Shown here: positions 1 to 64,000 of the stretch, in pieces
Numbering within the stretch: the stretch's first letter is position 1
Layout of the letters: every line of letters starts with the position of its first letter
Sequence record: PP456877.1
Length of the DNA: 64,000 bases
Strand: one strand, 5' to 3'
Notes under the pieces: generated by a model
What the model was told of the DNA's origin: nothing
Database searches by the model: none
Seen by the model: the letters and a program-made list of their open reading frames with translations, nothing else
Made by a program: the position numbers and the translations under genes

Positions 1-2
1 AT

Positions 3-785
3 TTCTTTATGGAATGCATTAATCTTATCTTGGACTAGTTTAATATAATCCTCATCATTAATAATACTTTGTTTATCTGAAATAACAATCTTATCTACAG
101 TATCGCCTTCAGCACATAGTCTTTCATATACCTCAGTGCGGATAAATGTATTAACTGCGATATATGTATTTTCTGTTACTTGTGTAGCTTGTGCACTATA
201 AATATCACTAATACAGTAATTAGGTTTATATGGACCAAATGGATCAATAATATCTTTAATAGATACACTCTTTTTTGGTAGAACATGGGGTGTTTCTAAA
301 AATGAAACACTGTCATGTGCATCAATATCTAAATACTTATTGACTAGTGGGGCAACGCGGTTGAATGCCTCTTCATAGATAGCATACATGTAGCCACGGT
401 AATCTGGTAAAGACGCATAATAATTACGCTGAACAACAGTCTCGCAACTACTAACATAATTATAAAAAATATCTGCGTGCCTTAAAACATTATTAAATTC
501 ATCTACGCCTAGAATTGAACTAATCCAACTAACATCATTATCGTGGATAAATATAGCTAAACGAAGGTTTTGCCGTTTTGGATTAGTTTCATCTTGGAAT
601 GGATATGTTGTATATAGCTCAGTGATAGCTTGTTTAACTACATCAGGTGATTCATTGAAAAATTCTTTTGAGAATTGATCAATTGACATATTTTGTCTTT
701 GCTGATATAGTTCATTAATACGTGCTTCTACTTGCACAAGGAAGTTAATCTTTTTACTGATTTTAAGGCTATGTTCAGTATGCAT
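3..785 (-). CDS. Partial gene, 3' end beyond window; probably the phiKZ gp174-like virion protein
   Basis: Not in the ORF track. Hand translation from ATG at 785 (MHTEHSLKISKKINFLVQVEAR...) stays open for 261 codons to the window edge. The ATG sits 4 nt after the upstream stop. Identity rests on gene order only. Confidence 0.7.
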   Translation of the reverse strand, partial: MHTEHSLKISKKINFLVQVEARINELYQQRQNMSIDQFSKEFFNESPDVVKQAITELYTTYPFQDETNPKRQNLRLAIFIHDNDVSWISSILGVDEFNNVLRHADIFYNYVSSCETVVQRNYYASLPDYRGYMYAIYEEAFNRVAPLVNKYLDIDAHDSVSFLETPHVLPKKSVSIKDIIDPFGPYKPNYCISDIYSAQATQVTENTYIAVNTFIRTEVYERLCAEGDTVDKIVISDKQSIINDEDYIKLVQDKINAFHKE

Positions 786-789
786 TAAG

Positions 790-1281
790 TTATCTCTGTT
801 TGATTGATTTAATAACATCACAAACAATTTCAAACCATTCTTTTTCTTGAATGGTTAGGTTTGCTCCTGATAAAACTAATGGACCAAAACTTTTTGCTTT
901 AAATAAAACGAATGGTCGACTATTAAGATTTAATAATAGGGTATCACGAAGGATATTGGTAAGTCCATCTACGTATTGATACTTTAAACCATAGTCTAAT
1001 TTATAATGGGAATTAACCTCTGGTTGAAGAAAAGCCTTTTCTTTTTTACCAGTGATGAGATACATCCGAAGACCTTTGAATGAAAAGAAATTCTCATTAT
1101 CAAGTGTGGTCTTCTTCTCTTTTCCATTAAACTGAAATAGATCAGGGAGCGGTGTATTACCGCTCTGATCTACAATGATGCTATCTACAGGATAATTATT
1201 TTGTACCCATGGGGTTTCTGGATTATTCATTTGAATTAGGCTCCACCCAATGAGGATCAGGTACAGGAACAATATGCACAC
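790..1281 (-). CDS. Hypothetical protein with N-terminal transmembrane/signal segment
   Basis: GTG start preceded by AGAGGA; hydrophobic N-terminus ILFLYLILIGWSLI. Confidence 0.7.
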   Translation of the reverse strand: MCILFLYLILIGWSLIQMNNPETPWVQNNYPVDSIIVDQSGNTPLPDLFQFNGKEKKTTLDNENFFSFKGLRMYLITGKKEKAFLQPEVNSHYKLDYGLKYQYVDGLTNILRDTLLLNLNSRPFVLFKAKSFGPLVLSGANLTIQEKEWFEIVCDVIKSIKQR

Positions 1282-1984
1282 TGTCCTCTAGTTTATCTCG
1301 AAGATTAGGATCATCAGTCCATTGTAGAGAAAGAGTGTATCTCTCCTCTTTAGGCCGTAGTAGTAGGAATCCACGTCTTAATGTATTCCAAGACATATTG
1401 GGCGATAGTAAACCACGCCTTTGTGTATTAGCCAATGAGGTAAGTTTCTTTTTATCCAATCCTACAAGGTTGACTGGATTATTTAAAAACTCTTCCCATA
1501 GCTTATCCCACTTCTCCTGGTTAATTCCTTCTTTCCAGAGAATATGCCTATACAGATGGGCCATTGTAGTTGTAGCTGGTTTTTGATTCTTAAAAATTTC
1601 ACATTCTTCATAGGGGAAATCATTTGCAGAGCAAGTTACCTCATCTTCAGTTGGATCGATATTGATCGTATAAACTGAATCAGGTTTTGATGTACCCCAA
1701 ATCAGACGTACCTCTAATGTTGCTTTAACAGGTGATAAGAAATCAATAGCTTTCTTAAAGCCATCCCAACTCATTGTATCAGCTTTAAGTGCTTTATTAA
1801 GATTACCTTTATCTGGGTTATTCTTGTTATGTGGTTTTTGAAAGTATGCATTCAAACGTTTATCCCAAGCAAACTGTGTCATATTACGCCACAGTAGTAC
1901 TTCCCGGAAAACATAACACAAAACCCCTTCTGCCTGCCTTAATCCTTTTTGAGGATCGCTTAATAAGTCTTTTACAGATTCCAT
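1223..1984 (-). CDS. Hypothetical protein with an internally duplicated domain
   Basis: 253 aa; the two halves share the pattern (Y/F)RxxL...WDK...N...MSW...(F/L)L.P...W. Confidence 0.8.
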   Translation of the reverse strand: MESVKDLLSDPQKGLRQAEGVLCYVFREVLLWRNMTQFAWDKRLNAYFQKPHNKNNPDKGNLNKALKADTMSWDGFKKAIDFLSPVKATLEVRLIWGTSKPDSVYTINIDPTEDEVTCSANDFPYEECEIFKNQKPATTTMAHLYRHILWKEGINQEKWDKLWEEFLNNPVNLVGLDKKKLTSLANTQRRGLLSPNMSWNTLRRGFLLLRPKEERYTLSLQWTDDPNLRDKLEDSVHIVPVPDPHWVEPNSNE

Positions 1985-2054
1985 CTTTTTTACACCTACG
2001 GTGAATTGATAATAAACACACTTTATATTAATTTATACTTGTATAGTCTGCACC

Positions 2055-2579
2055 TCATAGTAACTTAATAATTGCTCTTGATAGTTCAATAATATCATAG
2101 TACATTCTATCCATCTGGCGCTGATATGCTTGATGGTTAATCTGTTCAAGATATTCAGTTTGTTGCCAAATTAAGTCACGCATAGTTTCAATAGATTTAC
2201 ATACATCAATAAAACTATCATTACTGTTTATAAAATATTCATCAAGGTCAATTGATTTCCTGTCGATAAACTCAGTACGACACATTTCACTAATCTTTAG
2301 ATCATCTTCATTTGCAATATGATCATTTAACCTAGTTAGAGCATCTAATAAATAACCAATACTGTAATGTCTTAGATAGACAGGAACACCTATCATCTTC
2401 CTGATGGTCAGAGTTTTTAATTCATCCAGATTAATTAATTGCCAGAAATTATTAATAGCTTTTAATCGTTCTTCACCTGAAATAATATCTTTATCTATCC
2501 GTTCTAATTCAGTTAGAAGTTGTTCTTTACCAACTTCCTTTTGGAAGCCCCGGAAATATTGAATAAGTTTCTTAAACAT
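2055..2579 (-). CDS. Hypothetical helical protein
   Basis: 174 aa ORF, ATG start, codon usage matches neighbours. Confidence 0.75.
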   Translation of the reverse strand: MFKKLIQYFRGFQKEVGKEQLLTELERIDKDIISGEERLKAINNFWQLINLDELKTLTIRKMIGVPVYLRHYSIGYLLDALTRLNDHIANEDDLKISEMCRTEFIDRKSIDLDEYFINSNDSFIDVCKSIETMRDLIWQQTEYLEQINHQAYQRQMDRMYYDIIELSRAIIKLL

Positions 2580-2658
2580 GATATAGGACCTATTTTTCAG
2601 ATACTTAGCATATGGTAAGTATGTTAGGTATTACTATTACTAATTAGAGGATAATAAA

Positions 2659-3174
2659 ATGTTCCATGGTGCAGATTTATCTGATGAGCCTTTAGAAAAG
2701 AAATCATCAACTACAGAAGAAAAGGTATATGCTGATCTAGAATATGAGCAGCAGATACGGTATACACAATCAGTTAAAGAGAAAGTACTAAAAGCTGTAT
2801 TAGAAAATACAACTGGTAAAGTACCTACTGATAAAGAATCAGTTGATATGATTCTTAAATTAACAGATTCAATGGATAAGACAACAATTGCTAACCGTCG
2901 TATTCAAGTTGATTCTGAGGGTGCACGCTCTAACCGTGAACTTGCTGAAGGCTTTGCTGAATTCGTTAAGATGCAAATGAACCGTAATCCATTAATACGT
3001 GATCCGAATGATGTCCCTGCAACACCACGTGAGATTCCAGATATTCCTGATGAGGAATTTGAGAATTACACTATTGAAGAAGGTGAAACTGAAATCGGTA
3101 TCATCATGGAGGAATCCAATGCATTTATGGAGCGGATGGATGCTGCACGAGAAAAAGAATTAGAAAACGATTGA
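2659..3174 (+). CDS. Acidic hypothetical protein
   Basis: 171 aa; GAGGA RBS; followed by a hairpin. Confidence 0.8.
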   Translation: MFHGADLSDEPLEKKSSTTEEKVYADLEYEQQIRYTQSVKEKVLKAVLENTTGKVPTDKESVDMILKLTDSMDKTTIANRRIQVDSEGARSNRELAEGFAEFVKMQMNRNPLIRDPNDVPATPREIPDIPDEEFENYTIEEGETEIGIIMEESNAFMERMDAAREKELEND

Positions 3175-3189
3175 TATTAACGACATATA

Positions 3190-3216
3190 GCCCTCCCGTA
3201 ATGGGAGGGCGTTATG
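3190..3216. terminator. Bidirectional hairpin terminator
   Basis: GCCCTCCC-gtaat-GGGAGGGC followed by gTTATG, between convergent genes. Confidence 0.8.
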
Positions 3217-3219
3217 CAC

Positions 3220-3918
3220 TTAATACAAATCGATATCTAATACATCACCAACTGTATTTACGATTACTTCAACAGGTGGTAGCTCAATATTACCAATTGA
3301 TTTCTTAATAACATTCATTTGGTTAATAACTTGATTATGATCAGATGTTACTTTAAGAGCTAATAGTCCAATAGCAGTTAAACTTACGATTGCAGTTGAG
3401 TTATCTGAAATAGTTTCATATGCAGCTTTACCTACTTTCTTAATAGTTTTAAATAGAGTAGGTTTATTTTGACGAATTAGTTTTCGTTCTTTTGCTTTAG
3501 CTAGCTCATCATCAAATTCTTTATTAAAGCTACGGCGTTTACTCCAATCATAAACACCTGGTGAAACTTCTTCAAAATTGGAAGAGATTGCACCAAAATC
3601 ACTAGCATGGCTAAACATCCATTTAAAGATAAAGCGATTAGAAAGAACCCACGCCTGTAGATTAGTTTCTGCATCGTTGATTAGTTTAATAGCATCGCTT
3701 CCAGTAGCCACTTGGCCATTAGCTTTAACAAATAAAATCAGTCTTACAGTAGTACCATTGATTACTGTGTTATTCACATTTGCAATCCTGGTATAAATTT
3801 CTTTAATAATTCGCTTTTGTTTATCTAAATCAGCACCATTTAAACGAATATTAAATTGACGGTCTAATACGGCCATTGCAGTTTCCTCTAGGGTTATTGT
3901 ACCTAAAGTATACTGCAT
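3220..3918 (-). CDS. Early hypothetical protein with one hydrophobic segment near the C-terminus
   Basis: 232 aa; TAIVSLTAIGLLALKV. Confidence 0.75.
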   Translation of the reverse strand: MQYTLGTITLEETAMAVLDRQFNIRLNGADLDKQKRIIKEIYTRIANVNNTVINGTTVRLILFVKANGQVATGSDAIKLINDAETNLQAWVLSNRFIFKWMFSHASDFGAISSNFEEVSPGVYDWSKRRSFNKEFDDELAKAKERKLIRQNKPTLFKTIKKVGKAAYETISDNSTAIVSLTAIGLLALKVTSDHNQVINQMNVIKKSIGNIELPPVEVIVNTVGDVLDIDLY

Positions 3919-3925
3919 GACCGTA

Positions 3926-4354
3926 TTATTTTAATTTTTTACATGCTTTATAAAACCGTGTACCAACGTACAAAATAAACCCGCCAATAACAGCAACTGA
4001 TGTGATTGTTTCCAGCGGCATGCGCTTAGCGGGTTCTTCAATTGGTACTGTAACAGCTGGTAATTCAATTCTTTTCTCAATAACTTTTTTACCAGTTAAC
4101 TTATAATAAACATCTGGTTCTAATGTTATCGATTCAAGAATCTGATTACTACATGGATAGCGTGTGACGCCTCCATGTCCATCTGCAACATAGAAGCTGA
4201 ATGTATCGCCTACACGATGTAAGTCAACCACACTACCCATATATGTCATATGAGCTGGATAGAGTTCTGCCTTGACCTTTCCATCGTTGAATAAGTCAAT
4301 GACGGAACTCTTCTTTAGCTCACCCATTAAGTTTGCTAAAGTGAATGCCGCCAT
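3926..4354 (-). CDS. Early tail-anchored membrane protein
   Basis: 142 aa; C-terminal ITSVAVIGGFILYVGTRFYKACKKLK. Confidence 0.75.
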   Translation of the reverse strand: MAAFTLANLMGELKKSSVIDLFNDGKVKAELYPAHMTYMGSVVDLHRVGDTFSFYVADGHGGVTRYPCSNQILESITLEPDVYYKLTGKKVIEKRIELPAVTVPIEEPAKRMPLETITSVAVIGGFILYVGTRFYKACKKLK

Positions 4355-4372
4355 TAGCGATAACCCTATTAT

Positions 4373-4579
4373 TTAATCGACTTGTTGAGCACTATCATCA
4401 ATATCGATTTTATCTAGCTCATCAGTTAGAATATCTACTTCACTGTCTAGTACCGCATCATCATCAGCTACGGTGTCATCAATAACGGTTGATTTAGAAA
4501 CGGCCTTATATAGATTAATAGCGGCAACAGCGAGGGCACCAGTTGAGATAATTGCAGCTGCGATCTTTAGTACTTTCAT
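4373..4579 (-). CDS. Small early protein with N-terminal TM helix and very acidic tail
   Basis: 68 aa; AGGA RBS; MKVLKIAAAIISTGALAVAAINLYKAV followed by an Asp-rich C-terminus. Confidence 0.75.
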   Translation of the reverse strand: MKVLKIAAAIISTGALAVAAINLYKAVSKSTVIDDTVADDDAVLDSEVDILTDELDKIDIDDSAQQVD

Positions 4580-4633
4580 TTTCTATTTTTCCTAATCATT
4601 AAGTTTTAATAAGTATCCAATATAGATACATGT

Positions 4634-4669
4634 CTGTAATATAGATCTTAAACTTTTTTTAGTGTAATA
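4634..4669 (-). promoter_or_regulatory. phiKZ-type early (virion RNAP) promoter
   Basis: Minus strand reads TATTACACTAAAAAAAGTTTAAGATCTATATTACAG, containing the known early motif TATATTAC; 35/36 identical to 56341-56376. Confidence 0.8.
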
Positions 4670-4690
4670 AAAAAATTAATGCGATATAAA

Positions 4691-4717
4691 CCCCCTCCCG
4701 AAGGAGAGGGTAATATG
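4691..4717. terminator. Hairpin terminator
   Basis: CCCTCCC-gaa-GGaGAGGG followed by taaTATG. Confidence 0.65.
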
Positions 4718-4721
4718 TATA

Positions 4722-5117
4722 TCAGTATTCCATCGAAGTTAATACTCGATAATGATCTAATAGTAAATCAATAACAGAGTAAAAAGAATCACAGTTGAAT
4801 TGCGTATCTATATTTGCAGATACTCCAGTAATACGATTGATAATATGGAGACACTTAATATCTCCACCACGTTGTCTGATAAAAACAACTGCCCACACTG
4901 GCCACGTACTATCTGGTGTGGTGTCTTGAATAACTAATCTGTAATACCCATCATTTACTGTTTCAATGGATGCTTGGATTGGATCATCTGTATAAGCCGA
5001 TTCTACTTGAACATATTGATCATTATAATAAAACATTTCCTTAATAAGTTTAGCACAGGCATGTAATGTCTCCATTACCTTAGCTGAACTATTTGGATTA
5101 TATTGTTGATTAAACAT
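4722..5117 (-). CDS. Early hypothetical protein
   Basis: 131 aa; AGAGG RBS; downstream of a TATATTAC motif. Confidence 0.75.
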   Translation of the reverse strand: MFNQQYNPNSSAKVMETLHACAKLIKEMFYYNDQYVQVESAYTDDPIQASIETVNDGYYRLVIQDTTPDSTWPVWAVVFIRQRGGDIKCLHIINRITGVSANIDTQFNCDSFYSVIDLLLDHYRVLTSMEY

Positions 5118-5151
5118 GTCATTAACCTCTTAAGATATTGTATGCATAGTA

Positions 5152-5183
5152 GTAATATATATCTTAATTATTTTTTAGTGTAG
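5152..5183 (-). promoter_or_regulatory. phiKZ-type early promoter
   Basis: TATATTAC on the minus strand at 5152-5159, preceded by an A-tract and ATTAAGAT, similar to the copy at 4634. Confidence 0.7.
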
Positions 5184-5208
5184 TTGTGAAAACTTAGAGG
5201 AATATACG

Positions 5209-5385
5209 ATGCCTAGTAAAAGTAAAAAACAACATAACTTCATGGCTGCTGTAGCCAATGATAAGAAGTTTGCTAAGAAAGTTGGTGTACCACAATCAGT
5301 TGGTAAAGACTTTGTTGAGGCTGATAAAAATAAAAAGAGTTTTGAAAGTGTTTCACTTAATAGCACTTATAAAGATAGTTACTAA
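5209..5385 (+). CDS. Small basic protein (58 aa) missed by the ORF track
   Basis: AGAGGA RBS; MPSKSKKQHNFMAAVANDKKFAKKVGVPQSVGKDFVEADKNKKSFESVSLNSTYKDSY*; terminator 6 nt after the stop. Confidence 0.85.
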   Translation: MPSKSKKQHNFMAAVANDKKFAKKVGVPQSVGKDFVEADKNKKSFESVSLNSTYKDSY

Positions 5386-5391
5386 TATAAT

Positions 5392-5417
5392 GCCCTCCCA
5401 TTGCGGGAGGGCTTATG
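5392..5417. terminator. Bidirectional hairpin terminator
   Basis: GCCCTCCC-attgc-GGGAGGGC-TTATG. Confidence 0.8.
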
Positions 5418-5427
5418 TTGCTTATAA

Positions 5428-7920
5428 TTATTTTAATACTAGATTTTTATTAAATACTTCTGGAGTACTAATATTAGCTGGATCAAGTACAATAAATTCA
5501 GCTTGGTTAAATGCACCGTGTGTTGATTCAAAGTGGCTGATGAAGAACACTTGATTAACAATGCCATTTTCAATTAACCTGTTAATGAATGGAATAGCAT
5601 TGGCTCGATGTTGTTCATCAAAAGTCCTGCTAAATTCATCTAAGAAAAGGGGCATGTCATCTAGATGTAAAAATTTCAAGATAGCCATTCTAAAAGCAAA
5701 ATCAACAATCTCTAATTGTGAGTCAGACCCGTATTCAATGTCCGGTGGCTGAACGTCACCACCTGCAATATGCATTGGGAACTTATAATCCATGCCATCT
5801 TTGTCAACATTAGAAGGTAATACTTCTAACCTATAAGTCCAAATCTCATTGATGTATGCATTTACTAGTTTAACTACTCCTTGTAAGAAACCTAATAAAT
5901 AGCGACCAAGAATACCACTTTTTGGTGATAATGCTTTTTCAAGAATAGCTAAATCAGTAGCCATTTGTTGCGCATGGTTAACTTCTGATTCTAAAACTTT
6001 AATACGTTCTTCATGACGTTCCATTTCACTTAAACGACTATGCACACTAGATAGTTCTAAGTTAACAGCATCAATCTCTGCTTGGTATGCCTTATCTACA
6101 AAGTTATCAGCTGTATCCACTATCTTTTTAATAAACTGCTCCCATCGTTCAATAAAAGAATGATACTTATCTTCCCATTCACGAATAGCATTACCAGCTT
6201 TATTGAAATGAGATGCTTTTCTTTGTAAGTCAGCTGCTACATGTGTTTTATTATTAATTTCAGTTTCTAGTGCAGTTGTACGTGCCTTAATGAACCCTAA
6301 TGCATCTTGATCCATCTCAGCAATAACACGTAGTCGTTGAGCTAATAAAGTAGCTTCCGCATGAGCTTGCTTAGAGACAATGAGTTGCTGCATTGCATCT
6401 CGCCAGTCTAATGCATCATTTATATATTTTGCTGGTGTGCGATACATTACGACATGTTCAGCTACATAGTTCCATAATGTATCAAATTCGTTATACTCTT
6501 TCGTTAATTGAACGTAGCCATGTACATAACTTACATATTCATTGAAGTCAGTCATGTACTGTTCAAGAACCTTGATCTCATTTGAACAGCTATCCATCGC
6601 TTCATCTAACTTAGCTTTACGCTCTTCTGCTATTGTGATATCTTGTTCACTAACACCAGGTTTAAATGAATGAGTGCATGATGGGCAAGTAATAGATGCG
6701 CATTCCTTAAATGAATTTAGGCGTTGATTAATTTGTAAATACATGCCTTCCATGGTTGAGTATTTACTTTTTAATTCTTTTAGCCTTTCTGCATTTTTAA
6801 TAGCAGTTTCTTTACTTAAGTAACCATTCTCATTATTAGGAAATGTAGTGAGAAGTTTGATCCAACGATCTGAGAGATCAGTAAGTTTACCAGATGGATC
6901 ACCGTTAACAGAAATGTCAACCAAAGGAAATCTACCGGTATACTTCTTATATTTACTAATAGCTTCTTCAGCAATGCGTGTATGATGTTCATGTCTGTCC
7001 TTAAGTTCTTGTATTTCTTCTGGAGACATACGTTCAGCTGTATTCGGATTAGAGCTTTTTAATTCTTCTAATTCTTCAACTAAACGTGCAATAACTGCTT
7101 GTATAGATTTATATTCTTCAATCTTCTTATTATTTAGTTCTAAGAAAGATTCATACCCATCTACTTTAACTTGAATAGGTAACATTGGAAATGACATTAA
7201 CAATGAACGAGCTTCATCTAAGATAGAATCTAATTCTTTACGTGCAGTGGTTTCATCTCTAAAATGAAGGACACCTTTCTTATCACGTGTTTTATAAAGT
7301 AAATCAATACGACTAACTAACCGTTGTTTCACTTCTTTCAACTGTGTCATTTCTGAATCATTCAATACCCCATGGTGTTCTGTGACCAATCGCTTATTAA
7401 TTGTTTTAACAGTACCTTGCTGGTTAGATAATTCTTTACGTACTTTGTTATAAACATTAAATGCATAATCAAGGTTAACTACAGACATTCTAGTTAACCA
7501 TGCTTTACGTTCATTAGGTTTTAACTTTGTAAAACGCATCTTACCTGTCAACATTTCATGCAGTTCTCGGTTTAACCCGAAATGCGCCATTACAAGTTCT
7601 TCTTGTTCTTTAAAGGTATGACCACTATTTAATTCTTCATCATTACATAAAAAGGAATGATGTCCAGTGCCACGGTTATATTTAGAAATTAATTTATAGT
7701 CTTTACCATTTGCATGACAATGGAAATGTTTCTCGCCACCTTGCTTGAAGTTTGAACTGCTAGATACAACAGGTGTCAGTTCACTAATAATAGATGATTT
7801 GCCAGAACCATTACTACCAAGTATAACCATCATCTGTTTGCTTGGAGTCCATTCAAAATAATGTGTATTATTGGCCATCAACCTAGTATAGCCAATTAGC
7901 TTAAGTAGCTTGATCTGCAT
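5428..7920 (-). CDS. sbcC: SbcC/Rad50-like SMC-family ATPase (phiKZ gp165-like)
   Basis: Walker A GSNGSGKS, long coiled coils, zinc hook CPSC, Walker B LFLDE. Confidence 0.92.
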   Translation of the reverse strand: MQIKLLKLIGYTRLMANNTHYFEWTPSKQMMVILGSNGSGKSSIISELTPVVSSSSNFKQGGEKHFHCHANGKDYKLISKYNRGTGHHSFLCNDEELNSGHTFKEQEELVMAHFGLNRELHEMLTGKMRFTKLKPNERKAWLTRMSVVNLDYAFNVYNKVRKELSNQQGTVKTINKRLVTEHHGVLNDSEMTQLKEVKQRLVSRIDLLYKTRDKKGVLHFRDETTARKELDSILDEARSLLMSFPMLPIQVKVDGYESFLELNNKKIEEYKSIQAVIARLVEELEELKSSNPNTAERMSPEEIQELKDRHEHHTRIAEEAISKYKKYTGRFPLVDISVNGDPSGKLTDLSDRWIKLLTTFPNNENGYLSKETAIKNAERLKELKSKYSTMEGMYLQINQRLNSFKECASITCPSCTHSFKPGVSEQDITIAEERKAKLDEAMDSCSNEIKVLEQYMTDFNEYVSYVHGYVQLTKEYNEFDTLWNYVAEHVVMYRTPAKYINDALDWRDAMQQLIVSKQAHAEATLLAQRLRVIAEMDQDALGFIKARTTALETEINNKTHVAADLQRKASHFNKAGNAIREWEDKYHSFIERWEQFIKKIVDTADNFVDKAYQAEIDAVNLELSSVHSRLSEMERHEERIKVLESEVNHAQQMATDLAILEKALSPKSGILGRYLLGFLQGVVKLVNAYINEIWTYRLEVLPSNVDKDGMDYKFPMHIAGGDVQPPDIEYGSDSQLEIVDFAFRMAILKFLHLDDMPLFLDEFSRTFDEQHRANAIPFINRLIENGIVNQVFFISHFESTHGAFNQAEFIVLDPANISTPEVFNKNLVLK

Positions 7921-7969
7921 GATTAACCCTTAATAATGTCTTACTCTATAGAGTTAATAACCCTAGTAA

Positions 7970-9142
<1,173 letters not shown>

Positions 9143-9146
9143 AGAA

Positions 9147-9178
9147 CATAATGCCCTCCCACTATGGGAGGGCTTATG
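9147..9178. terminator. Bidirectional hairpin terminator
   Basis: CATAat-GCCCTCCCA-cta-TGGGAGGGC-TTATG. Confidence 0.8.
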
Positions 9179-9181
9179 CTG

Positions 9182-10369
9182 TTAAATACCTTCATTCTCA
9201 TAATGAGTAATGCAGTGACTAACAAATGTTAACCAGACTTTAAGAGTTACTGCTAACCAATGGGTGTAGTTACCAACAGGTTCTGCTAATTTTCGGGATA
9301 TCTCAGCGAGCATATTAATTGCCTCGCCATTTGCCCTTCCCAATAACTCACTACGTTCAGCTAGCTGTCGAATTGAATCATCTACAACTACCTTAACTGT
9401 TTTATATTCTACTTCGCCTTGTTTAGCACGTTCAGCGATCGTTAAAATATTAGCAATACCAGTTACAATATCACTTAGCGTAGTTACAGAAGGTACTTCT
9501 ATATCTCGTTCAGTGCTATCAATTGCATTGATTTGTAACTCTGTAAATTCCATTGTAAATGTATTGCGAACCATTTCTAGTGCAGATTGTTTATTAGTAA
9601 CTGATGTAGCTATATGGTCAGCATCAGTATAAACAAATGCACGATTAGCTGGTAAAATATAACTTCTATGGGTACCAGTAGAAGTAGTCTCACCTTTCTT
9701 TAATGGCTCATCCCCTGGCGGCGCTTTAAAATCACGACGCACTATATCGGCAAAAGATTGTAATAACTCATCAATGATTTCTGTAGTGGTATCTTCGCCT
9801 TGATTATCTAAGATATTCAATGCTTGTCTACTAATATTTCGAGCAATATTAGAAGTCATTTTAGGATAAGTCATTAAAATATAATTAGTGACTTCTTTGA
9901 TATCTAAAAGATTATCTGGTCGATCACCAATGAATTCACCGTTAATAGATAATCGCTGTAAACCAGAAACAGTCAATCGAGTATTAGTCGTACGATTACC
10001 TAGTTTTGCAAGTCGCCTAGATAATTTTTGCTGTGTTTTACGCACATGTGAAATACTGCCAGTAAACTTGACGTAGAATGCCGTGAGTGTTTCGATTACC
10101 ATCCGCACAATATCTCGTGCAGCCTTAGCAGCTCGAACTAATGCATCTTTTAAAGCACGTAGTGTAATTATACCGCCTTCTTTTATGGAGAAGGCGGGAT
10201 CGATACTTTCTAAAGCAAATGACATCGCTTTAGACAGGTCTTCAGATGCTACGTCACGTCCATCTAGCAGATCTTGATAACGAGCTAATCGATGGCGATA
10301 TGCTTCAACAGAAACAATAGCCTCTTTGAGTTCATTATTGGTAATTAATAGTTCTGCATATGTGGACAT
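9182..10369 (-). CDS. Internal head protein (gp163-like)
   Basis: 395 aa; A-L-E prohead-protease-type site (FALE); N-terminal region similar to the neighbouring gene. Confidence 0.65.
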   Translation of the reverse strand: MSTYAELLITNNELKEAIVSVEAYRHRLARYQDLLDGRDVASEDLSKAMSFALESIDPAFSIKEGGIITLRALKDALVRAAKAARDIVRMVIETLTAFYVKFTGSISHVRKTQQKLSRRLAKLGNRTTNTRLTVSGLQRLSINGEFIGDRPDNLLDIKEVTNYILMTYPKMTSNIARNISRQALNILDNQGEDTTTEIIDELLQSFADIVRRDFKAPPGDEPLKKGETTSTGTHRSYILPANRAFVYTDADHIATSVTNKQSALEMVRNTFTMEFTELQINAIDSTERDIEVPSVTTLSDIVTGIANILTIAERAKQGEVEYKTVKVVVDDSIRQLAERSELLGRANGEAINMLAEISRKLAEPVGNYTHWLAVTLKVWLTFVSHCITHYENEGI

Positions 10370-10378
10370 TATGTTTAC

Positions 10379-11947
10379 CTATTCAGTTTCCTTGATTTCA
10401 CTATCAACTAGTTTCTCAAGTACGGTGATCCAGATCATCACACATTTAAACAGATCATTACTAGCTTCAGTGGTGCCAGTTAGATAAGCCTTACCAACAT
10501 TGGTTGCTTCTTTATCAGTCATCTGTGCAATGATTTCAGCAGTTGACTCTTTAGAGATACCGCGAATATTATTTAGATGATTTAGGAGGTTATGAACTGC
10601 TTTTAGCTGAGCCATAACAACATTCTTATCAACTAATAGTTCAACAGTAATTCCATAGTTGGGTTTACCCGGTGCATCAAGAATGGAGAAGTCTACCGCA
10701 GCTTTGTCTTTACCAAAGGTATAAACACGATTACCGGGCACAACCGGGCTAGCATATCGGACACCATTAGCATTAATTTTGGTAGCTGTTCCAAACATAC
10801 CTTTAGCTAAAGCCAGTGCTTTATCATCAGTTGTTTTTCCAGCTAAGGCTGCTTTAAGAGCACGCAGTCCATTCTTTTCAATGCTGTCAAATAGATTACG
10901 GATTACAGTAACCCCCTGAACAGGGTCTACACCAACCCAACTCTCACCAGTGTCACCTAGAATCAGATCGCGTGGAATTGCGATAGTACGAACTTCATCG
11001 GGTAGTTCATTCTCTTTAACGCGTTTCATGATCTTATTAACGCGTTCTATTTGATTACTGACATTCTGGCGAATACGTTGATAAGTTTCTACAACAATGC
11101 GAATTAGCTTCTTAATGAAATCTAATGCAACAGTAGATACTTCTTTTGCTTTAGCTTGTAGATTATCTAATACTTCAATAGAAGCTTTAGGCCGAGTTAG
11201 CGGTGATATAAAGGATTCCATTGATGGCACAGTGTTATTAAAATATTTATAGTCAAATGACTCTAGCGCGATGCTAATAGCTTTAGCTAGATCATGATCG
11301 ACATCATGCCCGCGATGATGGCGGTTACTAACTAAACCAATATAGTTTTCTAATGCAGTTTGAACAGATTCTACTTTAGTCAGTTCATTTACAATTGTAA
11401 ACATTTCAACTGATAATGATTCTAGATGATCATCTAGTTCACCAGTGATGATATCTTCAGTAGTTTCCAGTAGTGCGGTGGCATCATAGCCATGGTCTAG
11501 CTGCTCAGTCTCATTGGCTTCCATAATAGAAATGTCTTCATTCGATGGGACATCTGCAATTTGGTGTGGTTTTTTGGTACTAACATTAAGATCTTTAGTA
11601 TCACTTACTTTAGTGATCATTTCATCAGCTGTTTCAGTGATTTCGTTTTCAACACGATCACCTTTAGCTACTTGGAATTCTTTTAGCCCTTGACTAACAT
11701 GAATCTTCTTATCATTGATCTTATCAGCAGTTCCATCAACATCTGGACCTTTGCATACGTCAATTGGGGTATTGGTAACGACATTGGTAACTTCATCACA
11801 TGGATTTACTTTACCATCTTCATCATCTTTTAATTGTTCTGGTAATTCTTTACCAACATCAAGATTGACATTCTTATCTTCAGCATCAGAAACGCGCTCA
11901 AGACTTGCAAAGAAATCCATTGCGGGAACTGTTTTTTTCTTAGCCAT
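10379..11947 (-). CDS. Head protein with acidic propeptide (gp162-like)
   Basis: 522 aa; acidic N-terminal ~200 aa with SLE, ALE and SME sites. Confidence 0.7.
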   Translation of the reverse strand: MAKKKTVPAMDFFASLERVSDAEDKNVNLDVGKELPEQLKDDEDGKVNPCDEVTNVVTNTPIDVCKGPDVDGTADKINDKKIHVSQGLKEFQVAKGDRVENEITETADEMITKVSDTKDLNVSTKKPHQIADVPSNEDISIMEANETEQLDHGYDATALLETTEDIITGELDDHLESLSVEMFTIVNELTKVESVQTALENYIGLVSNRHHRGHDVDHDLAKAISIALESFDYKYFNNTVPSMESFISPLTRPKASIEVLDNLQAKAKEVSTVALDFIKKLIRIVVETYQRIRQNVSNQIERVNKIMKRVKENELPDEVRTIAIPRDLILGDTGESWVGVDPVQGVTVIRNLFDSIEKNGLRALKAALAGKTTDDKALALAKGMFGTATKINANGVRYASPVVPGNRVYTFGKDKAAVDFSILDAPGKPNYGITVELLVDKNVVMAQLKAVHNLLNHLNNIRGISKESTAEIIAQMTDKEATNVGKAYLTGTTEASNDLFKCVMIWITVLEKLVDSEIKETE

Positions 11948-11982
11948 TTTAAAACTCCGGAGTATTAAAGTTCATAAGGTTG

Positions 11983-12642
<660 letters not shown>

Positions 12643-12683
12643 TCATTCAATTGAGCACTATAGTTACTTTAAGACGAAATAAT

Positions 12684-12711
12684 AGCGGATCCACTTTAAA
12701 GCAGATCCGCT
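12684..12711 (-). terminator. Hairpin terminator
   Basis: AGCGGATC...GATCCGCT inverted repeat between co-directional genes. Confidence 0.55.
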
Positions 12712-12716
12712 TTAAA

Positions 12717-13190
12717 TTAAAATGCTTGACCAGGACAAACCCAAATATAATCACCAGTTGTTTGGCCATTAGGTCTGACTAATATAAATCGTTGTCCAAC
12801 CGTACCGCGCACAGAAGCATCTTCAAATGGAAAACCTCTAGGTATAACTAATTTACCATCTTTGTCTTGTGCCCAAAAACTTAATGAGTCCCTAGTCTCT
12901 TTGCCATTAATAGGATCTTTTTCATAGAAACTCAATACGAAAGTAAATCCATTTGGCAATGATGTATTATATTTAATAACAGTGCCAATAAATGTAGGTG
13001 TTGTTGGTGATGATACATATCCATCTTCTTCTTTAAAGATAATGTTAGTATCAAAATAATCTTTAACATCTAACAGATTATAAATAACATCATCTCCATA
13101 AAGAGGGTGTTTCATTTTTAATGGATATTTATTTATTGTTGTGTAAAATGCACCAGGAATGAAATTATCACATTTTGATGTATCTGCCAT
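12717..13190 (-). CDS. Hypothetical protein (gp160-like)
   Basis: 157 aa; AGGAG RBS. Confidence 0.75.
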   Translation of the reverse strand: MADTSKCDNFIPGAFYTTINKYPLKMKHPLYGDDVIYNLLDVKDYFDTNIIFKEEDGYVSSPTTPTFIGTVIKYNTSLPNGFTFVLSFYEKDPINGKETRDSLSFWAQDKDGKLVIPRGFPFEDASVRGTVGQRFILVRPNGQTTGDYIWVCPGQAF

Positions 13191-13193
13191 GAT

Positions 13194-13598
13194 TTACTCC
13201 TGTACATCCGTCATTACACGTCCTTCGATAGACCAGTATAATTCATTTTCTAATGAATCATAAACCGTTCTATATTCACATGCCTCACCTTTGTTTAATT
13301 GACAGTCAACTTTGAATACACGGTTACCAACTAAACGATTACCATAAGCACGAATCACCAATAATCCATTTGTCTTATTAGCAATAGTAAATACATATTT
13401 ACCTTTTTTAGTATCATAGGCAGTAGCTGGTAAATTTACTATAAATGGACTATCTGAATTATCATTATCAGTATAATTAGGATCTTCAACGATAATGTGC
13501 GCATTAAGATAAGTTGAGTCAATATCAAACTTACGTCCAGTTGCTTTAGACGTGTCAATTACTTTCATAGGTGGGTAGATATAACAGAATTCGCTCAT
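13194..13598 (-). CDS. Hypothetical protein related to the C-domain of the upstream gene (gp159-like)
   Basis: ATGA overlap at 13595-13598 sets the start at MSEF; motif VNLP...G...FTIANKT. Confidence 0.7.
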   Translation of the reverse strand: MSEFCYIYPPMKVIDTSKATGRKFDIDSTYLNAHIIVEDPNYTDNDNSDSPFIVNLPATAYDTKKGKYVFTIANKTNGLLVIRAYGNRLVGNRVFKVDCQLNKGEACEYRTVYDSLENELYWSIEGRVMTDVQE

Positions 13599-14545
13599 GA
13601 TTGCATCCACCATGACAGACCAAGTGTATACATCGCTTTAGTTGTTTCATTATAACAGATAAATCGAGTATAGCCATTATTAGGTAAGAAACCAGTACTT
13701 GTATACATTGGCCTAATGATACTCTGTTGATAAGCAGTAGCTATATCAACATCTTCATTAGTTAAATTCAGTATTCGATATTCAGCACCAGCCTTAAGTT
13801 TCTCGCTATTGCCAGAAGGTAGTATAACACCTTTAGGTGACTCTGCTATTTGAGCATCATCTGGTTTAGGCATTAGTACCAATAGCCTACCTATAGCTTG
13901 ATCATAAGGCGGACAAATCCAATTACCAAATTTACCTGTTTCATTATCAACTGTAATTGTAAATGGTACAAGCAATTGCGGGAATATCTGATAGCCATCT
14001 GTTGGTTCTGGATCAGGATCTGGATCTGGGTCCGGCGGATCAGGGTCAACATCACCACCTGAATGTAACCATAGATTTAACCATCCTCTCCACCATAGTG
14101 ATGAATCAATAGCTTTAAATAAAAAGTTTGGTTGTTTCTTACCACCGGTATACGTTATATTAGATATTTCTAACCATATGTCACTAGCAGTAAAATTTAA
14201 TTTAGCTTTATTAGCAACATACGCAACTAAAGCTTCGCTATTTTTTAATCCTTGAACAACCGTTACTTCCGATGCTGTCCAATATGGATTTTTAATATAA
14301 TCATTAACATTAAAACGATTATAAAGAAAGTCGTAATAAACAGCACTATTAGTTGCATCTTTTTGAATACGAACAAATGCCCTATTAGGCTCATCGATAG
14401 TTGCACTATCCATTACCATTACGATAATGGACTTATCTTCAGATAAACCTAAATCCGGATATGCTGTTGTAACTGCTTTGAAGAAACCTATTCGTGGATC
14501 TTGTCCACGCGGGTTATCCGCCAGATTAAGAGTGAATCTACGCAT
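13595..14545 (-). CDS. Two-domain virion protein with Pro-Asp linker (gp158-like)
   Basis: 316 aa; LYNRFNV motif; linker DVDPDPPDPDPDPEP. Confidence 0.75.
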   Translation of the reverse strand: MRRFTLNLADNPRGQDPRIGFFKAVTTAYPDLGLSEDKSIIVMVMDSATIDEPNRAFVRIQKDATNSAVYYDFLYNRFNVNDYIKNPYWTASEVTVVQGLKNSEALVAYVANKAKLNFTASDIWLEISNITYTGGKKQPNFLFKAIDSSLWWRGWLNLWLHSGGDVDPDPPDPDPDPDPEPTDGYQIFPQLLVPFTITVDNETGKFGNWICPPYDQAIGRLLVLMPKPDDAQIAESPKGVILPSGNSEKLKAGAEYRILNLTNEDVDIATAYQQSIIRPMYTSTGFLPNNGYTRFICYNETTKAMYTLGLSWWMQS

Positions 14546-14569
14546 TGCGCCACCTTTAGATTAATATAA

Positions 14570-14598
14570 GAGAGGGCCTTTGCCCTCTCTCATTTATG
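14570..14598 (-). terminator. Hairpin terminator
   Basis: GAGAGGGC-cttt-GCCCTCTC. Confidence 0.65.
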
Positions 14599-14600
14599 CA

Positions 14601-15941
<1,341 letters not shown>

Positions 15942-16116
15942 TTAATCCTCATAATTAGAGCGCGATGGGTTTCCATCTATAAAATCAGTCTGTTCTAGTT
16001 GTGTTAAAATAAAAAGTCTGGTATTATGAGCTTTACGTAATACCCTTGTAACAGTCTATTGATAGAAATGCCAATACTGGCTTTTATGGGTAGGCATAGT
16101 ACTAACAGAGGTCATC

Positions 16117-16407
16117 ATGCTCGGTTTGACTATTAAAGCCTTGCTCTTCGTTTGGCCATTCCTTAAGAGGGCTATCTTTGGTGATAGAACTATTAAGGAA
16201 GTGTTGCTGGAAAACAAACACGTCACGGCGATGTTGATCCTAGTCGTAATATTACTAGGTACCTTATTCATAGTGACTAGTGAGTTGAAGTCAGTTAAAG
16301 CAAGCAACTGGGCCGTTAAAGCCGAAATGGATCGACTCAAGAAAATGACGCCTGAGAAGGCTGAAATGCTTGAGCGCCGCCGTCGTTTAAATGACTTGCT
16401 AAAGTAA
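16117..16407 (+). CDS. Membrane protein with coiled-coil tail (i-spanin-like)
   Basis: AGAGG RBS; TM segment VTAMLILVVILLGTLFIV followed by a heptad-rich charged tail. Confidence 0.75.
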   Translation: MLGLTIKALLFVWPFLKRAIFGDRTIKEVLLENKHVTAMLILVVILLGTLFIVTSELKSVKASNWAVKAEMDRLKKMTPEKAEMLERRRRLNDLLK

Positions 16408-16427
16408 GTACCAAATTGGTGGATCAC

Positions 16428-16829
16428 ATGTCAAGAAAGTTCTTTCTAATACTCCTACCACTTATAAGTGGCTGTGTTTATACGCCACATGAGTACCACA
16501 CGCACAACACGACTGTGGTCCAATATGAACACTCCTCTTCTACAGATGATCATACATCTGTTGTTACAACTAAAGAAGAGGTAATACAAAAAGTTCTGCC
16601 TACACCTAAAAAATATAGTAAGGATACTAGTAAGAAGTGTATGGTTTTCGAACTACCAAGAAAGAAACCGGTACCGCCAACACCGATTATTACAGAGTTT
16701 ATAGAAACTCCGGAACAAATCGATATCTTGTTGACTGACTATATAAAAGAATTAAAGTCACATATTGTATCTGAGCGCGCTAAAATTGAGCAAGCATATG
16801 AAGAATGGCGTGCAAAGTGTGATGAGTAA
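16428..16829 (+). CDS. Lipoprotein (o-spanin-like)
   Basis: Start MSRKFFLILLPLISG-C with canonical lipobox ISGC; Pro-rich middle; two further Cys. Confidence 0.75.
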   Translation: MSRKFFLILLPLISGCVYTPHEYHTHNTTVVQYEHSSSTDDHTSVVTTKEEVIQKVLPTPKKYSKDTSKKCMVFELPRKKPVPPTPIITEFIETPEQIDILLTDYIKELKSHIVSERAKIEQAYEEWRAKCDE

Positions 16830-16884
16830 TTTACTTGCTAGAATTATTATCTAGTTTAGTAATCGATCACATGAGGAAACAATA

Positions 16885-18333
16885 ATGTCAGACGGTATGG
16901 TTTTATACACTGACGGATCATTCCGACAGGGTAAAGCTGGTTGGGGCATTCATGGTTATACCTATGAAAATGTTGCAATGAAATCTAAAGCAGCCACCAA
17001 ACAGCAACCAACAGCTAAGGGATACTTAGATGTAGGTGCAGATGAGACATGCACTGTTTTAAATTATATTGATGCATTTGGTAGTGTAACTAATAACCCT
17101 ACTAATAATACAGGTGAGCTAACCGCTGCAATTGAGGCTTTCAAAATAGCCCATGAAGCAGATGCACCTAGACTAACGATGCTCATGGATAGTGAATACG
17201 TTAGAAAAGGTATGACCGCATATTTACCCAAATGGATTAAGTCCAATTGGATTAAATCAGACGGTACACCGGTAGCAAACCAGGACCTATGGAAACAGAT
17301 GGTCGAACTAAAAGCTAAATGGGAAGAAACTAATAAACCATTAAGCATCCAATGGGTCCGCGGTCATAACGGAGACATTGGTAATGAAAAAGCTGATGCT
17401 AATGCTAAGCTTGGTTCGGGACAGAATAATGATAAGCCAGTGATGGTTTCGGTTAAAGGCGAAGAAATTAACAAACTTAAAAAACAAGTTGTTAATCCAC
17501 TTATCCTCGAAAGTAGGTTACTCTTCGCCATTAACTCTGGAGAAGAACCAGATGGGTTCTATTACACCTATAACTTAGGTCGTATGCATAACTATGGTCA
17601 TAAACCAAAAGACACTGCTAAAGATAAATTAGCTAAAGCTGATTTAATTTTAGGGCGTCGTATCTCTGAAGCAACCTTCAGTGTATATAAGGCAAATGAG
17701 CCAGATGAGTATCTCCAGTTACTAATTAATATGCATACAGAAGCACTGGGTACTGAAAATCCAGAACTGGGTATCATCAATTTGGCAAACGCATATCGTG
17801 CAACCATTCGACAGAAAATTGAATCCATGGGGCTACCTGCTCTAGTCGTATGGAAAGATATCAATGTTTTGTCGACGCCAACAGATGAACTCATTAGTCG
17901 GACTCTTAATCCACCACGTATGGCAAATGATGCTGTAGCTACATTTAATGTTATGCGCAGTCGTCTTGAAGATTACTTGGCTGGTAAACTTGGAGAGTCG
18001 GTTGGTATTATTGATATTACCGAGCACTTCTTCGAGGAAGTCGCAAAGGGTAAGAAAGTTGGCTATCAACTACTTAAGACGATTACATCTAATACAGGCT
18101 TTGTAGAAGTTCCGATCACATTTAAAGATCGTAAGATAAAATTAAAGCTTGTATTAAATATCGATATTCCAAGTAGAAACCAATTAGCTCGTATTGGAGC
18201 TAATAAAGTTAAAATGGAAATTCTTGTAGTAGCTGAAGGCCCATATTCTTATTCATATTCAATTGTGTTCGTGACGGATGATGGTTCAGCTATCTATCAA
18301 TCACCCTATACACAATTTATTCTCCCAAAATAG
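16885..18333 (+). CDS. rnhA: RNase HI with long C-terminal extension (gp155-like)
   Basis: YTDGS, TNNTGELTAAI, MDSEYV and WVRGHNGDIGNEKAD are RNase HI motifs. Confidence 0.92.
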   Translation: MSDGMVLYTDGSFRQGKAGWGIHGYTYENVAMKSKAATKQQPTAKGYLDVGADETCTVLNYIDAFGSVTNNPTNNTGELTAAIEAFKIAHEADAPRLTMLMDSEYVRKGMTAYLPKWIKSNWIKSDGTPVANQDLWKQMVELKAKWEETNKPLSIQWVRGHNGDIGNEKADANAKLGSGQNNDKPVMVSVKGEEINKLKKQVVNPLILESRLLFAINSGEEPDGFYYTYNLGRMHNYGHKPKDTAKDKLAKADLILGRRISEATFSVYKANEPDEYLQLLINMHTEALGTENPELGIINLANAYRATIRQKIESMGLPALVVWKDINVLSTPTDELISRTLNPPRMANDAVATFNVMRSRLEDYLAGKLGESVGIIDITEHFFEEVAKGKKVGYQLLKTITSNTGFVEVPITFKDRKIKLKLVLNIDIPSRNQLARIGANKVKMEILVVAEGPYSYSYSIVFVTDDGSAIYQSPYTQFILPK

Positions 18334-18343
18334 TGGGTATTCC

Positions 18344-18763
18344 ATGAACCTTATTAGCAGATTCAAAAAGTCGGTTAAGAATGGTTTCAGGGCAATTTGG
18401 ATTAAGCTCTGGGACTATGCTGATCCCGAACTAAAGCGGATGTGCGTCATGGCGTCACTGTACTCCGTTATAGTACAGTGTAAGACAAATGAGTGTGAAA
18501 AGATCTCTCATTTGAATTCTAACATGAAACTAGTACGCGATGAAGCTGCCTTACGACTCCCAATTCATTATGGGCCGTACGTATGGAAAGGCGTGATAGC
18601 AATCGATAAGATTGATAAAGCAGATCTAACCACTGATCAATTTTTCATGAGGCTTATTCGTAAGACTCCGTGTTGGATGAAATATGCTGATGATGCAACT
18701 TTTTTAAAGGATTTGAAAACTCTCTTTAAATTAAGTTTACATGAGAAGTGTATTCCAAATTGA
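18344..18763 (+). CDS. Hypothetical protein (gp154-like)
   Basis: Likely start MNLISRF at 18344, just after the RNase H stop. Confidence 0.7.
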   Translation: MNLISRFKKSVKNGFRAIWIKLWDYADPELKRMCVMASLYSVIVQCKTNECEKISHLNSNMKLVRDEAALRLPIHYGPYVWKGVIAIDKIDKADLTTDQFFMRLIRKTPCWMKYADDATFLKDLKTLFKLSLHEKCIPN

Positions 18764-18772
18764 TTGGTACGA

Positions 18773-18806
18773 CATAATGCCCTCTCCTTTTGGGAGAGGG
18801 CTTATG
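18773..18806. terminator. Bidirectional hairpin terminator
   Basis: CATAat-GCCCTCTCC-ttttg-GGAGAGGGC-TTATG. Confidence 0.8.
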
Positions 18807-18809
18807 CTG

Positions 18810-19724
18810 TTATCCAATGATTTCACGAAGAATATCTTCAGTGGCTTTCATTGTGTTCGCAGTCTCAACAATCTTAGTAAAGAGTGTTGAATAACGTTCA
18901 ACATGGTCTGCTGCCCATGTAACCCCTTCAATTAATGTCTGTAATAGCTCTGGAGAGGTGTCAGAGTTACTATCCTTAACATCCTCCATAAAGCTATCAA
19001 TTAATTGACTAAGCGCTTCTGAAGCACGTTTTACATCATTTGGACGAACCCGTGATAAAATGCTACGAATATCGTTCATTTTCTTTGTTGCGTCAACAAA
19101 TGAATTTAATGATGGGTAAAGCTTACCAAACTCAGCTGTACTTGACCGGTTGTCACTGTCATAGAAAGAAGCATCTTTAGCAAGATCATTGATCGATGCC
19201 ATTGCAAATGAATTAGCAAAGCCACGCTTATCCATTCGATCAGCACGCTGTTGTAGATAATATCCAAGTTGTGCTTTAACCGGGTCTAATACCGCTGGAA
19301 TAATAGTGGCCATTTCCTTAGCTTCTGTTAATAGATAATCAACATAGTCTGGAATCTCACCATTAAAACCAACTGGTTGTGGCACGATTGTATTTGCTAC
19401 TTCTAAATAATCAATGTGTGAAACTAAATGGCGCATCTGCGCTGGATGGAACTCAGGAATAATTTGATTACTCCAGTTAGTCATCGACGTAAATGCATTA
19501 CGAGCAGCGATAGCAAAATTAGCACCGCGTTTATTGATAATGTTAATAGCGTTTGTTGCGAAATTAGCTTCTTGAGAAATAGTCTCAGTAATATCTACAA
19601 GCTGTTGTTTTGGATCAACTTGTACTAAACTAATATCATCATTAACAATATTGTCAGATTCAATTAGATCCTGACAATCATTTTCTAGTGAAATACTTTT
19701 AGCGTATTTATGGATGTTAAACAT
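18810..19724 (-). CDS. Head protein (gp153-like)
   Basis: 304 aa; early S-L-E protease-type site (SISLEND). Confidence 0.65.
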   Translation of the reverse strand: MFNIHKYAKSISLENDCQDLIESDNIVNDDISLVQVDPKQQLVDITETISQEANFATNAINIINKRGANFAIAARNAFTSMTNWSNQIIPEFHPAQMRHLVSHIDYLEVANTIVPQPVGFNGEIPDYVDYLLTEAKEMATIIPAVLDPVKAQLGYYLQQRADRMDKRGFANSFAMASINDLAKDASFYDSDNRSSTAEFGKLYPSLNSFVDATKKMNDIRSILSRVRPNDVKRASEALSQLIDSFMEDVKDSNSDTSPELLQTLIEGVTWAADHVERYSTLFTKIVETANTMKATEDILREIIG

Positions 19725-19755
19725 GTCTTAATTTCCTTGCGCAAGGATTGTTGAA

Positions 19756-19767
19756 TATGTAGACATA
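19756..19767. promoter_or_regulatory. Two face-to-face late-type TATG motifs
   Basis: TATG-TAGA-CATA in the short divergent intergenic region. Confidence 0.45.
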
Positions 19768-19821
19768 AAATTACTCTCCAAATCAATTAATTGACTGTTT
19801 AACTTAAAAAATGGAGTCAAC

Positions 19822-21261
19822 ATGTTTGGTAAACATTTCGAACGTCCAGCTTTCCGACCGGCTCTTAACATCGGATGCCTTATGGACATTTCAACTGGTA
19901 AGTATGAACAAGGTAAGCATGGTGAAATGATTCTAAATGGTGGTATGGGATCACTAACTGGTATTGCTTCACGACCTAACAATTTTAAAACTGCATTAGG
20001 TATCTACCTCATGGCAATGATGCGCCGTGCTTTCCCCGGTGCACATGCAATGACTTACGATACAGAAGGTACATTAAACCCAGGTGCTCGATTTACATCT
20101 TTAGCACAAGCTTATCCTGAGCTAGCTGCTATCGATTGGGAAAATGATGAGCAATACATGTTTACTGACTTATCTCGTTATACTGGGGATGAGTGGTTCA
20201 AAATCTTCCGCGATGCATTATCTGAAAAAGAAAAGGCTGAAAAAGATTATCTACGTACTACCCCATTTCTTGATGTGAATGGTAATAATAAGAAAGCACT
20301 GTACCCAACTGGCGGGTTCATTGATAGTTTCTCAAAGTTCATTGTCTCAGCTGTGTCTGAAATGTATGCTAAAAATGCTATCGGTGATTCTAAAGTAAAC
20401 ACTGATGCAATGACTAATGGTAAAGCTAAGAATCAGTTATTTAACCAGCTACCGCAGATCTGTGCTAAAACCAGTACATACATGATTCTCACTGCACACG
20501 TTGGAGATATCATTCAAATTGAGATGTACCCTACTGATAAACGTAATCTATCGCATATGAAGAAGGATACGGTTCTTAAAGGGGTGTCAGGTGGTTTCTA
20601 CTCTCTACCGAATAATGTGTTTTCTATTGAATCTAATAAACCGTTAGTCAATAAAGAAAAAATGCCTTTATATCCAATTGACAATTCAACTGCTATTGAA
20701 GGCGATACAGATCTACGTATTCTAGAAGTTATTAACTTACGTGGTAAAGGTGGAATTACTGGTCTACCATTCCATCTCATTGTTTCACAAACTGAAGGTA
20801 TTCTTCCATCACTATCAGAATTCCATTATTGCCGTGAAAATGATTGGGGGATTGGTGGTAATAACATTAACTACTTCGTTGAGCTATGTCCTGATATCAA
20901 ACTAAGTCGGACCACTGTTCGTAAGAAATTGATGGATAACCCTGCTCTACAACGAGCTGTTGAAATCCAATCTGAAATGCTACAATTAATTCAATTCCAA
21001 CGTTGGAATCTTGGAGATTATGTAGTAACGCCAGCTGAGCTATATGCTGATCTTAAAGTAATGGGTTATGATTGGGATATTATTCTTAATAATACTCGTG
21101 GCTATTGGATGTTCGAAGAAGACGAACAGTTTAGTGATAAAAAATTCCTATCCACGTATGACCTACTACGTATGCGTAAAAGTGAATATAAACCATACTG
21201 GATGACTGACGAAGAAAAAGCTAAAATTGTACCTCTTGAACTAGCTAAAGCAAAAGCTTAA
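19822..21261 (+). CDS. recA: RecA/UvsX-like recombinase (gp152-like)
   Basis: P-loop GIASRPNNFKT, YDTEG and FIDS motifs of the RecA fold. Confidence 0.8.
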   Translation: MFGKHFERPAFRPALNIGCLMDISTGKYEQGKHGEMILNGGMGSLTGIASRPNNFKTALGIYLMAMMRRAFPGAHAMTYDTEGTLNPGARFTSLAQAYPELAAIDWENDEQYMFTDLSRYTGDEWFKIFRDALSEKEKAEKDYLRTTPFLDVNGNNKKALYPTGGFIDSFSKFIVSAVSEMYAKNAIGDSKVNTDAMTNGKAKNQLFNQLPQICAKTSTYMILTAHVGDIIQIEMYPTDKRNLSHMKKDTVLKGVSGGFYSLPNNVFSIESNKPLVNKEKMPLYPIDNSTAIEGDTDLRILEVINLRGKGGITGLPFHLIVSQTEGILPSLSEFHYCRENDWGIGGNNINYFVELCPDIKLSRTTVRKKLMDNPALQRAVEIQSEMLQLIQFQRWNLGDYVVTPAELYADLKVMGYDWDIILNNTRGYWMFEEDEQFSDKKFLSTYDLLRMRKSEYKPYWMTDEEKAKIVPLELAKAKA

Positions 21262-21292
21262 TGTTAGTATAGATGTTATCGCCAGTTTCAAA

Positions 21293-21324
21293 ATAACTAG
21301 GGGTCAATAAGATCCCTAGTTATG
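21293..21324 (+). terminator. Hairpin terminator
   Basis: ATAACTAGGG...CCCTAGTTAT-G. Confidence 0.6.
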
Positions 21325-21337
21325 TCAGGTTTGGTAT

Positions 21338-21688
21338 ATGAATGTTTACACTTATCAGATAGCTAAATATAAGTTAGTTATAGAGAAAGGAATAAAACCT
21401 CTAGACATAACTGTTAAATCAGGTGCGTATCAACTCGCACCTACTTGGTTAATGGTTATGGGACATAAGAAAGGAATTATATCAGATGATGAATACACTG
21501 AAGCATATCTCAGTATGTTAGAGCAATCATTGATTGATAATCCAGAATTCTTTAAATGGTTCTTCCAATTAGAGGAAGTAGCATTAGGTTGTTATTGTCG
21601 CGCTGGTAATTTCTGTCACCGGCATTTATTAGTAGAATGGCTTGAAACAAAAACAGAGGTCATTTACTGTGGTGAGATATCAAAGTAA
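21338..21688 (+). CDS. DUF488-family protein
   Basis: LAPTW...Y...Y and LGCYC...FCHR motifs. Confidence 0.7.
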   Translation: MNVYTYQIAKYKLVIEKGIKPLDITVKSGAYQLAPTWLMVMGHKKGIISDDEYTEAYLSMLEQSLIDNPEFFKWFFQLEEVALGCYCRAGNFCHRHLLVEWLETKTEVIYCGEISK

Positions 21689-21711
21689 AATAAAGACCCT
21701 AAGGAACTATA

Positions 21712-22032
21712 ATGAAAACTACAGAAGATTATCGTTTAACACTTTGTCAACGTCTACGAATGTTTGATGTTGAACTATCAGAAGATCTATTACGTCGATT
21801 ACCAGTGTGTACAGATGTACCCACTTTATCAGCTTGCTTTCAACAACTATTAGCTCAATACCCTAGTCAGACGTTGACAGCTAGAACTACCATTGATGAT
21901 TCAGTCACCTTTGAAGTATGGTATGCTAATTTTCTAGCCAACATATTACCAATTCTTAAGAGGCATAGGTTGCCTCCATGTACTGACCAGAATTCAATAC
22001 CTGTCTATCAAGGGGTATCTCGCTCAAGCTAA
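21712..22032 (+). CDS. Hypothetical protein (gp150-like)
   Basis: 106 aa; AAGGA RBS. Confidence 0.75.
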   Translation: MKTTEDYRLTLCQRLRMFDVELSEDLLRRLPVCTDVPTLSACFQQLLAQYPSQTLTARTTIDDSVTFEVWYANFLANILPILKRHRLPPCTDQNSIPVYQGVSRSS

Positions 22033-22064
22033 TGGTATGTTAAACAACCTTAAAGGAAATTACC

Positions 22065-22739
22065 ATGACTAAACGAGAATTGGTAGAAAAAGAATGCCTA
22101 TGGATTATTGACATGTTTCTACCTGGTAGTAGTAATGTTGATATCTATAAAGAAATGTTTGCACGAATGAATGATGAGGAATTTGAGGAGTGGATTAATA
22201 AGTTAGATTCTGGTGAAGAGATGTTGGCATTATATGCTCCTAACTTATGCGCTAAGCCTAAATTAACTATTAAGCGAAATTATAAAGTTGCTAAAGCGAT
22301 TGGTCATAATTTATTCCAACACATCATTTTAACTGACCCAGGTACTGGCCAGGTATATCGAACTGCTAATAAACATTTAGTTGGTTTAATACCAATCCGT
22401 CGTCAAGTACAAATGCTTGAGAAAAAGAAAAGTATTCCAGGTTCTAGTCATGTGATTGACCAGAGGTCAGGGCAAGTAACTGGTGATTCTAAAGGATCAC
22501 GTATGTCTGCACCAGAGATTCAGGTTAACGCTTCAAAAGGTCTCCGTTATTCCATGATTGAATTCATGAAACTACGTGGTGGTGACCAGAAAGCATATAA
22601 TGCAATGAACCGCTCTATTATCGAAACTGGTAGTGCTTCTGTTGATTCCATCATGTCTACTTATGATACTACTGTGCAATCTAATAAAACATTTGCATGT
22701 TATCTAAAAGGCATGATGTTACAAAATAACTTGGTGTAA
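22065..22739 (+). CDS. rpoB: Virion RNA polymerase beta-like C-terminal subunit (gp149-like)
   Basis: DQRSGQVTGDSKGSRMSAPEIQV aligns with the beta motif [21 protein letters not shown]; fragment only. Confidence 0.82.
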   Translation: MTKRELVEKECLWIIDMFLPGSSNVDIYKEMFARMNDEEFEEWINKLDSGEEMLALYAPNLCAKPKLTIKRNYKVAKAIGHNLFQHIILTDPGTGQVYRTANKHLVGLIPIRRQVQMLEKKKSIPGSSHVIDQRSGQVTGDSKGSRMSAPEIQVNASKGLRYSMIEFMKLRGGDQKAYNAMNRSIIETGSASVDSIMSTYDTTVQSNKTFACYLKGMMLQNNLV

Positions 22740-22741
22740 CT

Positions 22742-23248
22742 ATGAATAATCGCCAGATTTACGAAGATATGTGTGAAGCTTTAATTGTATCTAATACTGA
22801 GTTAGTAAATGGATACAGTGCTGAAATCATTGCGGATATTTTGGATTTACTAAATAACTGGAGTACTAATACCCATTGGTATCACATTGCTGATAAAACA
22901 GTTATTAGGGATATCTGGAATTTATTCCGTAACAAAGGTAATCGTCTTCAACCCATCTTAAGTTTAGTTAGTCGATTTAAGATGGCTGTTACTGATTGGG
23001 ATGGTGTGGTGGAATTACTAGCTAATTCTATTTATCCTTATCAACCTAATTCAACTATTGTTGACCAAGAGATGTTAGCGCGATTAATTCCACGAAAAGA
23101 ATTAACTGACATTTTATACCAAAATGATTGGTTAGTTTGGATTATTTGTCAATGTTTAAATATCCGTTATATTACTAATATGGTTGAATCTATCCCAGTT
23201 CAAGCTAAGCCATCTAAAAAGAAGGCGGTAAATAATAATGTTTCGTAA
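22742..23248 (+). CDS. Hypothetical protein (gp148-like)
   Basis: 168 aa; tightly packed in the operon. Confidence 0.75.
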   Translation: MNNRQIYEDMCEALIVSNTELVNGYSAEIIADILDLLNNWSTNTHWYHIADKTVIRDIWNLFRNKGNRLQPILSLVSRFKMAVTDWDGVVELLANSIYPYQPNSTIVDQEMLARLIPRKELTDILYQNDWLVWIICQCLNIRYITNMVESIPVQAKPSKKKAVNNNVS

Positions 23249-23954
23249 AATCTTAATTGATCTTGACTCACTATTAGATACACGGTTAGGAACCATTAGG
23301 TTACTAAATAAAGATGCAGCTAATAAGCTTGTTACCAATGGTCAAATTTACTGGCATAGGGAAATGGATGATTGGACTAAACTAACAGATGGTTTAGTAA
23401 CTAATGAACAATTTGTCGAAGCTTATTCTAAACGTGGTGGTGAAAATACTGCTGACACTATCAATAGTTCTATATTCACTGGTATCATTCCATTTATTAT
23501 TCAATTAATAGCCCAATCAGATTTGAATAGATTAGATGGTATAGTTAATGCTAATTTTGAAACATGTCTTGAAGTCAATATCTGGCCATATGAATTGACA
23601 CCAGATGCTCAAGATGAATTACTATACTGCTTACATAAGTACATTGGTGATCATATTCAGATCACCCTGATTAATACTCCATTAACAGACCTTACTTGTT
23701 CTAGATTAAACTCTATCTATTCAATGGCGATTATGTATAATTTTGGAGAATGGTGTAAAACCCATGTTCTTGAATTAGGACAAGTGTTGATGCCTGACTT
23801 TACTATTATTGGTCCAAAGCTATTTGAGAAAGATGTAAGTGAATTAGCTGTTGAAGATAAACAGTTTATTATCATGGATTTCCAGTTAAAGCATAAACTT
23901 AATATCGACTTTGATTTCATCGATGCTGAATACTTTTCCATGTTTAAGCCATGA
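23238..23954 (+). CDS. Hypothetical protein with HAD-like N-terminus (gp147-like)
   Basis: ILIDLDSLLD resembles HAD motif I. Confidence 0.7.
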   Translation: MFRKILIDLDSLLDTRLGTIRLLNKDAANKLVTNGQIYWHREMDDWTKLTDGLVTNEQFVEAYSKRGGENTADTINSSIFTGIIPFIIQLIAQSDLNRLDGIVNANFETCLEVNIWPYELTPDAQDELLYCLHKYIGDHIQITLINTPLTDLTCSRLNSIYSMAIMYNFGEWCKTHVLELGQVLMPDFTIIGPKLFEKDVSELAVEDKQFIIMDFQLKHKLNIDFDFIDAEYFSMFKP

Positions 23955-23960
23955 TACCCA

Positions 23961-23996
23961 ATAGAAAGCCCTATTAGGGCTTTCTATGCTTTTTTT
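23961..23996 (+). terminator. Intrinsic terminator
   Basis: 13-bp perfect inverted repeat ATAGAAAGCCCTA/TAGGGCTTTCTAT followed by GC and T7. Confidence 0.8.
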
Positions 23997-24055
23997 AGAT
24001 ATAACTGGTATGACGGCATGGTTAACAATGAATCAACCTTAAAAGACAAAATAAA

Positions 24056-24081
24056 GCCCTCCCCGAAGGGAGGGCAATATG
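24056..24081 (-). terminator. Hairpin terminator
   Basis: GCCCTCCC-cgaa-GGGAGGGC; UUCG loop on the minus strand. Confidence 0.8.
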
Positions 24082-24086
24082 TCGTT

Positions 24087-27000
24087 TTAAATAACAGCAC
24101 CTTTGGAAACTATCCAGTTAGTACCATCCCATAAGAGGGTAAGAACTGTTTTAGTATCACCTAGGTCATCTACTATTACTGGAGTACCATTGTTCCATTG
24201 TAACACTGCACTAGACAGTGTTGGCATAGCTACCTTACCAAGCAATACAAGAACAGCTGTGATCATGCGATCAACAGGTCCATTCTCTAGTGTAATGGTT
24301 TGGTTAGCAGCAGTTTGAACCCTATAGCACTGCTGGTTAGCAGGTGTTATAGTCAGAGCTGTACCAGTGAATGTACTTGATTTTAGGCTATATGCATCGA
24401 ATGATTTATCTAGCTTCTTCCAAGTAATATTAGTACCAGTACGGCTACGTAGCCAATCACCATCAGCGGTTACATCATTATTCGGACCTTGGAATAGAGT
24501 CCATGATTTAGCCGCAGCATTACGTAGGAATAGTTGTCCACTAGTAGCATCAGCTTGATCAACTATAATAGTTACAGGTGTCCATTTAGAACCACTAGCT
24601 GTTTTCTCACGTACATAGTTAGTGCCATTAGCACCTTCACTAGGTACTTCACCAATAACTGCGGCTGGTACAGCTACCCATTCACCATTTTGCATACCCA
24701 TTAGAGTATCATCGGTTTGCAGAGGTGCTACATCAACCCAGTTACCAGCTACACGACCTTGAGGCTTAGTAGCTTGTGCAGTATCGCGTACTACATCTGA
24801 AGGAATTTCTGGGAATGTAATGGTAGCCCATTCAGTTTCACCCCCTGCAATACCTTTACGAACGTATTGTGCATTAACAACTGGACTAGGTACAGCATCA
24901 ATGGCAGGTGTTGGTAATTCAATAGCAGTCCATTCAACAGCCCCGTCAGCGGTTGCTTTACGGCGACCATAGAAGACACCTACTTCAGCATCTACCACCT
25001 CATCAACAGGTAGTTCAGTCCAACCGAGTTTGTACCGAACCATTTTCTTATCGACATCTTCTGGATCGACTTCACTAACTGGAACTGACATTAATTTGTA
25101 GAATACAACCCAGTTAGCATCTTTATACCAAACGGTACCAGTTTTGTCGATACACCAGTCACCACGATTACCATCGATAGAAGTGGGTGCAGTTTGACCT
25201 TCAGGTAGAATTACCCAAGAGGATCCACGTTCACCTTTCTGACCGGTTTTACCAGGGATACCTGGAACACCTTGTTTGCCCTCAGGACCTTCAGGACCCT
25301 GCGGACCCATGGCTAAGACACCTAGGCTTTCCCAAGTAAATGTACCTTCAGTATCGATACTTACAAATACTTCTACTTGTCCTTCAGTATTGGTGCGAAT
25401 GGCAATACCTTTACCTACGTTATCAGCAGATGCTACTGGTTTACCAGCATCATCACCAACATAGATAATTAATAGACCACCACCTTGTTTACCTTCAGGA
25501 CCTTGTGGGCCTTCGACACCCTGGATACCCTGCTCACCATTTAGATTAATTGGGCCGATATAGCCATCAATTTCCTGACCTTGGTAAGTATAGAGCATTG
25601 TACCTTCGTTAGTTTCAACCCAGTATGAATCACCAGTTACTAAGTCAGGATCAGTGTCTTTCTTTGGTAGTTGTGAAGCATCGGTTAAAACACCTTTAAT
25701 GTTTAAACCTTCACCCGGTTTACCTTGCGGACCTGCCATAATACCAATGCTAGTCCAGCGACTACCGTCCATGTTAACAAATACTTCGCCCGTGGACTTA
25801 ACAGTATATGCTTTCCATTGGTTATCGGCAAGTGCTTCTGGTGGGGTATCTTCAGGAGTGTCAATCGCTGCGATGATCTGGATAGGTTCACCAGCGGGAC
25901 CTTGTGGGCCTTCTGGTCCCTCGGGTCCTTCTGGTCCCTGATCACCGTCTTTACCAGGTGCGCCATCTTCACCTTTAGGACCTCGATGTGTACCACTATT
26001 TACCCAATTACCATCTATCTTAACAAATAAGGTAGATGTGTCTTGTGTGAAGTACGCTGCCTGATCAGGAGCATCTGCCGGCAGGGCTGCCTCATTGGCA
26101 ACAGCACCAGTAATAACTACGTTCTTACCATGTAGACTGATTAACCATTCACCCTCAGTACCAGTGAAGCCATTGTCCAATGCTACTTGGAAAGCCGATT
26201 TACCTTGTGCCCCTGGTTCACCAGGTAGACCTTGTTCGCCATCTTCACCTTGCGGACCTTCAGGGCCCTGCGGGCCACGGAATGAACCCATGGCTGTCCA
26301 TGAGATATCAACAGTCGGATCTTGGCCAGTCAGTACATAAACCGTATTGGTGGAACGTACTGAAACACCTTGGTATTGTTCTACACCAGTGGTGGTTAAT
26401 AGATCATCAGCAGTTTCAACTGCTTTAACTACTTCTAAGTTACGACCTTGTGGACCAGGTTCACCTTGTTTACCATCGGGACCCGGATCACCTGTATTAC
26501 CTGGTTTACCTTGTGGGCCCTCAGGGCCTTGGAAAGTACCTAGGTCTGACCATGCCCCTTTTACAAAGATGAATAGATGTTCTGGTTTACCAGCTTCCAT
26601 AGTAACTAAGTATGCTTCTGATTCTTTAGCTACAGATGGATCAGGTAAATCAGCTGGTGATGGTAGTGAATCCTTAATGGTAAACGGCATTGCTGGTTCA
26701 CCCTGAGGACCTTCAGGACCAATTTCACCATCTTTACCTTGCGGACCCTCAGGGCCCTCAGGTCCACGTTCACCCTGTGGTGTAACTGGGAACCAATCAT
26801 AGTCATCAATAGTTGGATTCTCTGGCGGATTATTACCTGAGATAAGCATCCACGCCCAGAGTTGATTATTCCATGAATAAGCATCTCCAGGTTTATTACT
26901 TTCAGTCTTAGGTAATTCTAAGTTATTAGGCCAACGACCACGGATAACTAGACCAGTACCATCTGGACCACGAAGTGAACCTGTTTCAACCCAACGACCT

Positions 27001-27368
27001 TTTACAGGGGGGTCTTCATTACCTAGCGGTGATTCCCACACCCATAGCCGATCTTCAACGAACCAAGCATCACCGACATTATGCGTATCTAATGGTTTAA
27101 TATCTTGTTCGAATGTTGCTAGATCAACATTAGCGATAATGTTAATAGCCGGACCAACTGGGCCAGGAGGGCCTTGTTCGCCATCTTTACCCGGCTGACC
27201 ATCTTCACCCTTTAATCCAGGTATAGTAACAGGATCAACGAAAGTAGTATTAAGACCCACCCCGGTAGAAACCGGGATGTGTCCATTAACTACAGAAGTG
27301 GGCTCATCAATTGATGATACCCGTTTGGGGAGTTCCCCGTTTACATAATCTTCAAATGCAGAAGCCAT
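24087..27368 (-). CDS. Collagen-like fibre protein (gp146-like)
   Basis: 1093 aa; about nine Gly-X-Y blocks alternating with Trp-containing globular units; TAATG coupling to the upstream gene. Confidence 0.85.
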   Translation of the reverse strand: MASAFEDYVNGELPKRVSSIDEPTSVVNGHIPVSTGVGLNTTFVDPVTIPGLKGEDGQPGKDGEQGPPGPVGPAINIIANVDLATFEQDIKPLDTHNVGDAWFVEDRLWVWESPLGNEDPPVKGRWVETGSLRGPDGTGLVIRGRWPNNLELPKTESNKPGDAYSWNNQLWAWMLISGNNPPENPTIDDYDWFPVTPQGERGPEGPEGPQGKDGEIGPEGPQGEPAMPFTIKDSLPSPADLPDPSVAKESEAYLVTMEAGKPEHLFIFVKGAWSDLGTFQGPEGPQGKPGNTGDPGPDGKQGEPGPQGRNLEVVKAVETADDLLTTTGVEQYQGVSVRSTNTVYVLTGQDPTVDISWTAMGSFRGPQGPEGPQGEDGEQGLPGEPGAQGKSAFQVALDNGFTGTEGEWLISLHGKNVVITGAVANEAALPADAPDQAAYFTQDTSTLFVKIDGNWVNSGTHRGPKGEDGAPGKDGDQGPEGPEGPEGPQGPAGEPIQIIAAIDTPEDTPPEALADNQWKAYTVKSTGEVFVNMDGSRWTSIGIMAGPQGKPGEGLNIKGVLTDASQLPKKDTDPDLVTGDSYWVETNEGTMLYTYQGQEIDGYIGPINLNGEQGIQGVEGPQGPEGKQGGGLLIIYVGDDAGKPVASADNVGKGIAIRTNTEGQVEVFVSIDTEGTFTWESLGVLAMGPQGPEGPEGKQGVPGIPGKTGQKGERGSSWVILPEGQTAPTSIDGNRGDWCIDKTGTVWYKDANWVVFYKLMSVPVSEVDPEDVDKKMVRYKLGWTELPVDEVVDAEVGVFYGRRKATADGAVEWTAIELPTPAIDAVPSPVVNAQYVRKGIAGGETEWATITFPEIPSDVVRDTAQATKPQGRVAGNWVDVAPLQTDDTLMGMQNGEWVAVPAAVIGEVPSEGANGTNYVREKTASGSKWTPVTIIVDQADATSGQLFLRNAAAKSWTLFQGPNNDVTADGDWLRSRTGTNITWKKLDKSFDAYSLKSSTFTGTALTITPANQQCYRVQTAANQTITLENGPVDRMITAVLVLLGKVAMPTLSSAVLQWNNGTPVIVDDLGDTKTVLTLLWDGTNWIVSKGAVI

Positions 27369-29737
27369 TATACTACTTCCTCAAGTTCGATTTTCATCAG
27401 TCCAGTGGTGTTGGACACAGCGTTTGCTGAGTCACAGTTATACCACTTATTGCCATCCTTGATGGTGTAGGTGTCAACTTGATTTGCATCATCCGCCTTA
27501 TAAGTGAAGTTTAAGCTACCAGTAGAACCTTTAGATAGGTTACTGCAACGTAGTTTACCAGTATTGGTTACTTCAGTACCAATATCAGTTTCACGGTTCG
27601 GCCAAGCAGCCACACTTAGAGTGCGGAATACAAATCCACCTAGTACATAAGTACCACCATTTACACTATTAGCTTCAACACCAGCTAAACCTTTTAGAAC
27701 CACACTGTTAAAATCGTAGGTTCCTTTAGGATCATCGTCATGTACTAGTAATGCACGTGTCCATACCTTACCAGTGGCATCAGATTTCCAATCCTCAGTA
27801 GCCCACTTACCGCCAGGCGCATTCATGGCCGGAGCTGCACTTAGTTTCTGAGTAGAGGTTAAAGTAATGACATGACTTTGTACTTGGGTTCCAAAGTTAC
27901 CACCTGAACGAAGGCGAGCAGCAGGGTAGGTAACCGTCGCAGTAGGTGCCGCATTTGCAATAGCCACAACAGCAGTAGCTGTAGCTACACTACCATTAGC
28001 TGCACGTTTAGCAGTAATTAATAGGTTATTAGTGCTGTCGTTATAAGTACCTGACTTATAAGTAACTACCTTAGCAATTTCTGCTTCATTTGCACTGGTT
28101 ATAGTAAGCTGATCATTTGGTGAGGAATAAACCACACTATCAGCATTAGATACCGTATTGGCTACAGTAGCAGTTTCACCTACTTTAATAGCACTTTGAC
28201 CAGACGGATAAGTTACTTGACCAATATTAACAACTGGGCGAAGATCGTTTAACTGCATAGTGTTAATTTTATCTTCGGAACCAGCATCACTGGAAGTAAA
28301 CCATTCTGACCATGATCCAGTTGATTTCTGAACACGTACACGGAAACCATATGCCTTAGTAGTATTACCACGATCAGCTACGTAAAGACCAGTAACCTCT
28401 AGTTCTTTAGTAGGTGCAACAGTACCACTACTTTCTTTCAGTGCACCAAAGTCAGCAATTTCGTATGCTACTATATTTTCATCAGTAACAACTTTAATTG
28501 CAACAAGGTCATCTTCTTTAAGTTCTATTTGACCTAACGGATAACCGCCAGTAAATACAGCACTAGTAATATTAGCGGGAGTATCGGCTAATACCTTAGT
28601 AGTGAATTTAGCCCCATCGGCGTGTTCTACAACAATATCAGCATAACCTTCAGTAGTAGGTGCACCAAGATCAATATCGGCGGTAGCAATCCACATAGGT
28701 GGATTAACGCCAGGAGTTACAACTGCATCTACGTTATTGATTTTAACACTAGGTACATAACTAGAATGTCCAGTTATTGCATCAACGATAACCCGAACAT
28801 TACTAGTAGTCGATAGGCATGACTGTACGCTGTGTCCATCAGGGGTACGCACAATACTACCTACGTTCTGACTGGGATCAGTTGCTTGTACATCTTTGAC
28901 GAATACACCGCCACTAATACCTTCGTTTTTAGGAAGGTTCTTAAGATCAACAATTGTTTCATCAACGCCTTCAACAATACGGATATTGCCGTCATTCTTG
29001 AATGCAATGTAATCAGTTAAACTACCAATCTGGAATTCACCATTGTCATAAATACGAATTTCAGACTCAGGTAATTCGGGTAATGCACCTTGCGTAGTGG
29101 GTGCAGAGGCGTTCTTTAGATAAGAATAACCTTCTGCCTCCATACGACCTTGTTCCATCATACGCTGAGGTACTTTATCACCAGCAGTTAAGTCGTCTTG
29201 ATTTAGACGCTTATCAAACAGGAAAGCAAAGTTATGGAAAGCAGCGTTGGATGATAATCCACCATTCTTACCAGTTACACGCAGTACATCTTTAACTGTA
29301 TAGCCTTGTTGATTTAAGAGTGTCTGGAGTAGTTCAGCAGTCATGGTTGCATGCAGTGATGTTAACCATTCCTGTTCAGTACCTTGGAAACCATTTTCCA
29401 CAGCTACTTCATATGCACTCTTACCAGCATCACCTTTAAGGGATGCTATAAACTCTTCTTCAGTACCAACGAAGCCTAGATCGACTGCGATTTGATAAGA
29501 AGATTTACCTTTAAGCGAATCAAGCCATTCGGTTTCAGTTCCCTGGAAACCATTTTTAACGGCAATCTCGTACGCACTAAGACCGGGTGCCCCAGTCTGT
29601 AGTTTTGACAGCAGAAACTTATAGTTATCGACTTGACCAGCTGCATCGGTATGAATTAATTCAATATACTCGCTATCATTAAGAGTAGCTAGATCCGGCA
29701 GTTGACTGATCTTGCCTTTGTCTGTAGCATTTGCCAT
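27368..29737 (-). CDS. Fibre/structural protein (gp145-like)
   Basis: 789 aa; N-terminal KISQLP module, three GxSAYExAVxxGFxGTExEWL repeats, beta-rich C-terminal half. Confidence 0.8.
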   Translation of the reverse strand: MANATDKGKISQLPDLATLNDSEYIELIHTDAAGQVDNYKFLLSKLQTGAPGLSAYEIAVKNGFQGTETEWLDSLKGKSSYQIAVDLGFVGTEEEFIASLKGDAGKSAYEVAVENGFQGTEQEWLTSLHATMTAELLQTLLNQQGYTVKDVLRVTGKNGGLSSNAAFHNFAFLFDKRLNQDDLTAGDKVPQRMMEQGRMEAEGYSYLKNASAPTTQGALPELPESEIRIYDNGEFQIGSLTDYIAFKNDGNIRIVEGVDETIVDLKNLPKNEGISGGVFVKDVQATDPSQNVGSIVRTPDGHSVQSCLSTTSNVRVIVDAITGHSSYVPSVKINNVDAVVTPGVNPPMWIATADIDLGAPTTEGYADIVVEHADGAKFTTKVLADTPANITSAVFTGGYPLGQIELKEDDLVAIKVVTDENIVAYEIADFGALKESSGTVAPTKELEVTGLYVADRGNTTKAYGFRVRVQKSTGSWSEWFTSSDAGSEDKINTMQLNDLRPVVNIGQVTYPSGQSAIKVGETATVANTVSNADSVVYSSPNDQLTITSANEAEIAKVVTYKSGTYNDSTNNLLITAKRAANGSVATATAVVAIANAAPTATVTYPAARLRSGGNFGTQVQSHVITLTSTQKLSAAPAMNAPGGKWATEDWKSDATGKVWTRALLVHDDDPKGTYDFNSVVLKGLAGVEANSVNGGTYVLGGFVFRTLSVAAWPNRETDIGTEVTNTGKLRCSNLSKGSTGSLNFTYKADDANQVDTYTIKDGNKWYNCDSANAVSNTTGLMKIELEEVV

Positions 29738-29774
29738 TTTTATTTCCTTGCTGTATAAGAAACACTAACATGTT

Positions 29775-29796
29775 AGTCTTTCGAAGAAGACTCATA
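29775..29796 (-). promoter_or_regulatory. Late-type TATG start followed by a 5' hairpin
   Basis: Minus strand reads TATG-AGTCTT-cttcga-AAGACT upstream of gp145. Confidence 0.45.
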
Positions 29797-29834
29797 CAGT
29801 AATGTACTATTGCCAATGAGTAATATTTCAACAA

Positions 29835-29859
29835 CATAAGAGAGTCCCGAAGGACTCTC
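29835..29859 (-). terminator. Endolysin terminator
   Basis: Minus strand reads GAGAGTCC-ttcg-GGACTCTC-TTATG. Confidence 0.75.
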
Positions 29860-29942
29860 AAAAAGTTACATTAGCAAAAGATGTGGTTTATCATGAGGGG
29901 AAGTTTCACATGATACCATAGACTCCATTCTATTGCTACATC

Positions 29943-30764
<822 letters not shown>

Positions 30765-30786
30765 TTAGGTTCATTGAGGGTATTAC

Positions 30787-31320
30787 TTAACTTTCTAGAT
30801 AACGGATTTGACCATTTTCTAGATAACGTGCTGCGCCATTCTCTAATAGCCGGATAGTATCTGATGTATCATCAATACGTTGAATTAGTATATTACATTC
30901 GCCATAGTAAGCATAACTACTCGACATAGCTACTATCGTGTATGGAACAACATCCGTAGTTGCATTGATTGGTGTTGTATCAAATGAAACATCATCTGGT
31001 CCAAGCTTCCAACCCCGTGAACGGTTGATTTCTTCAGCAATTGCTTTAGGTGTTAAAGTACCAACTATCTTAAGGATAGATCCTTCACCAATAGCTCGTG
31101 GATCAGCAAAATCTAACCGACGGTAAGTTAACATGTACTTAATGTCAGTAGTAATGTCGATCATTTCAATAAATGTACGTCCAGGCTCAATCGTGGTTGG
31201 ACTAAAAAACATATCTTCAAATGTAACTGTTTCTGGTTTGAAGTTTATTTTTAAATCATCCCGCGCAAGTTTTACTAGCGCGTCCCTCGATGCCATGTCA
31301 TACGGAAAGATATCCTGCAT
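30787..31320 (-). CDS. Virion protein with C-terminal RxLENG triple repeat (gp143-like)
   Basis: 177 aa; TYRRLDF motif; ends IRLLENGAARYLENGQIRYLES. Confidence 0.8.
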   Translation of the reverse strand: MQDIFPYDMASRDALVKLARDDLKINFKPETVTFEDMFFSPTTIEPGRTFIEMIDITTDIKYMLTYRRLDFADPRAIGEGSILKIVGTLTPKAIAEEINRSRGWKLGPDDVSFDTTPINATTDVVPYTIVAMSSSYAYYGECNILIQRIDDTSDTIRLLENGAARYLENGQIRYLES

Positions 31321-31368
31321 GTCAAACCTCTATAGTGGTAAAATGTTTAATCCACATAGCATTATAAA

Positions 31369-31391
31369 GCCTTCCTCTTGAAGAGGAAGGC
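31369..31391 (-). terminator. Hairpin terminator
   Basis: GCCTTCCTCTT-g-AAGAGGAAGGC. Confidence 0.7.
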
Positions 31392-31402
31392 TATTATAGT
31401 TT

Positions 31403-31798
31403 TTATTGCATAAGCATCTTTATTAATTCAAAGGTACCTTGCACAATAGTCTTTAACACATTGGCACTTTCTTCTGACATAGGTGCACCAGATAAAACTA
31501 CCATAGTAGATACTGATGCCCCAATAAGAGTAACACCACCAGCTAATACCAATACCGCATTACGGTAAGAATCTTTAGCCTTCACTTCAGCAATTTCCCG
31601 GCTGAGAATTTTATATTGAAGATCTGAATCGGTAATAGCATAAATTAGACTAAGTACTTCCTCACCAGTTATACTTAGATTTATACGTTGTTCCTTTTCC
31701 AATACACTATTCAAATAGGTACGTATCTTCTTTCCATAGTCTTTAGAAGAAGATAAAGGATTACCATCGATCTCAATCAGAACGTCCTCTAGGGTCAT
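31403..31798 (-). CDS. Membrane protein, holin/antiholin candidate
   Basis: Start MTLED at 31798 after GGAG; TM segment AVLVLAGGVTLIGASVSTMVVL plus an amphipathic C-terminal helix; lies in the lysis cluster. Confidence 0.6.
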   Translation of the reverse strand: MTLEDVLIEIDGNPLSSSKDYGKKIRTYLNSVLEKEQRINLSITGEEVLSLIYAITDSDLQYKILSREIAEVKAKDSYRNAVLVLAGGVTLIGASVSTMVVLSGAPMSEESANVLKTIVQGTFELIKMLMQ

Positions 31799-32135
31799 GA
31801 CTATTCTCCAAATTACGTTGACGTTCGTTCCATTCACGCAATTTGTCTACTTGGATATTACATAGTCCAAGTGCATCAGTTTGTAAAAGCCAATGTTCGG
31901 TCATAAGTAAGAAACGTGCTTCATTCTCATCAGTAACCCCAACAGCTTTATATCTATCTAATGCATTGATGATCTCATTAGCTGTAGGTGGGGCTTCCAC
32001 ATCGCAAGGGAGAAGTAAACTACTTGGGATTGCAACTGGTATTTTCACGGGAGGCGGCACAGTAGTGCTCGTACATCCGTTTAGCAATAGCATTAATAGA
32101 CTTATTAATGTTATCTTTTTTTGTGTCAGTTTCAT
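31773..32135 (-). CDS. o-spanin (Rz1-like) lipoprotein
   Basis: Start MKLTQKK at 32135; signal ending LLLNG-C; PxxLLLPC...P and LGLCNxQ patterns typical of o-spanins; overlaps the i-spanin 3' end. Confidence 0.8.
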   Translation of the reverse strand: MKLTQKKITLISLLMLLLNGCTSTTVPPPVKIPVAIPSSLLLPCDVEAPPTANEIINALDRYKAVGVTDENEARFLLMTEHWLLQTDALGLCNIQVDKLREWNERQRNLENSHDPRGRSD

Positions 32136-32526
32136 GTTTAATCTCAGTAGTGGTACTTTCCCCATTAGTTGTTTTAGCTTTAACCTCAGGCCATACAGGG
32201 GGAGTATATCCACGACCTGATAAACTAATGTACTCATCAATCACCTCAGTGCGTGATTGCGCCTGCTCTTTTTGTATCTCTTTCTTTTTAGTAATTAGTT
32301 CAGCTTGAATTTTATCGGAGATACGGTCTGATTCAATCCTAACCTTTTCTGCCGCTTCATAAGATTTAATTTTTCCAATTAAATCTGTAGAGCGAACAAG
32401 TTCCGTCTCATAACTATTTTTGTAATATATGATACCAATTAAGGCACCTATCAGAATAACTAATAGTAACCATATATGCAATGGCACACTACCAATTATT
32501 TTTCGTATACCTGCTAATAGGAACAT
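32020..32526 (-). CDS. i-spanin (Rz-like)
   Basis: N-terminal TM IWLLLVILIGALIGIIYY, coiled coil, C-terminal Cys pair. Confidence 0.78.
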   Translation of the reverse strand: MFLLAGIRKIIGSVPLHIWLLLVILIGALIGIIYYKNSYETELVRSTDLIGKIKSYEAAEKVRIESDRISDKIQAELITKKKEIQKEQAQSRTEVIDEYISLSGRGYTPPVWPEVKAKTTNGESTTTEIKHETDTKKDNINKSINAIAKRMYEHYCAASRENTSCNPK

Positions 32527-32541
32527 TGTTACCTCGAATTG

Positions 32542-33105
32542 TTAAACAATCCTAGTAAGGTAGTAGTAAGCTATCGCACAAGCATCCATAGAGTGGTCAT
32601 CTAAACTATCTATGTCTATGTTCCATGTGATATCAGTACGAGAGCGCATTGCTTCTTTAACATCGTCTTTAGTAGTGCCCTTTACTTTTTTCATACCGGC
32701 ATTGATCTTAACTGTGGTCGGATCAATCATGTATAAAGGTATAAATCTATCATACTCGTATAATGCTCTATGTACATAGGTTACACATTCTACAAGTACA
32801 GCGAAGCTTTGGGCAAACTTACCAAGATAGTTAGATTCTACAATCACTGCATGTGGCTTTTCTGTATGCAGTATATTTAGTACCACATCACTCATTTGCT
32901 GCATTCTAGTGAATCTACTACCATGAACCTCGGAAATGGCAGCATATGCCGGATTTGTATCTTTAAGGTGGCAAGTAAATGCATTACGTACCACCTTATT
33001 ACTTCCATCCAACTTATCTTCCAGAATAGCTATGCCGAGGTTTTGTGAACCAGGGTCTAATGCTAGTACCCGAAATGGCTCATCACTCGCTGGAAGCTTA
33101 AGCAT
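32542..33105 (-). CDS. ruvC: RuvC-like Holliday junction resolvase
   Basis: RVLALDPG, VIVES and DDHSMDACAIA carry the acidic catalytic residues. Confidence 0.85.
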   Translation of the reverse strand: MLKLPASDEPFRVLALDPGSQNLGIAILEDKLDGSNKVVRNAFTCHLKDTNPAYAAISEVHGSRFTRMQQMSDVVLNILHTEKPHAVIVESNYLGKFAQSFAVLVECVTYVHRALYEYDRFIPLYMIDPTTVKINAGMKKVKGTTKDDVKEAMRSRTDITWNIDIDSLDDHSMDACAIAYYYLTRIV

Positions 33106-33107
33106 AT

Positions 33108-34034
<927 letters not shown>

Positions 34035-34070
34035 TTAGTACACTGTACTATTGAGTAAATTTGTAAGAGT

Positions 34071-34096
34071 TCCCCTCCACATGGAGGGGATTTATG
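34071..34096 (-). terminator. Hairpin terminator
   Basis: TCCCCTCCA-ca-TGGAGGGGA-TTTATG. Confidence 0.7.
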
Positions 34097-34099
34097 CCG

Positions 34100-34588
34100 T
34101 TAAGCAAATTTTTCAGGAGCACCACGTACCATTACACAGATCCATGATTGTCCATTATGGGAACGTTTTACTTCATGTAATTGGGATAGATGGAATACTA
34201 ATCCTTCACCTTTTCCAATTAATAGTTCCTCACCATCTAAAATGAACTTAGCATCAGGTCCAATATTCCAAGCAAGAATAGTACCGGACTCGGGTTTATC
34301 TACCCAATAATTCATCTCATCTAGAAATCCATCTATTTTGGGGAAATCTAAAAACCATACTTGCAGTGCTTTGTTAAATAGTTCTTCACCTAAAATTGGC
34401 TTAATTTCTTTACGCTGTTTAGCAGTCCAATTAAACCATTTTGAAGTATTATAAACACTACATGCTTTAAGGCCATTAGTGCCAACTCGCATACGGTGGC
34501 CATATGAGTCTCTAAATGAAACTTCACCTTTAAGCTTTGTTAATGTTTTTAGTTCTGTCTTAGATAAAGTCTTAAGTTTAATTGCCAT
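34100..34588 (-). CDS. Degenerate 2OG-Fe(II) oxygenase/cupin-fold protein
   Basis: Aligns with the upstream gene (G.G..F....HEV) but lacks the HxD motif. Confidence 0.6.
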   Translation of the reverse strand: MAIKLKTLSKTELKTLTKLKGEVSFRDSYGHRMRVGTNGLKACSVYNTSKWFNWTAKQRKEIKPILGEELFNKALQVWFLDFPKIDGFLDEMNYWVDKPESGTILAWNIGPDAKFILDGEELLIGKGEGLVFHLSQLHEVKRSHNGQSWICVMVRGAPEKFA

Positions 34589-34596
34589 GTTGTACC

Positions 34597-35079
34597 CTAC
34601 TCGTAGAGATATATAAGGACGTATCTTTTATTTTTAACTGGAGGGACTTCATGTGGCTCTGAACGGATTGGAAAAATAGTAGCCCTACCTGGTACATCCT
34701 GATAAAACTCACCATTGATCGTTATACCATCGCCATTGTCATTTAATGCAATAACCATGTTGTAACGATAAACAGCTTGGTCGATGTGTTCAGGCATACC
34801 TGTACCAATTTCATATCGGTTGATTAGAACTTCGCCTAACCAAGCACCTTCTACCTTAGGTGCAATATGAAATAGTAATTCCCGTAATTCCATTGGCATT
34901 TGGTTATGCCCTAAAAACCAATAATCACATTCAGTGATACCTTTGGTTGGGATACTATTAATTTTTTTCCGATTAAACCACCAGGAATCTCCCAGTGTAT
35001 CCAGATAAGATACAAGGTCAGCTGCAAATTCAGCTGAAAACACGTCCTTGGTCGATCTTTCGTGGGCCGATAAGCTCAT
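34597..35079 (-). CDS. 2OG-Fe(II) dioxygenase
   Basis: INRY..G.GMPEHID (HxD), distal His in PHEV, and KRY Arg; likely start MSLSAH at 35079 after AGGTGG. Confidence 0.78.
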   Translation of the reverse strand: MSLSAHERSTKDVFSAEFAADLVSYLDTLGDSWWFNRKKINSIPTKGITECDYWFLGHNQMPMELRELLFHIAPKVEGAWLGEVLINRYEIGTGMPEHIDQAVYRYNMVIALNDNGDGITINGEFYQDVPGRATIFPIRSEPHEVPPVKNKRYVLIYLYE

Positions 35080-35632
35080 GCAGGCCACCTGCATATCGAT
35101 GTGCTTTCTCAGCGTCGAGATCTTCCCTGGATTTATAGATAACGTCTGGGCTCTCAATTAGGGCCTCCTTATGCGCGCGATTAGTTCGTTTAACAAGATC
35201 AATATAATCAAGCATTTCTTCTAGTTCATCTAACTCTTGACCATATTTTTCAGCTAGCTGTTTAATTGCACGTGCAAGGATATTAATTTGCTCAGTCACT
35301 GGATAGCGTTCAGTAATTTTGTAGGCCACTTTACTATTTAAGTGATCTTCAGTAATCACTTGTGGCGCTTCTTCTTTAGGAACAATCTTCCAATCGGAAA
35401 GTGTAGGTTGTTTACCAGGTGTATTACTTACGACTACATCATAAGTACCCATTTCGGCTTCAACAAAAATGGTGTGCTCACGTGACTTAGCATCGAATGC
35501 ATCTAAAGGTAGATAGCCTACGCTTTGTAGGAATACCTCAGAAGTACGGTTAAACATTAATAGTACTTTTACTTTATCTTCAGTAGGCGCAGTAGCTAAA
35601 GATAGTTCTTGGAGTGATAACGGATTATTCAT
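35030..35632 (-). CDS. Tail-fibre-associated/chaperone-like protein
   Basis: TAATG coupling at 35632 sets the start at MNNPL; follows the fibre array. Confidence 0.6.
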   Translation of the reverse strand: MNNPLSLQELSLATAPTEDKVKVLLMFNRTSEVFLQSVGYLPLDAFDAKSREHTIFVEAEMGTYDVVVSNTPGKQPTLSDWKIVPKEEAPQVITEDHLNSKVAYKITERYPVTEQINILARAIKQLAEKYGQELDELEEMLDYIDLVKRTNRAHKEALIESPDVIYKSREDLDAEKAHRYAGGLHELIGPRKIDQGRVFS

Positions 35633-37023
35633 TATACAAGTGCTCCAGCTCGAATCATCCAACGCCATGTACCATTATTTCTAACTGCTACATATTGCTG
35701 GTAATAATAGGCTTCAAAGGGGGTATTAGTTCTAACACCTACAACAGCGTAAGTGCCTTCAGGATATTTGGTATTATCTGTAAACATCGTATTTAACGTG
35801 TTTAATGCTTCTGCTTCACTATTTACCTGACCTAAGGTAATGGCTTTAATCTTATCTTTGTTCCACTCTTTAAAAGCTTCAACCCAGTCTTGCCAAGTAC
35901 CATCGCTTGCTAGATAATATCTCTCAGGATCATTTAATATTGATGCATTACCTTTACCTAATGCATTCCATTTAAATACGCCACTAGTTACTTCTTCAGC
36001 TGGAATATCTTTTCGAACATCATTCCAGAAATTCTGATATACCTTACCTGTTCCAGTAACTGGATAACCCTGACTATTAGTAGTAGCACCAATAGTGGTC
36101 GCATTAGCAGCTTGTTCATTAATACCTAATAATGGAGTTATTTTAGAATCCATCACTGGTTTGGTATATGATCCAACTTGGTCAGCTGTGACAGCATGTG
36201 GGTTATTAAAGTTTTTAATATGTGCTGCAAGTTTAGCCAACGTATCAATATTAAGAATACGATAAATACCACCAATTGGCATGTATTTATTATTTACGTT
36301 TCTATTAACTGACTCAGCTTCAGTAGCAAAACCCCAGTTGGATATCTTATCAAGCGGTGGAATTAACTTGAATCGATCATCAGCATGCGGATTATTATAA
36401 TCAGTTAAGTGTGCTGTAACTCGATCTCTATAATCGTCCACAGCGGTTTTTGCATCAGTGAGATAAACTTTATAATAATCATCGGCAGCATTATCCATGG
36501 CACTTCTACCGACCCGATAAGCATGTGCTATTCGGTTTAATTCAGTTACCATTGTATCTGTGCCATAAATCTGCCAATATTCATGGCCGTGAGGTGCAGG
36601 CGGATATGCATCGGGTTTACCAATAATATCATCCCAAGTGAAACTTAATTCATCTAATTCAAGTTTATCAAAAACAGCTTTAAGTTCTAATGCTGAAATA
36701 CTAAAGAAACCACCAACTGCTCTATATGTAACTTGGACATTAGGACTAACATTAGGATCAGTTACTACAACAATACCCATTACTTCTAAGCCAGTCATTT
36801 CAGATAACTGTGAATAAAGATAGGTTGTTTTATATTGATCTTTGTTTAAAGATAAACCAGTCTTCTTATCACGTAGATTAAAGTCCTTAGTATAAAAACC
36901 ACCATGTGTACACATAAGTACGCGATGTGTTTTATTATTGACTTGAATAAGTGTGTGATCCTCATCTACAATGTAATTAGATGCTAATTTAGCTTTTAGA
37001 TCTAATGGTAAAAAAGTAATCAT
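35632..37023 (-). CDS. Tail fibre/baseplate paralogue (gp135-like)
   Basis: Shared N-terminal domain plus two HxxxxxNPH repeats. Confidence 0.75.
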   Translation of the reverse strand: MITFLPLDLKAKLASNYIVDEDHTLIQVNNKTHRVLMCTHGGFYTKDFNLRDKKTGLSLNKDQYKTTYLYSQLSEMTGLEVMGIVVVTDPNVSPNVQVTYRAVGGFFSISALELKAVFDKLELDELSFTWDDIIGKPDAYPPAPHGHEYWQIYGTDTMVTELNRIAHAYRVGRSAMDNAADDYYKVYLTDAKTAVDDYRDRVTAHLTDYNNPHADDRFKLIPPLDKISNWGFATEAESVNRNVNNKYMPIGGIYRILNIDTLAKLAAHIKNFNNPHAVTADQVGSYTKPVMDSKITPLLGINEQAANATTIGATTNSQGYPVTGTGKVYQNFWNDVRKDIPAEEVTSGVFKWNALGKGNASILNDPERYYLASDGTWQDWVEAFKEWNKDKIKAITLGQVNSEAEALNTLNTMFTDNTKYPEGTYAVVGVRTNTPFEAYYYQQYVAVRNNGTWRWMIRAGALV

Positions 37024-38396
37024 TATGCCGGTTCCCCTATATTAGTCCACGTTGATCCAACTTTACGTAGGAATAGAGTATTCCTATAGGAAGTAGCTGT
37101 TGTACCATTGCCATGTCCAATAACGAATTCTTGATCGTAATGGCAAATAGCTAATGAACCAGGCCACCATTGTTCAGGATCTGAGAAGTATGTGTTATGG
37201 AAAGCAATTGCTTCTTGAATAGACTTAAAGTTGGTGTTATTCCAGTGGACCATCGTTCCTGTTTTTTGGAAGCGATTAAATATAAAACCGAAATGAGTCC
37301 ATTGACCATTAGGCATCAATGTCCAATCACGGCCAGGCCAGGTAGCTGAATTACCAATCCTACCAGGTGCTAGTCGACCAGTCGTCAATACACTTAAAGG
37401 CATTTTAGCACGTACTGTTTCACCCATGCTATAAACATCTTGACCAAATAAAAGTTTAGACGTATTGGCTGTTTTACCTTTATCTAATTTTTGATTTAGT
37501 AAAATATTAGCTTGAGTAACAGTATACGTATTTAATTGTTCAGCCGTTACCCTGTGTGGGTTAGTGGTGACATCATTAACGTGTGCCAGATATTGAACTG
37601 TATAATTGGTATCAACTGATAACTTCATTGACCATGGCGTAGCATAGACATTCATGATAGCGCCATTTGGCTGTTTGGCTTGTGTTTCAGTTGCAATGCC
37701 AGCATTATAAACATTACCTAATGCCACTTGCCCTTTACGTGTCTGGTGTGGGTTAGTGGTGGTATCATTGATGTGTGTAGTAAGTCGTGCTTCAATTGTA
37801 TTAAGATCAGCTTCTATTAGACTTAACTGATATTTAAACTCATCTAAAATGGAGTCATATGAGTCTGATGAGCTTTTCTTTAATAAGTCAGTTATTTCTT
37901 TTAACTTAACAACTCTAGGCGTAAAACCATAAAGTTCCCAATAGGCATGCATATGTCCATTAGGTTTAAATTGGTCAGGAATATCTAAAATATTAGACCA
38001 ATGTGGTTTACGGGTATTATTTAAAAGAGCGTTAGCATGCTCAGATATGGAAGGGGCAAGGTTACAGTATATACCACCGCACATCTGAGCATCAATGTAA
38101 ATATCCTCGTGGACATCTTGTTTTGTAATAACAATTACTGAACACGCTTCAAGTCCAGTCTTCTCGATTACTTCTGGATTAATACCAGTACACTGATAAT
38201 CCATTTCTGGATTTAACTCATTCTGCCTACCATCTCTGATAACCATTCCTTTAGTGTAAAAGTAACCCTTATCCATCACGATGATGCGATAGGGGAATCC
38301 TTTCTGTTTTGCTAGTGAATGGTATTCACCCTTTGTTCGGTTACTATAACTCTCTCCAGTTTCATCAAATGGAAGAGGTAAAAGTAATGGATTCAT
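37023..38396 (-). CDS. Tail fibre/baseplate paralogue (gp134-like)
   Basis: LPFD...GE.H.L...YRII N-domain; two HxNDxTTNPH repeats. Confidence 0.75.
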   Translation of the reverse strand: MNPLLLPLPFDETGESYSNRTKGEYHSLAKQKGFPYRIIVMDKGYFYTKGMVIRDGRQNELNPEMDYQCTGINPEVIEKTGLEACSVIVITKQDVHEDIYIDAQMCGGIYCNLAPSISEHANALLNNTRKPHWSNILDIPDQFKPNGHMHAYWELYGFTPRVVKLKEITDLLKKSSSDSYDSILDEFKYQLSLIEADLNTIEARLTTHINDTTTNPHQTRKGQVALGNVYNAGIATETQAKQPNGAIMNVYATPWSMKLSVDTNYTVQYLAHVNDVTTNPHRVTAEQLNTYTVTQANILLNQKLDKGKTANTSKLLFGQDVYSMGETVRAKMPLSVLTTGRLAPGRIGNSATWPGRDWTLMPNGQWTHFGFIFNRFQKTGTMVHWNNTNFKSIQEAIAFHNTYFSDPEQWWPGSLAICHYDQEFVIGHGNGTTATSYRNTLFLRKVGSTWTNIGEPA

Positions 38397-38407
38397 CTAA
38401 ACTATCC

Positions 38408-39796
38408 TTATGGAATTACCCAGCCACCTTGTGAACGGAAACACACGTAGTTAGGAGTATAATCAACGAAAATCAATCCGTTACCAGCTGCCTGGATTTT
38501 CTGTTCTTTAATAGTGAAGAATACAGTAGATCCAATAGGCCATGCATCTGGATTAGTGAAGTTAGTTCTACAGAAATCTAATGCTGCTTGCACGGATGGT
38601 TGTAATCCTAGTGCATAAAACTTTAACTTAACCGGATATGAATACTCTGTGGCTAATTGATCAAAGTGTGTAAAAATACCATTCCCACGGAGTGGTGCTT
38701 TCCATTGTCCCATTGCCCCGGAACCAATCCGATTTATATTGATGACATTACTCTGGCCATCGCCAGCTGTAAAGTTCACGTCTGTGTCAAAGTTCTTACG
38801 CATCCACCAAATAAGATCGCTATAACCCATTAAAGTAGCAGTTGGTTGCCCTTTAGGTTTATAATAAACCATATTAGTATTAGCTACTGTATCAGTCTTT
38901 AAATATTTACCAGTAATTCGTGAATCAAAATCACTTTTCAAATACGACTGTACATGCGTATTTTTGACTTTATGTGGATTATCACGGCGAGCTATGTGGG
39001 CATTAAGTGGTTTTATAGCTATTTCATCTAATACGCCATATGCTAACTGCGGTGTTAGATAATGTACATTAGATTGACCTAGTTGAGCAATGGCTGGAGT
39101 AGCCAATGGAAAGTTATTAACTAAACCTAGTTCAACATTGGTTGGGGTAATCTTGTGTGGATTAGCTTTATCCTGAATATGCTTTTCTAGGCGGTCATTA
39201 AATTTCTTTAAGAACTCATCATAAATCTCTTTAACTTTACTACGGTATTCATCTTCACCGCTTGTATCACCAGCCATGAGTGCCTGTGTTATCCACTCCA
39301 TCTCGTTATTGTAAGGCTGATACGTATCAAGATGCCATCGTTCACCAACTAACTCACCGTCTTTCCAATATGGTTCGTTACCAGTGTAGTCGAGATCTTT
39401 TGGCTTTGGCTTACCATTTGTTTTCCACCAGTTAATATAATCATCAATAACTGTGAAACTAAACGCTAGATCACCGCCCACCATGTGAGCTGAAGTATAC
39501 ACTATTGGTGTACTAGGTGTTTTTAAGAAAACAATTGCTGAACATATTTCTTGACCGACATACGCACTAGCATCTTTGTGATAATAAGTAACAATATAAT
39601 CAATATCTTTAACTAAACGATTATATTTACCATCATAAACTTCTAACCCTTTTGTATAGAATCCACCATGATATAACTTGATGATTCTATAGTCGAATCC
39701 CTGATACTGAACTAGAGTATGAGGCTCGCTACCAATGAAACAATCTGGATTTGTACCTAATGGATCAAATGGTAATTGTAAAATAGGATTATACAT
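38408..39796 (-). CDS. Tail fibre/baseplate paralogue (gp133-like)
   Basis: LPFDPLGTNP N-domain; two NPH repeats. Confidence 0.75.
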   Translation of the reverse strand: MYNPILQLPFDPLGTNPDCFIGSEPHTLVQYQGFDYRIIKLYHGGFYTKGLEVYDGKYNRLVKDIDYIVTYYHKDASAYVGQEICSAIVFLKTPSTPIVYTSAHMVGGDLAFSFTVIDDYINWWKTNGKPKPKDLDYTGNEPYWKDGELVGERWHLDTYQPYNNEMEWITQALMAGDTSGEDEYRSKVKEIYDEFLKKFNDRLEKHIQDKANPHKITPTNVELGLVNNFPLATPAIAQLGQSNVHYLTPQLAYGVLDEIAIKPLNAHIARRDNPHKVKNTHVQSYLKSDFDSRITGKYLKTDTVANTNMVYYKPKGQPTATLMGYSDLIWWMRKNFDTDVNFTAGDGQSNVININRIGSGAMGQWKAPLRGNGIFTHFDQLATEYSYPVKLKFYALGLQPSVQAALDFCRTNFTNPDAWPIGSTVFFTIKEQKIQAAGNGLIFVDYTPNYVCFRSQGGWVIP

Positions 39797-39826
39797 AAGA
39801 AATACCTTTTAACTGAAACAGCAAAA

Positions 39827-39857
39827 AGAGACACAGCTTTTGGCTGTGTCTCTTATG
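39827..39857 (-). terminator. Hairpin terminator
   Basis: AGAGACACAGC/GCTGTGTCTCT 11-bp stem followed by TATG on the plus strand. Confidence 0.7.
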
Positions 39858-39870
39858 CCGGGTCAGATGT

Positions 39871-40203
39871 TTATAGACGGTCTGCTGCGTCATTAAATAA
39901 TTTCGCAAGTGGACCGTATATGTGCACTCGATTATAATCATCTGTCCGTTTAGGAGTCATGTACGTAGTGTTATTGAAACCTTCTTGTGCACGCTTCTTA
40001 GTAGCTGGACGATAGTTAGCCACATTACCAAGACCAATATCCGATGGTTGCAGATTATGTGGGTTACCTCTAGCTGCAATATGCCCATTGATCCTATTAA
40101 TAACGGCTATGAATTTATTAAGGACTGCCTTAGTAAATAAGCCTTGATTACTAATAGAAGCATTTATTTGAGCATCCATCTCTTGACGTGTAACTTCTGC
40201 CAT
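39871..40203 (-). CDS. Small NPH-repeat fibre protein (gp132-like)
   Basis: HIAARGNPHNLQPSDIGLGNVANY is a single repeat unit. Confidence 0.75.
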   Translation of the reverse strand: MAEVTRQEMDAQINASISNQGLFTKAVLNKFIAVINRINGHIAARGNPHNLQPSDIGLGNVANYRPATKKRAQEGFNNTTYMTPKRTDDYNRVHIYGPLAKLFNDAADRL

Positions 40204-40215
40204 TTTTAAATCCTC

Positions 40216-42531
40216 TTATGGACCAGTGGGTGGAGTTGGTTCAATATGTTTCACACGTGTACCCCTGCCATTCCATAATAAGGAGTTATCAGGTGAATCT
40301 CCCCAGAACATGACTTGATTCAAAGTATTTACTGTCACAGTGAAATTATGCCCTGCTGCCAATTGAATATATGGTCCAGCATGATCATCTACGTCACATT
40401 GTCCATCATCGTTATTTCCGAAGAAAGCGATTTGGCCATCACCATACATCACAGTGTAATGTGTGTACAATCCTGATACACCACCAATTGGGTTACTATT
40501 TACATTAGCAGTTACATCGTTACCACGTCCATCAAACCATAATGGCGAGATAACCGTAAAGGATGTATCATTACCATTGCGGATGATTTCCATGACATGT
40601 ACTTTACTAGATTCAGATGTGTAATCCTCAGGAGCAACTAATGGGTCTATTGAATGCATGATGATGTGGGTGCAACCAATTGACATTGAATCAATAACAT
40701 GATTCAATGGTTTAATTGTGTTGTTAACAAAATCATTAAAAGCACTAACGAAGCTTGGGATACCATAAGCTGTATATACATAGTCAGCACTGCTAGCCGG
40801 ACCTATGTTTACAACAACCGTCATTTCACCAGGATAGGTATCTTCGGTATTGGTAAATAGAGCCCATGGTTTATTAGCAGCAGGTACTAATAGTTCAGAT
40901 GTGCCACCTTTAACACAACGATAAAGATCTTGGTGCTCAAATATAGCTGATTCGCCTGTTGAACTAAAGATGAACTTACCTGTTAACATATACAGAGATG
41001 TTTTATTCGCCCAGATACTTGAAGGAATATTCCCATCTATAGGTGCAGTCCATTCTACTGGAATTGGTATCATCTCATCGACTTTTGTTTCATCGATACA
41101 TGCTGACTTGGCTACGCCATTTTCTACCCAATACTGACCATATCGGTGAGATACCCAGGATTCCTGAGCATATCCTAAACGCTCTGGTATAACAGCATAA
41201 GGGTTAGCTGGTGATTTAGGATGAACTACACAGTCATCTCTGACAATTGTACAATCCCACCAACTATTAAATCCAGCATAAGCATGGAAACCTGCCGTGA
41301 CACCTTGAATTAATTCCATTCGGTCATATTCACTAGTATCATCCACAATAACTGGTAATGTATCTATCTTTAATTGTACATCATCCCAGTTAGCGTTATA
41401 GCCGGCTGCCATCCTTTCAATATCACCGAATGATGGGAATTCATCTTTCCATTGCTCAGGTGTTAATCCACCAAAGGTAGAAGCATCACCACCACCTAGT
41501 CCTGCCAGTAGTTGATCAACTTGTGTTTTAGTATATGCATTAACCTGGTCGGCAGTTACAACGTGTGGGTTATTTTCATTACTAATATGTTGATTAAGTT
41601 TCTCTTCTAGTTCATTAATTCTAGAAGCATCACCAATCTGACTATAGAGAATAGATGCAGTATAAGGTGTTAATAATACCGAATCATTAGTTACATCTAC
41701 CGCGGTAGTTGGTGTTGCAGCTGGGTAGTTAGGAACATTACCTAAATTAATATCAGCTGCTGTTAGACCGTGTACGTTACCCCTAGCCGCTATGTGGGCA
41801 TTAAGCGGATTTACGGCAAACTTATTAACTAATGCTAATGTACCACGTGGGTTCGTAAATAGATCATTACGATTAGCATCTAAATGCTGTTGATCACTTG
41901 CCATTGCATAGTTTGGAACTAGTGACAAGCCAACTTGTGCTTTAGTTACCCTGTGTGGGTTATTATAATCATGAATATGTTGGTCAGTTGTACCGGCAGC
42001 CGCAGCACGGATAGCTTCTATAATCCCTTCGATACCTTCAAGAATCTCTTTACTACCTACTAATGAATCAATAGGTTGATTGTGTTCTAAAGGTGGGAAA
42101 GAAGCAGGTAATGGACCAATTGCACCCCATGACCGAATCAAGGGGTTATACTGTTTGCGTGCAAGCTCAGCCAGGATCTGCTGATTACTAAATCCCCATT
42201 GCCCACCTATTGTACGATAATCCATACCAATCATAGCGTTTATCGAACGCTTCATGATACGTATAGATCCAGCGATAGGTCTACCTATCGATTCCATAGC
42301 TTCAATAAACCAATGCCCAATAAGGTAATCAACACCTTCTACATAAGTCTGATTGGTCAGTGGGTTAAATAGTCGTAATGAATCTACAAAGAAAGGTGCA
42401 GCAAATGGTATAATGAAATAATAATCATCACCATCTGGTACCTGGAGAGTTTGGCGCTCACCTTTAATAAAGTTCTGGGGATTTGTTCCATTGGGGTCGA
42501 ATGGATATAACCCAGTTTCACCGTGGGCCAT
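40216..42531 (-). CDS. Tail tip/baseplate fibre protein (gp131-like)
   Basis: 771 aa; YPFDPNGTNP N-domain, three NPH-type repeats, beta-propeller/RCC1-like C-terminus (GQCDV...QLAAGHNFTV). Confidence 0.8.
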   Translation of the reverse strand: MAHGETGLYPFDPNGTNPQNFIKGERQTLQVPDGDDYYFIIPFAAPFFVDSLRLFNPLTNQTYVEGVDYLIGHWFIEAMESIGRPIAGSIRIMKRSINAMIGMDYRTIGGQWGFSNQQILAELARKQYNPLIRSWGAIGPLPASFPPLEHNQPIDSLVGSKEILEGIEGIIEAIRAAAAGTTDQHIHDYNNPHRVTKAQVGLSLVPNYAMASDQQHLDANRNDLFTNPRGTLALVNKFAVNPLNAHIAARGNVHGLTAADINLGNVPNYPAATPTTAVDVTNDSVLLTPYTASILYSQIGDASRINELEEKLNQHISNENNPHVVTADQVNAYTKTQVDQLLAGLGGGDASTFGGLTPEQWKDEFPSFGDIERMAAGYNANWDDVQLKIDTLPVIVDDTSEYDRMELIQGVTAGFHAYAGFNSWWDCTIVRDDCVVHPKSPANPYAVIPERLGYAQESWVSHRYGQYWVENGVAKSACIDETKVDEMIPIPVEWTAPIDGNIPSSIWANKTSLYMLTGKFIFSSTGESAIFEHQDLYRCVKGGTSELLVPAANKPWALFTNTEDTYPGEMTVVVNIGPASSADYVYTAYGIPSFVSAFNDFVNNTIKPLNHVIDSMSIGCTHIIMHSIDPLVAPEDYTSESSKVHVMEIIRNGNDTSFTVISPLWFDGRGNDVTANVNSNPIGGVSGLYTHYTVMYGDGQIAFFGNNDDGQCDVDDHAGPYIQLAAGHNFTVTVNTLNQVMFWGDSPDNSLLWNGRGTRVKHIEPTPPTGP

Positions 42532-42628
42532 GGTTGCCCTCCTTTAATAAAACGCTATTGCGCAATTTGTTAGCGTAATGATGTGAAATTCACATAGGAT
42601 TGTCCAATCATTCCATGGAGACTAATAG

Positions 42629-43912
<1,284 letters not shown>

Positions 43913-43915
43913 CGT

Positions 43916-43947
43916 CATAAGCCCTCCCATTACGGGAGGGCATTATG
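43916..43947. terminator. Bidirectional hairpin terminator
   Basis: CATAa-GCCCTCCC-attac-GGGAGGGC-aTTATG. Confidence 0.8.
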
Positions 43948-43961
43948 TTGTTTAGAAATTA

Positions 43962-46652
<2,691 letters not shown>

Positions 46653-46672
46653 CTAAATTTTAAAGTGAGTAA

Positions 46673-48853
<2,181 letters not shown>

Positions 48854-48860
48854 GGAGCGA

Positions 48861-49736
<876 letters not shown>

Positions 49737-49744
49737 GGTGTGTA

Positions 49745-50188
49745 ATGGCTGATACAAGAGCTGAATTAGTAGCTGCTTGGAATGTGGCTAATAAACCTAA
49801 AGATAATAATGGTAAGCCTAGGGATTTAACTGTTGATGATGTTGAATTTATAGGGACTGATACATTCTTAGCAACTGGTACAAATGCCAAAACAACAATG
49901 AGAGCGAAGACCAGTTCACTTTATTTTAAAGGTGAGACAGTTATTTACTTTAATAGACGCTCTTTACCAGAGTACTGTCTTGGTATAAAAGTACCGGGTA
50001 AACCAACTGACTATACTGATAATTTAGAAGTAGCTGAAAAATTAAGAGATGTTTACGGTATTCCATTTATTATAGATGAGATACAACCGCAACCTATTAC
50101 TGGGAATACGGTTACGATACATCCATACTTTAATAACTTGTCGTGGATACCAACAATACCAGTAACTCTTGAATTTGAAAGTAGTTAA
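49745..50188 (+). CDS. Virion structural protein (gp126-like)
   Basis: 147 aa; YFNRRSL motif. Confidence 0.72.
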   Translation: MADTRAELVAAWNVANKPKDNNGKPRDLTVDDVEFIGTDTFLATGTNAKTTMRAKTSSLYFKGETVIYFNRRSLPEYCLGIKVPGKPTDYTDNLEVAEKLRDVYGIPFIIDEIQPQPITGNTVTIHPYFNNLSWIPTIPVTLEFESS

Positions 50189-50205
50189 ATAAAAAAAAAT
50201 AAAGA

Positions 50206-50238
50206 CATAGCCCCTCTCCATGCGGAGAGGGGTTTATG
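50206..50238. terminator. Bidirectional hairpin terminator
   Basis: CATAg-CCCCTCTCC-atgc-GGAGAGGGG-TTTATG. Confidence 0.8.
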
Positions 50239-50252
50239 CCATTACTTAATTA

Positions 50253-50885
50253 TTACCATTCAACCTTAAATTCACCGCATTTAAATGACAGTTTATTAGA
50301 TCGATGATCTCGCCCAAACCAACATCCTTCCTTGGTAACTGCATCTGCGATTTGTGGTTTAACCATATTGTTTTTGTATGATTCACGAAGTGCAGTATAT
50401 AGGGCTTTATGACATGTTTCGAAGAATACCTTATTAATAGGATTCTTATCATTAACTCGTGCTAGTGAATGTTTATCAAGAAGAGTGTGCATTCCAATTG
50501 AATACTTCTGGATAGTTTCTAGATCTTTCTTAAGCGCCCAGATACCATAAGTTACTTTTAGAGAAGTATTAGCTTTGGTTGATGGAATAAATGCTGATGG
50601 GTCATCAATCATTGGTGCTAATTGCTCAGTGGAATATGGATTATAAGAAAGATATTGTTGGCCATCCCAAATATACATATCCATTGTATCTTGAACGACA
50701 TATAGAACTAGAACTTTACCATTTGCCGGTAGATCACATTTTGTATTTACTTCTACAGTGTCATTAAAATCTGGTTTATAGTTACTATAACTATTCATCA
50801 ATACCACATCATCGAATAGTCCTGCCATATTCACCGTATTTTTGTTTAGTAATTCTTTAAAGAATTTATTCATTTTAGCTAGCAT
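50253..50885 (-). CDS. Hypothetical protein (gp125-like)
   Basis: 210 aa; AAGGAG RBS. Confidence 0.75.
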   Translation of the reverse strand: MLAKMNKFFKELLNKNTVNMAGLFDDVVLMNSYSNYKPDFNDTVEVNTKCDLPANGKVLVLYVVQDTMDMYIWDGQQYLSYNPYSTEQLAPMIDDPSAFIPSTKANTSLKVTYGIWALKKDLETIQKYSIGMHTLLDKHSLARVNDKNPINKVFFETCHKALYTALRESYKNNMVKPQIADAVTKEGCWFGRDHRSNKLSFKCGEFKVEW

Positions 50886-50939
50886 TGTATTACTCCTTTT
50901 TTACAATATTTGATTAAACTATACATTACTCATAAATAA

Positions 50940-50957
50940 GCCCCTCCGAAGAGGGGC
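50940..50957 (-). terminator. Hairpin terminator
   Basis: GCCCCTC-cgaa-GAGGGGC; UUCG loop on the minus strand. Confidence 0.75.
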
Positions 50958-50965
50958 TTTCATGC

Positions 50966-53131
50966 TTATTTGATAAGCTTAAGTAGAACAGCATTATCAA
51001 CAAGAGCGCCACGAATAACTTGTAGATAAGATCCATCAGCAGTGATAATGTACATTTTGTGGGTACGTGCATCATCTGAATCTTTAGAGCTATTTAGACG
51101 CTTTGCCATTCCCATGATTACTTGAGTAATCTTAGGTTCAGTAAGTTTACTGATAAGCACTGCTTTCTCGGTATAAATATTTAGGCAGGATAGTTCCTCA
51201 AGGCGCCAGCCAGTTTGGAAACGCACTGATAGATCTAGAATAGAATTACCTTCTTCTGGATCAATATTAACACACATACTCCGTCCAACAATAAACGGAA
51301 TACTAGCGGTAAATTTATCAGCTACTGACTTACCCTTCTTACCGATCAGATATGCGATAAGGTCACCGATATCTTCACAGAAGTCATCAATGGTTACCTT
51401 CTGACTCATTGAATCAGCCAGGAACTCATTAACTGCACTGGTGAGCCTTTCAACTAGGAACCGATAGTAGCGTTGAGCCAGCTTACCATCTAGCATTAGT
51501 TGCTTAAGGCGCTTTGCAATTAGATGCGGATCGGGTTCTTTTCGAATATCCTCGATCTCATACATGACTTCAGTTGAAGCATCAAATGGATGGGATGATG
51601 CTGCGCGATACTCATGTGCTGGAACTACATCATCTTCGCTTAGCTCAAGTGCTTCACGAACTGCATTGAGTGCACCAGCTTCTGCTTCAAGATTATTTGC
51701 ACAAGCAATATAACCTTCTAGGATAACTGGATCATGTTCACGATTATCAGTTAACCCAGCATCATTTGGTGAAAACTCTTCGGCTACTTCTTTAACCGGT
51801 TTGGCATCACCCATAATGGTAGATAGCTTATAACTGGTTGCAGTACGCGCACCACCACCACGATGTGCTTGACGACGGAGATCATCTTGAAGCTCATGCT
51901 TTAGATAATCCATTTCCATGTGATTCTCCCACTTACGATATACTTCATGTACAGTGTTATCAGGCCATTTAGCAAGGAAGCGACAATATACTGCCGGATC
52001 CATTAGGATGCTGTATGGATTAGCTGAACTAGCAGTACGTACCCAATCAGGTTTATCTGCAACTAGATGAGCAGGTCGGATTTCAATGCCACCTGGATTA
52101 TAGATAACATCCATCGGACGATCTTTATTAATTACAAATCCATTGGGTACATAATAGTTCGGATCGAATACGAGTTCTTTCACATCTTGAGGGATGGGTA
52201 GATCCGTATTATCATTAGTTACAGTATTTGCATTTTGTTGTAGTTCAGGTAGAATCATTACATCACCTCCACCAGGGATTGTATCATAACTACTATTTGG
52301 AGATACTTCAACAGTGGCACCCCAAGAGTCTTTAGGTTGCATGACTGGTTTGTTTTCCAGGAAAGGAGAAGAACCAGGTACGTCATATGCAGCATTTGCA
52401 ATTGATGGACCAGTGTCATGATTAGTTGTTGGTGTATATGCCCCTGGAATGTTCAGCTGCGGATTAGCCATGGTAGCCGGTTGACCATAGGTCTGTTGGA
52501 TACCTGCGTTAATTGGAGGTAGTTGTGAACTCATGCCAGGACGACCCATTGCTGCACCCATTCCAGGGAAACTTCCAGGCTGTACACCAGGTTGTTGATA
52601 TCCACCCTGCATCATGGTGTTACCACCCATACGCATCTTTTGGATATCTGATTCAATCTGCCCGATTACACCAAGTGCCTGTTGGATATTCGGCATTAGA
52701 TGTTGAACTAGACTTTGTAGCTGCGGGAAGGTTTGAGCACATTTACCAACAAAACCAGACCATACTAGAGATGCAGCTTGCTGCATTGCCTGCTGTGGGT
52801 TATTCACCATTTGACGATGAATAAATAGAAACTCTAGAAAGTCAATAACTTTCTGAGCCCACTGCTGATAATAGTTATTCTGAAAACCATTACTAGATAG
52901 CAGATTATACGCAAATGCATGAAGCTGGGTGGTAGTAGCAGCATTTTGAGCATTCAGCCGGAACAGCCCAATTACACCATTGAAATATGGTTGTAGTTGA
53001 GGATGTTGTTGATGTGGTGATAACTGTAGCGGTAGGCTAAACAGATAATTCCCATTAGGTAGGTTAGGATCGAAAGTACTGGTATCTACACTCTCAAAAT
53101 CGACAGGTAGATTGTACTGTGCATAGTTCAT
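50966..53131 (-). CDS. Large protein with Q/P/G/M-rich disordered region (gp124-like)
   Basis: 721 aa; low-complexity segment about aa 165-260. Confidence 0.8.
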   Translation of the reverse strand: MNYAQYNLPVDFESVDTSTFDPNLPNGNYLFSLPLQLSPHQQHPQLQPYFNGVIGLFRLNAQNAATTTQLHAFAYNLLSSNGFQNNYYQQWAQKVIDFLEFLFIHRQMVNNPQQAMQQAASLVWSGFVGKCAQTFPQLQSLVQHLMPNIQQALGVIGQIESDIQKMRMGGNTMMQGGYQQPGVQPGSFPGMGAAMGRPGMSSQLPPINAGIQQTYGQPATMANPQLNIPGAYTPTTNHDTGPSIANAAYDVPGSSPFLENKPVMQPKDSWGATVEVSPNSSYDTIPGGGDVMILPELQQNANTVTNDNTDLPIPQDVKELVFDPNYYVPNGFVINKDRPMDVIYNPGGIEIRPAHLVADKPDWVRTASSANPYSILMDPAVYCRFLAKWPDNTVHEVYRKWENHMEMDYLKHELQDDLRRQAHRGGGARTATSYKLSTIMGDAKPVKEVAEEFSPNDAGLTDNREHDPVILEGYIACANNLEAEAGALNAVREALELSEDDVVPAHEYRAASSHPFDASTEVMYEIEDIRKEPDPHLIAKRLKQLMLDGKLAQRYYRFLVERLTSAVNEFLADSMSQKVTIDDFCEDIGDLIAYLIGKKGKSVADKFTASIPFIVGRSMCVNIDPEEGNSILDLSVRFQTGWRLEELSCLNIYTEKAVLISKLTEPKITQVIMGMAKRLNSSKDSDDARTHKMYIITADGSYLQVIRGALVDNAVLLKLIK

Positions 53132-53166
53132 GTGAATAATACCTATTAAGTAGTTAAAGATTTAAT

Positions 53167-54798
53167 TTATTTTGCACGGAACATTAATTGAGCGTTGTCA
53201 ATTATTTCACGCACTTCTTCACGACGTTCAACTAGTCCAGTTGGACCCACTTTGGTATACATATTAAGCCTACCTCGACCATCCGGGTTGTTCTTAGGTT
53301 GGTTTTTATATTGACCTACCTCAGCAATAGATGCGTGAATAATCCTAGATGAGTCATTGATTAGAGACTTATTATGAGCCTTAGCTGTTTTAGCGCGATC
53401 CTGTGTAACTAGGATAGATGTCCCTTTAATCAACATACTGGAGTTTGGATTACTCATTGTATCGAGTTCACCATGGTCCACTGTTAATCGTTTAATAGCT
53501 GTCTGTAGTTTAAAAGAACGTTTTAAACCTTCGTTTAGCTCTTGTACAGTCCATTCACGATCACGCCTAGACTGGAACATATAACCAAACATACTTACAG
53601 CATAGTTAAACTCTGACATCAAGTAATGCAGTACTGTTAACCTTTTACCATACATACTAGTTTCATCAATATCAGTAGCATAAAGATGATGAGCCAAACT
53701 AGTCATGATCTCGTAAAGAAGTTCCCAAATAGTACTTACATTGACACCAACTGTTTTAAGTTCTTCAATAGTCATTTCGTCTAGTGAATTACAGAAACTG
53801 TGTAGGTGTGAATCAATGTTTTCCTCTACTTTACCTTGGTGCTCAAAATCACCAAACACCATGTGACCTAGGATAACACGCCATAAGTTGGTACTATCTA
53901 CATATTCAGGTCGAGTAAACCGCATTGGAAATGCATCGACCACATACCAGAAACCAGCGATAAGTCGTGTGGCAAAAATAGATTCTTGATGACGAGGTAT
54001 AACAAGAACCATTTCACCGGTGGGATGTTTGCCTTTTAATGTTGCACTGGAATAAATATTCCACTTTTCACGTGGATATTCTTCTTCAGGAAAATCAGAC
54101 AGCAGTCCACACTTAACATCTACATTAGCCCATTGTTTGAAAGTTTGAGTTACTCCAAACTGACAGAAGAAATAATGAGCTAAACATGACTCAATATGTG
54201 GTCGATTATCCAGATCTCGTTTAGTACGCTTAGCCATTTCATTGTGAATCTGTGACCAGATCACATACATGATTTTACGCTGACCATTGCACATGTAATG
54301 GTGGTCAGTTTGTTTAAAGGTTAGCTTAGTACGACGAAACGGGATGAAGATGCTATCATTAAGTACAGAGAACCCAACATCAGTTAATACTGGTGAACCG
54401 ATATATTTCGCACCATTGATAGTTACCATATTGCCTCTCTTAAAAGCTGGTAACAACATTGGACGAGGATAAAGCATTTCCCCTTTATAACTAAACATTA
54501 GGTCAATCATGTACATGTCAGTTGGAGCAATATTGGCAATACGCTTAGCATTATATTCCCGAGTAATCTCTTCAAAATGCTTAAGCGGTGTACATGCACG
54601 ATTGCCTTCATATTTGAAGCCATCGGGAAATAGAACTGAACTGATATCAAATAAAGAATCAATATAACGCCTGGTCATATTAACACCAGTATTTGGATCA
54701 CGAGTCATGGTGTGTTCGACTGTGATACCATTTGCTAGTGTTGGATTCATGCAAGGCGTATTTTCACGAATCTTTTCAATTAGAAATGGATCCGGCAT
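53167..54798 (-). CDS. rpoB: Non-virion RNA polymerase beta-like N-terminal subunit (gp123-like)
   Basis: 543 aa; LPAFKRGNMVTINGAKY...PVL resembles the beta motif G.FIING.ERV; size and position match phiKZ gp123. Confidence 0.8.
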   Translation of the reverse strand: MPDPFLIEKIRENTPCMNPTLANGITVEHTMTRDPNTGVNMTRRYIDSLFDISSVLFPDGFKYEGNRACTPLKHFEEITREYNAKRIANIAPTDMYMIDLMFSYKGEMLYPRPMLLPAFKRGNMVTINGAKYIGSPVLTDVGFSVLNDSIFIPFRRTKLTFKQTDHHYMCNGQRKIMYVIWSQIHNEMAKRTKRDLDNRPHIESCLAHYFFCQFGVTQTFKQWANVDVKCGLLSDFPEEEYPREKWNIYSSATLKGKHPTGEMVLVIPRHQESIFATRLIAGFWYVVDAFPMRFTRPEYVDSTNLWRVILGHMVFGDFEHQGKVEENIDSHLHSFCNSLDEMTIEELKTVGVNVSTIWELLYEIMTSLAHHLYATDIDETSMYGKRLTVLHYLMSEFNYAVSMFGYMFQSRRDREWTVQELNEGLKRSFKLQTAIKRLTVDHGELDTMSNPNSSMLIKGTSILVTQDRAKTAKAHNKSLINDSSRIIHASIAEVGQYKNQPKNNPDGRGRLNMYTKVGPTGLVERREEVREIIDNAQLMFRAK

Positions 54799-54807
54799 TA
54801 TAAACTC

Positions 54808-55890
54808 CTAAACTTTTGGCAAAATTAAATCCATCAGTGAACCTACAATTTTAATGGATGATACTAGATCAGAGGCAATGGAGTTTAGATCACCCCATTT
54901 TAGACCATGAATCAATACAACATCTTTTGGTTTGAATTCTTTATCAAACGTACCAGCTGCTTTTTCCTGGGCTTCCCTTTCCTTAATATCAGCCGCTGTT
55001 AAGAGTGCAGTCTTAAGACGTTCAATAACTTTCTTATCTTTAATTCCAACCATTGCAGCAGCTTCTTCATGTGTTCTAAAGAAACCATTTTCATGGAACT
55101 GTTCAGGAGGTATTACATATCTCTTTTCGCCATTATGACTAATACATCCATGCTTACCACGGATATTAACAATAAGACCAGGATCTAATGATGGATTGTA
55201 GATTGACTCAATGGCCATAATTCTGCCAGCCATTACATAAAACAATTTATCTGGTTTATTGATGTCAGTATTATACGTTAAAGAATATGTTTCATTCCAT
55301 ACTTGATTAGAAAGTGCTTCTTCTTCTGGACTAAGTCCGCTGTAACCAGGAGGACTAATATTTCTATTTGGATAAAATTCAAAATACTGACTATACTCAG
55401 TTTTAAATACTTGGATACCTAAACTCTGAATCCAACCGCCATGATATTGATCTACTAGTTTTGATAAGTCAATTGAATACCAAATAGTAATCTCAGATAG
55501 CTGGTTATTAAACTGATCGAATGTCTGTCGACTAAATGACTGAATATATTCTAACATTTCCTCAGGTGTAAAACCTGGAATAGATTTAGCCATAACTTCA
55601 TAGTTAAAACTATCATCACCACTCCATCGGTAAATGACCTTAACCACTAGTCTATTAGACATTACATACTTACGGGATGTCCCAATATTGATAGCGTGAC
55701 CAGATGAATCGACTACAGTAATACGATGAAATGATTCATTCCGATACTCAACAAAACGTGAGACAGGGAGATTCCAATTAGCGTATGGATCACCCTTAGT
55801 GTATGCAGTTCCCGATTTCTTATCATACGGGTGATCGATAGTAGGCTTAACTGATACTTGAGTAAGCCCCGCAATTTTTAATGTTACCAT
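54808..55890 (-). CDS. Hypothetical protein (gp122-like)
   Basis: 360 aa; AAGGT RBS. Confidence 0.78.
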   Translation of the reverse strand: MVTLKIAGLTQVSVKPTIDHPYDKKSGTAYTKGDPYANWNLPVSRFVEYRNESFHRITVVDSSGHAINIGTSRKYVMSNRLVVKVIYRWSGDDSFNYEVMAKSIPGFTPEEMLEYIQSFSRQTFDQFNNQLSEITIWYSIDLSKLVDQYHGGWIQSLGIQVFKTEYSQYFEFYPNRNISPPGYSGLSPEEEALSNQVWNETYSLTYNTDINKPDKLFYVMAGRIMAIESIYNPSLDPGLIVNIRGKHGCISHNGEKRYVIPPEQFHENGFFRTHEEAAAMVGIKDKKVIERLKTALLTAADIKEREAQEKAAGTFDKEFKPKDVVLIHGLKWGDLNSIASDLVSSIKIVGSLMDLILPKV

Positions 55891-56299
55891 TGAAATCTAC
55901 CTTAATCACAACGGCCTCCAAATCTACAATGTTGGGGAGCCTCTTTTTAGTTTGATGTACGGACCTTCCCTTAAAGGATTCACTCTTTTCCTTATTACTT
56001 GACTTCTGCCATTTATGCGGGTCACTCGAACAATATAACTTTTCGGTGGCCCGCTTAAACTGTTTTTCTTGAGGGATCTCCTCAGTGTTTTTCTTGGCAT
56101 AATCTGTAATAAAGTCCTCTAGCCCTTTGGGCATAAAGGCATCCTGAACAGGATGGAATTCTTCAAAGAAAGTATTAATGTATTTATCATCATCTACGGT
56201 AGACATCTTATTATCTACCATGGTATTTTTTTCTATAAGAGATACCCTCAGGGCATCCTGCCATCTTTCGATGACTTCTGGAAATAATTGAACGTTCAT
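55847..56299 (-). CDS. Early hypothetical protein (gp121-like)
   Basis: 150 aa; first gene after the early promoter at 56341. Confidence 0.7.
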   Translation of the reverse strand: MNVQLFPEVIERWQDALRVSLIEKNTMVDNKMSTVDDDKYINTFFEEFHPVQDAFMPKGLEDFITDYAKKNTEEIPQEKQFKRATEKLYCSSDPHKWQKSSNKEKSESFKGRSVHQTKKRLPNIVDLEAVVIKVDFNGNIKNCGAYSSIS

Positions 56300-56340
56300 T
56301 TGGATTAACCTATTTTTAAATTAGAAGATCATGATCATTA

Positions 56341-56376
56341 CTGTAATATAGATCTTAAACTTTTTTTAATGTAATA
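56341..56376 (-). promoter_or_regulatory. phiKZ-type early promoter for the gp121-gp124 block
   Basis: TATATTAC motif; 35/36 identical to 4634-4669. Confidence 0.8.
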
Positions 56377-56379
56377 CAA

Positions 56380-56410
56380 CATAAAGCCCTCCCCGAAGGG
56401 AGGGCCTATG
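56380..56410 (-). terminator. Capsid operon terminator
   Basis: Minus strand reads GCCCTCCC-ttcg-GGGAGGGC-tTTATG. Confidence 0.82.
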
Positions 56411-56414
56411 TCTG

Positions 56415-56495
56415 TTACTATTCTAACTTCCGGGCATTACCGTCTTCCAAATAACGGATAGTCCCATTTTCTAGATAACGGTAACCCTTTCCAGC
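56415..56495 (-). other. Putative UGA-readthrough extension of the major capsid protein (25 codons, then UAG UAA)
   Basis: In frame after TGA at 56496-56498: AGKGYRYLENGTIRYLEDGNARKLE**. Confidence 0.7.
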
Positions 56496-58739
56496 TCACG
56501 GCTTAAGATCAGCAAGCTTACCGTTGAACTGAGTTTCACCCATGACTTTCTGGAAGCCAGTGATCTTGAACTCTAGCGCGAACGGAATGTTGTTGACGTG
56601 TAGGTTGAACGGAATGGCCGCGATTTCGCGAGTAACCTGGTGACCACCACGAGTGATCGGTAGGTCAGCGATAACAGTAGATACGTAGAAGAACTGACCC
56701 CAGGAGAGGATGTCGTTTTCTTGTTGTACTGCGCGGGTCGGAATTACAACTAGCTTACCATCAAATAGCTGGTTGTTGGTGGAAACGATATCGTACTTGA
56801 GATAAGCACCTAGAGTACGGTCGTCACCTTTAGTCATTAGATAGTTAGCAATCTCTTTGTCGGAGCAGAAGAGATACATCGGAGTTTCATCCTGGTTACC
56901 GGAGATAACACGGAAGGCAGCTTCAATGTTGGAATCACGGTGAGCCGGGAATAGCTCAGCTTTAACACAGTTTAGGATCGCAGCGCAAACGTCGTCCCAA
57001 CGATCTTTAGACTTGATGGTGTCGATGACTTTCTCAAGATCTAGTTCTTTGTAACGATAGGTCGGACGCATTACAGCGGATAGTGCACCTTCGATGATAC
57101 CAAACTTCGGACGGTTGTAACCATTGTGTACAACTTCACGTAGTTGAGCAAGGTAGTTAAGCATGCGCTTAACAGCGTTGTTGCTGTTACGGATGTTGGT
57201 GTTAACAGTTAGAGCTTTAACAACCTCACCCGGACCTTCATCGGTCATGGTGTCCATCGGTAGAGTTACAGGAGCGTGCATCGGGATCGGATGACGGAAC
57301 TGTAGCGCACGGGTCTGTAGTAGGTGACCACGCTGACGACGGTTAGTGTTGGTGAAGCGAGTGTCTAGTTCGAAACCGATAACCGCTAGGTCAGTTAGCT
57401 GATCTAGAATAGCTTTAACAGCCGGGTCAGCATTATCCATTACCTGACCATCTTCGTTTAGAACTTTATCGACGTAAGTGTCGGTAGCACCAAACTTAGA
57501 ATCGCCTTTGGATAGGCTGATTGTACCACCAAAACCAACGCTTAGACGTAGGCTTAGTTTAGCGGTCTTAAGATCATTGATAACACCGTCAGCTGAACCA
57601 TCGATGAAAGTGGTATCGCCACTAACAACTAGATCGTCGCTATCGAAACGGATAACTGCGTTCCGGGTATCACCAACTAGATCGGGCTGGAACACAGCGC
57701 GAGGTAGACGGTCAACCTTGAACTTAACAACTTTACCGCCGAGTAGAACGAATAGGTTCTTTAGACGACCAGCCGGATCAATGGTGTCAGAAACTTCAAG
57801 CATGCCACGCTGAATGAGTAGGTTAGCATTGGAGTTACCCATTAGATCAAGACGTACGTTCGCTTTTAGCGGAGCAGTAGTGATAGTTAGGTTCTGCTCG
57901 TTCTTGATGGTGTACGGAGGAACAAGAGCCGGGTCTACGAAGAAGTCAGCATTGGAACCAGCCGGATCTAGGGCAGGAATTAGTGCAATGCTTTCGTCGT
58001 CGAGGATGGAAGGATCACGATAGGCTTCTACCATGTTCACTTCTTCGTTATCCATCTTAACGCCGGATACTTCGTGGTAAACGTCTTTCATTACAGCGAT
58101 GTAAGGAAGAACCTGAACAACACCACCTTCAATCGGGTTGATAACGGTGGTCGGATAGATACGCTCAGCGAATTCATCCTGACGGCTAGCAGCTAGGTTA
58201 TAACCAATAGTTACAACACGGAAATCACGCTGTGACTTCTCGTTATAGTTCTCTAGGCCAACACCATTTTCGAATACTTGAATGCCACCAGCAGGGCCAT
58301 TGAACTGATGCTGTACAACCTTAACATGATCTTCATTAGAAGCTTTAGCTTTGGTAATACCACGTAGTGCACGGATATATTTAGTTTCATCAGCACAGGC
58401 GATAGCAGCCATGGTAGCAGCAGTGATTTGGTTCTCACGGACACGTTCTTCACGAGCACGTACTTGAGGATCACTGGAACTTACTCGTTCGAAACCATAG
58501 TCGTTAACGAGCATTTGCATTTTGTTATAAATTGCAGCGGCATCTTGAATGTCGGTAGCTTGCACGGTACCGAAGTTTTCATGTGAAATGCTGCTAATAA
58601 GGGAACGACCTTGACTAACAACGCTGTCATTTAGACCAATTTCACTTTCTAGGCGGCCAATGAAATCTTCCATTGAGAAGACTTCGTAATTCTTTTCGCC
58701 TTTGTGTTTAAACAGTTCTCTTAGGGCATGTACGCTCAT
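56496..58739 (-). CDS. gp120: Major capsid protein (phiKZ gp120)
   Basis: 747 aa; MSVHALRELFKHKGEKNYEVFSME...VGLENYNEK; strong codon bias; matches the recalled phiKZ capsid protein. Confidence 0.95.
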   Translation of the reverse strand: MSVHALRELFKHKGEKNYEVFSMEDFIGRLESEIGLNDSVVSQGRSLISSISHENFGTVQATDIQDAAAIYNKMQMLVNDYGFERVSSSDPQVRAREERVRENQITAATMAAIACADETKYIRALRGITKAKASNEDHVKVVQHQFNGPAGGIQVFENGVGLENYNEKSQRDFRVVTIGYNLAASRQDEFAERIYPTTVINPIEGGVVQVLPYIAVMKDVYHEVSGVKMDNEEVNMVEAYRDPSILDDESIALIPALDPAGSNADFFVDPALVPPYTIKNEQNLTITTAPLKANVRLDLMGNSNANLLIQRGMLEVSDTIDPAGRLKNLFVLLGGKVVKFKVDRLPRAVFQPDLVGDTRNAVIRFDSDDLVVSGDTTFIDGSADGVINDLKTAKLSLRLSVGFGGTISLSKGDSKFGATDTYVDKVLNEDGQVMDNADPAVKAILDQLTDLAVIGFELDTRFTNTNRRQRGHLLQTRALQFRHPIPMHAPVTLPMDTMTDEGPGEVVKALTVNTNIRNSNNAVKRMLNYLAQLREVVHNGYNRPKFGIIEGALSAVMRPTYRYKELDLEKVIDTIKSKDRWDDVCAAILNCVKAELFPAHRDSNIEAAFRVISGNQDETPMYLFCSDKEIANYLMTKGDDRTLGAYLKYDIVSTNNQLFDGKLVVIPTRAVQQENDILSWGQFFYVSTVIADLPITRGGHQVTREIAAIPFNLHVNNIPFALEFKITGFQKVMGETQFNGKLADLKP

Positions 58740-58811
58740 TTTTTATTCCTACGTAGGATGAGTTTTTGGTTTAAAAATTTGGGTCTACTAAGCATCTTTT
58801 CCGGAATCAAC

Positions 58812-59345
58812 CTAGCAGCTCTCCAAATAATAGGTAAAAATTTGTGTTGACGCCACGGATTCACGTGGGCGGGTGTTCAACATTTCATTTATCATACTAT
58901 CAAAGAAAGTATGGTTAAGTTGAATTGAGACACGTCTAGGATCGCTACTTGCAATGTGCGCACTCTGCTGCACCGCAACCCACAGATTCTCATCTACAGG
59001 ATATAGGTAATAATCGTACACTAAATTACGGTTACCTGCATCCCTAAGTTCATTAGTCGCTAGGCGGCTCTCTAAACGATTGTGTAAATCCTTCATCTTA
59101 AATTGTTCAGGACCGTCTATTTCACCTAACTCAGCAACTTTGATTATCGGGCTTACTGCTAACTTAATATCTAGTTTTTCTGGTAATAGAAAGGGGAAAG
59201 CAGTTAAAGCCTGATGTATCTCCGCAAGATCATTTACGGAGGTTTCGGAAACTATATAGTTGGTGTCTAACAATTTGTTAAATTGTACACCTGCTGTTTT
59301 ATATGATTCAAAAACAGCTTTTGGCATAACCAGAACTTGGGTCAT
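58812..59345 (-). CDS. Virion protein (gp119-like)
   Basis: 177 aa, immediately upstream of the capsid gene. Confidence 0.75.
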   Translation of the reverse strand: MTQVLVMPKAVFESYKTAGVQFNKLLDTNYIVSETSVNDLAEIHQALTAFPFLLPEKLDIKLAVSPIIKVAELGEIDGPEQFKMKDLHNRLESRLATNELRDAGNRNLVYDYYLYPVDENLWVAVQQSAHIASSDPRRVSIQLNHTFFDSMINEMLNTRPRESVASTQIFTYYLESC

Positions 59346-59391
59346 TGTGAAAGTACCTATATTGTAACTTTAGGCTTTTGGGAACTGTCTA

Positions 59392-59395
59392 CATA
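59392..59395 (-). promoter_or_regulatory. Late promoter (P119L-like)
   Basis: ATTGCTATGTAGACAGTTCCC; the TATG late motif, in the context recalled from nvRNAP studies. Confidence 0.7.
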
Positions 59396-59484
59396 GCAAT
59401 ATAGCAAATACATTCACTAAAATTACTAGCTATCTAAATGATACACTGTACATCTCTTAATTTCACAATTGGAAATCTATAAAA

Positions 59485-61032
59485 ATGTCAAGTCCAAAAC
59501 AATTACTCGTTTCATGTATCACTCTATTATGTTTAGAAAATCGAGAAGATTCTCCAGTGGAACCATCCAATGAATTGGTTACTGAGATTCTTGATACTCT
59601 AAATGATAAGGGTGGTACATTAGATGTAGATCATGGTCGACAAACATTTTTAGATCTTCGTAATCTACTAGTGGATCTAAATAAGAAACAGAAAGCATAT
59701 TTCCCAGCTACCCAACAGGTATTACAATCACTACAAGTATGTTGTCGTGAAGAAAGTTATCTATACGATGCTGTTAAAAATGCAGTAGAAGAAGAATTTC
59801 CAAATGGCATGGCATTAGCCATGCGTGTAACTTCATATCGTCGTGATCTAAATAGCTACTTAGCTGATGAGAAGGTAAAAGCTATTGTAAAAGAATGTTC
59901 ATCAAAAATTCTTTTCAATAGAGGCTCTGCTGATATTCCGGCAATCATTAATGAAATGGCAACCAGAGCTGACCCATATATTCGCGCGCGTGCTGAAGAG
60001 AAACACCCAGCTGAAATGGGTGCACTTGATTTTGGTAATTTAGATTCTATTGAAGGCTTCTTTGAGGAAGCTAAAACTATTCTTTCCCCAAATGGTGCTT
60101 TCCGTACTGGATGGAAAGGTTTTAACAGGATGCTTGGTGATCTGGGTGCATTAAAACGTGGTGAATTTATTATCGGTGGTGGCCTACAACATCAATATAA
60201 ATCTGGCGTTTCTATGAGTCTATTTTGCCATGTGTGTCTATTTAATAAACCATACATGCGTGATATCAATAAGAAACCATTAGTAATGTTTATTACTCTT
60301 GAGAATGAGATTCCGGATAACCTTATTTTCATTTATGAGTATATTTACGAAAATGAAACAGGTATCAAGGTAGATCGTAGTTCTATTAGTAAAGCTGAAG
60401 CAGCTGAATATGTATCAGCTCGTCTCCGTGAAAATGGTTTTGAACCAGTAATGTATCGTTTTGACCCAACTGAATTTACGATTGCTGGTTTAGTTAACTA
60501 CCTAGATACATATCAAGCACGTGGTTATGAACTACAATATCTCTGCGTAGATTATCTAAACATGTTGCCTAAAACTGGATTAGTGACCAGTGTAGCAGGT
60601 GATGACGTTCGTCTCCTATTTAGGCGAATGCGTAACTATACTGCACCACGTGGTATCACATTCTTTAGTCCGCATCAGTTAAGTTCTCAGGCATTAGAAC
60701 TAATCAGGGATAATATCCCACCAGAAGACTTTGTTAAACAAGTTGCTAACAAAGGTTACTATGACGGTTGTCGCCGACTTGGACAAGAACCTGATCTGGA
60801 ATTCTTCTTCCACATTGTTAAAGTAAGTGGTAAGTATTATCTAACCGTACAACGTGGTAAACACCGTAACGTTGTAAGTGATAGTAAGCATCACTATTTT
60901 GTTATGCCGTTTGATCCAGACCGTATTGGTGGTATTAGATGGGATATCGATAAAGAAGAAAACAATTACATGGACTTTGTACCAAGTCTTAGCAATATGC
61001 AAGCCACTGGTGGAGATGACTGGGGATATTAA
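59485..61032 (+). CDS. dnaB: DnaB-like replicative helicase (gp118-like)
   Basis: RTGWKGFNRMLG, Walker A variant GGLQHQYKS, FITLEN, Walker B LCVDYL, SPHQLS. Confidence 0.88.
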   Translation: MSSPKQLLVSCITLLCLENREDSPVEPSNELVTEILDTLNDKGGTLDVDHGRQTFLDLRNLLVDLNKKQKAYFPATQQVLQSLQVCCREESYLYDAVKNAVEEEFPNGMALAMRVTSYRRDLNSYLADEKVKAIVKECSSKILFNRGSADIPAIINEMATRADPYIRARAEEKHPAEMGALDFGNLDSIEGFFEEAKTILSPNGAFRTGWKGFNRMLGDLGALKRGEFIIGGGLQHQYKSGVSMSLFCHVCLFNKPYMRDINKKPLVMFITLENEIPDNLIFIYEYIYENETGIKVDRSSISKAEAAEYVSARLRENGFEPVMYRFDPTEFTIAGLVNYLDTYQARGYELQYLCVDYLNMLPKTGLVTSVAGDDVRLLFRRMRNYTAPRGITFFSPHQLSSQALELIRDNIPPEDFVKQVANKGYYDGCRRLGQEPDLEFFFHIVKVSGKYYLTVQRGKHRNVVSDSKHHYFVMPFDPDRIGGIRWDIDKEENNYMDFVPSLSNMQATGGDDWGY

Positions 61033-61035
61033 CAA

Positions 61036-61061
61036 CATAAAGCTCTCCCTTCGGGGAGAGC
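61036..61061 (+). terminator. Hairpin terminator
   Basis: GCTCTCCC-ttcg-GGGAGAGC. Confidence 0.75.
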
Positions 61062-61086
61062 ACTATAATTTTAATAGGTAATCTAA

Positions 61087-61455
61087 ATGAGTGCAATTGA
61101 TAATTTAGTAAATACTTTAAGAAAAAATATTAGTGAATGTAGAAAGTTTAATCGCCCTCTATTTGCACGTGTATATGCCGCATCACAAAATTACGATAAA
61201 ATCCGTTATGCTGTAGCAGAAGAAGCCCATTATTTTAAATATGGGAAATATGCAGAGGGTAATAATTTAAACATTGATGAACTCATCAGTGATCTTTATT
61301 TATATTACACTATTTACGTTGATATTATCCGTAAACCATTACCCGATCCTAATGGGGATTTTATCAGTATCGTAAACCAAGATCACTATACACACATCTA
61401 CTGGGATTTAGATCGGTGTGAATCTATTCCAGATGATGTAAAGGAGTTAATGTAA
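61087..61455 (+). CDS. Hypothetical protein
   Basis: 122 aa; AGGT RBS. Confidence 0.7.
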   Translation: MSAIDNLVNTLRKNISECRKFNRPLFARVYAASQNYDKIRYAVAEEAHYFKYGKYAEGNNLNIDELISDLYLYYTIYVDIIRKPLPDPNGDFISIVNQDHYTHIYWDLDRCESIPDDVKELM

Positions 61456-61456
61456 T

Positions 61457-61693
61457 ATGTACTATGGTAATGTTTATATTATCTTTATTGGTGGTTTATT
61501 AATATTTATCCTAGGATTGGTATTTGGAGGAATACTGGGAGAAGAGAACAATAACGTATATAAACTCAAATCCCAACAATTTGAATACTGCGTTAAAAAT
61601 AAACAATCAAAAAATAATGACAGTGAAAATATCCAAGTTATTAAAGTATGCGCAGAGTCTATTGTACTCCTATATCCAACTAATGAAAAATAA
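61457..61693 (+). CDS. Small membrane protein
   Basis: AAGGAG RBS; TM segment YIIFIGGLLIFILGLVFGGIL; two Cys in the soluble part. Confidence 0.7.
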   Translation: MYYGNVYIIFIGGLLIFILGLVFGGILGEENNNVYKLKSQQFEYCVKNKQSKNNDSENIQVIKVCAESIVLLYPTNEK

Positions 61694-61702
61694 AGCATTT
61701 TA

Positions 61703-61725
61703 GCCCTCTTAGGAGGGCTTTTATG
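61703..61725 (+). terminator. Hairpin terminator
   Basis: GCCCTC-ttag-GAGGGC-TTTTATG. Confidence 0.7.
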
Positions 61726-62307
61726 TCGTATGGCTAATATGCTAGTGAATAATGAATAAAATCGATTATAGAGCAAATTAGAAGGTATTAAAGGCATAAA
61801 GAAAGTCTATCTCTAGACTTATTATTTTTAATTAAAAAAATATAATCTATACTGTGTCTCCTTTTAGGGAGACAGTATGTTTTAGCTAACGCTATTAGAA
61901 TAATGCTAATATTATTTATTATTAGAATAAGGATATACCTTCGGTATAGTTTATTATGAAATAAAAGCCCCTACGGGGCGATCCGATTCCTCAGTTCCAC
62001 ATTAGGTAATATTCATGAGTAATATTTAATTACCAGTATCATTGAGTAATACTGGTAATAATATACTAGATTATTAACAATATGTATTGATCATTCTGAT
62101 TAAGTCAAATTAGCTAATAAACAAATCAATTATCAACGAGTGATAACTGGTATTGATTACTAGCTAAAGAGATTAATTAGGATATCTACATGAGGAGTCG
62201 CTACCCCATGTATTCTGGAGTTTCTCTTTAGCGGGAGACTTAACTCCACTTGGGAGCCGCTTTAGCGGGCGGCTCTCACTTAAACAAAAAAAAGAATTCA
62301 GATAAGT
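61726..62307. other. Long non-coding, hairpin-dense AT-rich region (ncRNA or origin candidate)
   Basis: About 580 bp without a credible ORF; at least seven inverted repeats. Confidence 0.5.
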
Positions 62308-62327
62308 CCCTCTCCTTTAGGAGAGGG
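62308..62327 (-). terminator. Hairpin terminator
   Basis: CCCTCTCCT-tt-AGGAGAGGG. Confidence 0.7.
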
Positions 62328-62335
62328 GTTGTTTA

Positions 62336-62641
62336 TCATAGGCTTCTCCTTTCGGTTACATAGAACTTCTTCTGATCCATGTCAGTGTATGTTACTATGA
62401 AATTGTCGAAGGGGTTGATGGATACGGCTAAACCTGCGTTGTTGACGTATCCTATTGTAGGGCCAGCCCAATAACCAATGAAGTTACCTCTACGATCTCG
62501 ACATTGGATAACATTATCGGCTTGCGTTTTCGCAACCGACATGCTATGGGTTGATCCATCGGGTCTCTTGAAAAAGAAACCTACTTCCTGCATTCTGTGC
62601 AGGTCAGGGCTAACATTGTTAGCGGTAACTGGAATTAACAT
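62336..62641 (-). CDS. Hypothetical protein
   Basis: 101 aa; AGAGGA RBS. Confidence 0.75.
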   Translation of the reverse strand: MLIPVTANNVSPDLHRMQEVGFFFKRPDGSTHSMSVAKTQADNVIQCRDRRGNFIGYWAGPTIGYVNNAGLAVSINPFDNFIVTYTDMDQKKFYVTERRSL

Positions 62642-62771
62642 GATTGTTCCTCTTGTTAATCCAAGCCCACTTGGGCGAAAATGTTGAGTATTTTTTACTC
62701 AACGGCATATAGCCCTACTGTTACAGCAGTAGGGCTAATTCTTTTATTCTTAAAAGTTTAACTGAATAAAT

Positions 62772-62798
62772 GCCCTCTCCCGAAGGAGAGGGCTTATG
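62772..62798 (-). terminator. Hairpin terminator
   Basis: GCCCTCTCC-cgaa-GGAGAGGGC; UUCG loop on the minus strand. Confidence 0.78.
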
Positions 62799-62806
62799 TC
62801 GTTAAT

Positions 62807-63082
62807 TTATTTAACCAGCGATGTTTCCCTAACACGAGAGATGCATAAATAATTACTGTAATCGCTGGGGTCGTACTCATCATACCCTAGACAACTTGTA
62901 TGAATATATTCAGTACTGATATTAATCATATCAAGAGTAATACCATCACCCCATTTCTTAGTTGCCATCTCGATAATATCGGCGATAGTATTGGCTACAT
63001 AACAATCACCCAAGATATAAAAGGTATCTTCGGTATCATCCGGACGAAAATGACGAATACCATTCTGTGTATATTCACCCAT
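62807..63082 (-). CDS. Hypothetical protein
   Basis: 91 aa; GAGGA RBS. Confidence 0.75.
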   Translation of the reverse strand: MGEYTQNGIRHFRPDDTEDTFYILGDCYVANTIADIIEMATKKWGDGITLDMINISTEYIHTSCLGYDEYDPSDYSNYLCISRVRETSLVK

Positions 63083-63083
63083 G

Positions 63084-63227
63084 TTAATTATCCTCTTTTC
63101 CTTCTTGAGTATGATGAGTGGGCTCTACCCAGTAAAAATCAATAAACAGATCAACTGGTTTACAGCCAACCATCTCGCTGTCATCGGCCCATTTACTTTC
63201 ATCTACGATAATTTCTTCATTAGTCAT
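63084..63227 (-). CDS. Small acidic protein (47 aa) missed by the ORF track
   Basis: AAGGAG RBS; MTNEEIIVDESKWADDSEMVGCKPVDLFIDFYWVEPTHHTQEGKEDN*. Confidence 0.7.
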   Translation of the reverse strand: MTNEEIIVDESKWADDSEMVGCKPVDLFIDFYWVEPTHHTQEGKEDN

Positions 63228-63266
63228 TTGTATTTCTCCTTATTTACTATAGTAAATATTGTTTAG

Positions 63267-63479
63267 TTACATAGTCCAATTAGTGGCTTCATCAACCATA
63301 TCAGCTGCTTTTTTATCAGAAGCATTCCAGAGTTTATCAGCCCATTCTTTATCCATTTCATTTTGGATATTTTCAAGACGCATGTAATTATGCCATGCCT
63401 GACCCAGTCGAAGATTCTTATTATTTTTGTAATAAATTCCAAACTCACCACGAACTGATGCAGGAATTGAAATAGTCAC
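63267..63479 (-). CDS. Hypothetical protein
   Basis: 70 aa; GTG start with AAGGAG; GTGA overlap with the upstream gene. Confidence 0.72.
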   Translation of the reverse strand: MTISIPASVRGEFGIYYKNNKNLRLGQAWHNYMRLENIQNEMDKEWADKLWNASDKKAADMVDEATNWTM

Positions 63480-63637
63480 TTTATAATCTCCTTAGTTACT
63501 ATCTGACGTGCTTCTTTATAAGAAATATTCGGATTATCATTGATGTATTTAAGAACTTTCTGATGTATAATATTCTCTCGCTCAGTTAGTTCTTTTACTA
63601 CTCTTTTAAAATAACCTGGTGATCGTTTCATAGTCAT
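63476..63637 (-). CDS. Small basic protein (53 aa) missed by the ORF track
   Basis: ATGA overlap at its start and GTGA overlap at its end; MTMKRSPGYFKRVVKELTERENIIHQKVLKYINDNPNISYKEARQIVTKEIIK*. Confidence 0.72.
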   Translation of the reverse strand: MTMKRSPGYFKRVVKELTERENIIHQKVLKYINDNPNISYKEARQIVTKEIIK

Positions 63638-63921
63638 GGTTCTTCGATTAACAAGTTATTTGCCTCGAAAAAGAATGGGGCTGACCAGCTATAATCTGGT
63701 TCATTTACCAGTTTTACACTGTTCTTGGTTTTGATAATCTTGCGATCATACCGCCAGTTTTGTGGTCCATGTTTAGGAATAGTGTAGTATTCACCATCGG
63801 GTAGATTAGTGGCTTTTTCCCATCCGAGTTCTTTAATGCTAAACTTTTTATCAGTTGTCATTTTCTTTATTTCCTTGCTGTCATGAAACCACCCGGTGGC
63901 CGTATCAAGCTGCGTCCCCAT
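63634..63921 (-). CDS. Hypothetical protein
   Basis: 95 aa; an internal start MTTDKK after AAGGA is also possible. Confidence 0.65.
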   Translation of the reverse strand: MGTQLDTATGWFHDSKEIKKMTTDKKFSIKELGWEKATNLPDGEYYTIPKHGPQNWRYDRKIIKTKNSVKLVNEPDYSWSAPFFFEANNLLIEEP

Positions 63922-63924
63922 GGT

Positions 63925-63999
63925 TTATACTGCACGTGGGATCACTGATATCTCAAGAGTCAGATCAGCAGCGTCCAGTAGGTTTACCAGGGCGTCCAG
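63925..63999 (-). CDS. 3' end of a gene starting beyond the window, possibly XRE-HTH-like
   Basis: ...LDALVNLLDAADLTLEISVIPRAV*. Confidence 0.45.
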   Translation of the reverse strand: MDALVNLLDAADLTLEISVIPRAV

Positions 64000-64000
64000 A

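Follow-up and report, generated by a model that had tools for sequence, protein, structure and literature searches.

The gp143 gene occupies positions 30787–31320 on the minus strand of the window, by which we mean the whole 64,000-nucleotide stretch of record PP456877.1 that was analysed. Its open reading frame and translation give a protein of 177 amino acids (plus stop), in which a DUF7941-type adaptor fold is followed by a C-terminal tag. The C-terminus reads RLLENGAARYLENGQIRYLES, and the tag itself (30790–30852, minus strand; Arg-157 to Ser-177) consists of three R-x-L-E-N-G-x-x octads, the last one shortened by the end of the chain. A triple RxLENG-type repeat had been noted here before, and the translation bears this out, with R-x-L-E-N/D-G-x-x as the more general form of the octad. 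The motif is present in all 52 gp143 homologues examined, down to 32% identity: Arg-157, Glu-160, Arg-165, Glu-168 and Arg-173 are invariant, and Gly-162 and Gly-170 are conserved in at least 90% of these proteins. In an AF2 model of gp143 (pLDDT 89), short β-bridges are predicted on both sides of each tag arginine, with a local pLDDT of 74–85.

The body of gp143 matches phrog_2935 in PHROG (E = 9e-46) and, weakly, the Pfam family DUF7941, with a score of 18.3 against a cut-off of 27. Four of six gp143 homologues tested do reach the Pfam threshold (32–42 bits), the match covering only profile positions of about 1–155 of 276. A Foldseek search with the AF2 model found the phiKZ baseplate chain 9xqd_0 (E = 5.6e-7, TM 0.59/0.68). 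In BFVD, the gp143 fold has 88 matches at E ≤ 1e-3, mainly to chimallivirus virion proteins, and in other chimalliviruses it serves as the N-terminal module of proteins that bear the names tail fibre or tail protein. From these models, the gp143 body appears to share its fold with the DUF7941 baseplate-adaptor proteins. The window contains two such paralogues without the tag, gp127 (48864–49736, plus strand; Pfam E = 7e-28) and gp126 (49745–50188, plus strand; Pfam E = 9e-10). gp127 has been modelled at the outer periphery of the baseplate (PMC13250141), and we infer that chain 9xqd_0 is gp127. The alternative gp139 was ruled out, as it is a DUF7208 protein unrelated to gp143, whereas gp127 is a DUF7941 member. 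Residues 1–155 of gp143 have the DUF7941 fold in common with gp127 and gp126, but the C-terminal 120 profile positions are missing and the tag is found in their place.

gp143 has been characterized as a cytoplasmic, holin-specific lysis regulator. It is non-essential, and whether it brings holin triggering forward or prevents it depends on the N-terminus of the holin (PMC12894885). That study mentions neither the C-terminal repeats nor a virion association of gp143 nor a copy of the tag on the capsid. Transposon insertions in gp143 are tolerated (10.1101/2025.11.23.690004). The position of the gene in the lysis cassette beside the holin is that of a holin regulator, the effect on timing being known from PMC12894885 only. 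The gene order spanin, holin-family phrog_14484, gp143 and endolysin is found both in the window and in a distant relative (L060). gp143 carries the label "virion structural protein". The same minus-strand region encodes gp145 (27368–29737), a collagen-like fibre-type protein with PHROG matches to collagen-like tail fibre families, and gp146 (24087–27368), a collagen-repeat fibre-type protein matching Pfam Collagen (E = 4.7e-25) and phrog_3904 tail fiber. Orthologues of gp145 occur in PS119XW-type phages and in Noxifer. None of gp143, gp145 and gp146 is placed in the 2026 virion atlas. Together, this raises the question of why a published lysis regulator bears a virion-type adaptor fold and a tag.

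A second copy of the tag lies behind the gene for the major capsid protein gp120 (56496–58739, minus strand), which encodes 747 amino acids followed by a TGA stop and agrees with gp120 of PDB entry 8y6v in length and sequence family. The TGA (56496–56498, minus strand) is the proposed readthrough site. It is followed in frame by 25 codons (56421–56495, minus strand) encoding AGKGYRYLENGTIRYLEDGNARKLE, a glycine-rich linker (AGKG) with three octads, and this extension is closed by a double stop, TAG TAA (56415–56420, minus strand). The capsid transcript has its intrinsic terminator hairpin (56384–56407, minus strand) just 3' of the extension, and this hairpin shows compensatory changes across 19 relatives. 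The extension is therefore part of the capsid mRNA.

The comparison drew on 25 capsid loci with 21 distinct sequences. They represent at least seven genera and cover the lineages of phiKZ, phiPA3, 201phi2-1, PS119XW, Phabio, Psa21 and Noxifer as well as uncultured relatives. The capsid stop is TGA in 25 of 25 loci and thus in all 21 distinct sequences, while TGA accounts for about 21% of stops genome-wide in phiKZ. The stop of the extension itself varies (13 TAA, 4 TGA, 4 TAG). Across the phiKZ-like phages the extension is 25–30 codons long, and its frame is open in 21/21 distinct sequences, as opposed to frames +1 and +2, which are closed in 19/21 and 18/21. Every indel is a multiple of 3. 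The invariant Arg, Glu and Gly columns are encoded by 2–4 synonymous codons each, with both CGN and AGR used for Arg and all four GGN codons for Gly. The pooled pN/pS is 0.63 (0.43 after JC correction) compared with 0.82 and 1.05 in the shifted frames. The overall dN/dS is moderate, as 12 in every 20 positions of the tag are free to vary. Conservation starts at the first codon after the capsid stop, no conserved start codon is found inside the extension in the 21 distinct sequences, and none of 120 capsid homologues contains the tag within the called capsid protein as a natural fusion. Judged by its sequence, the extension looks like real coding sequence that is selected as protein. The "hidden capsid extension" of the preliminary description is therefore strongly backed by comparative genomics, namely by the conserved TGA, the open frame, the indels in threes and the synonymous codons.

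The post-stop slot has other contents in some relatives. Four of them have a tagged gp143 and a capsid gene that stops at TAA and lacks the extension; the two tags thus need not act jointly. In relative L163 the slot encodes a Big_2 Ig-like domain (E = 4e-9), and in relative L169 it encodes Big_2 (E = 5e-7) together with the tag, behind a TAA. TAA is a poor readthrough codon. A profile search found no Big_2 domain in the 25-residue extension of the window. PCH45 has a TGA with 49 in-frame codons lacking the motif, and no extension is present in the distant chimalliviruses LucasX, RAY, DT01, RP31, pVa-21, SA002 and FBKp24.

We next compared the two tags of phiKZ with each other. Aligned from the first arginine, they are identical in 13 of 20 residues and have the same 8-residue period. 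They also share an exact 17-nucleotide match, CCATTTTCTAGATAACG, which occurs exactly twice, at 30812–30828 (R-Y-L-E-N-G codons of octad 2 in gp143) and at 56464–56480 (R-Y-L-E-N-G codons of octad 1 in the extension); by chance, 0.04 matches would be expected even with 2 mismatches allowed. A degenerate DNA pattern spanning two octads likewise finds only these two loci, with 4 overlapping matches compared with 0.00 in 100 shuffles. Alignment and search hence confirm what had been claimed for the two tags, that is their identity, period, C-terminal position and 17-nucleotide match. A six-frame search with R.LE[ND]G, run over the window and the whole 280-kb phiKZ genome, returns two sites only, the end of gp143 and the capsid extension. 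However, 8 of the 13 identities are fixed R/E/G motif positions. We therefore analysed co-variation of the tags in ten genomes at the variable positions only, and found none: the mean likeness is 3.0 of 12 within genomes and 3.08 between genomes (permutation P 0.69). With no excess of within-genome likeness, the resemblance of the phiKZ tags mostly reflects the shared motif. The 17-nucleotide identity would then be a detail of the phiKZ lineage, arising from codons in common or from local gene conversion.

The tag peptide module recurs in hundreds of bona fide ORFs. Its carriers include, with the tag at a terminus, a Phage_tail_2 tube protein, a Tail_P2_I baseplate protein, a Dit-like protein and tail proteins of 640–680 amino acids, and, with the tag at the N-terminus, proteins of 231–1092 amino acids, among them long fibre-like proteins (in L098, L117, L051 and L090). 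The number of octads is always exactly three, with an R-x-L-E-D-G consensus. The tag matches no Pfam family or solved structure, its profile yields only single-octad chance matches against PDB sequences, and a literature search with the motif strings returned nothing relevant. A pairing of tags with each other, in which the N-terminal tag of a fibre would sit on the C-terminal tag of a platform, was considered and rejected, as no locus of up to 14 kb has two tags. Many unrelated phages thus append the tag, as a portable module, to the ends of their virion proteins, which fits a role in docking or display. Such a module agrees with the docking part of the earlier proposal of a common tag on two virion surfaces; a place of gp143 on such a surface is indicated by just its label and its baseplate-adaptor fold. 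Given the reported cytoplasmic action on the holin and the dispensability of gp143 (PMC12894885; TnSeq preprint), virion display of the gp143 tag is conjectural.

The context of the capsid stop is of note for its decoding. Among the 21 distinct sequences, the base following the UGA is A in 14, G in 6, C in 1 and never T, and the residue preceding the stop is Pro in 9. In E. coli, such +1 bases and Pro contexts reportedly make for weak termination. The hairpins predicted after the UGA did not reveal a conserved element that would stimulate readthrough. No suppressor tRNA is found in the window or in phiKZ.

From the sequence, its conservation, the coding signature and the distribution of the tag, we infer that the capsid UGA is probably subject to programmed readthrough, yielding a minor tagged capsid subunit whose tag would be a displayed plug or docking peptide. 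The three R-x-(L/M)-E-(D/N)-G-x-x octads would form a small, self-contained terminal peptide module, the AF2 model suggesting a three-strand β-meander with a row of arginines. The phiKZ-type Pseudomonas phages contain exactly two copies, a constitutive one at the C-terminus of gp143, a DUF7941 adaptor-fold protein within the lysis/fibre gene block, and one encoded by the 25–30 codons behind the capsid UGA. Most ribosomes would terminate at this UGA, and a small fraction would decode it, presumably with a near-cognate tRNA of the host, as no suppressor tRNA is encoded by the phage. They would go on to translate the glycine-rich linker and then the triple octad, ending at TAG TAA just ahead of the terminator. 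The product would be a minor capsid subunit bearing the tag on its C-terminal arm. This arm is located on the capsomer axis, forming a six-helix bundle in hexamers and contacting the external gp244 in pentamers (PMC11297242). A sense codon never takes the place of the capsid stop, suggesting that a capsid tolerates just a few subunits with the tag. On this arm, the tag may be displayed to a putative partner as a plug or docking peptide. As no second tag was seen within 14 kb in other phages and the two tags show no co-variation within genomes, no particular partner is pointed to. The published capsid models stop at residue 747 and describe no additional density at the capsomer axis, and an extended gp120 is mentioned neither in the annotation nor in the published structures, a 2026 review or the other literature searched. 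The shared tag, on gp143 and encoded behind the capsid stop, is real and apparently unreported.

The preliminary description had proposed a specific ligand: the gp143 tag and the readthrough capsid tag would both recruit the collagen-like gp145/gp146 fibres. Both are collagen-repeat, fibre-type proteins that, like gp143, are missing from the virion atlas placements. In 7 of 8 informative loci, a gp143-like gene has a large same-strand collagen-like ORF downstream; in L070 this ORF begins 27 nt past the gp143-like stop. The use of the gp143 fold as N-terminal module of tail fibre and tail proteins in other chimalliviruses would agree with such a role. We nevertheless regard this pairing as improbable: gp145/gp146 are a candidate ligand drawn from conserved gene order, and gene order ties gp143 equally to holin and endolysin. 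In the TnSeq experiment, gp145 and gp146 are without insertions and gp143 is dispensable (10.1101/2025.11.23.690004), and gp143 therefore is not their only or required anchor. The four relatives that have a tagged gp143 and no capsid extension also speak against a shared ligand, as do most other phages, which show a single tag near the tail genes. Those four relatives also bear on a role of the gp143 tag in lysis control, in which the capsid copy would compete for a cytoplasmic partner, so that capsid build-up feeds back on lysis timing. Such a circuit would be in keeping with the exactly two tags of the phage, with the holin N-terminus-dependent effect of gp143 on triggering (PMC12894885) and with the cassette order kept even in the distant marine relative. 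Given the relatives without a capsid copy and the tags of other phages on tail and baseplate proteins that have no link to lysis, we consider this reading very improbable. It is less unlikely, if still not what we expect, that the tag is an accessory adhesin raising adsorption by weak binding to host-surface polymers, in the manner of Ig-like domains. The positions of the tag at the C-terminus of a tube protein, on baseplate proteins and, by recoding, on the capsid are those of Ig-like accessory domains; the post-stop slot of relatives holds Big_2, alone or before the tag; and gp143 is non-essential, as accessory modules usually are. In the long fibre-like proteins of L098, L117, L051 and L090, however, the tag is found at the N-terminus, the end normally fixed to the virion. 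In addition, 24 residues with a net negative charge are small for a glycan-binding site, and the profile search of the PDB gave no structural precedent.

Two further explanations concern the post-stop region itself. The stretch could be untranslated and be kept as RNA or DNA, for example as a structure in the 3' UTR, part of the terminator or a regulatory site, its likeness to gp143 being accidental. Hairpins are indeed predicted 10–20 nt after the UGA in most relatives, RNAalifold returns a stem, and an extended capsid protein is unreported in the literature searched. However, the stem is weak, its covariation term being only −1.4 compared with the clear covariation in the neighbouring terminator, and no Rfam family matches the post-stop region at threshold, the sub-threshold matches being driven by the terminator. 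The nucleotides diverge strongly while the amino acid motif is kept, as seen from the synonymous codons, the indels in threes and the frame open in 21/21 sequences, and the same peptide module is present in hundreds of bona fide ORFs. An untranslated element is hence very unlikely, and the hairpins may simply follow from the CGN...GAC-GGN codons. Alternatively, the UGA could be decoded by a dedicated mechanism, such as hairpin-directed selenocysteine insertion or another specific recoding event. The strict conservation of UGA and the hairpin at a roughly SECIS-like distance would be in line with this. Bacterial SECIS elements act at roughly such a distance after the UGA, and Pseudomonas hosts have selenoprotein machinery. 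Yet the hairpin sequence differs from one sub-clade to the other and follows from the codons of conserved residues, Rfam yields no RNA family match, and nothing points to a role of selenium in the capsid tail. We thus judge dedicated decoding to be extremely unlikely.

The reading that we favor, occasional readthrough into a displayed tag, would matter in several respects. phiKZ is the model nucleus-forming jumbo phage, whose capsid and whole virion have lately been modelled at near-atomic resolution. If true, a new virion component would be added, the capsomer axes would be marked as attachment points, and the T=27 capsid would have a natural, tolerated low-copy display site. A wider reading, which we put forward tentatively and consider rather doubtful, combines capsid readthrough in the phiKZ clade with an undescribed, widespread plug that hangs fibres or accessories on capsids, tubes and baseplates, and that in phiKZ is carried by the capsid and gp143. 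The triple-octad tag is short and easily recognised, and finding its partner would explain an attachment principle well beyond phiKZ.

Recoding at the 3' end of capsid genes has known precedents. In phage Qbeta, ribosomes occasionally pass the UGA of the coat gene and so produce a minor coat subunit with a C-terminal extension (A1) that is incorporated into the capsid, and never a constitutive fusion, much as proposed here. Qbeta (Leviviruses) has an ssRNA genome and a T=3 capsid, and A1 adds a folded domain of roughly 200 residues that is needed for infection, whereas phiKZ is a jumbo phage with 280 kb of dsDNA, a T=27 capsid of HK97 fold and a predicted extension of 25–30 residues. Readthrough in phiKZ would extend Qbeta-type recoding to tailed dsDNA phages, and to our knowledge would be the first programmed UGA readthrough for the major capsid protein of such a phage. 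A minor C-terminally extended major capsid protein made by recoding of the 3' end does occur in tailed dsDNA phages, in T7/T3 (gp10A/10B) and Lactobacillus phage A2 (gp5A/5B), where a −1 frameshift is used. The phiKZ extension, in contrast, lies in frame 0 behind a stop, and with the other frames mostly closed a ribosomal frameshift of the T7 10B type was rejected. Ig-like domains (Big_2, FN3, I-set) on phage structural proteins, said to be added often by programmed recoding, are accessory modules exposed on the outside of a subset of subunits, with tube, baseplate and capsid proteins as carriers, and the tag would resemble them in this. The phiKZ tag differs from them in being a 24-residue repeat peptide that has no Ig fold and is also found N-terminally. 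Finally, an 8-residue period in a small terminal unit on fibrous virion proteins recalls T4 gp5C and the fibritin foldon. The triple β-helix of gp5C is an intertwined trimer of many octads with a V-x-G consensus. The tag has a different consensus and always three octads, and its predicted meander is intrachain; a triple β-helix of this type was therefore rejected for the three R-x-L-E-D-G octads, whose predicted bridges form within a single chain in the AF2 monomer.

The window derives from a Pseudomonas jumbo phage of the phiKZ type and is in reverse orientation. Over a test stretch its identity is 100% with phage KEN49 and about 98-99% with phiKZ, and the phiKZ gene numbers of the preliminary description are thus valid here. 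That description had reported a C-terminal triple repeat in gp143 (30787..31320, minus strand) and a matching hidden peptide behind the major capsid gene gp120 (56496..58739, minus strand). All its details hold: three octads of the form R-x-L-E-N/D-G-x-x (the tag) stand at the end of gp143. Behind the capsid TGA (56496-56498), 25 in-frame sense codons encode a Gly-rich linker and three octads, followed by TAG TAA. The two tags have 13/20 residues in common, and a 17-nt exact DNA match occurs only at 30812 and 56464. A degenerate two-octad pattern matches at these two loci alone, with 0.00 matches expected by chance, and the proposed six-frame regular expression search confined the motif to the same two sites in the window and in the entire phiKZ genome. 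The window extension ends in K-L-E, TAG and TAA (56415-56423), whereas phiKZ/PA7 (loci L006 and L113) have an extra Glu codon at the TAG position, so the last extension residue is dispensable.

We gathered capsid 3' ends from 25 loci, with capsid identity down to 61%, and obtained 21 distinct extension sequences. The sources were the window, phiKZ/PA7, phiPA3, 201phi2-1, PS119XW, HPP-Temi, Phabio, Psa21, Noxifer and uncultured IMG/VR relatives. All 25 loci have TGA as the capsid stop, a codon that terminates only roughly one in five phiKZ ORFs, and the stop ending the extension is not fixed (13 TAA, 4 TGA, 4 TAG). The post-stop frame is open over 25-30 codons in all 21 distinct sequences. The two alternative frames are interrupted by stops in 19 and 18 sequences, respectively, and every length difference amounts to whole codons. 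Conservation sets in at the first codon after the capsid stop. At the 'x' positions of the octads the peptide diverges strongly; R, E and G are fixed or almost fixed in their columns and are encoded by 2-4 synonymous codons, Arg by CGN as well as AGR and Gly by every GGN codon. Pooled pN/pS is 0.63 in the real frame; the shifted frames give 0.82 and 1.05. Downstream of the extension there is an intrinsic terminator, the stem of which carries clear compensatory changes. The hidden extension of the preliminary description is thus backed by sequence comparison, and it is very probably translated.

The 21 distinct sequences contain no conserved start codon of the extension's own. None of 120 called capsid homologues includes the tag, and thus the stop has never been swapped for a sense codon in this sample. 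The stop, the frame and the substitution pattern together form the signature that would be expected of programmed, low-level UGA readthrough, which we consider the likely mechanism. No suppressor tRNA is encoded by phiKZ, and the window contains 0 tRNA genes. A non-T base after UGA and a Pro before the stop are contexts of inefficient termination in Escherichia coli, and they provide a lead here: the base after UGA is A in 14, G in 6, C in 1 and T in 0 of the distinct sequences, and the capsid protein ends in Pro in 9/21 and in Ala, Gly or Val in the others. Predicted hairpins lie 10-20 nt behind UGA, built from the codons of conserved Arg and Asp-Gly residues and with little covariation support in RNAalifold; an Rfam search of the post-stop region returned no family at threshold. 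Within the clade, almost every capsid terminator is followed by CTTTATG instead of a plain T-run (56380-56385, minus strand; columns 160-168 of alignment A4). About 30 nt beyond the capsid terminator, ahead of gp121, we noted a conserved, promoter-like box, TCTATATTAC (56343-56352, minus strand), which also stands behind the terminators of phiPA3, PS119XW/HPP-Temi and Phabio.

In the 3.5-Å capsid structure, the C-terminal arm of gp120 spans residues 728-747; at the hexamer axis, a helix bundle of six such arms leaves a 9-Å pore, and in pentamers the arms touch the external protein gp244 (PMC11297242). With the arm on the capsomer axis, the extension would begin on that axis and, judging from the pentamer, would be directed outward. 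Crowding of one axis by six extensions might account for the constant retention of the capsid stop.

We found no extension in the more distant chimalliviruses LucasX, RAY, DT01, RP31, pVa-21, SA002 and FBKp24, where the capsid stop is mostly TAA. Serratia phage PCH45 (L038, after position 1639) has a capsid TGA with 49 in-frame sense codons behind it; these lack the octad motif and may reflect either chance or another extension. We compared IMG/VR relatives whose capsid proteins are 63-78% identical to that of locus L159 (L083), which has TGA and the tag. Four of them (L160, L164, L166 and L185) have TAA and no extension behind it. Another has TGA and then 203 in-frame codons opening with a Big_2 Ig-like domain (L163:2143-2751), possibly a separate gene given an ATG at codon 3. 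A further relative has TAA and then 95 in-frame codons encoding Big_2 with the tag at the end (L169:2158-2442). The post-stop slot is evolutionarily active among these relatives, and the tag occupies the same slot as their Big_2 domains. That recoding can add Ig-like domains to proteins of the capsid and tail is known. Eight in-frame codons after the TAA of L185 (2086-2109) read A-S-R-L-R-L-E-P, possibly a decayed tag remnant in a lineage from which the extension has been lost.

Conservation of the motif in gp143 orthologues, on which the preliminary description had staked its docking-tag reading, extends to all 52 full-length homologues; each ends in three octads, even at identities as low as 32% and in sequences from marine metagenomes. 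Arg-157, Glu-160, Arg-165, Glu-168 and Arg-173 are invariant, Gly-162 and Gly-170 nearly so, and the conserved tag residues are on par with the protein core in conservation. The body of the 177-residue protein corresponds to the N-terminal part of Pfam DUF7941, with the window protein scoring below threshold and 4/6 homologues tested above it. Its AF2 model is confident (pLDDT 89) and has a single significant PDB match, 9xqd_0, a 150-residue chain at the outer periphery of the phiKZ baseplate. The genes gp127 (48864-49736, plus strand) and gp126 (49745-50188, plus strand) encode DUF7941 paralogues of the gp143 body; of these three copies of the adaptor fold in phiKZ, gp143 alone carries the tag. 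Since gp127 has been placed in this baseplate region (PMC13250141) and is a DUF7941 protein, the matched chain is probably gp127. The gp143 fold has been duplicated many times among the chimallivirus virion proteins in BFVD, where it forms the N-terminal module of chains 150-1266 residues long; a number of these bear the name tail fibre or tail protein. The tag is modelled as a set of three short strands with an Arg at the centre of each, connected by L-E-(D/N)-G-x turns (pLDDT 74-85), which we read as a putative small meander with a row of arginines.

The preliminary description favoured the gp145/gp146 fibre as the ligand of both tags. Both gp145 (27368..29737) and gp146 (24087..27368; both minus strand) are collagen-repeat, fibre-type proteins, and in 7/8 loci with enough downstream DNA the gp143-like gene is followed on its own strand by a large collagen-like ORF. 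In one locus 27 nt separate the gp143-like stop from the start of this ORF, and no endolysin gene intervenes (L070:2798-4872). The link to gp143 is one of gene order alone and is suggestive, but the conserved order ties gp143 equally well to the lysis genes: a distant marine relative has spanin, holin-family, gp143-like, endolysin and collagen-like fibre genes in succession (L060:7959-13066), and gp144, the endolysin (29943..30725, minus strand), lies between gp143 and gp145 here. gp143 shifts holin triggering by 10-15 min and has been called a lysis regulator, with a predicted holin contact in its first globular domain (PMC12894885). Transposon insertions were recovered in gp143 (five) and in none of gp142, gp144, gp145 and gp146 (10.1101/2025.11.23.690004); neither report mentions the C-terminal repeats. 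Joint action of the two phiKZ tags is favoured by their number, exactly two in phiKZ, and by the presence of a gp143 homologue and of the capsid 3' region in 69 records each among cultured Pseudomonas phages. Against it, 4 uncultured relatives keep the tag on gp143 without a capsid extension, and at variable positions two tags from one genome resemble each other no more than tags from different genomes. The AF399011.1 annotation applies 'structural head protein' to gp145, gp146, the sheath gp29 and baseplate proteins alike, and this label is thus useless for placing proteins on the head.

We scanned IMG/VR with a degenerate DNA pattern for three octads and found at least 120 stretches, with 80 loci among the matches listed; from these we removed low-complexity Arg/Glu repeats. 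In the listed matches that remain, the tag always has three octads and lies at the extreme C terminus of ORFs of many sizes or at the N terminus of long ORFs (L090, L098, L117, L051, L044); its placement after the TGA of capsid ORFs of 740-760 codons is confined to chimallivirus contigs (L083, L096, L113). No listed locus of up to 14 kb holds a second tag, so general tag-to-tag pairing is unlikely. We found no Pfam family covering the tag, no PDB chain containing it, and no report of tag or capsid extension in the papers searched, a partial coverage of journals in which the capsid paper of 2024, the atlas of 2026 and a review of 2026 are represented. Listed carriers include Phage_tail_2 tube, Tail_P2_I baseplate and Dit-like proteins, tail proteins of 640-680 residues and further baseplate-family proteins, one with a PASTA domain. 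The tag is a portable terminal module, plausibly a docking or display peptide.

What the first reader, a model, noticed from the sequence alone, without database searches (positions are those of the whole stretch)
56415..56498. Probable programmed UGA readthrough of the major capsid gene producing a tagged capsid isoform
Seen in sequence (minus strand): ...GAT CTT AAG CCG TGA GCT GGA AAG GGT TAC CGT TAT CTA GAA AAT GGG ACT ATC CGT TAT TTG GAA GAC GGT AAT GCC CGG AAG TTA GAA TAG TAA, i.e. DLKP*AGKGYRYLENGTIRYLEDGNARKLE**. Four features support readthrough. (1) There are 25 in-frame sense codons ending in a double stop. (2) The peptide is an RxLE(N/D)G triple repeat with 13/20 identity to the real C-terminus of gp143. 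(3) The terminator lies 9 nt after the double stop, matching the 6-15 nt gaps after other genes here, but 90 nt after the annotated UGA. (4) This strongly codon-optimised gene ends in UGA rather than UAA. Established: UGA is leaky in bacteria, and extended capsid isoforms are known (Qbeta A1 by readthrough; T7 10B and Listeria phage Cps-L by frameshift). Inference: a minority of capsid subunits display a 26-aa tag that recruits fibres or decoration proteins, and the readthrough rate sets their stoichiometry. I do not recall this being described for phiKZ-like phages.
Basis: partly seen in the sequence, partly recalled or inferred. Interest (0 to 1): 0.92.

Follow-up and report, generated by a model that had tools for sequence, protein, structure and literature searches.

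The report
Leaky stop codon tags phiKZ capsid
In phiKZ and its Pseudomonas-infecting relatives the major capsid gene always ends in the leaky stop codon UGA, followed in frame by a conserved 24-30-codon stretch. A small share of capsid subunits is therefore probably made with a short repeat tag that also sits on the ends of other phage tail and fibre proteins, and I found no description of this.

Summary
The window is a phiKZ-type phage, 100% identical to phage PA7 over the 501 bases compared. Its 747-aa capsid gene (56496-58739, minus) ends in TGA. Then come 25 in-frame sense codons, TAG-TAA, and a terminator 7 nt later.

In 22 distinct lineages from six or more genera (capsid identity about 56-100%, extension DNA identity median 54%), the stop is always TGA. 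The post-stop frame is always open (0 stops against 32 and 29 in the other frames). All indels are multiples of three. Invariant Arg/Glu/Gly columns use 2-4 synonymous codons. The flanking genes' stops vary freely. Eight more distant capsids end in TAA with no extension.

The extension is a short Gly/Pro linker plus one copy of an uncharacterised 3 x 8-residue module, RxLE(N/D)G. The module also ends gp143 and gpJ-like tail proteins and begins fibre-like proteins.

No start codon, SECIS or suppressor tRNA explains it. Programmed UGA readthrough is the best explanation (about 0.75). Protein-level proof and the tag's function are missing. I found no literature on it.

The parts
56496..58739 (-). 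Major capsid protein gene (phiKZ gp120 type), 747 codons plus TGA
   Evidence: ORF list. Pfam PF25620 PhiKZ_MCP, E 5e-228. Identical to PDB 8Y6V gp120 over 747 residues.
56496..56498 (-). Candidate leaky stop codon TGA, followed by G here (A in 15 and G in 6 of 21 lineages, never C or T)
   Evidence: TGA in all 22 extension-bearing lineages, while the stops of the flanking genes vary among TAA, TAG and TGA.
56484..56495 (-). Linker part of the extension (4 codons, Gly-rich; Pro/Gly-rich in other clades)
   Evidence: Alignment of 21 extensions.
56421..56483 (-). Triple 8-residue repeat module, RxLE(N/D)G type, 21 codons
   Evidence: Arg, Glu and Gly columns are invariant in 21/21 and encoded by 2-4 synonymous codons. 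The same module occurs in 23 aligned instances from unrelated proteins.
56415..56420 (-). Double stop TAG TAA ending the extension (phiKZ itself has a sense codon then TAA, giving 26 codons)
56436..56485 (-). RNA hairpin within the extension-coding RNA, main stem starting 10 nt after the TGA
   Evidence: MFE -29.6 kcal/mol, z -3.3 against dinucleotide shuffles. A consensus stem is present in 19 sequences. It is not more stable than synonymous recodings of the same peptide (mean z -0.4).
56375..56407 (-). Intrinsic terminator hairpin and T-rich tail of the capsid transcript
   Evidence: Terminator scan: 10 pairs, 7 of them G-C. An equivalent hairpin follows the extension in all relatives.
30787..31320 (-). 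gp143 homologue (177 aa) whose genuine C-terminus (30790-30855) is the same module
   Evidence: All 42 aligned family members carry the module. phrog_2935 'virion structural protein', weak DUF7941 match.

Best explanation
The capsid mRNA is translated to the UGA at 56498-56496, where most ribosomes terminate. A minority decode the UGA with a near-cognate host tRNA and continue for 25 codons to the TAG-TAA just before the terminator. By established bacterial precedent that tRNA would be tRNA-Trp; this is inferred, not shown. The product is a capsid subunit carrying a flexible 4-residue linker and one 21-residue triple-repeat module.

In the published capsid structure the C-terminal arms form a six-helix bundle at the centre of each hexamer, and in pentamers they touch the outer decoration protein. 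The tag would therefore emerge at capsomer centres, probably outward, on a few to a few tens of roughly 1,600 subunits.

Shown: the conserved, frame-locked, protein-constrained post-UGA ORF; the invariant UGA; and the module's occurrence on the ends of other virion proteins.

Inferred: that readthrough occurs, its rate, and the inserted residue.

Speculative: that the tag is a docking or adhesion handle whose copy number is set by the leak rate.
For: (1) In five other genera fetched from GenBank, the capsid gene ends in TGA with an open in-frame extension of the same type.

(2) In IMG/VR, 21 distinct extension sequences have 0 stops in frame 0, against 32 and 29 in the shifted frames. All length differences are whole codons. 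Noxifer (61% capsid identity) adds another lineage.

(3) Protein-level constraint. Arg, Glu and Gly columns are invariant and encoded by up to four synonymous codons, including CGN and AGR for one Arg. dN/dS is 0.43 in frame, against 0.72 and 1.03 in shifted-frame controls. Pooled close pairs give pN/pS 0.49, and one pair differs by 4 synonymous and 0 non-synonymous changes.

(4) The stop is always TGA, while in the same lineages the upstream and downstream genes' stops vary. Eight more distant capsids without an extension all end in TAA with the terminator close behind, as do RAY, RSL2, EarlPhillipIV, RTH11 and pVa-21.

(5) Ten of 21 extensions have no in-frame ATG, GTG or TTG, and the reverse-strand frames are not open.

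(6) The terminator follows the extension's stop, not the TGA.

(7) The peptide is a real protein module. It is the genuine C-terminus of all 42 gp143-family members and occurs at the termini of gpJ-like tail proteins and fibre-like proteins.

(8) None of 120 capsid cluster representatives has the module fused without a stop, which fits selection for a minority isoform.

(9) The capsid C-terminus lies at the capsomer centre and contacts an outer protein in pentamers (PMC11297242).
Against: There is no direct evidence of translation past the UGA. I found no Ribo-seq study of phiKZ and no paper text containing the extension peptides. The 3.5 A capsid model ends at residue 747.

The dN/dS of 0.43-0.49 is only moderate, because half of the positions are free.

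No readthrough-stimulating signal could be separated from the coding constraint.

The sequences are related, so the counts are not independent events. There are about 11 clusters at 75% DNA identity.
Confidence: 0.75

Rival explanations
1. The stretch is an untranslated, conserved 3' UTR RNA element (a hairpin for mRNA stability or terminator function). Its codon-like conservation is a by-product.
For: There is a stable hairpin (-29.6 kcal/mol, z -3.3) and a consensus stem with a few compensatory pairs. The codon before each motif Arg ends in C in 48/69 cases, against 15/43 in the same module elsewhere.
Against: The hairpin is no more stable than random synonymous recodings of the same peptide (mean z -0.4), so it follows from the peptide. 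CGN/AGR exchanges at an invariant Arg, whole-codon indels and 0 stops in frame 0 alone are not explained by a hairpin. The same peptide is a bona fide protein terminus in many other genes.
Confidence: 0.07
2. The stretch is a relic. An ancestral capsid carried the module as its true C-terminus, a stop mutation cut it off, and the remnant is decaying.
For: The module is a normal C-terminus in other proteins.
Against: At a median 54% DNA identity among extensions, a neutral remnant would have acquired stops and frameshifts and the stop would drift to TAA or TAG. Neither is seen in 22 lineages, while neighbouring genes' stops do drift.
Confidence: 0.04
3. The extension is translated on its own as a roughly 25-residue peptide by reinitiation or a non-canonical start, not as part of the capsid protein.
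For: In one distant relative (L023) an ATG lies two codons after the capsid TGA, ahead of a long ORF.
Against: Ten of 21 extensions lack any in-frame ATG, GTG or TTG. The ORF is locked to the capsid frame in every lineage despite indels. It begins directly at the stop.
Confidence: 0.03
4. The UGA is decoded by a dedicated mechanism (selenocysteine insertion or a phage or host suppressor tRNA) rather than by near-cognate leakage. The product would still be an extended capsid protein.
For: A hairpin begins about 10 nt after the UGA, a geometry also used by bacterial selenocysteine signals (own knowledge).
Against: No SECIS or other Rfam family matched, even at E up to 10. The seven phiKZ tRNAs (Thr, Asn x2, Asp, Met, Pro, Leu) include no UCA anticodon, and the window has no tRNA. 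Eleven other genes in the window use TGA as an ordinary stop.
Confidence: 0.03

Closest known systems
A1 readthrough protein of the RNA phage Qbeta (own knowledge)
   Same: The major coat gene ends in a leaky UGA. A minority of ribosomes read through into an in-frame extension. The extended coat protein is a low-copy virion component.
   Different: Qbeta is a small ssRNA phage with a large globular extension. Here the phage is a 280-kb dsDNA jumbo phage with a T=27 capsid and a 24-30-residue repeat tag. Nothing here shows that the product is made or needed.
Frameshift-derived capsid isoforms: T7/T3 gene 10B, Lactobacillus phage A2, Listeria phages A118, A500 and PSA (reviewed in PMC5009743)
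   Same: Recoding at the 3' end of the major capsid gene yields two products with a fixed ratio, the longer one carrying a C-terminal add-on displayed on the capsid.
   Different: Those use -1 or +1 frameshifting at slippery sites. Here the extension is in frame behind a stop codon and no slippery site is involved.
Ig-like domains appended to phage structural proteins, often by recoding (Fraser et al., cited in PMC5009743)
   Same: A portable accessory module is found on the ends of capsid, tail and fibre proteins of unrelated phages. Sometimes it is fused and sometimes reached by recoding. In relative L023 a Big_2 Ig-like domain occupies the same post-TGA position.
   Different: The module here is a 3 x 8-residue repeat of about 22 residues, with no Pfam family and no solved structure. 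It is not an Ig fold.
Genome-wide stop-codon reassignment in phages (own knowledge)
   Same: A stop codon is read as sense in a late structural gene.
   Different: TGA is an ordinary stop for 11 other genes in this window, and no suppressor tRNA is encoded. The event is confined to one site.

Membership tests
Programmed stop-codon readthrough (recoding) | A specific stop codon conserved at the end of ORF1 beyond what neighbouring genes show | tested here: met
   TGA in 22/22 extension-bearing lineages, while the flanking genes' stops vary. Relatives without the extension use TAA.
Programmed stop-codon readthrough (recoding) | In-frame downstream ORF conserved with a protein-coding signature | tested here: met
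   0 stops in frame 0 against 32 and 29 in the shifted frames; whole-codon indels; synonymous codons at invariant residues; dN/dS 0.43 against 0.72 and 1.03 in the controls.
Programmed stop-codon readthrough (recoding) | No independent initiation signal for the downstream ORF | tested here: met
   Ten of 21 extensions have no in-frame ATG, GTG or TTG, and none is conserved.
Programmed stop-codon readthrough (recoding) | Stimulatory context or downstream RNA structure | tested here: inconclusive
   The base after the stop is A or G in 21/21. A hairpin starts 8-10 nt downstream, but it is no more stable than synonymous recodings.
Programmed stop-codon readthrough (recoding) | The extended protein is actually made | not testable with these tools
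   No Ribo-seq or peptide evidence was found in the searchable literature. The capsid model ends at residue 747.
Selenocysteine insertion at UGA | A recognisable SECIS element downstream of the UGA | tested here: not met
   No Rfam match at E up to 10. The hairpin loop sequences differ among lineages.
Genome-wide TGA reassignment or suppressor-tRNA decoding | TGA avoided as a stop elsewhere, and a tRNA with a UCA anticodon present | tested here: not met
   12 of 62 window genes end in TGA. The seven phiKZ tRNAs lack a UCA anticodon and the window has none. About 116 kb of phiKZ (50-113 kb and 177-230 kb) was neither fetched nor scanned; a further 50 kb (1-50 kb) was checked through its RefSeq annotation only.
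DUF7941 head-to-tail filament proteins (Goslar study) | The repeat module is part of the DUF7941 docking linker shared by family members | tested here: not met
   gp126 and gp127 homologues match DUF7941 but lack the repeat. Only gp143 carries it, and its own DUF7941 match is weak (18 bits against a cut-off of 27).
Known protein domain families (Pfam) or solved structures for the repeat module | A significant match of the module profile | tested here: not met
   No Pfam hit for any of 23 instances. The best PDB E-value was 0.5, on single-repeat chance matches.

The most novel reading that the evidence does not exclude
The 3 x 8-residue RxLE(N/D)G unit is a portable, self-contained docking or adhesion tag of tailed phages. 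It is attached to virion proteins by direct fusion (gp143, gpJ-like tail proteins, fibre N-termini), by UGA readthrough (phiKZ-type capsids) or by frameshifting (candidate in L055). Because Arg codons pair with Asp-Gly codons, the RNA that encodes it folds by itself into a hairpin at the right distance to promote its own recoding. On the phiKZ head, a leak-rate-controlled handful of tags at hexamer centres would anchor partner proteins carrying the same module or bind host surface polymers. Through gp143, the tag could link head assembly to lysis timing.
Probability: 0.2. Interest if true: 0.9.

Novelty: new variant of a known kind. Interest (0 to 1): 0.82.

Why it matters
phiKZ is the model nucleus-forming jumbo phage and a therapy candidate, and its capsid has been solved to 3.5 A. 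A conserved second capsid product would have gone unnoticed for over twenty years.

If real, it adds gene-specific stop-codon readthrough to the recoding repertoire of large dsDNA phages, where frameshifting is the known route to capsid isoforms.

It also defines a new, widespread mini-module on phage virion proteins whose partners are unknown. It points to capsomer centres as sites of sub-stoichiometric decoration that icosahedral averaging would erase.

It can be tested at once with existing proteomic and cryo-EM data.

Tried and rejected
Pfam, PHROGs and PDB sequence searches with the extension, and with a 23-member module profile, found nothing.

A word-based search of the 5.8-billion-protein database with the gp143 tail returned only gp143 itself.

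Rfam found no family.

I tested whether the post-UGA hairpin is selected beyond the coding constraint. It is not: mean z is -0.4 against synonymous recodings.

I considered that the module is the DUF7941 docking linker. This is rejected as a general statement, because the gp126 and gp127 homologues lack it.

I looked for natural capsid genes with the module fused without a stop and found none among 120 cluster representatives.

Literature searches found nothing relevant. The terms were phiKZ with readthrough, jumbo phage with readthrough, the motif strings, the extension peptides, and Ribo-seq.

Folding of the L055, Noxifer and Goslar post-stop regions was uninformative.

Not done: ARAGORN on about 166 kb of phiKZ outside the window and the tRNA cluster, and structure search with the gp143 model.
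Full report
IDENTITY AND OBSERVATION

The window is a phiKZ-type jumbo phage. The 501 bases around the finding are 100% identical to Pseudomonas phage PA7 and 99.4% to phiKZ. The 747-codon ORF at 56496-58739 (minus) is the major capsid protein. It matches Pfam PF25620 and is identical over 747 residues to the gp120 chains of PDB 8Y6V.

TGA is at 56498-56496, followed by 25 sense codons, then TAG and TAA at 56420-56415. A strong terminator hairpin occupies 56407-56384.

The other numerical claims also hold:
- Identity to the C-terminus of the gp143 homologue (30787-31320, minus) is 13 of 20.
- The terminator lies 7 nt after the double stop and 88 nt after the TGA. Other genes in the window have gaps of 9-20 nt.
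- TAA dominates among window stops: 44 TAA, 12 TGA and 6 TAG.

THE COMPARATIVE TEST

It is neither.

In PS119XW and HPP-Temi (Pawinskivirus), Phabio, 201phi2-1 and PhiPA3, the capsid gene ends in TGA and an in-frame ORF of 26-30 codons follows. The other two frames carry stops.

A scan of IMG/VR gave 28 usable capsid loci (one further locus was cut off before the gene's end). Nineteen of them (capsid identity 56-100%) have TGA plus a 24-30-codon extension that ends just before the terminator. With the window and the two Pawinskivirus records they make 22 loci and 21 distinct extension sequences. Eight more distant loci (30-56%) end in TAA with the terminator close behind and no extension. Among named phages, Noxifer (61%) has the extension. 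RAY, RSL2, EarlPhillipIV, RTH11 and pVa-21 end in TAA without one.

Across the 21 distinct extension sequences:
- Frame 0 has 0 stops. Frames +1 and +2 have 32 and 29, and are open in only 2 and 3 sequences.
- Every length difference is a whole number of codons.
- The sequences form 11 clusters at 75% DNA identity, with a median pairwise identity of 54%.
- A shuffled copy stays open with probability 0.14-0.45.

PROTEIN-LEVEL CONSTRAINT

Six columns are invariant or nearly so. The invariant ones (three Gly/Arg/Glu columns at 21/21, plus a further Gly at 21/21) and the two at 20/21 are encoded by two to four synonymous codons. One Arg uses both CGN and AGR codons.

Nei-Gojobori dN/dS is 0.43 in frame, against 0.72 and 1.03 for the same alignment read in shifted frames. 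The value for the last 25 capsid codons is 0.26. Pooled close pairs give pN/pS of 0.49. The two Pawinskivirus extensions differ by four synonymous and no non-synonymous changes.

The constraint is moderate overall because about half of the positions are free.

THE STOP CODON ITSELF IS UNDER SELECTION

In the same lineages the stop of the upstream gene is TAG, TAA or TGA, and the stop of the downstream gene also varies. The capsid stop never varies. The base after it is A in 15 and G in 6 of 21. The last capsid residue in these 21 lineages is Pro, Ala, Gly or Val; Pro is also the commonest last residue among 120 capsid cluster representatives (53/120).

None of the 120 representatives has the module fused in frame without a stop. 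This fits selection for a minority product, although gene callers would also stop at TGA.

ALTERNATIVES TESTED

- Own start codon. Ten of 21 extensions have no in-frame ATG, GTG or TTG, and no start position is conserved. The reverse-strand frames are not open.
- Selenocysteine. No SECIS or any other Rfam family matched, even at E up to 10.
- Suppressor tRNA. The window has no tRNA. The seven annotated phiKZ tRNAs are Thr, Asn x2, Asp, Met, Pro and Leu. About 116 kb of phiKZ was not fetched, and a further 50 kb was checked by annotation only.
- Genome-wide reassignment. Eleven other window genes use TGA as a stop.
- Pure RNA element. The post-stop RNA does fold well (-29.6 kcal/mol, z -3.3 against dinucleotide shuffles, main stem starting 10 nt after the UGA). 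A consensus stem pairs the Arg codon region of repeat 1 with the Asp-Gly codons of repeat 2 in 19 sequences. However, random synonymous recodings of each peptide, drawn from that phage's capsid codon usage, fold almost as well (mean z -0.42).

So the hairpin is largely an automatic consequence of encoding this repeat. It may still help readthrough by sitting at the mRNA entrance when the UGA is in the A site, but that is inference and cannot be separated from the coding constraint here. A C bias in the codon before each Arg (48/69 against 15/43 in other module copies) is a weak hint of extra RNA-level selection.

WHAT THE TAG IS

The extension is a short Gly- or Pro-rich linker plus one copy of a unit made of three 8-residue repeats of the RxLE(N/D)G type.

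A DNA-pattern scan of IMG/VR for two adjacent repeats found 27 loci. Besides capsid extensions and gp143 homologues, they include the following:
- the C-termini of gpJ-like tail proteins (phrog_1101);
- the C-termini of a 555-aa family (phrog_8917) and of 171- and 369-aa proteins;
- the N-termini of Gly/Ala/Ser/Thr-rich, fibre-like repeat proteins.

A profile search of 1.84 billion representatives found 28 proteins. In some of them two to four copies of the three-repeat unit are separated by Pro/Gly-rich linkers, which argues for an autonomous mini-module. It has no Pfam family and no solved structure.

All 42 aligned gp143-family proteins end with it. An AlphaFold2 model of gp143 (mean pLDDT 90, tail 75-86) places bridge-forming residues on either side of each Arg at 8-residue spacing. 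I read this as a small three-stranded sheet or ladder with LE(N/D)G loops, which is a tentative reading.

PUBLISHED CONTEXT

- The C-terminal arm of gp120 (residues 728-747) forms a six-helix bundle around a pore of about 9 A at the centre of every hexamer. In pentamers it runs to the outer decoration protein gp244. The model ends at residue 747 (PMC11297242).
- gp143 has been described as a non-essential holin-binding lysis regulator (PMC12894885).
- gp143 has also been described as one of three phiKZ DUF7941 proteins, a family proposed to form head-to-tail filaments (bioRxiv 10.64898/2026.04.21.720040).
- I tested whether the repeat is the DUF7941 docking linker. The gp126 and gp127 homologues are DUF7941 but lack it, so that link is not general.
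- Frameshift-derived capsid extensions and portable Ig-like add-ons are well known (PMC5009743).
- I found no paper describing readthrough of a jumbo-phage capsid gene.

MECHANISM AND CONFIDENCE

The best explanation is low-level near-cognate decoding of the capsid UGA. It would give a few to a few tens of tagged subunits among roughly 1,600 per head, with the tag emerging at capsomer centres.

My confidence that the extension is translated as part of the capsid protein is about 0.75. My confidence that it serves as a docking or adhesion handle is well below half. Direct evidence at the protein or ribosome level is missing.

NOVELTY

This is a new variant of a known kind. It works like the Qbeta A1 protein and like the frameshift isoforms of T7-type and Listeria phages, but in a dsDNA jumbo phage, by readthrough, and with a previously uncharacterised module.

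DISCLOSURE OF A SLIP

I also wrote several short consensus motifs from memory: the RTX nonapeptide, the T4 gp5 octapeptide and phiKZ promoter motifs. None of these is a virus-of-animals or toxin sequence. I stopped when I noticed it, and nothing was deleted.

The capsid and the extension were always searched as separate pieces.

Noticed in passing
L023:3454-4068: In a distant capsid relative (55% identity), the capsid TGA is followed in frame by a 203-codon ORF with a Big_2 Ig-like domain (E 4e-9). An ATG lies two codons after the stop, so the ORF could be reached by readthrough, by reinitiation, or be a separate decoration gene.
   Followed up: partly
L067:1188-1277 (Escherichia phage Goslar): The Goslar capsid gene also ends in TGA, followed by 28 open in-frame codons without the repeat motif, then TGA and a terminator. 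This could be chance (about 1 in 4) or a different readthrough tail.
   Followed up: no
L055:4100-4204: The same triple-repeat module lies in the -1 frame overlapping the end of a 131-aa FN3-like protein, just after a run of five G and directly before a tail-fibre-like gene. It is a candidate frameshift-appended copy of the tag in an unrelated phage.
   Followed up: partly
window 56340-56383 and the equivalent stretch in L002-L032: Right after the capsid terminator, all genera share two short conserved blocks: a TTTATG-type block at the hairpin's foot, and an ATCTATATTAC-type block about 30-40 nt further on, ahead of the next gene. These are probably phage promoter elements for the gp121 homologue.
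   Followed up: no
P0148-P0202 (capsid homologues): More distant capsid proteins end in Thr/Gly/Asp/Pro-rich low-complexity tails of 10-30 residues, and 53 of 120 representatives end in Pro. The capsid C-terminus seems to be a general site for variable exposed tails.
   Followed up: no
window 56418-56420 against L001 (phiKZ): There is a within-species polymorphism. The window and PA7 have TAG-TAA (25-codon extension), while phiKZ has a sense codon then TAA (26 codons). The module itself is untouched.
   Followed up: yes
L003:1757-1900 (HPP-Temi record): The GenBank record annotates a 47-aa hypothetical protein across this region in the +1 frame. That frame carries stops in nearly all relatives, so the annotation is probably spurious.
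   Followed up: partly
P0124-P0128: Several JGI records name phiKZ-type capsid proteins 'virulence-associated protein VapD'. This looks like an annotation error.
   Followed up: no
window 30787-31320: gp143 carries three different labels in current sources: holin-binding lysis regulator, DUF7941 filament protein, and virion structural protein. Its conserved C-terminal module is not discussed in the passages of these papers that I read.
   Followed up: partly
P0069, P0078 against L029 and L030: gp143-like proteins with the module occur on contigs of about 231 kb, similar in size to those whose capsid ends in TAA without an extension. The module on gp143 may therefore be older and more widespread than the capsid tag. 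Whether these are the same phages was not checked.
   Followed up: no
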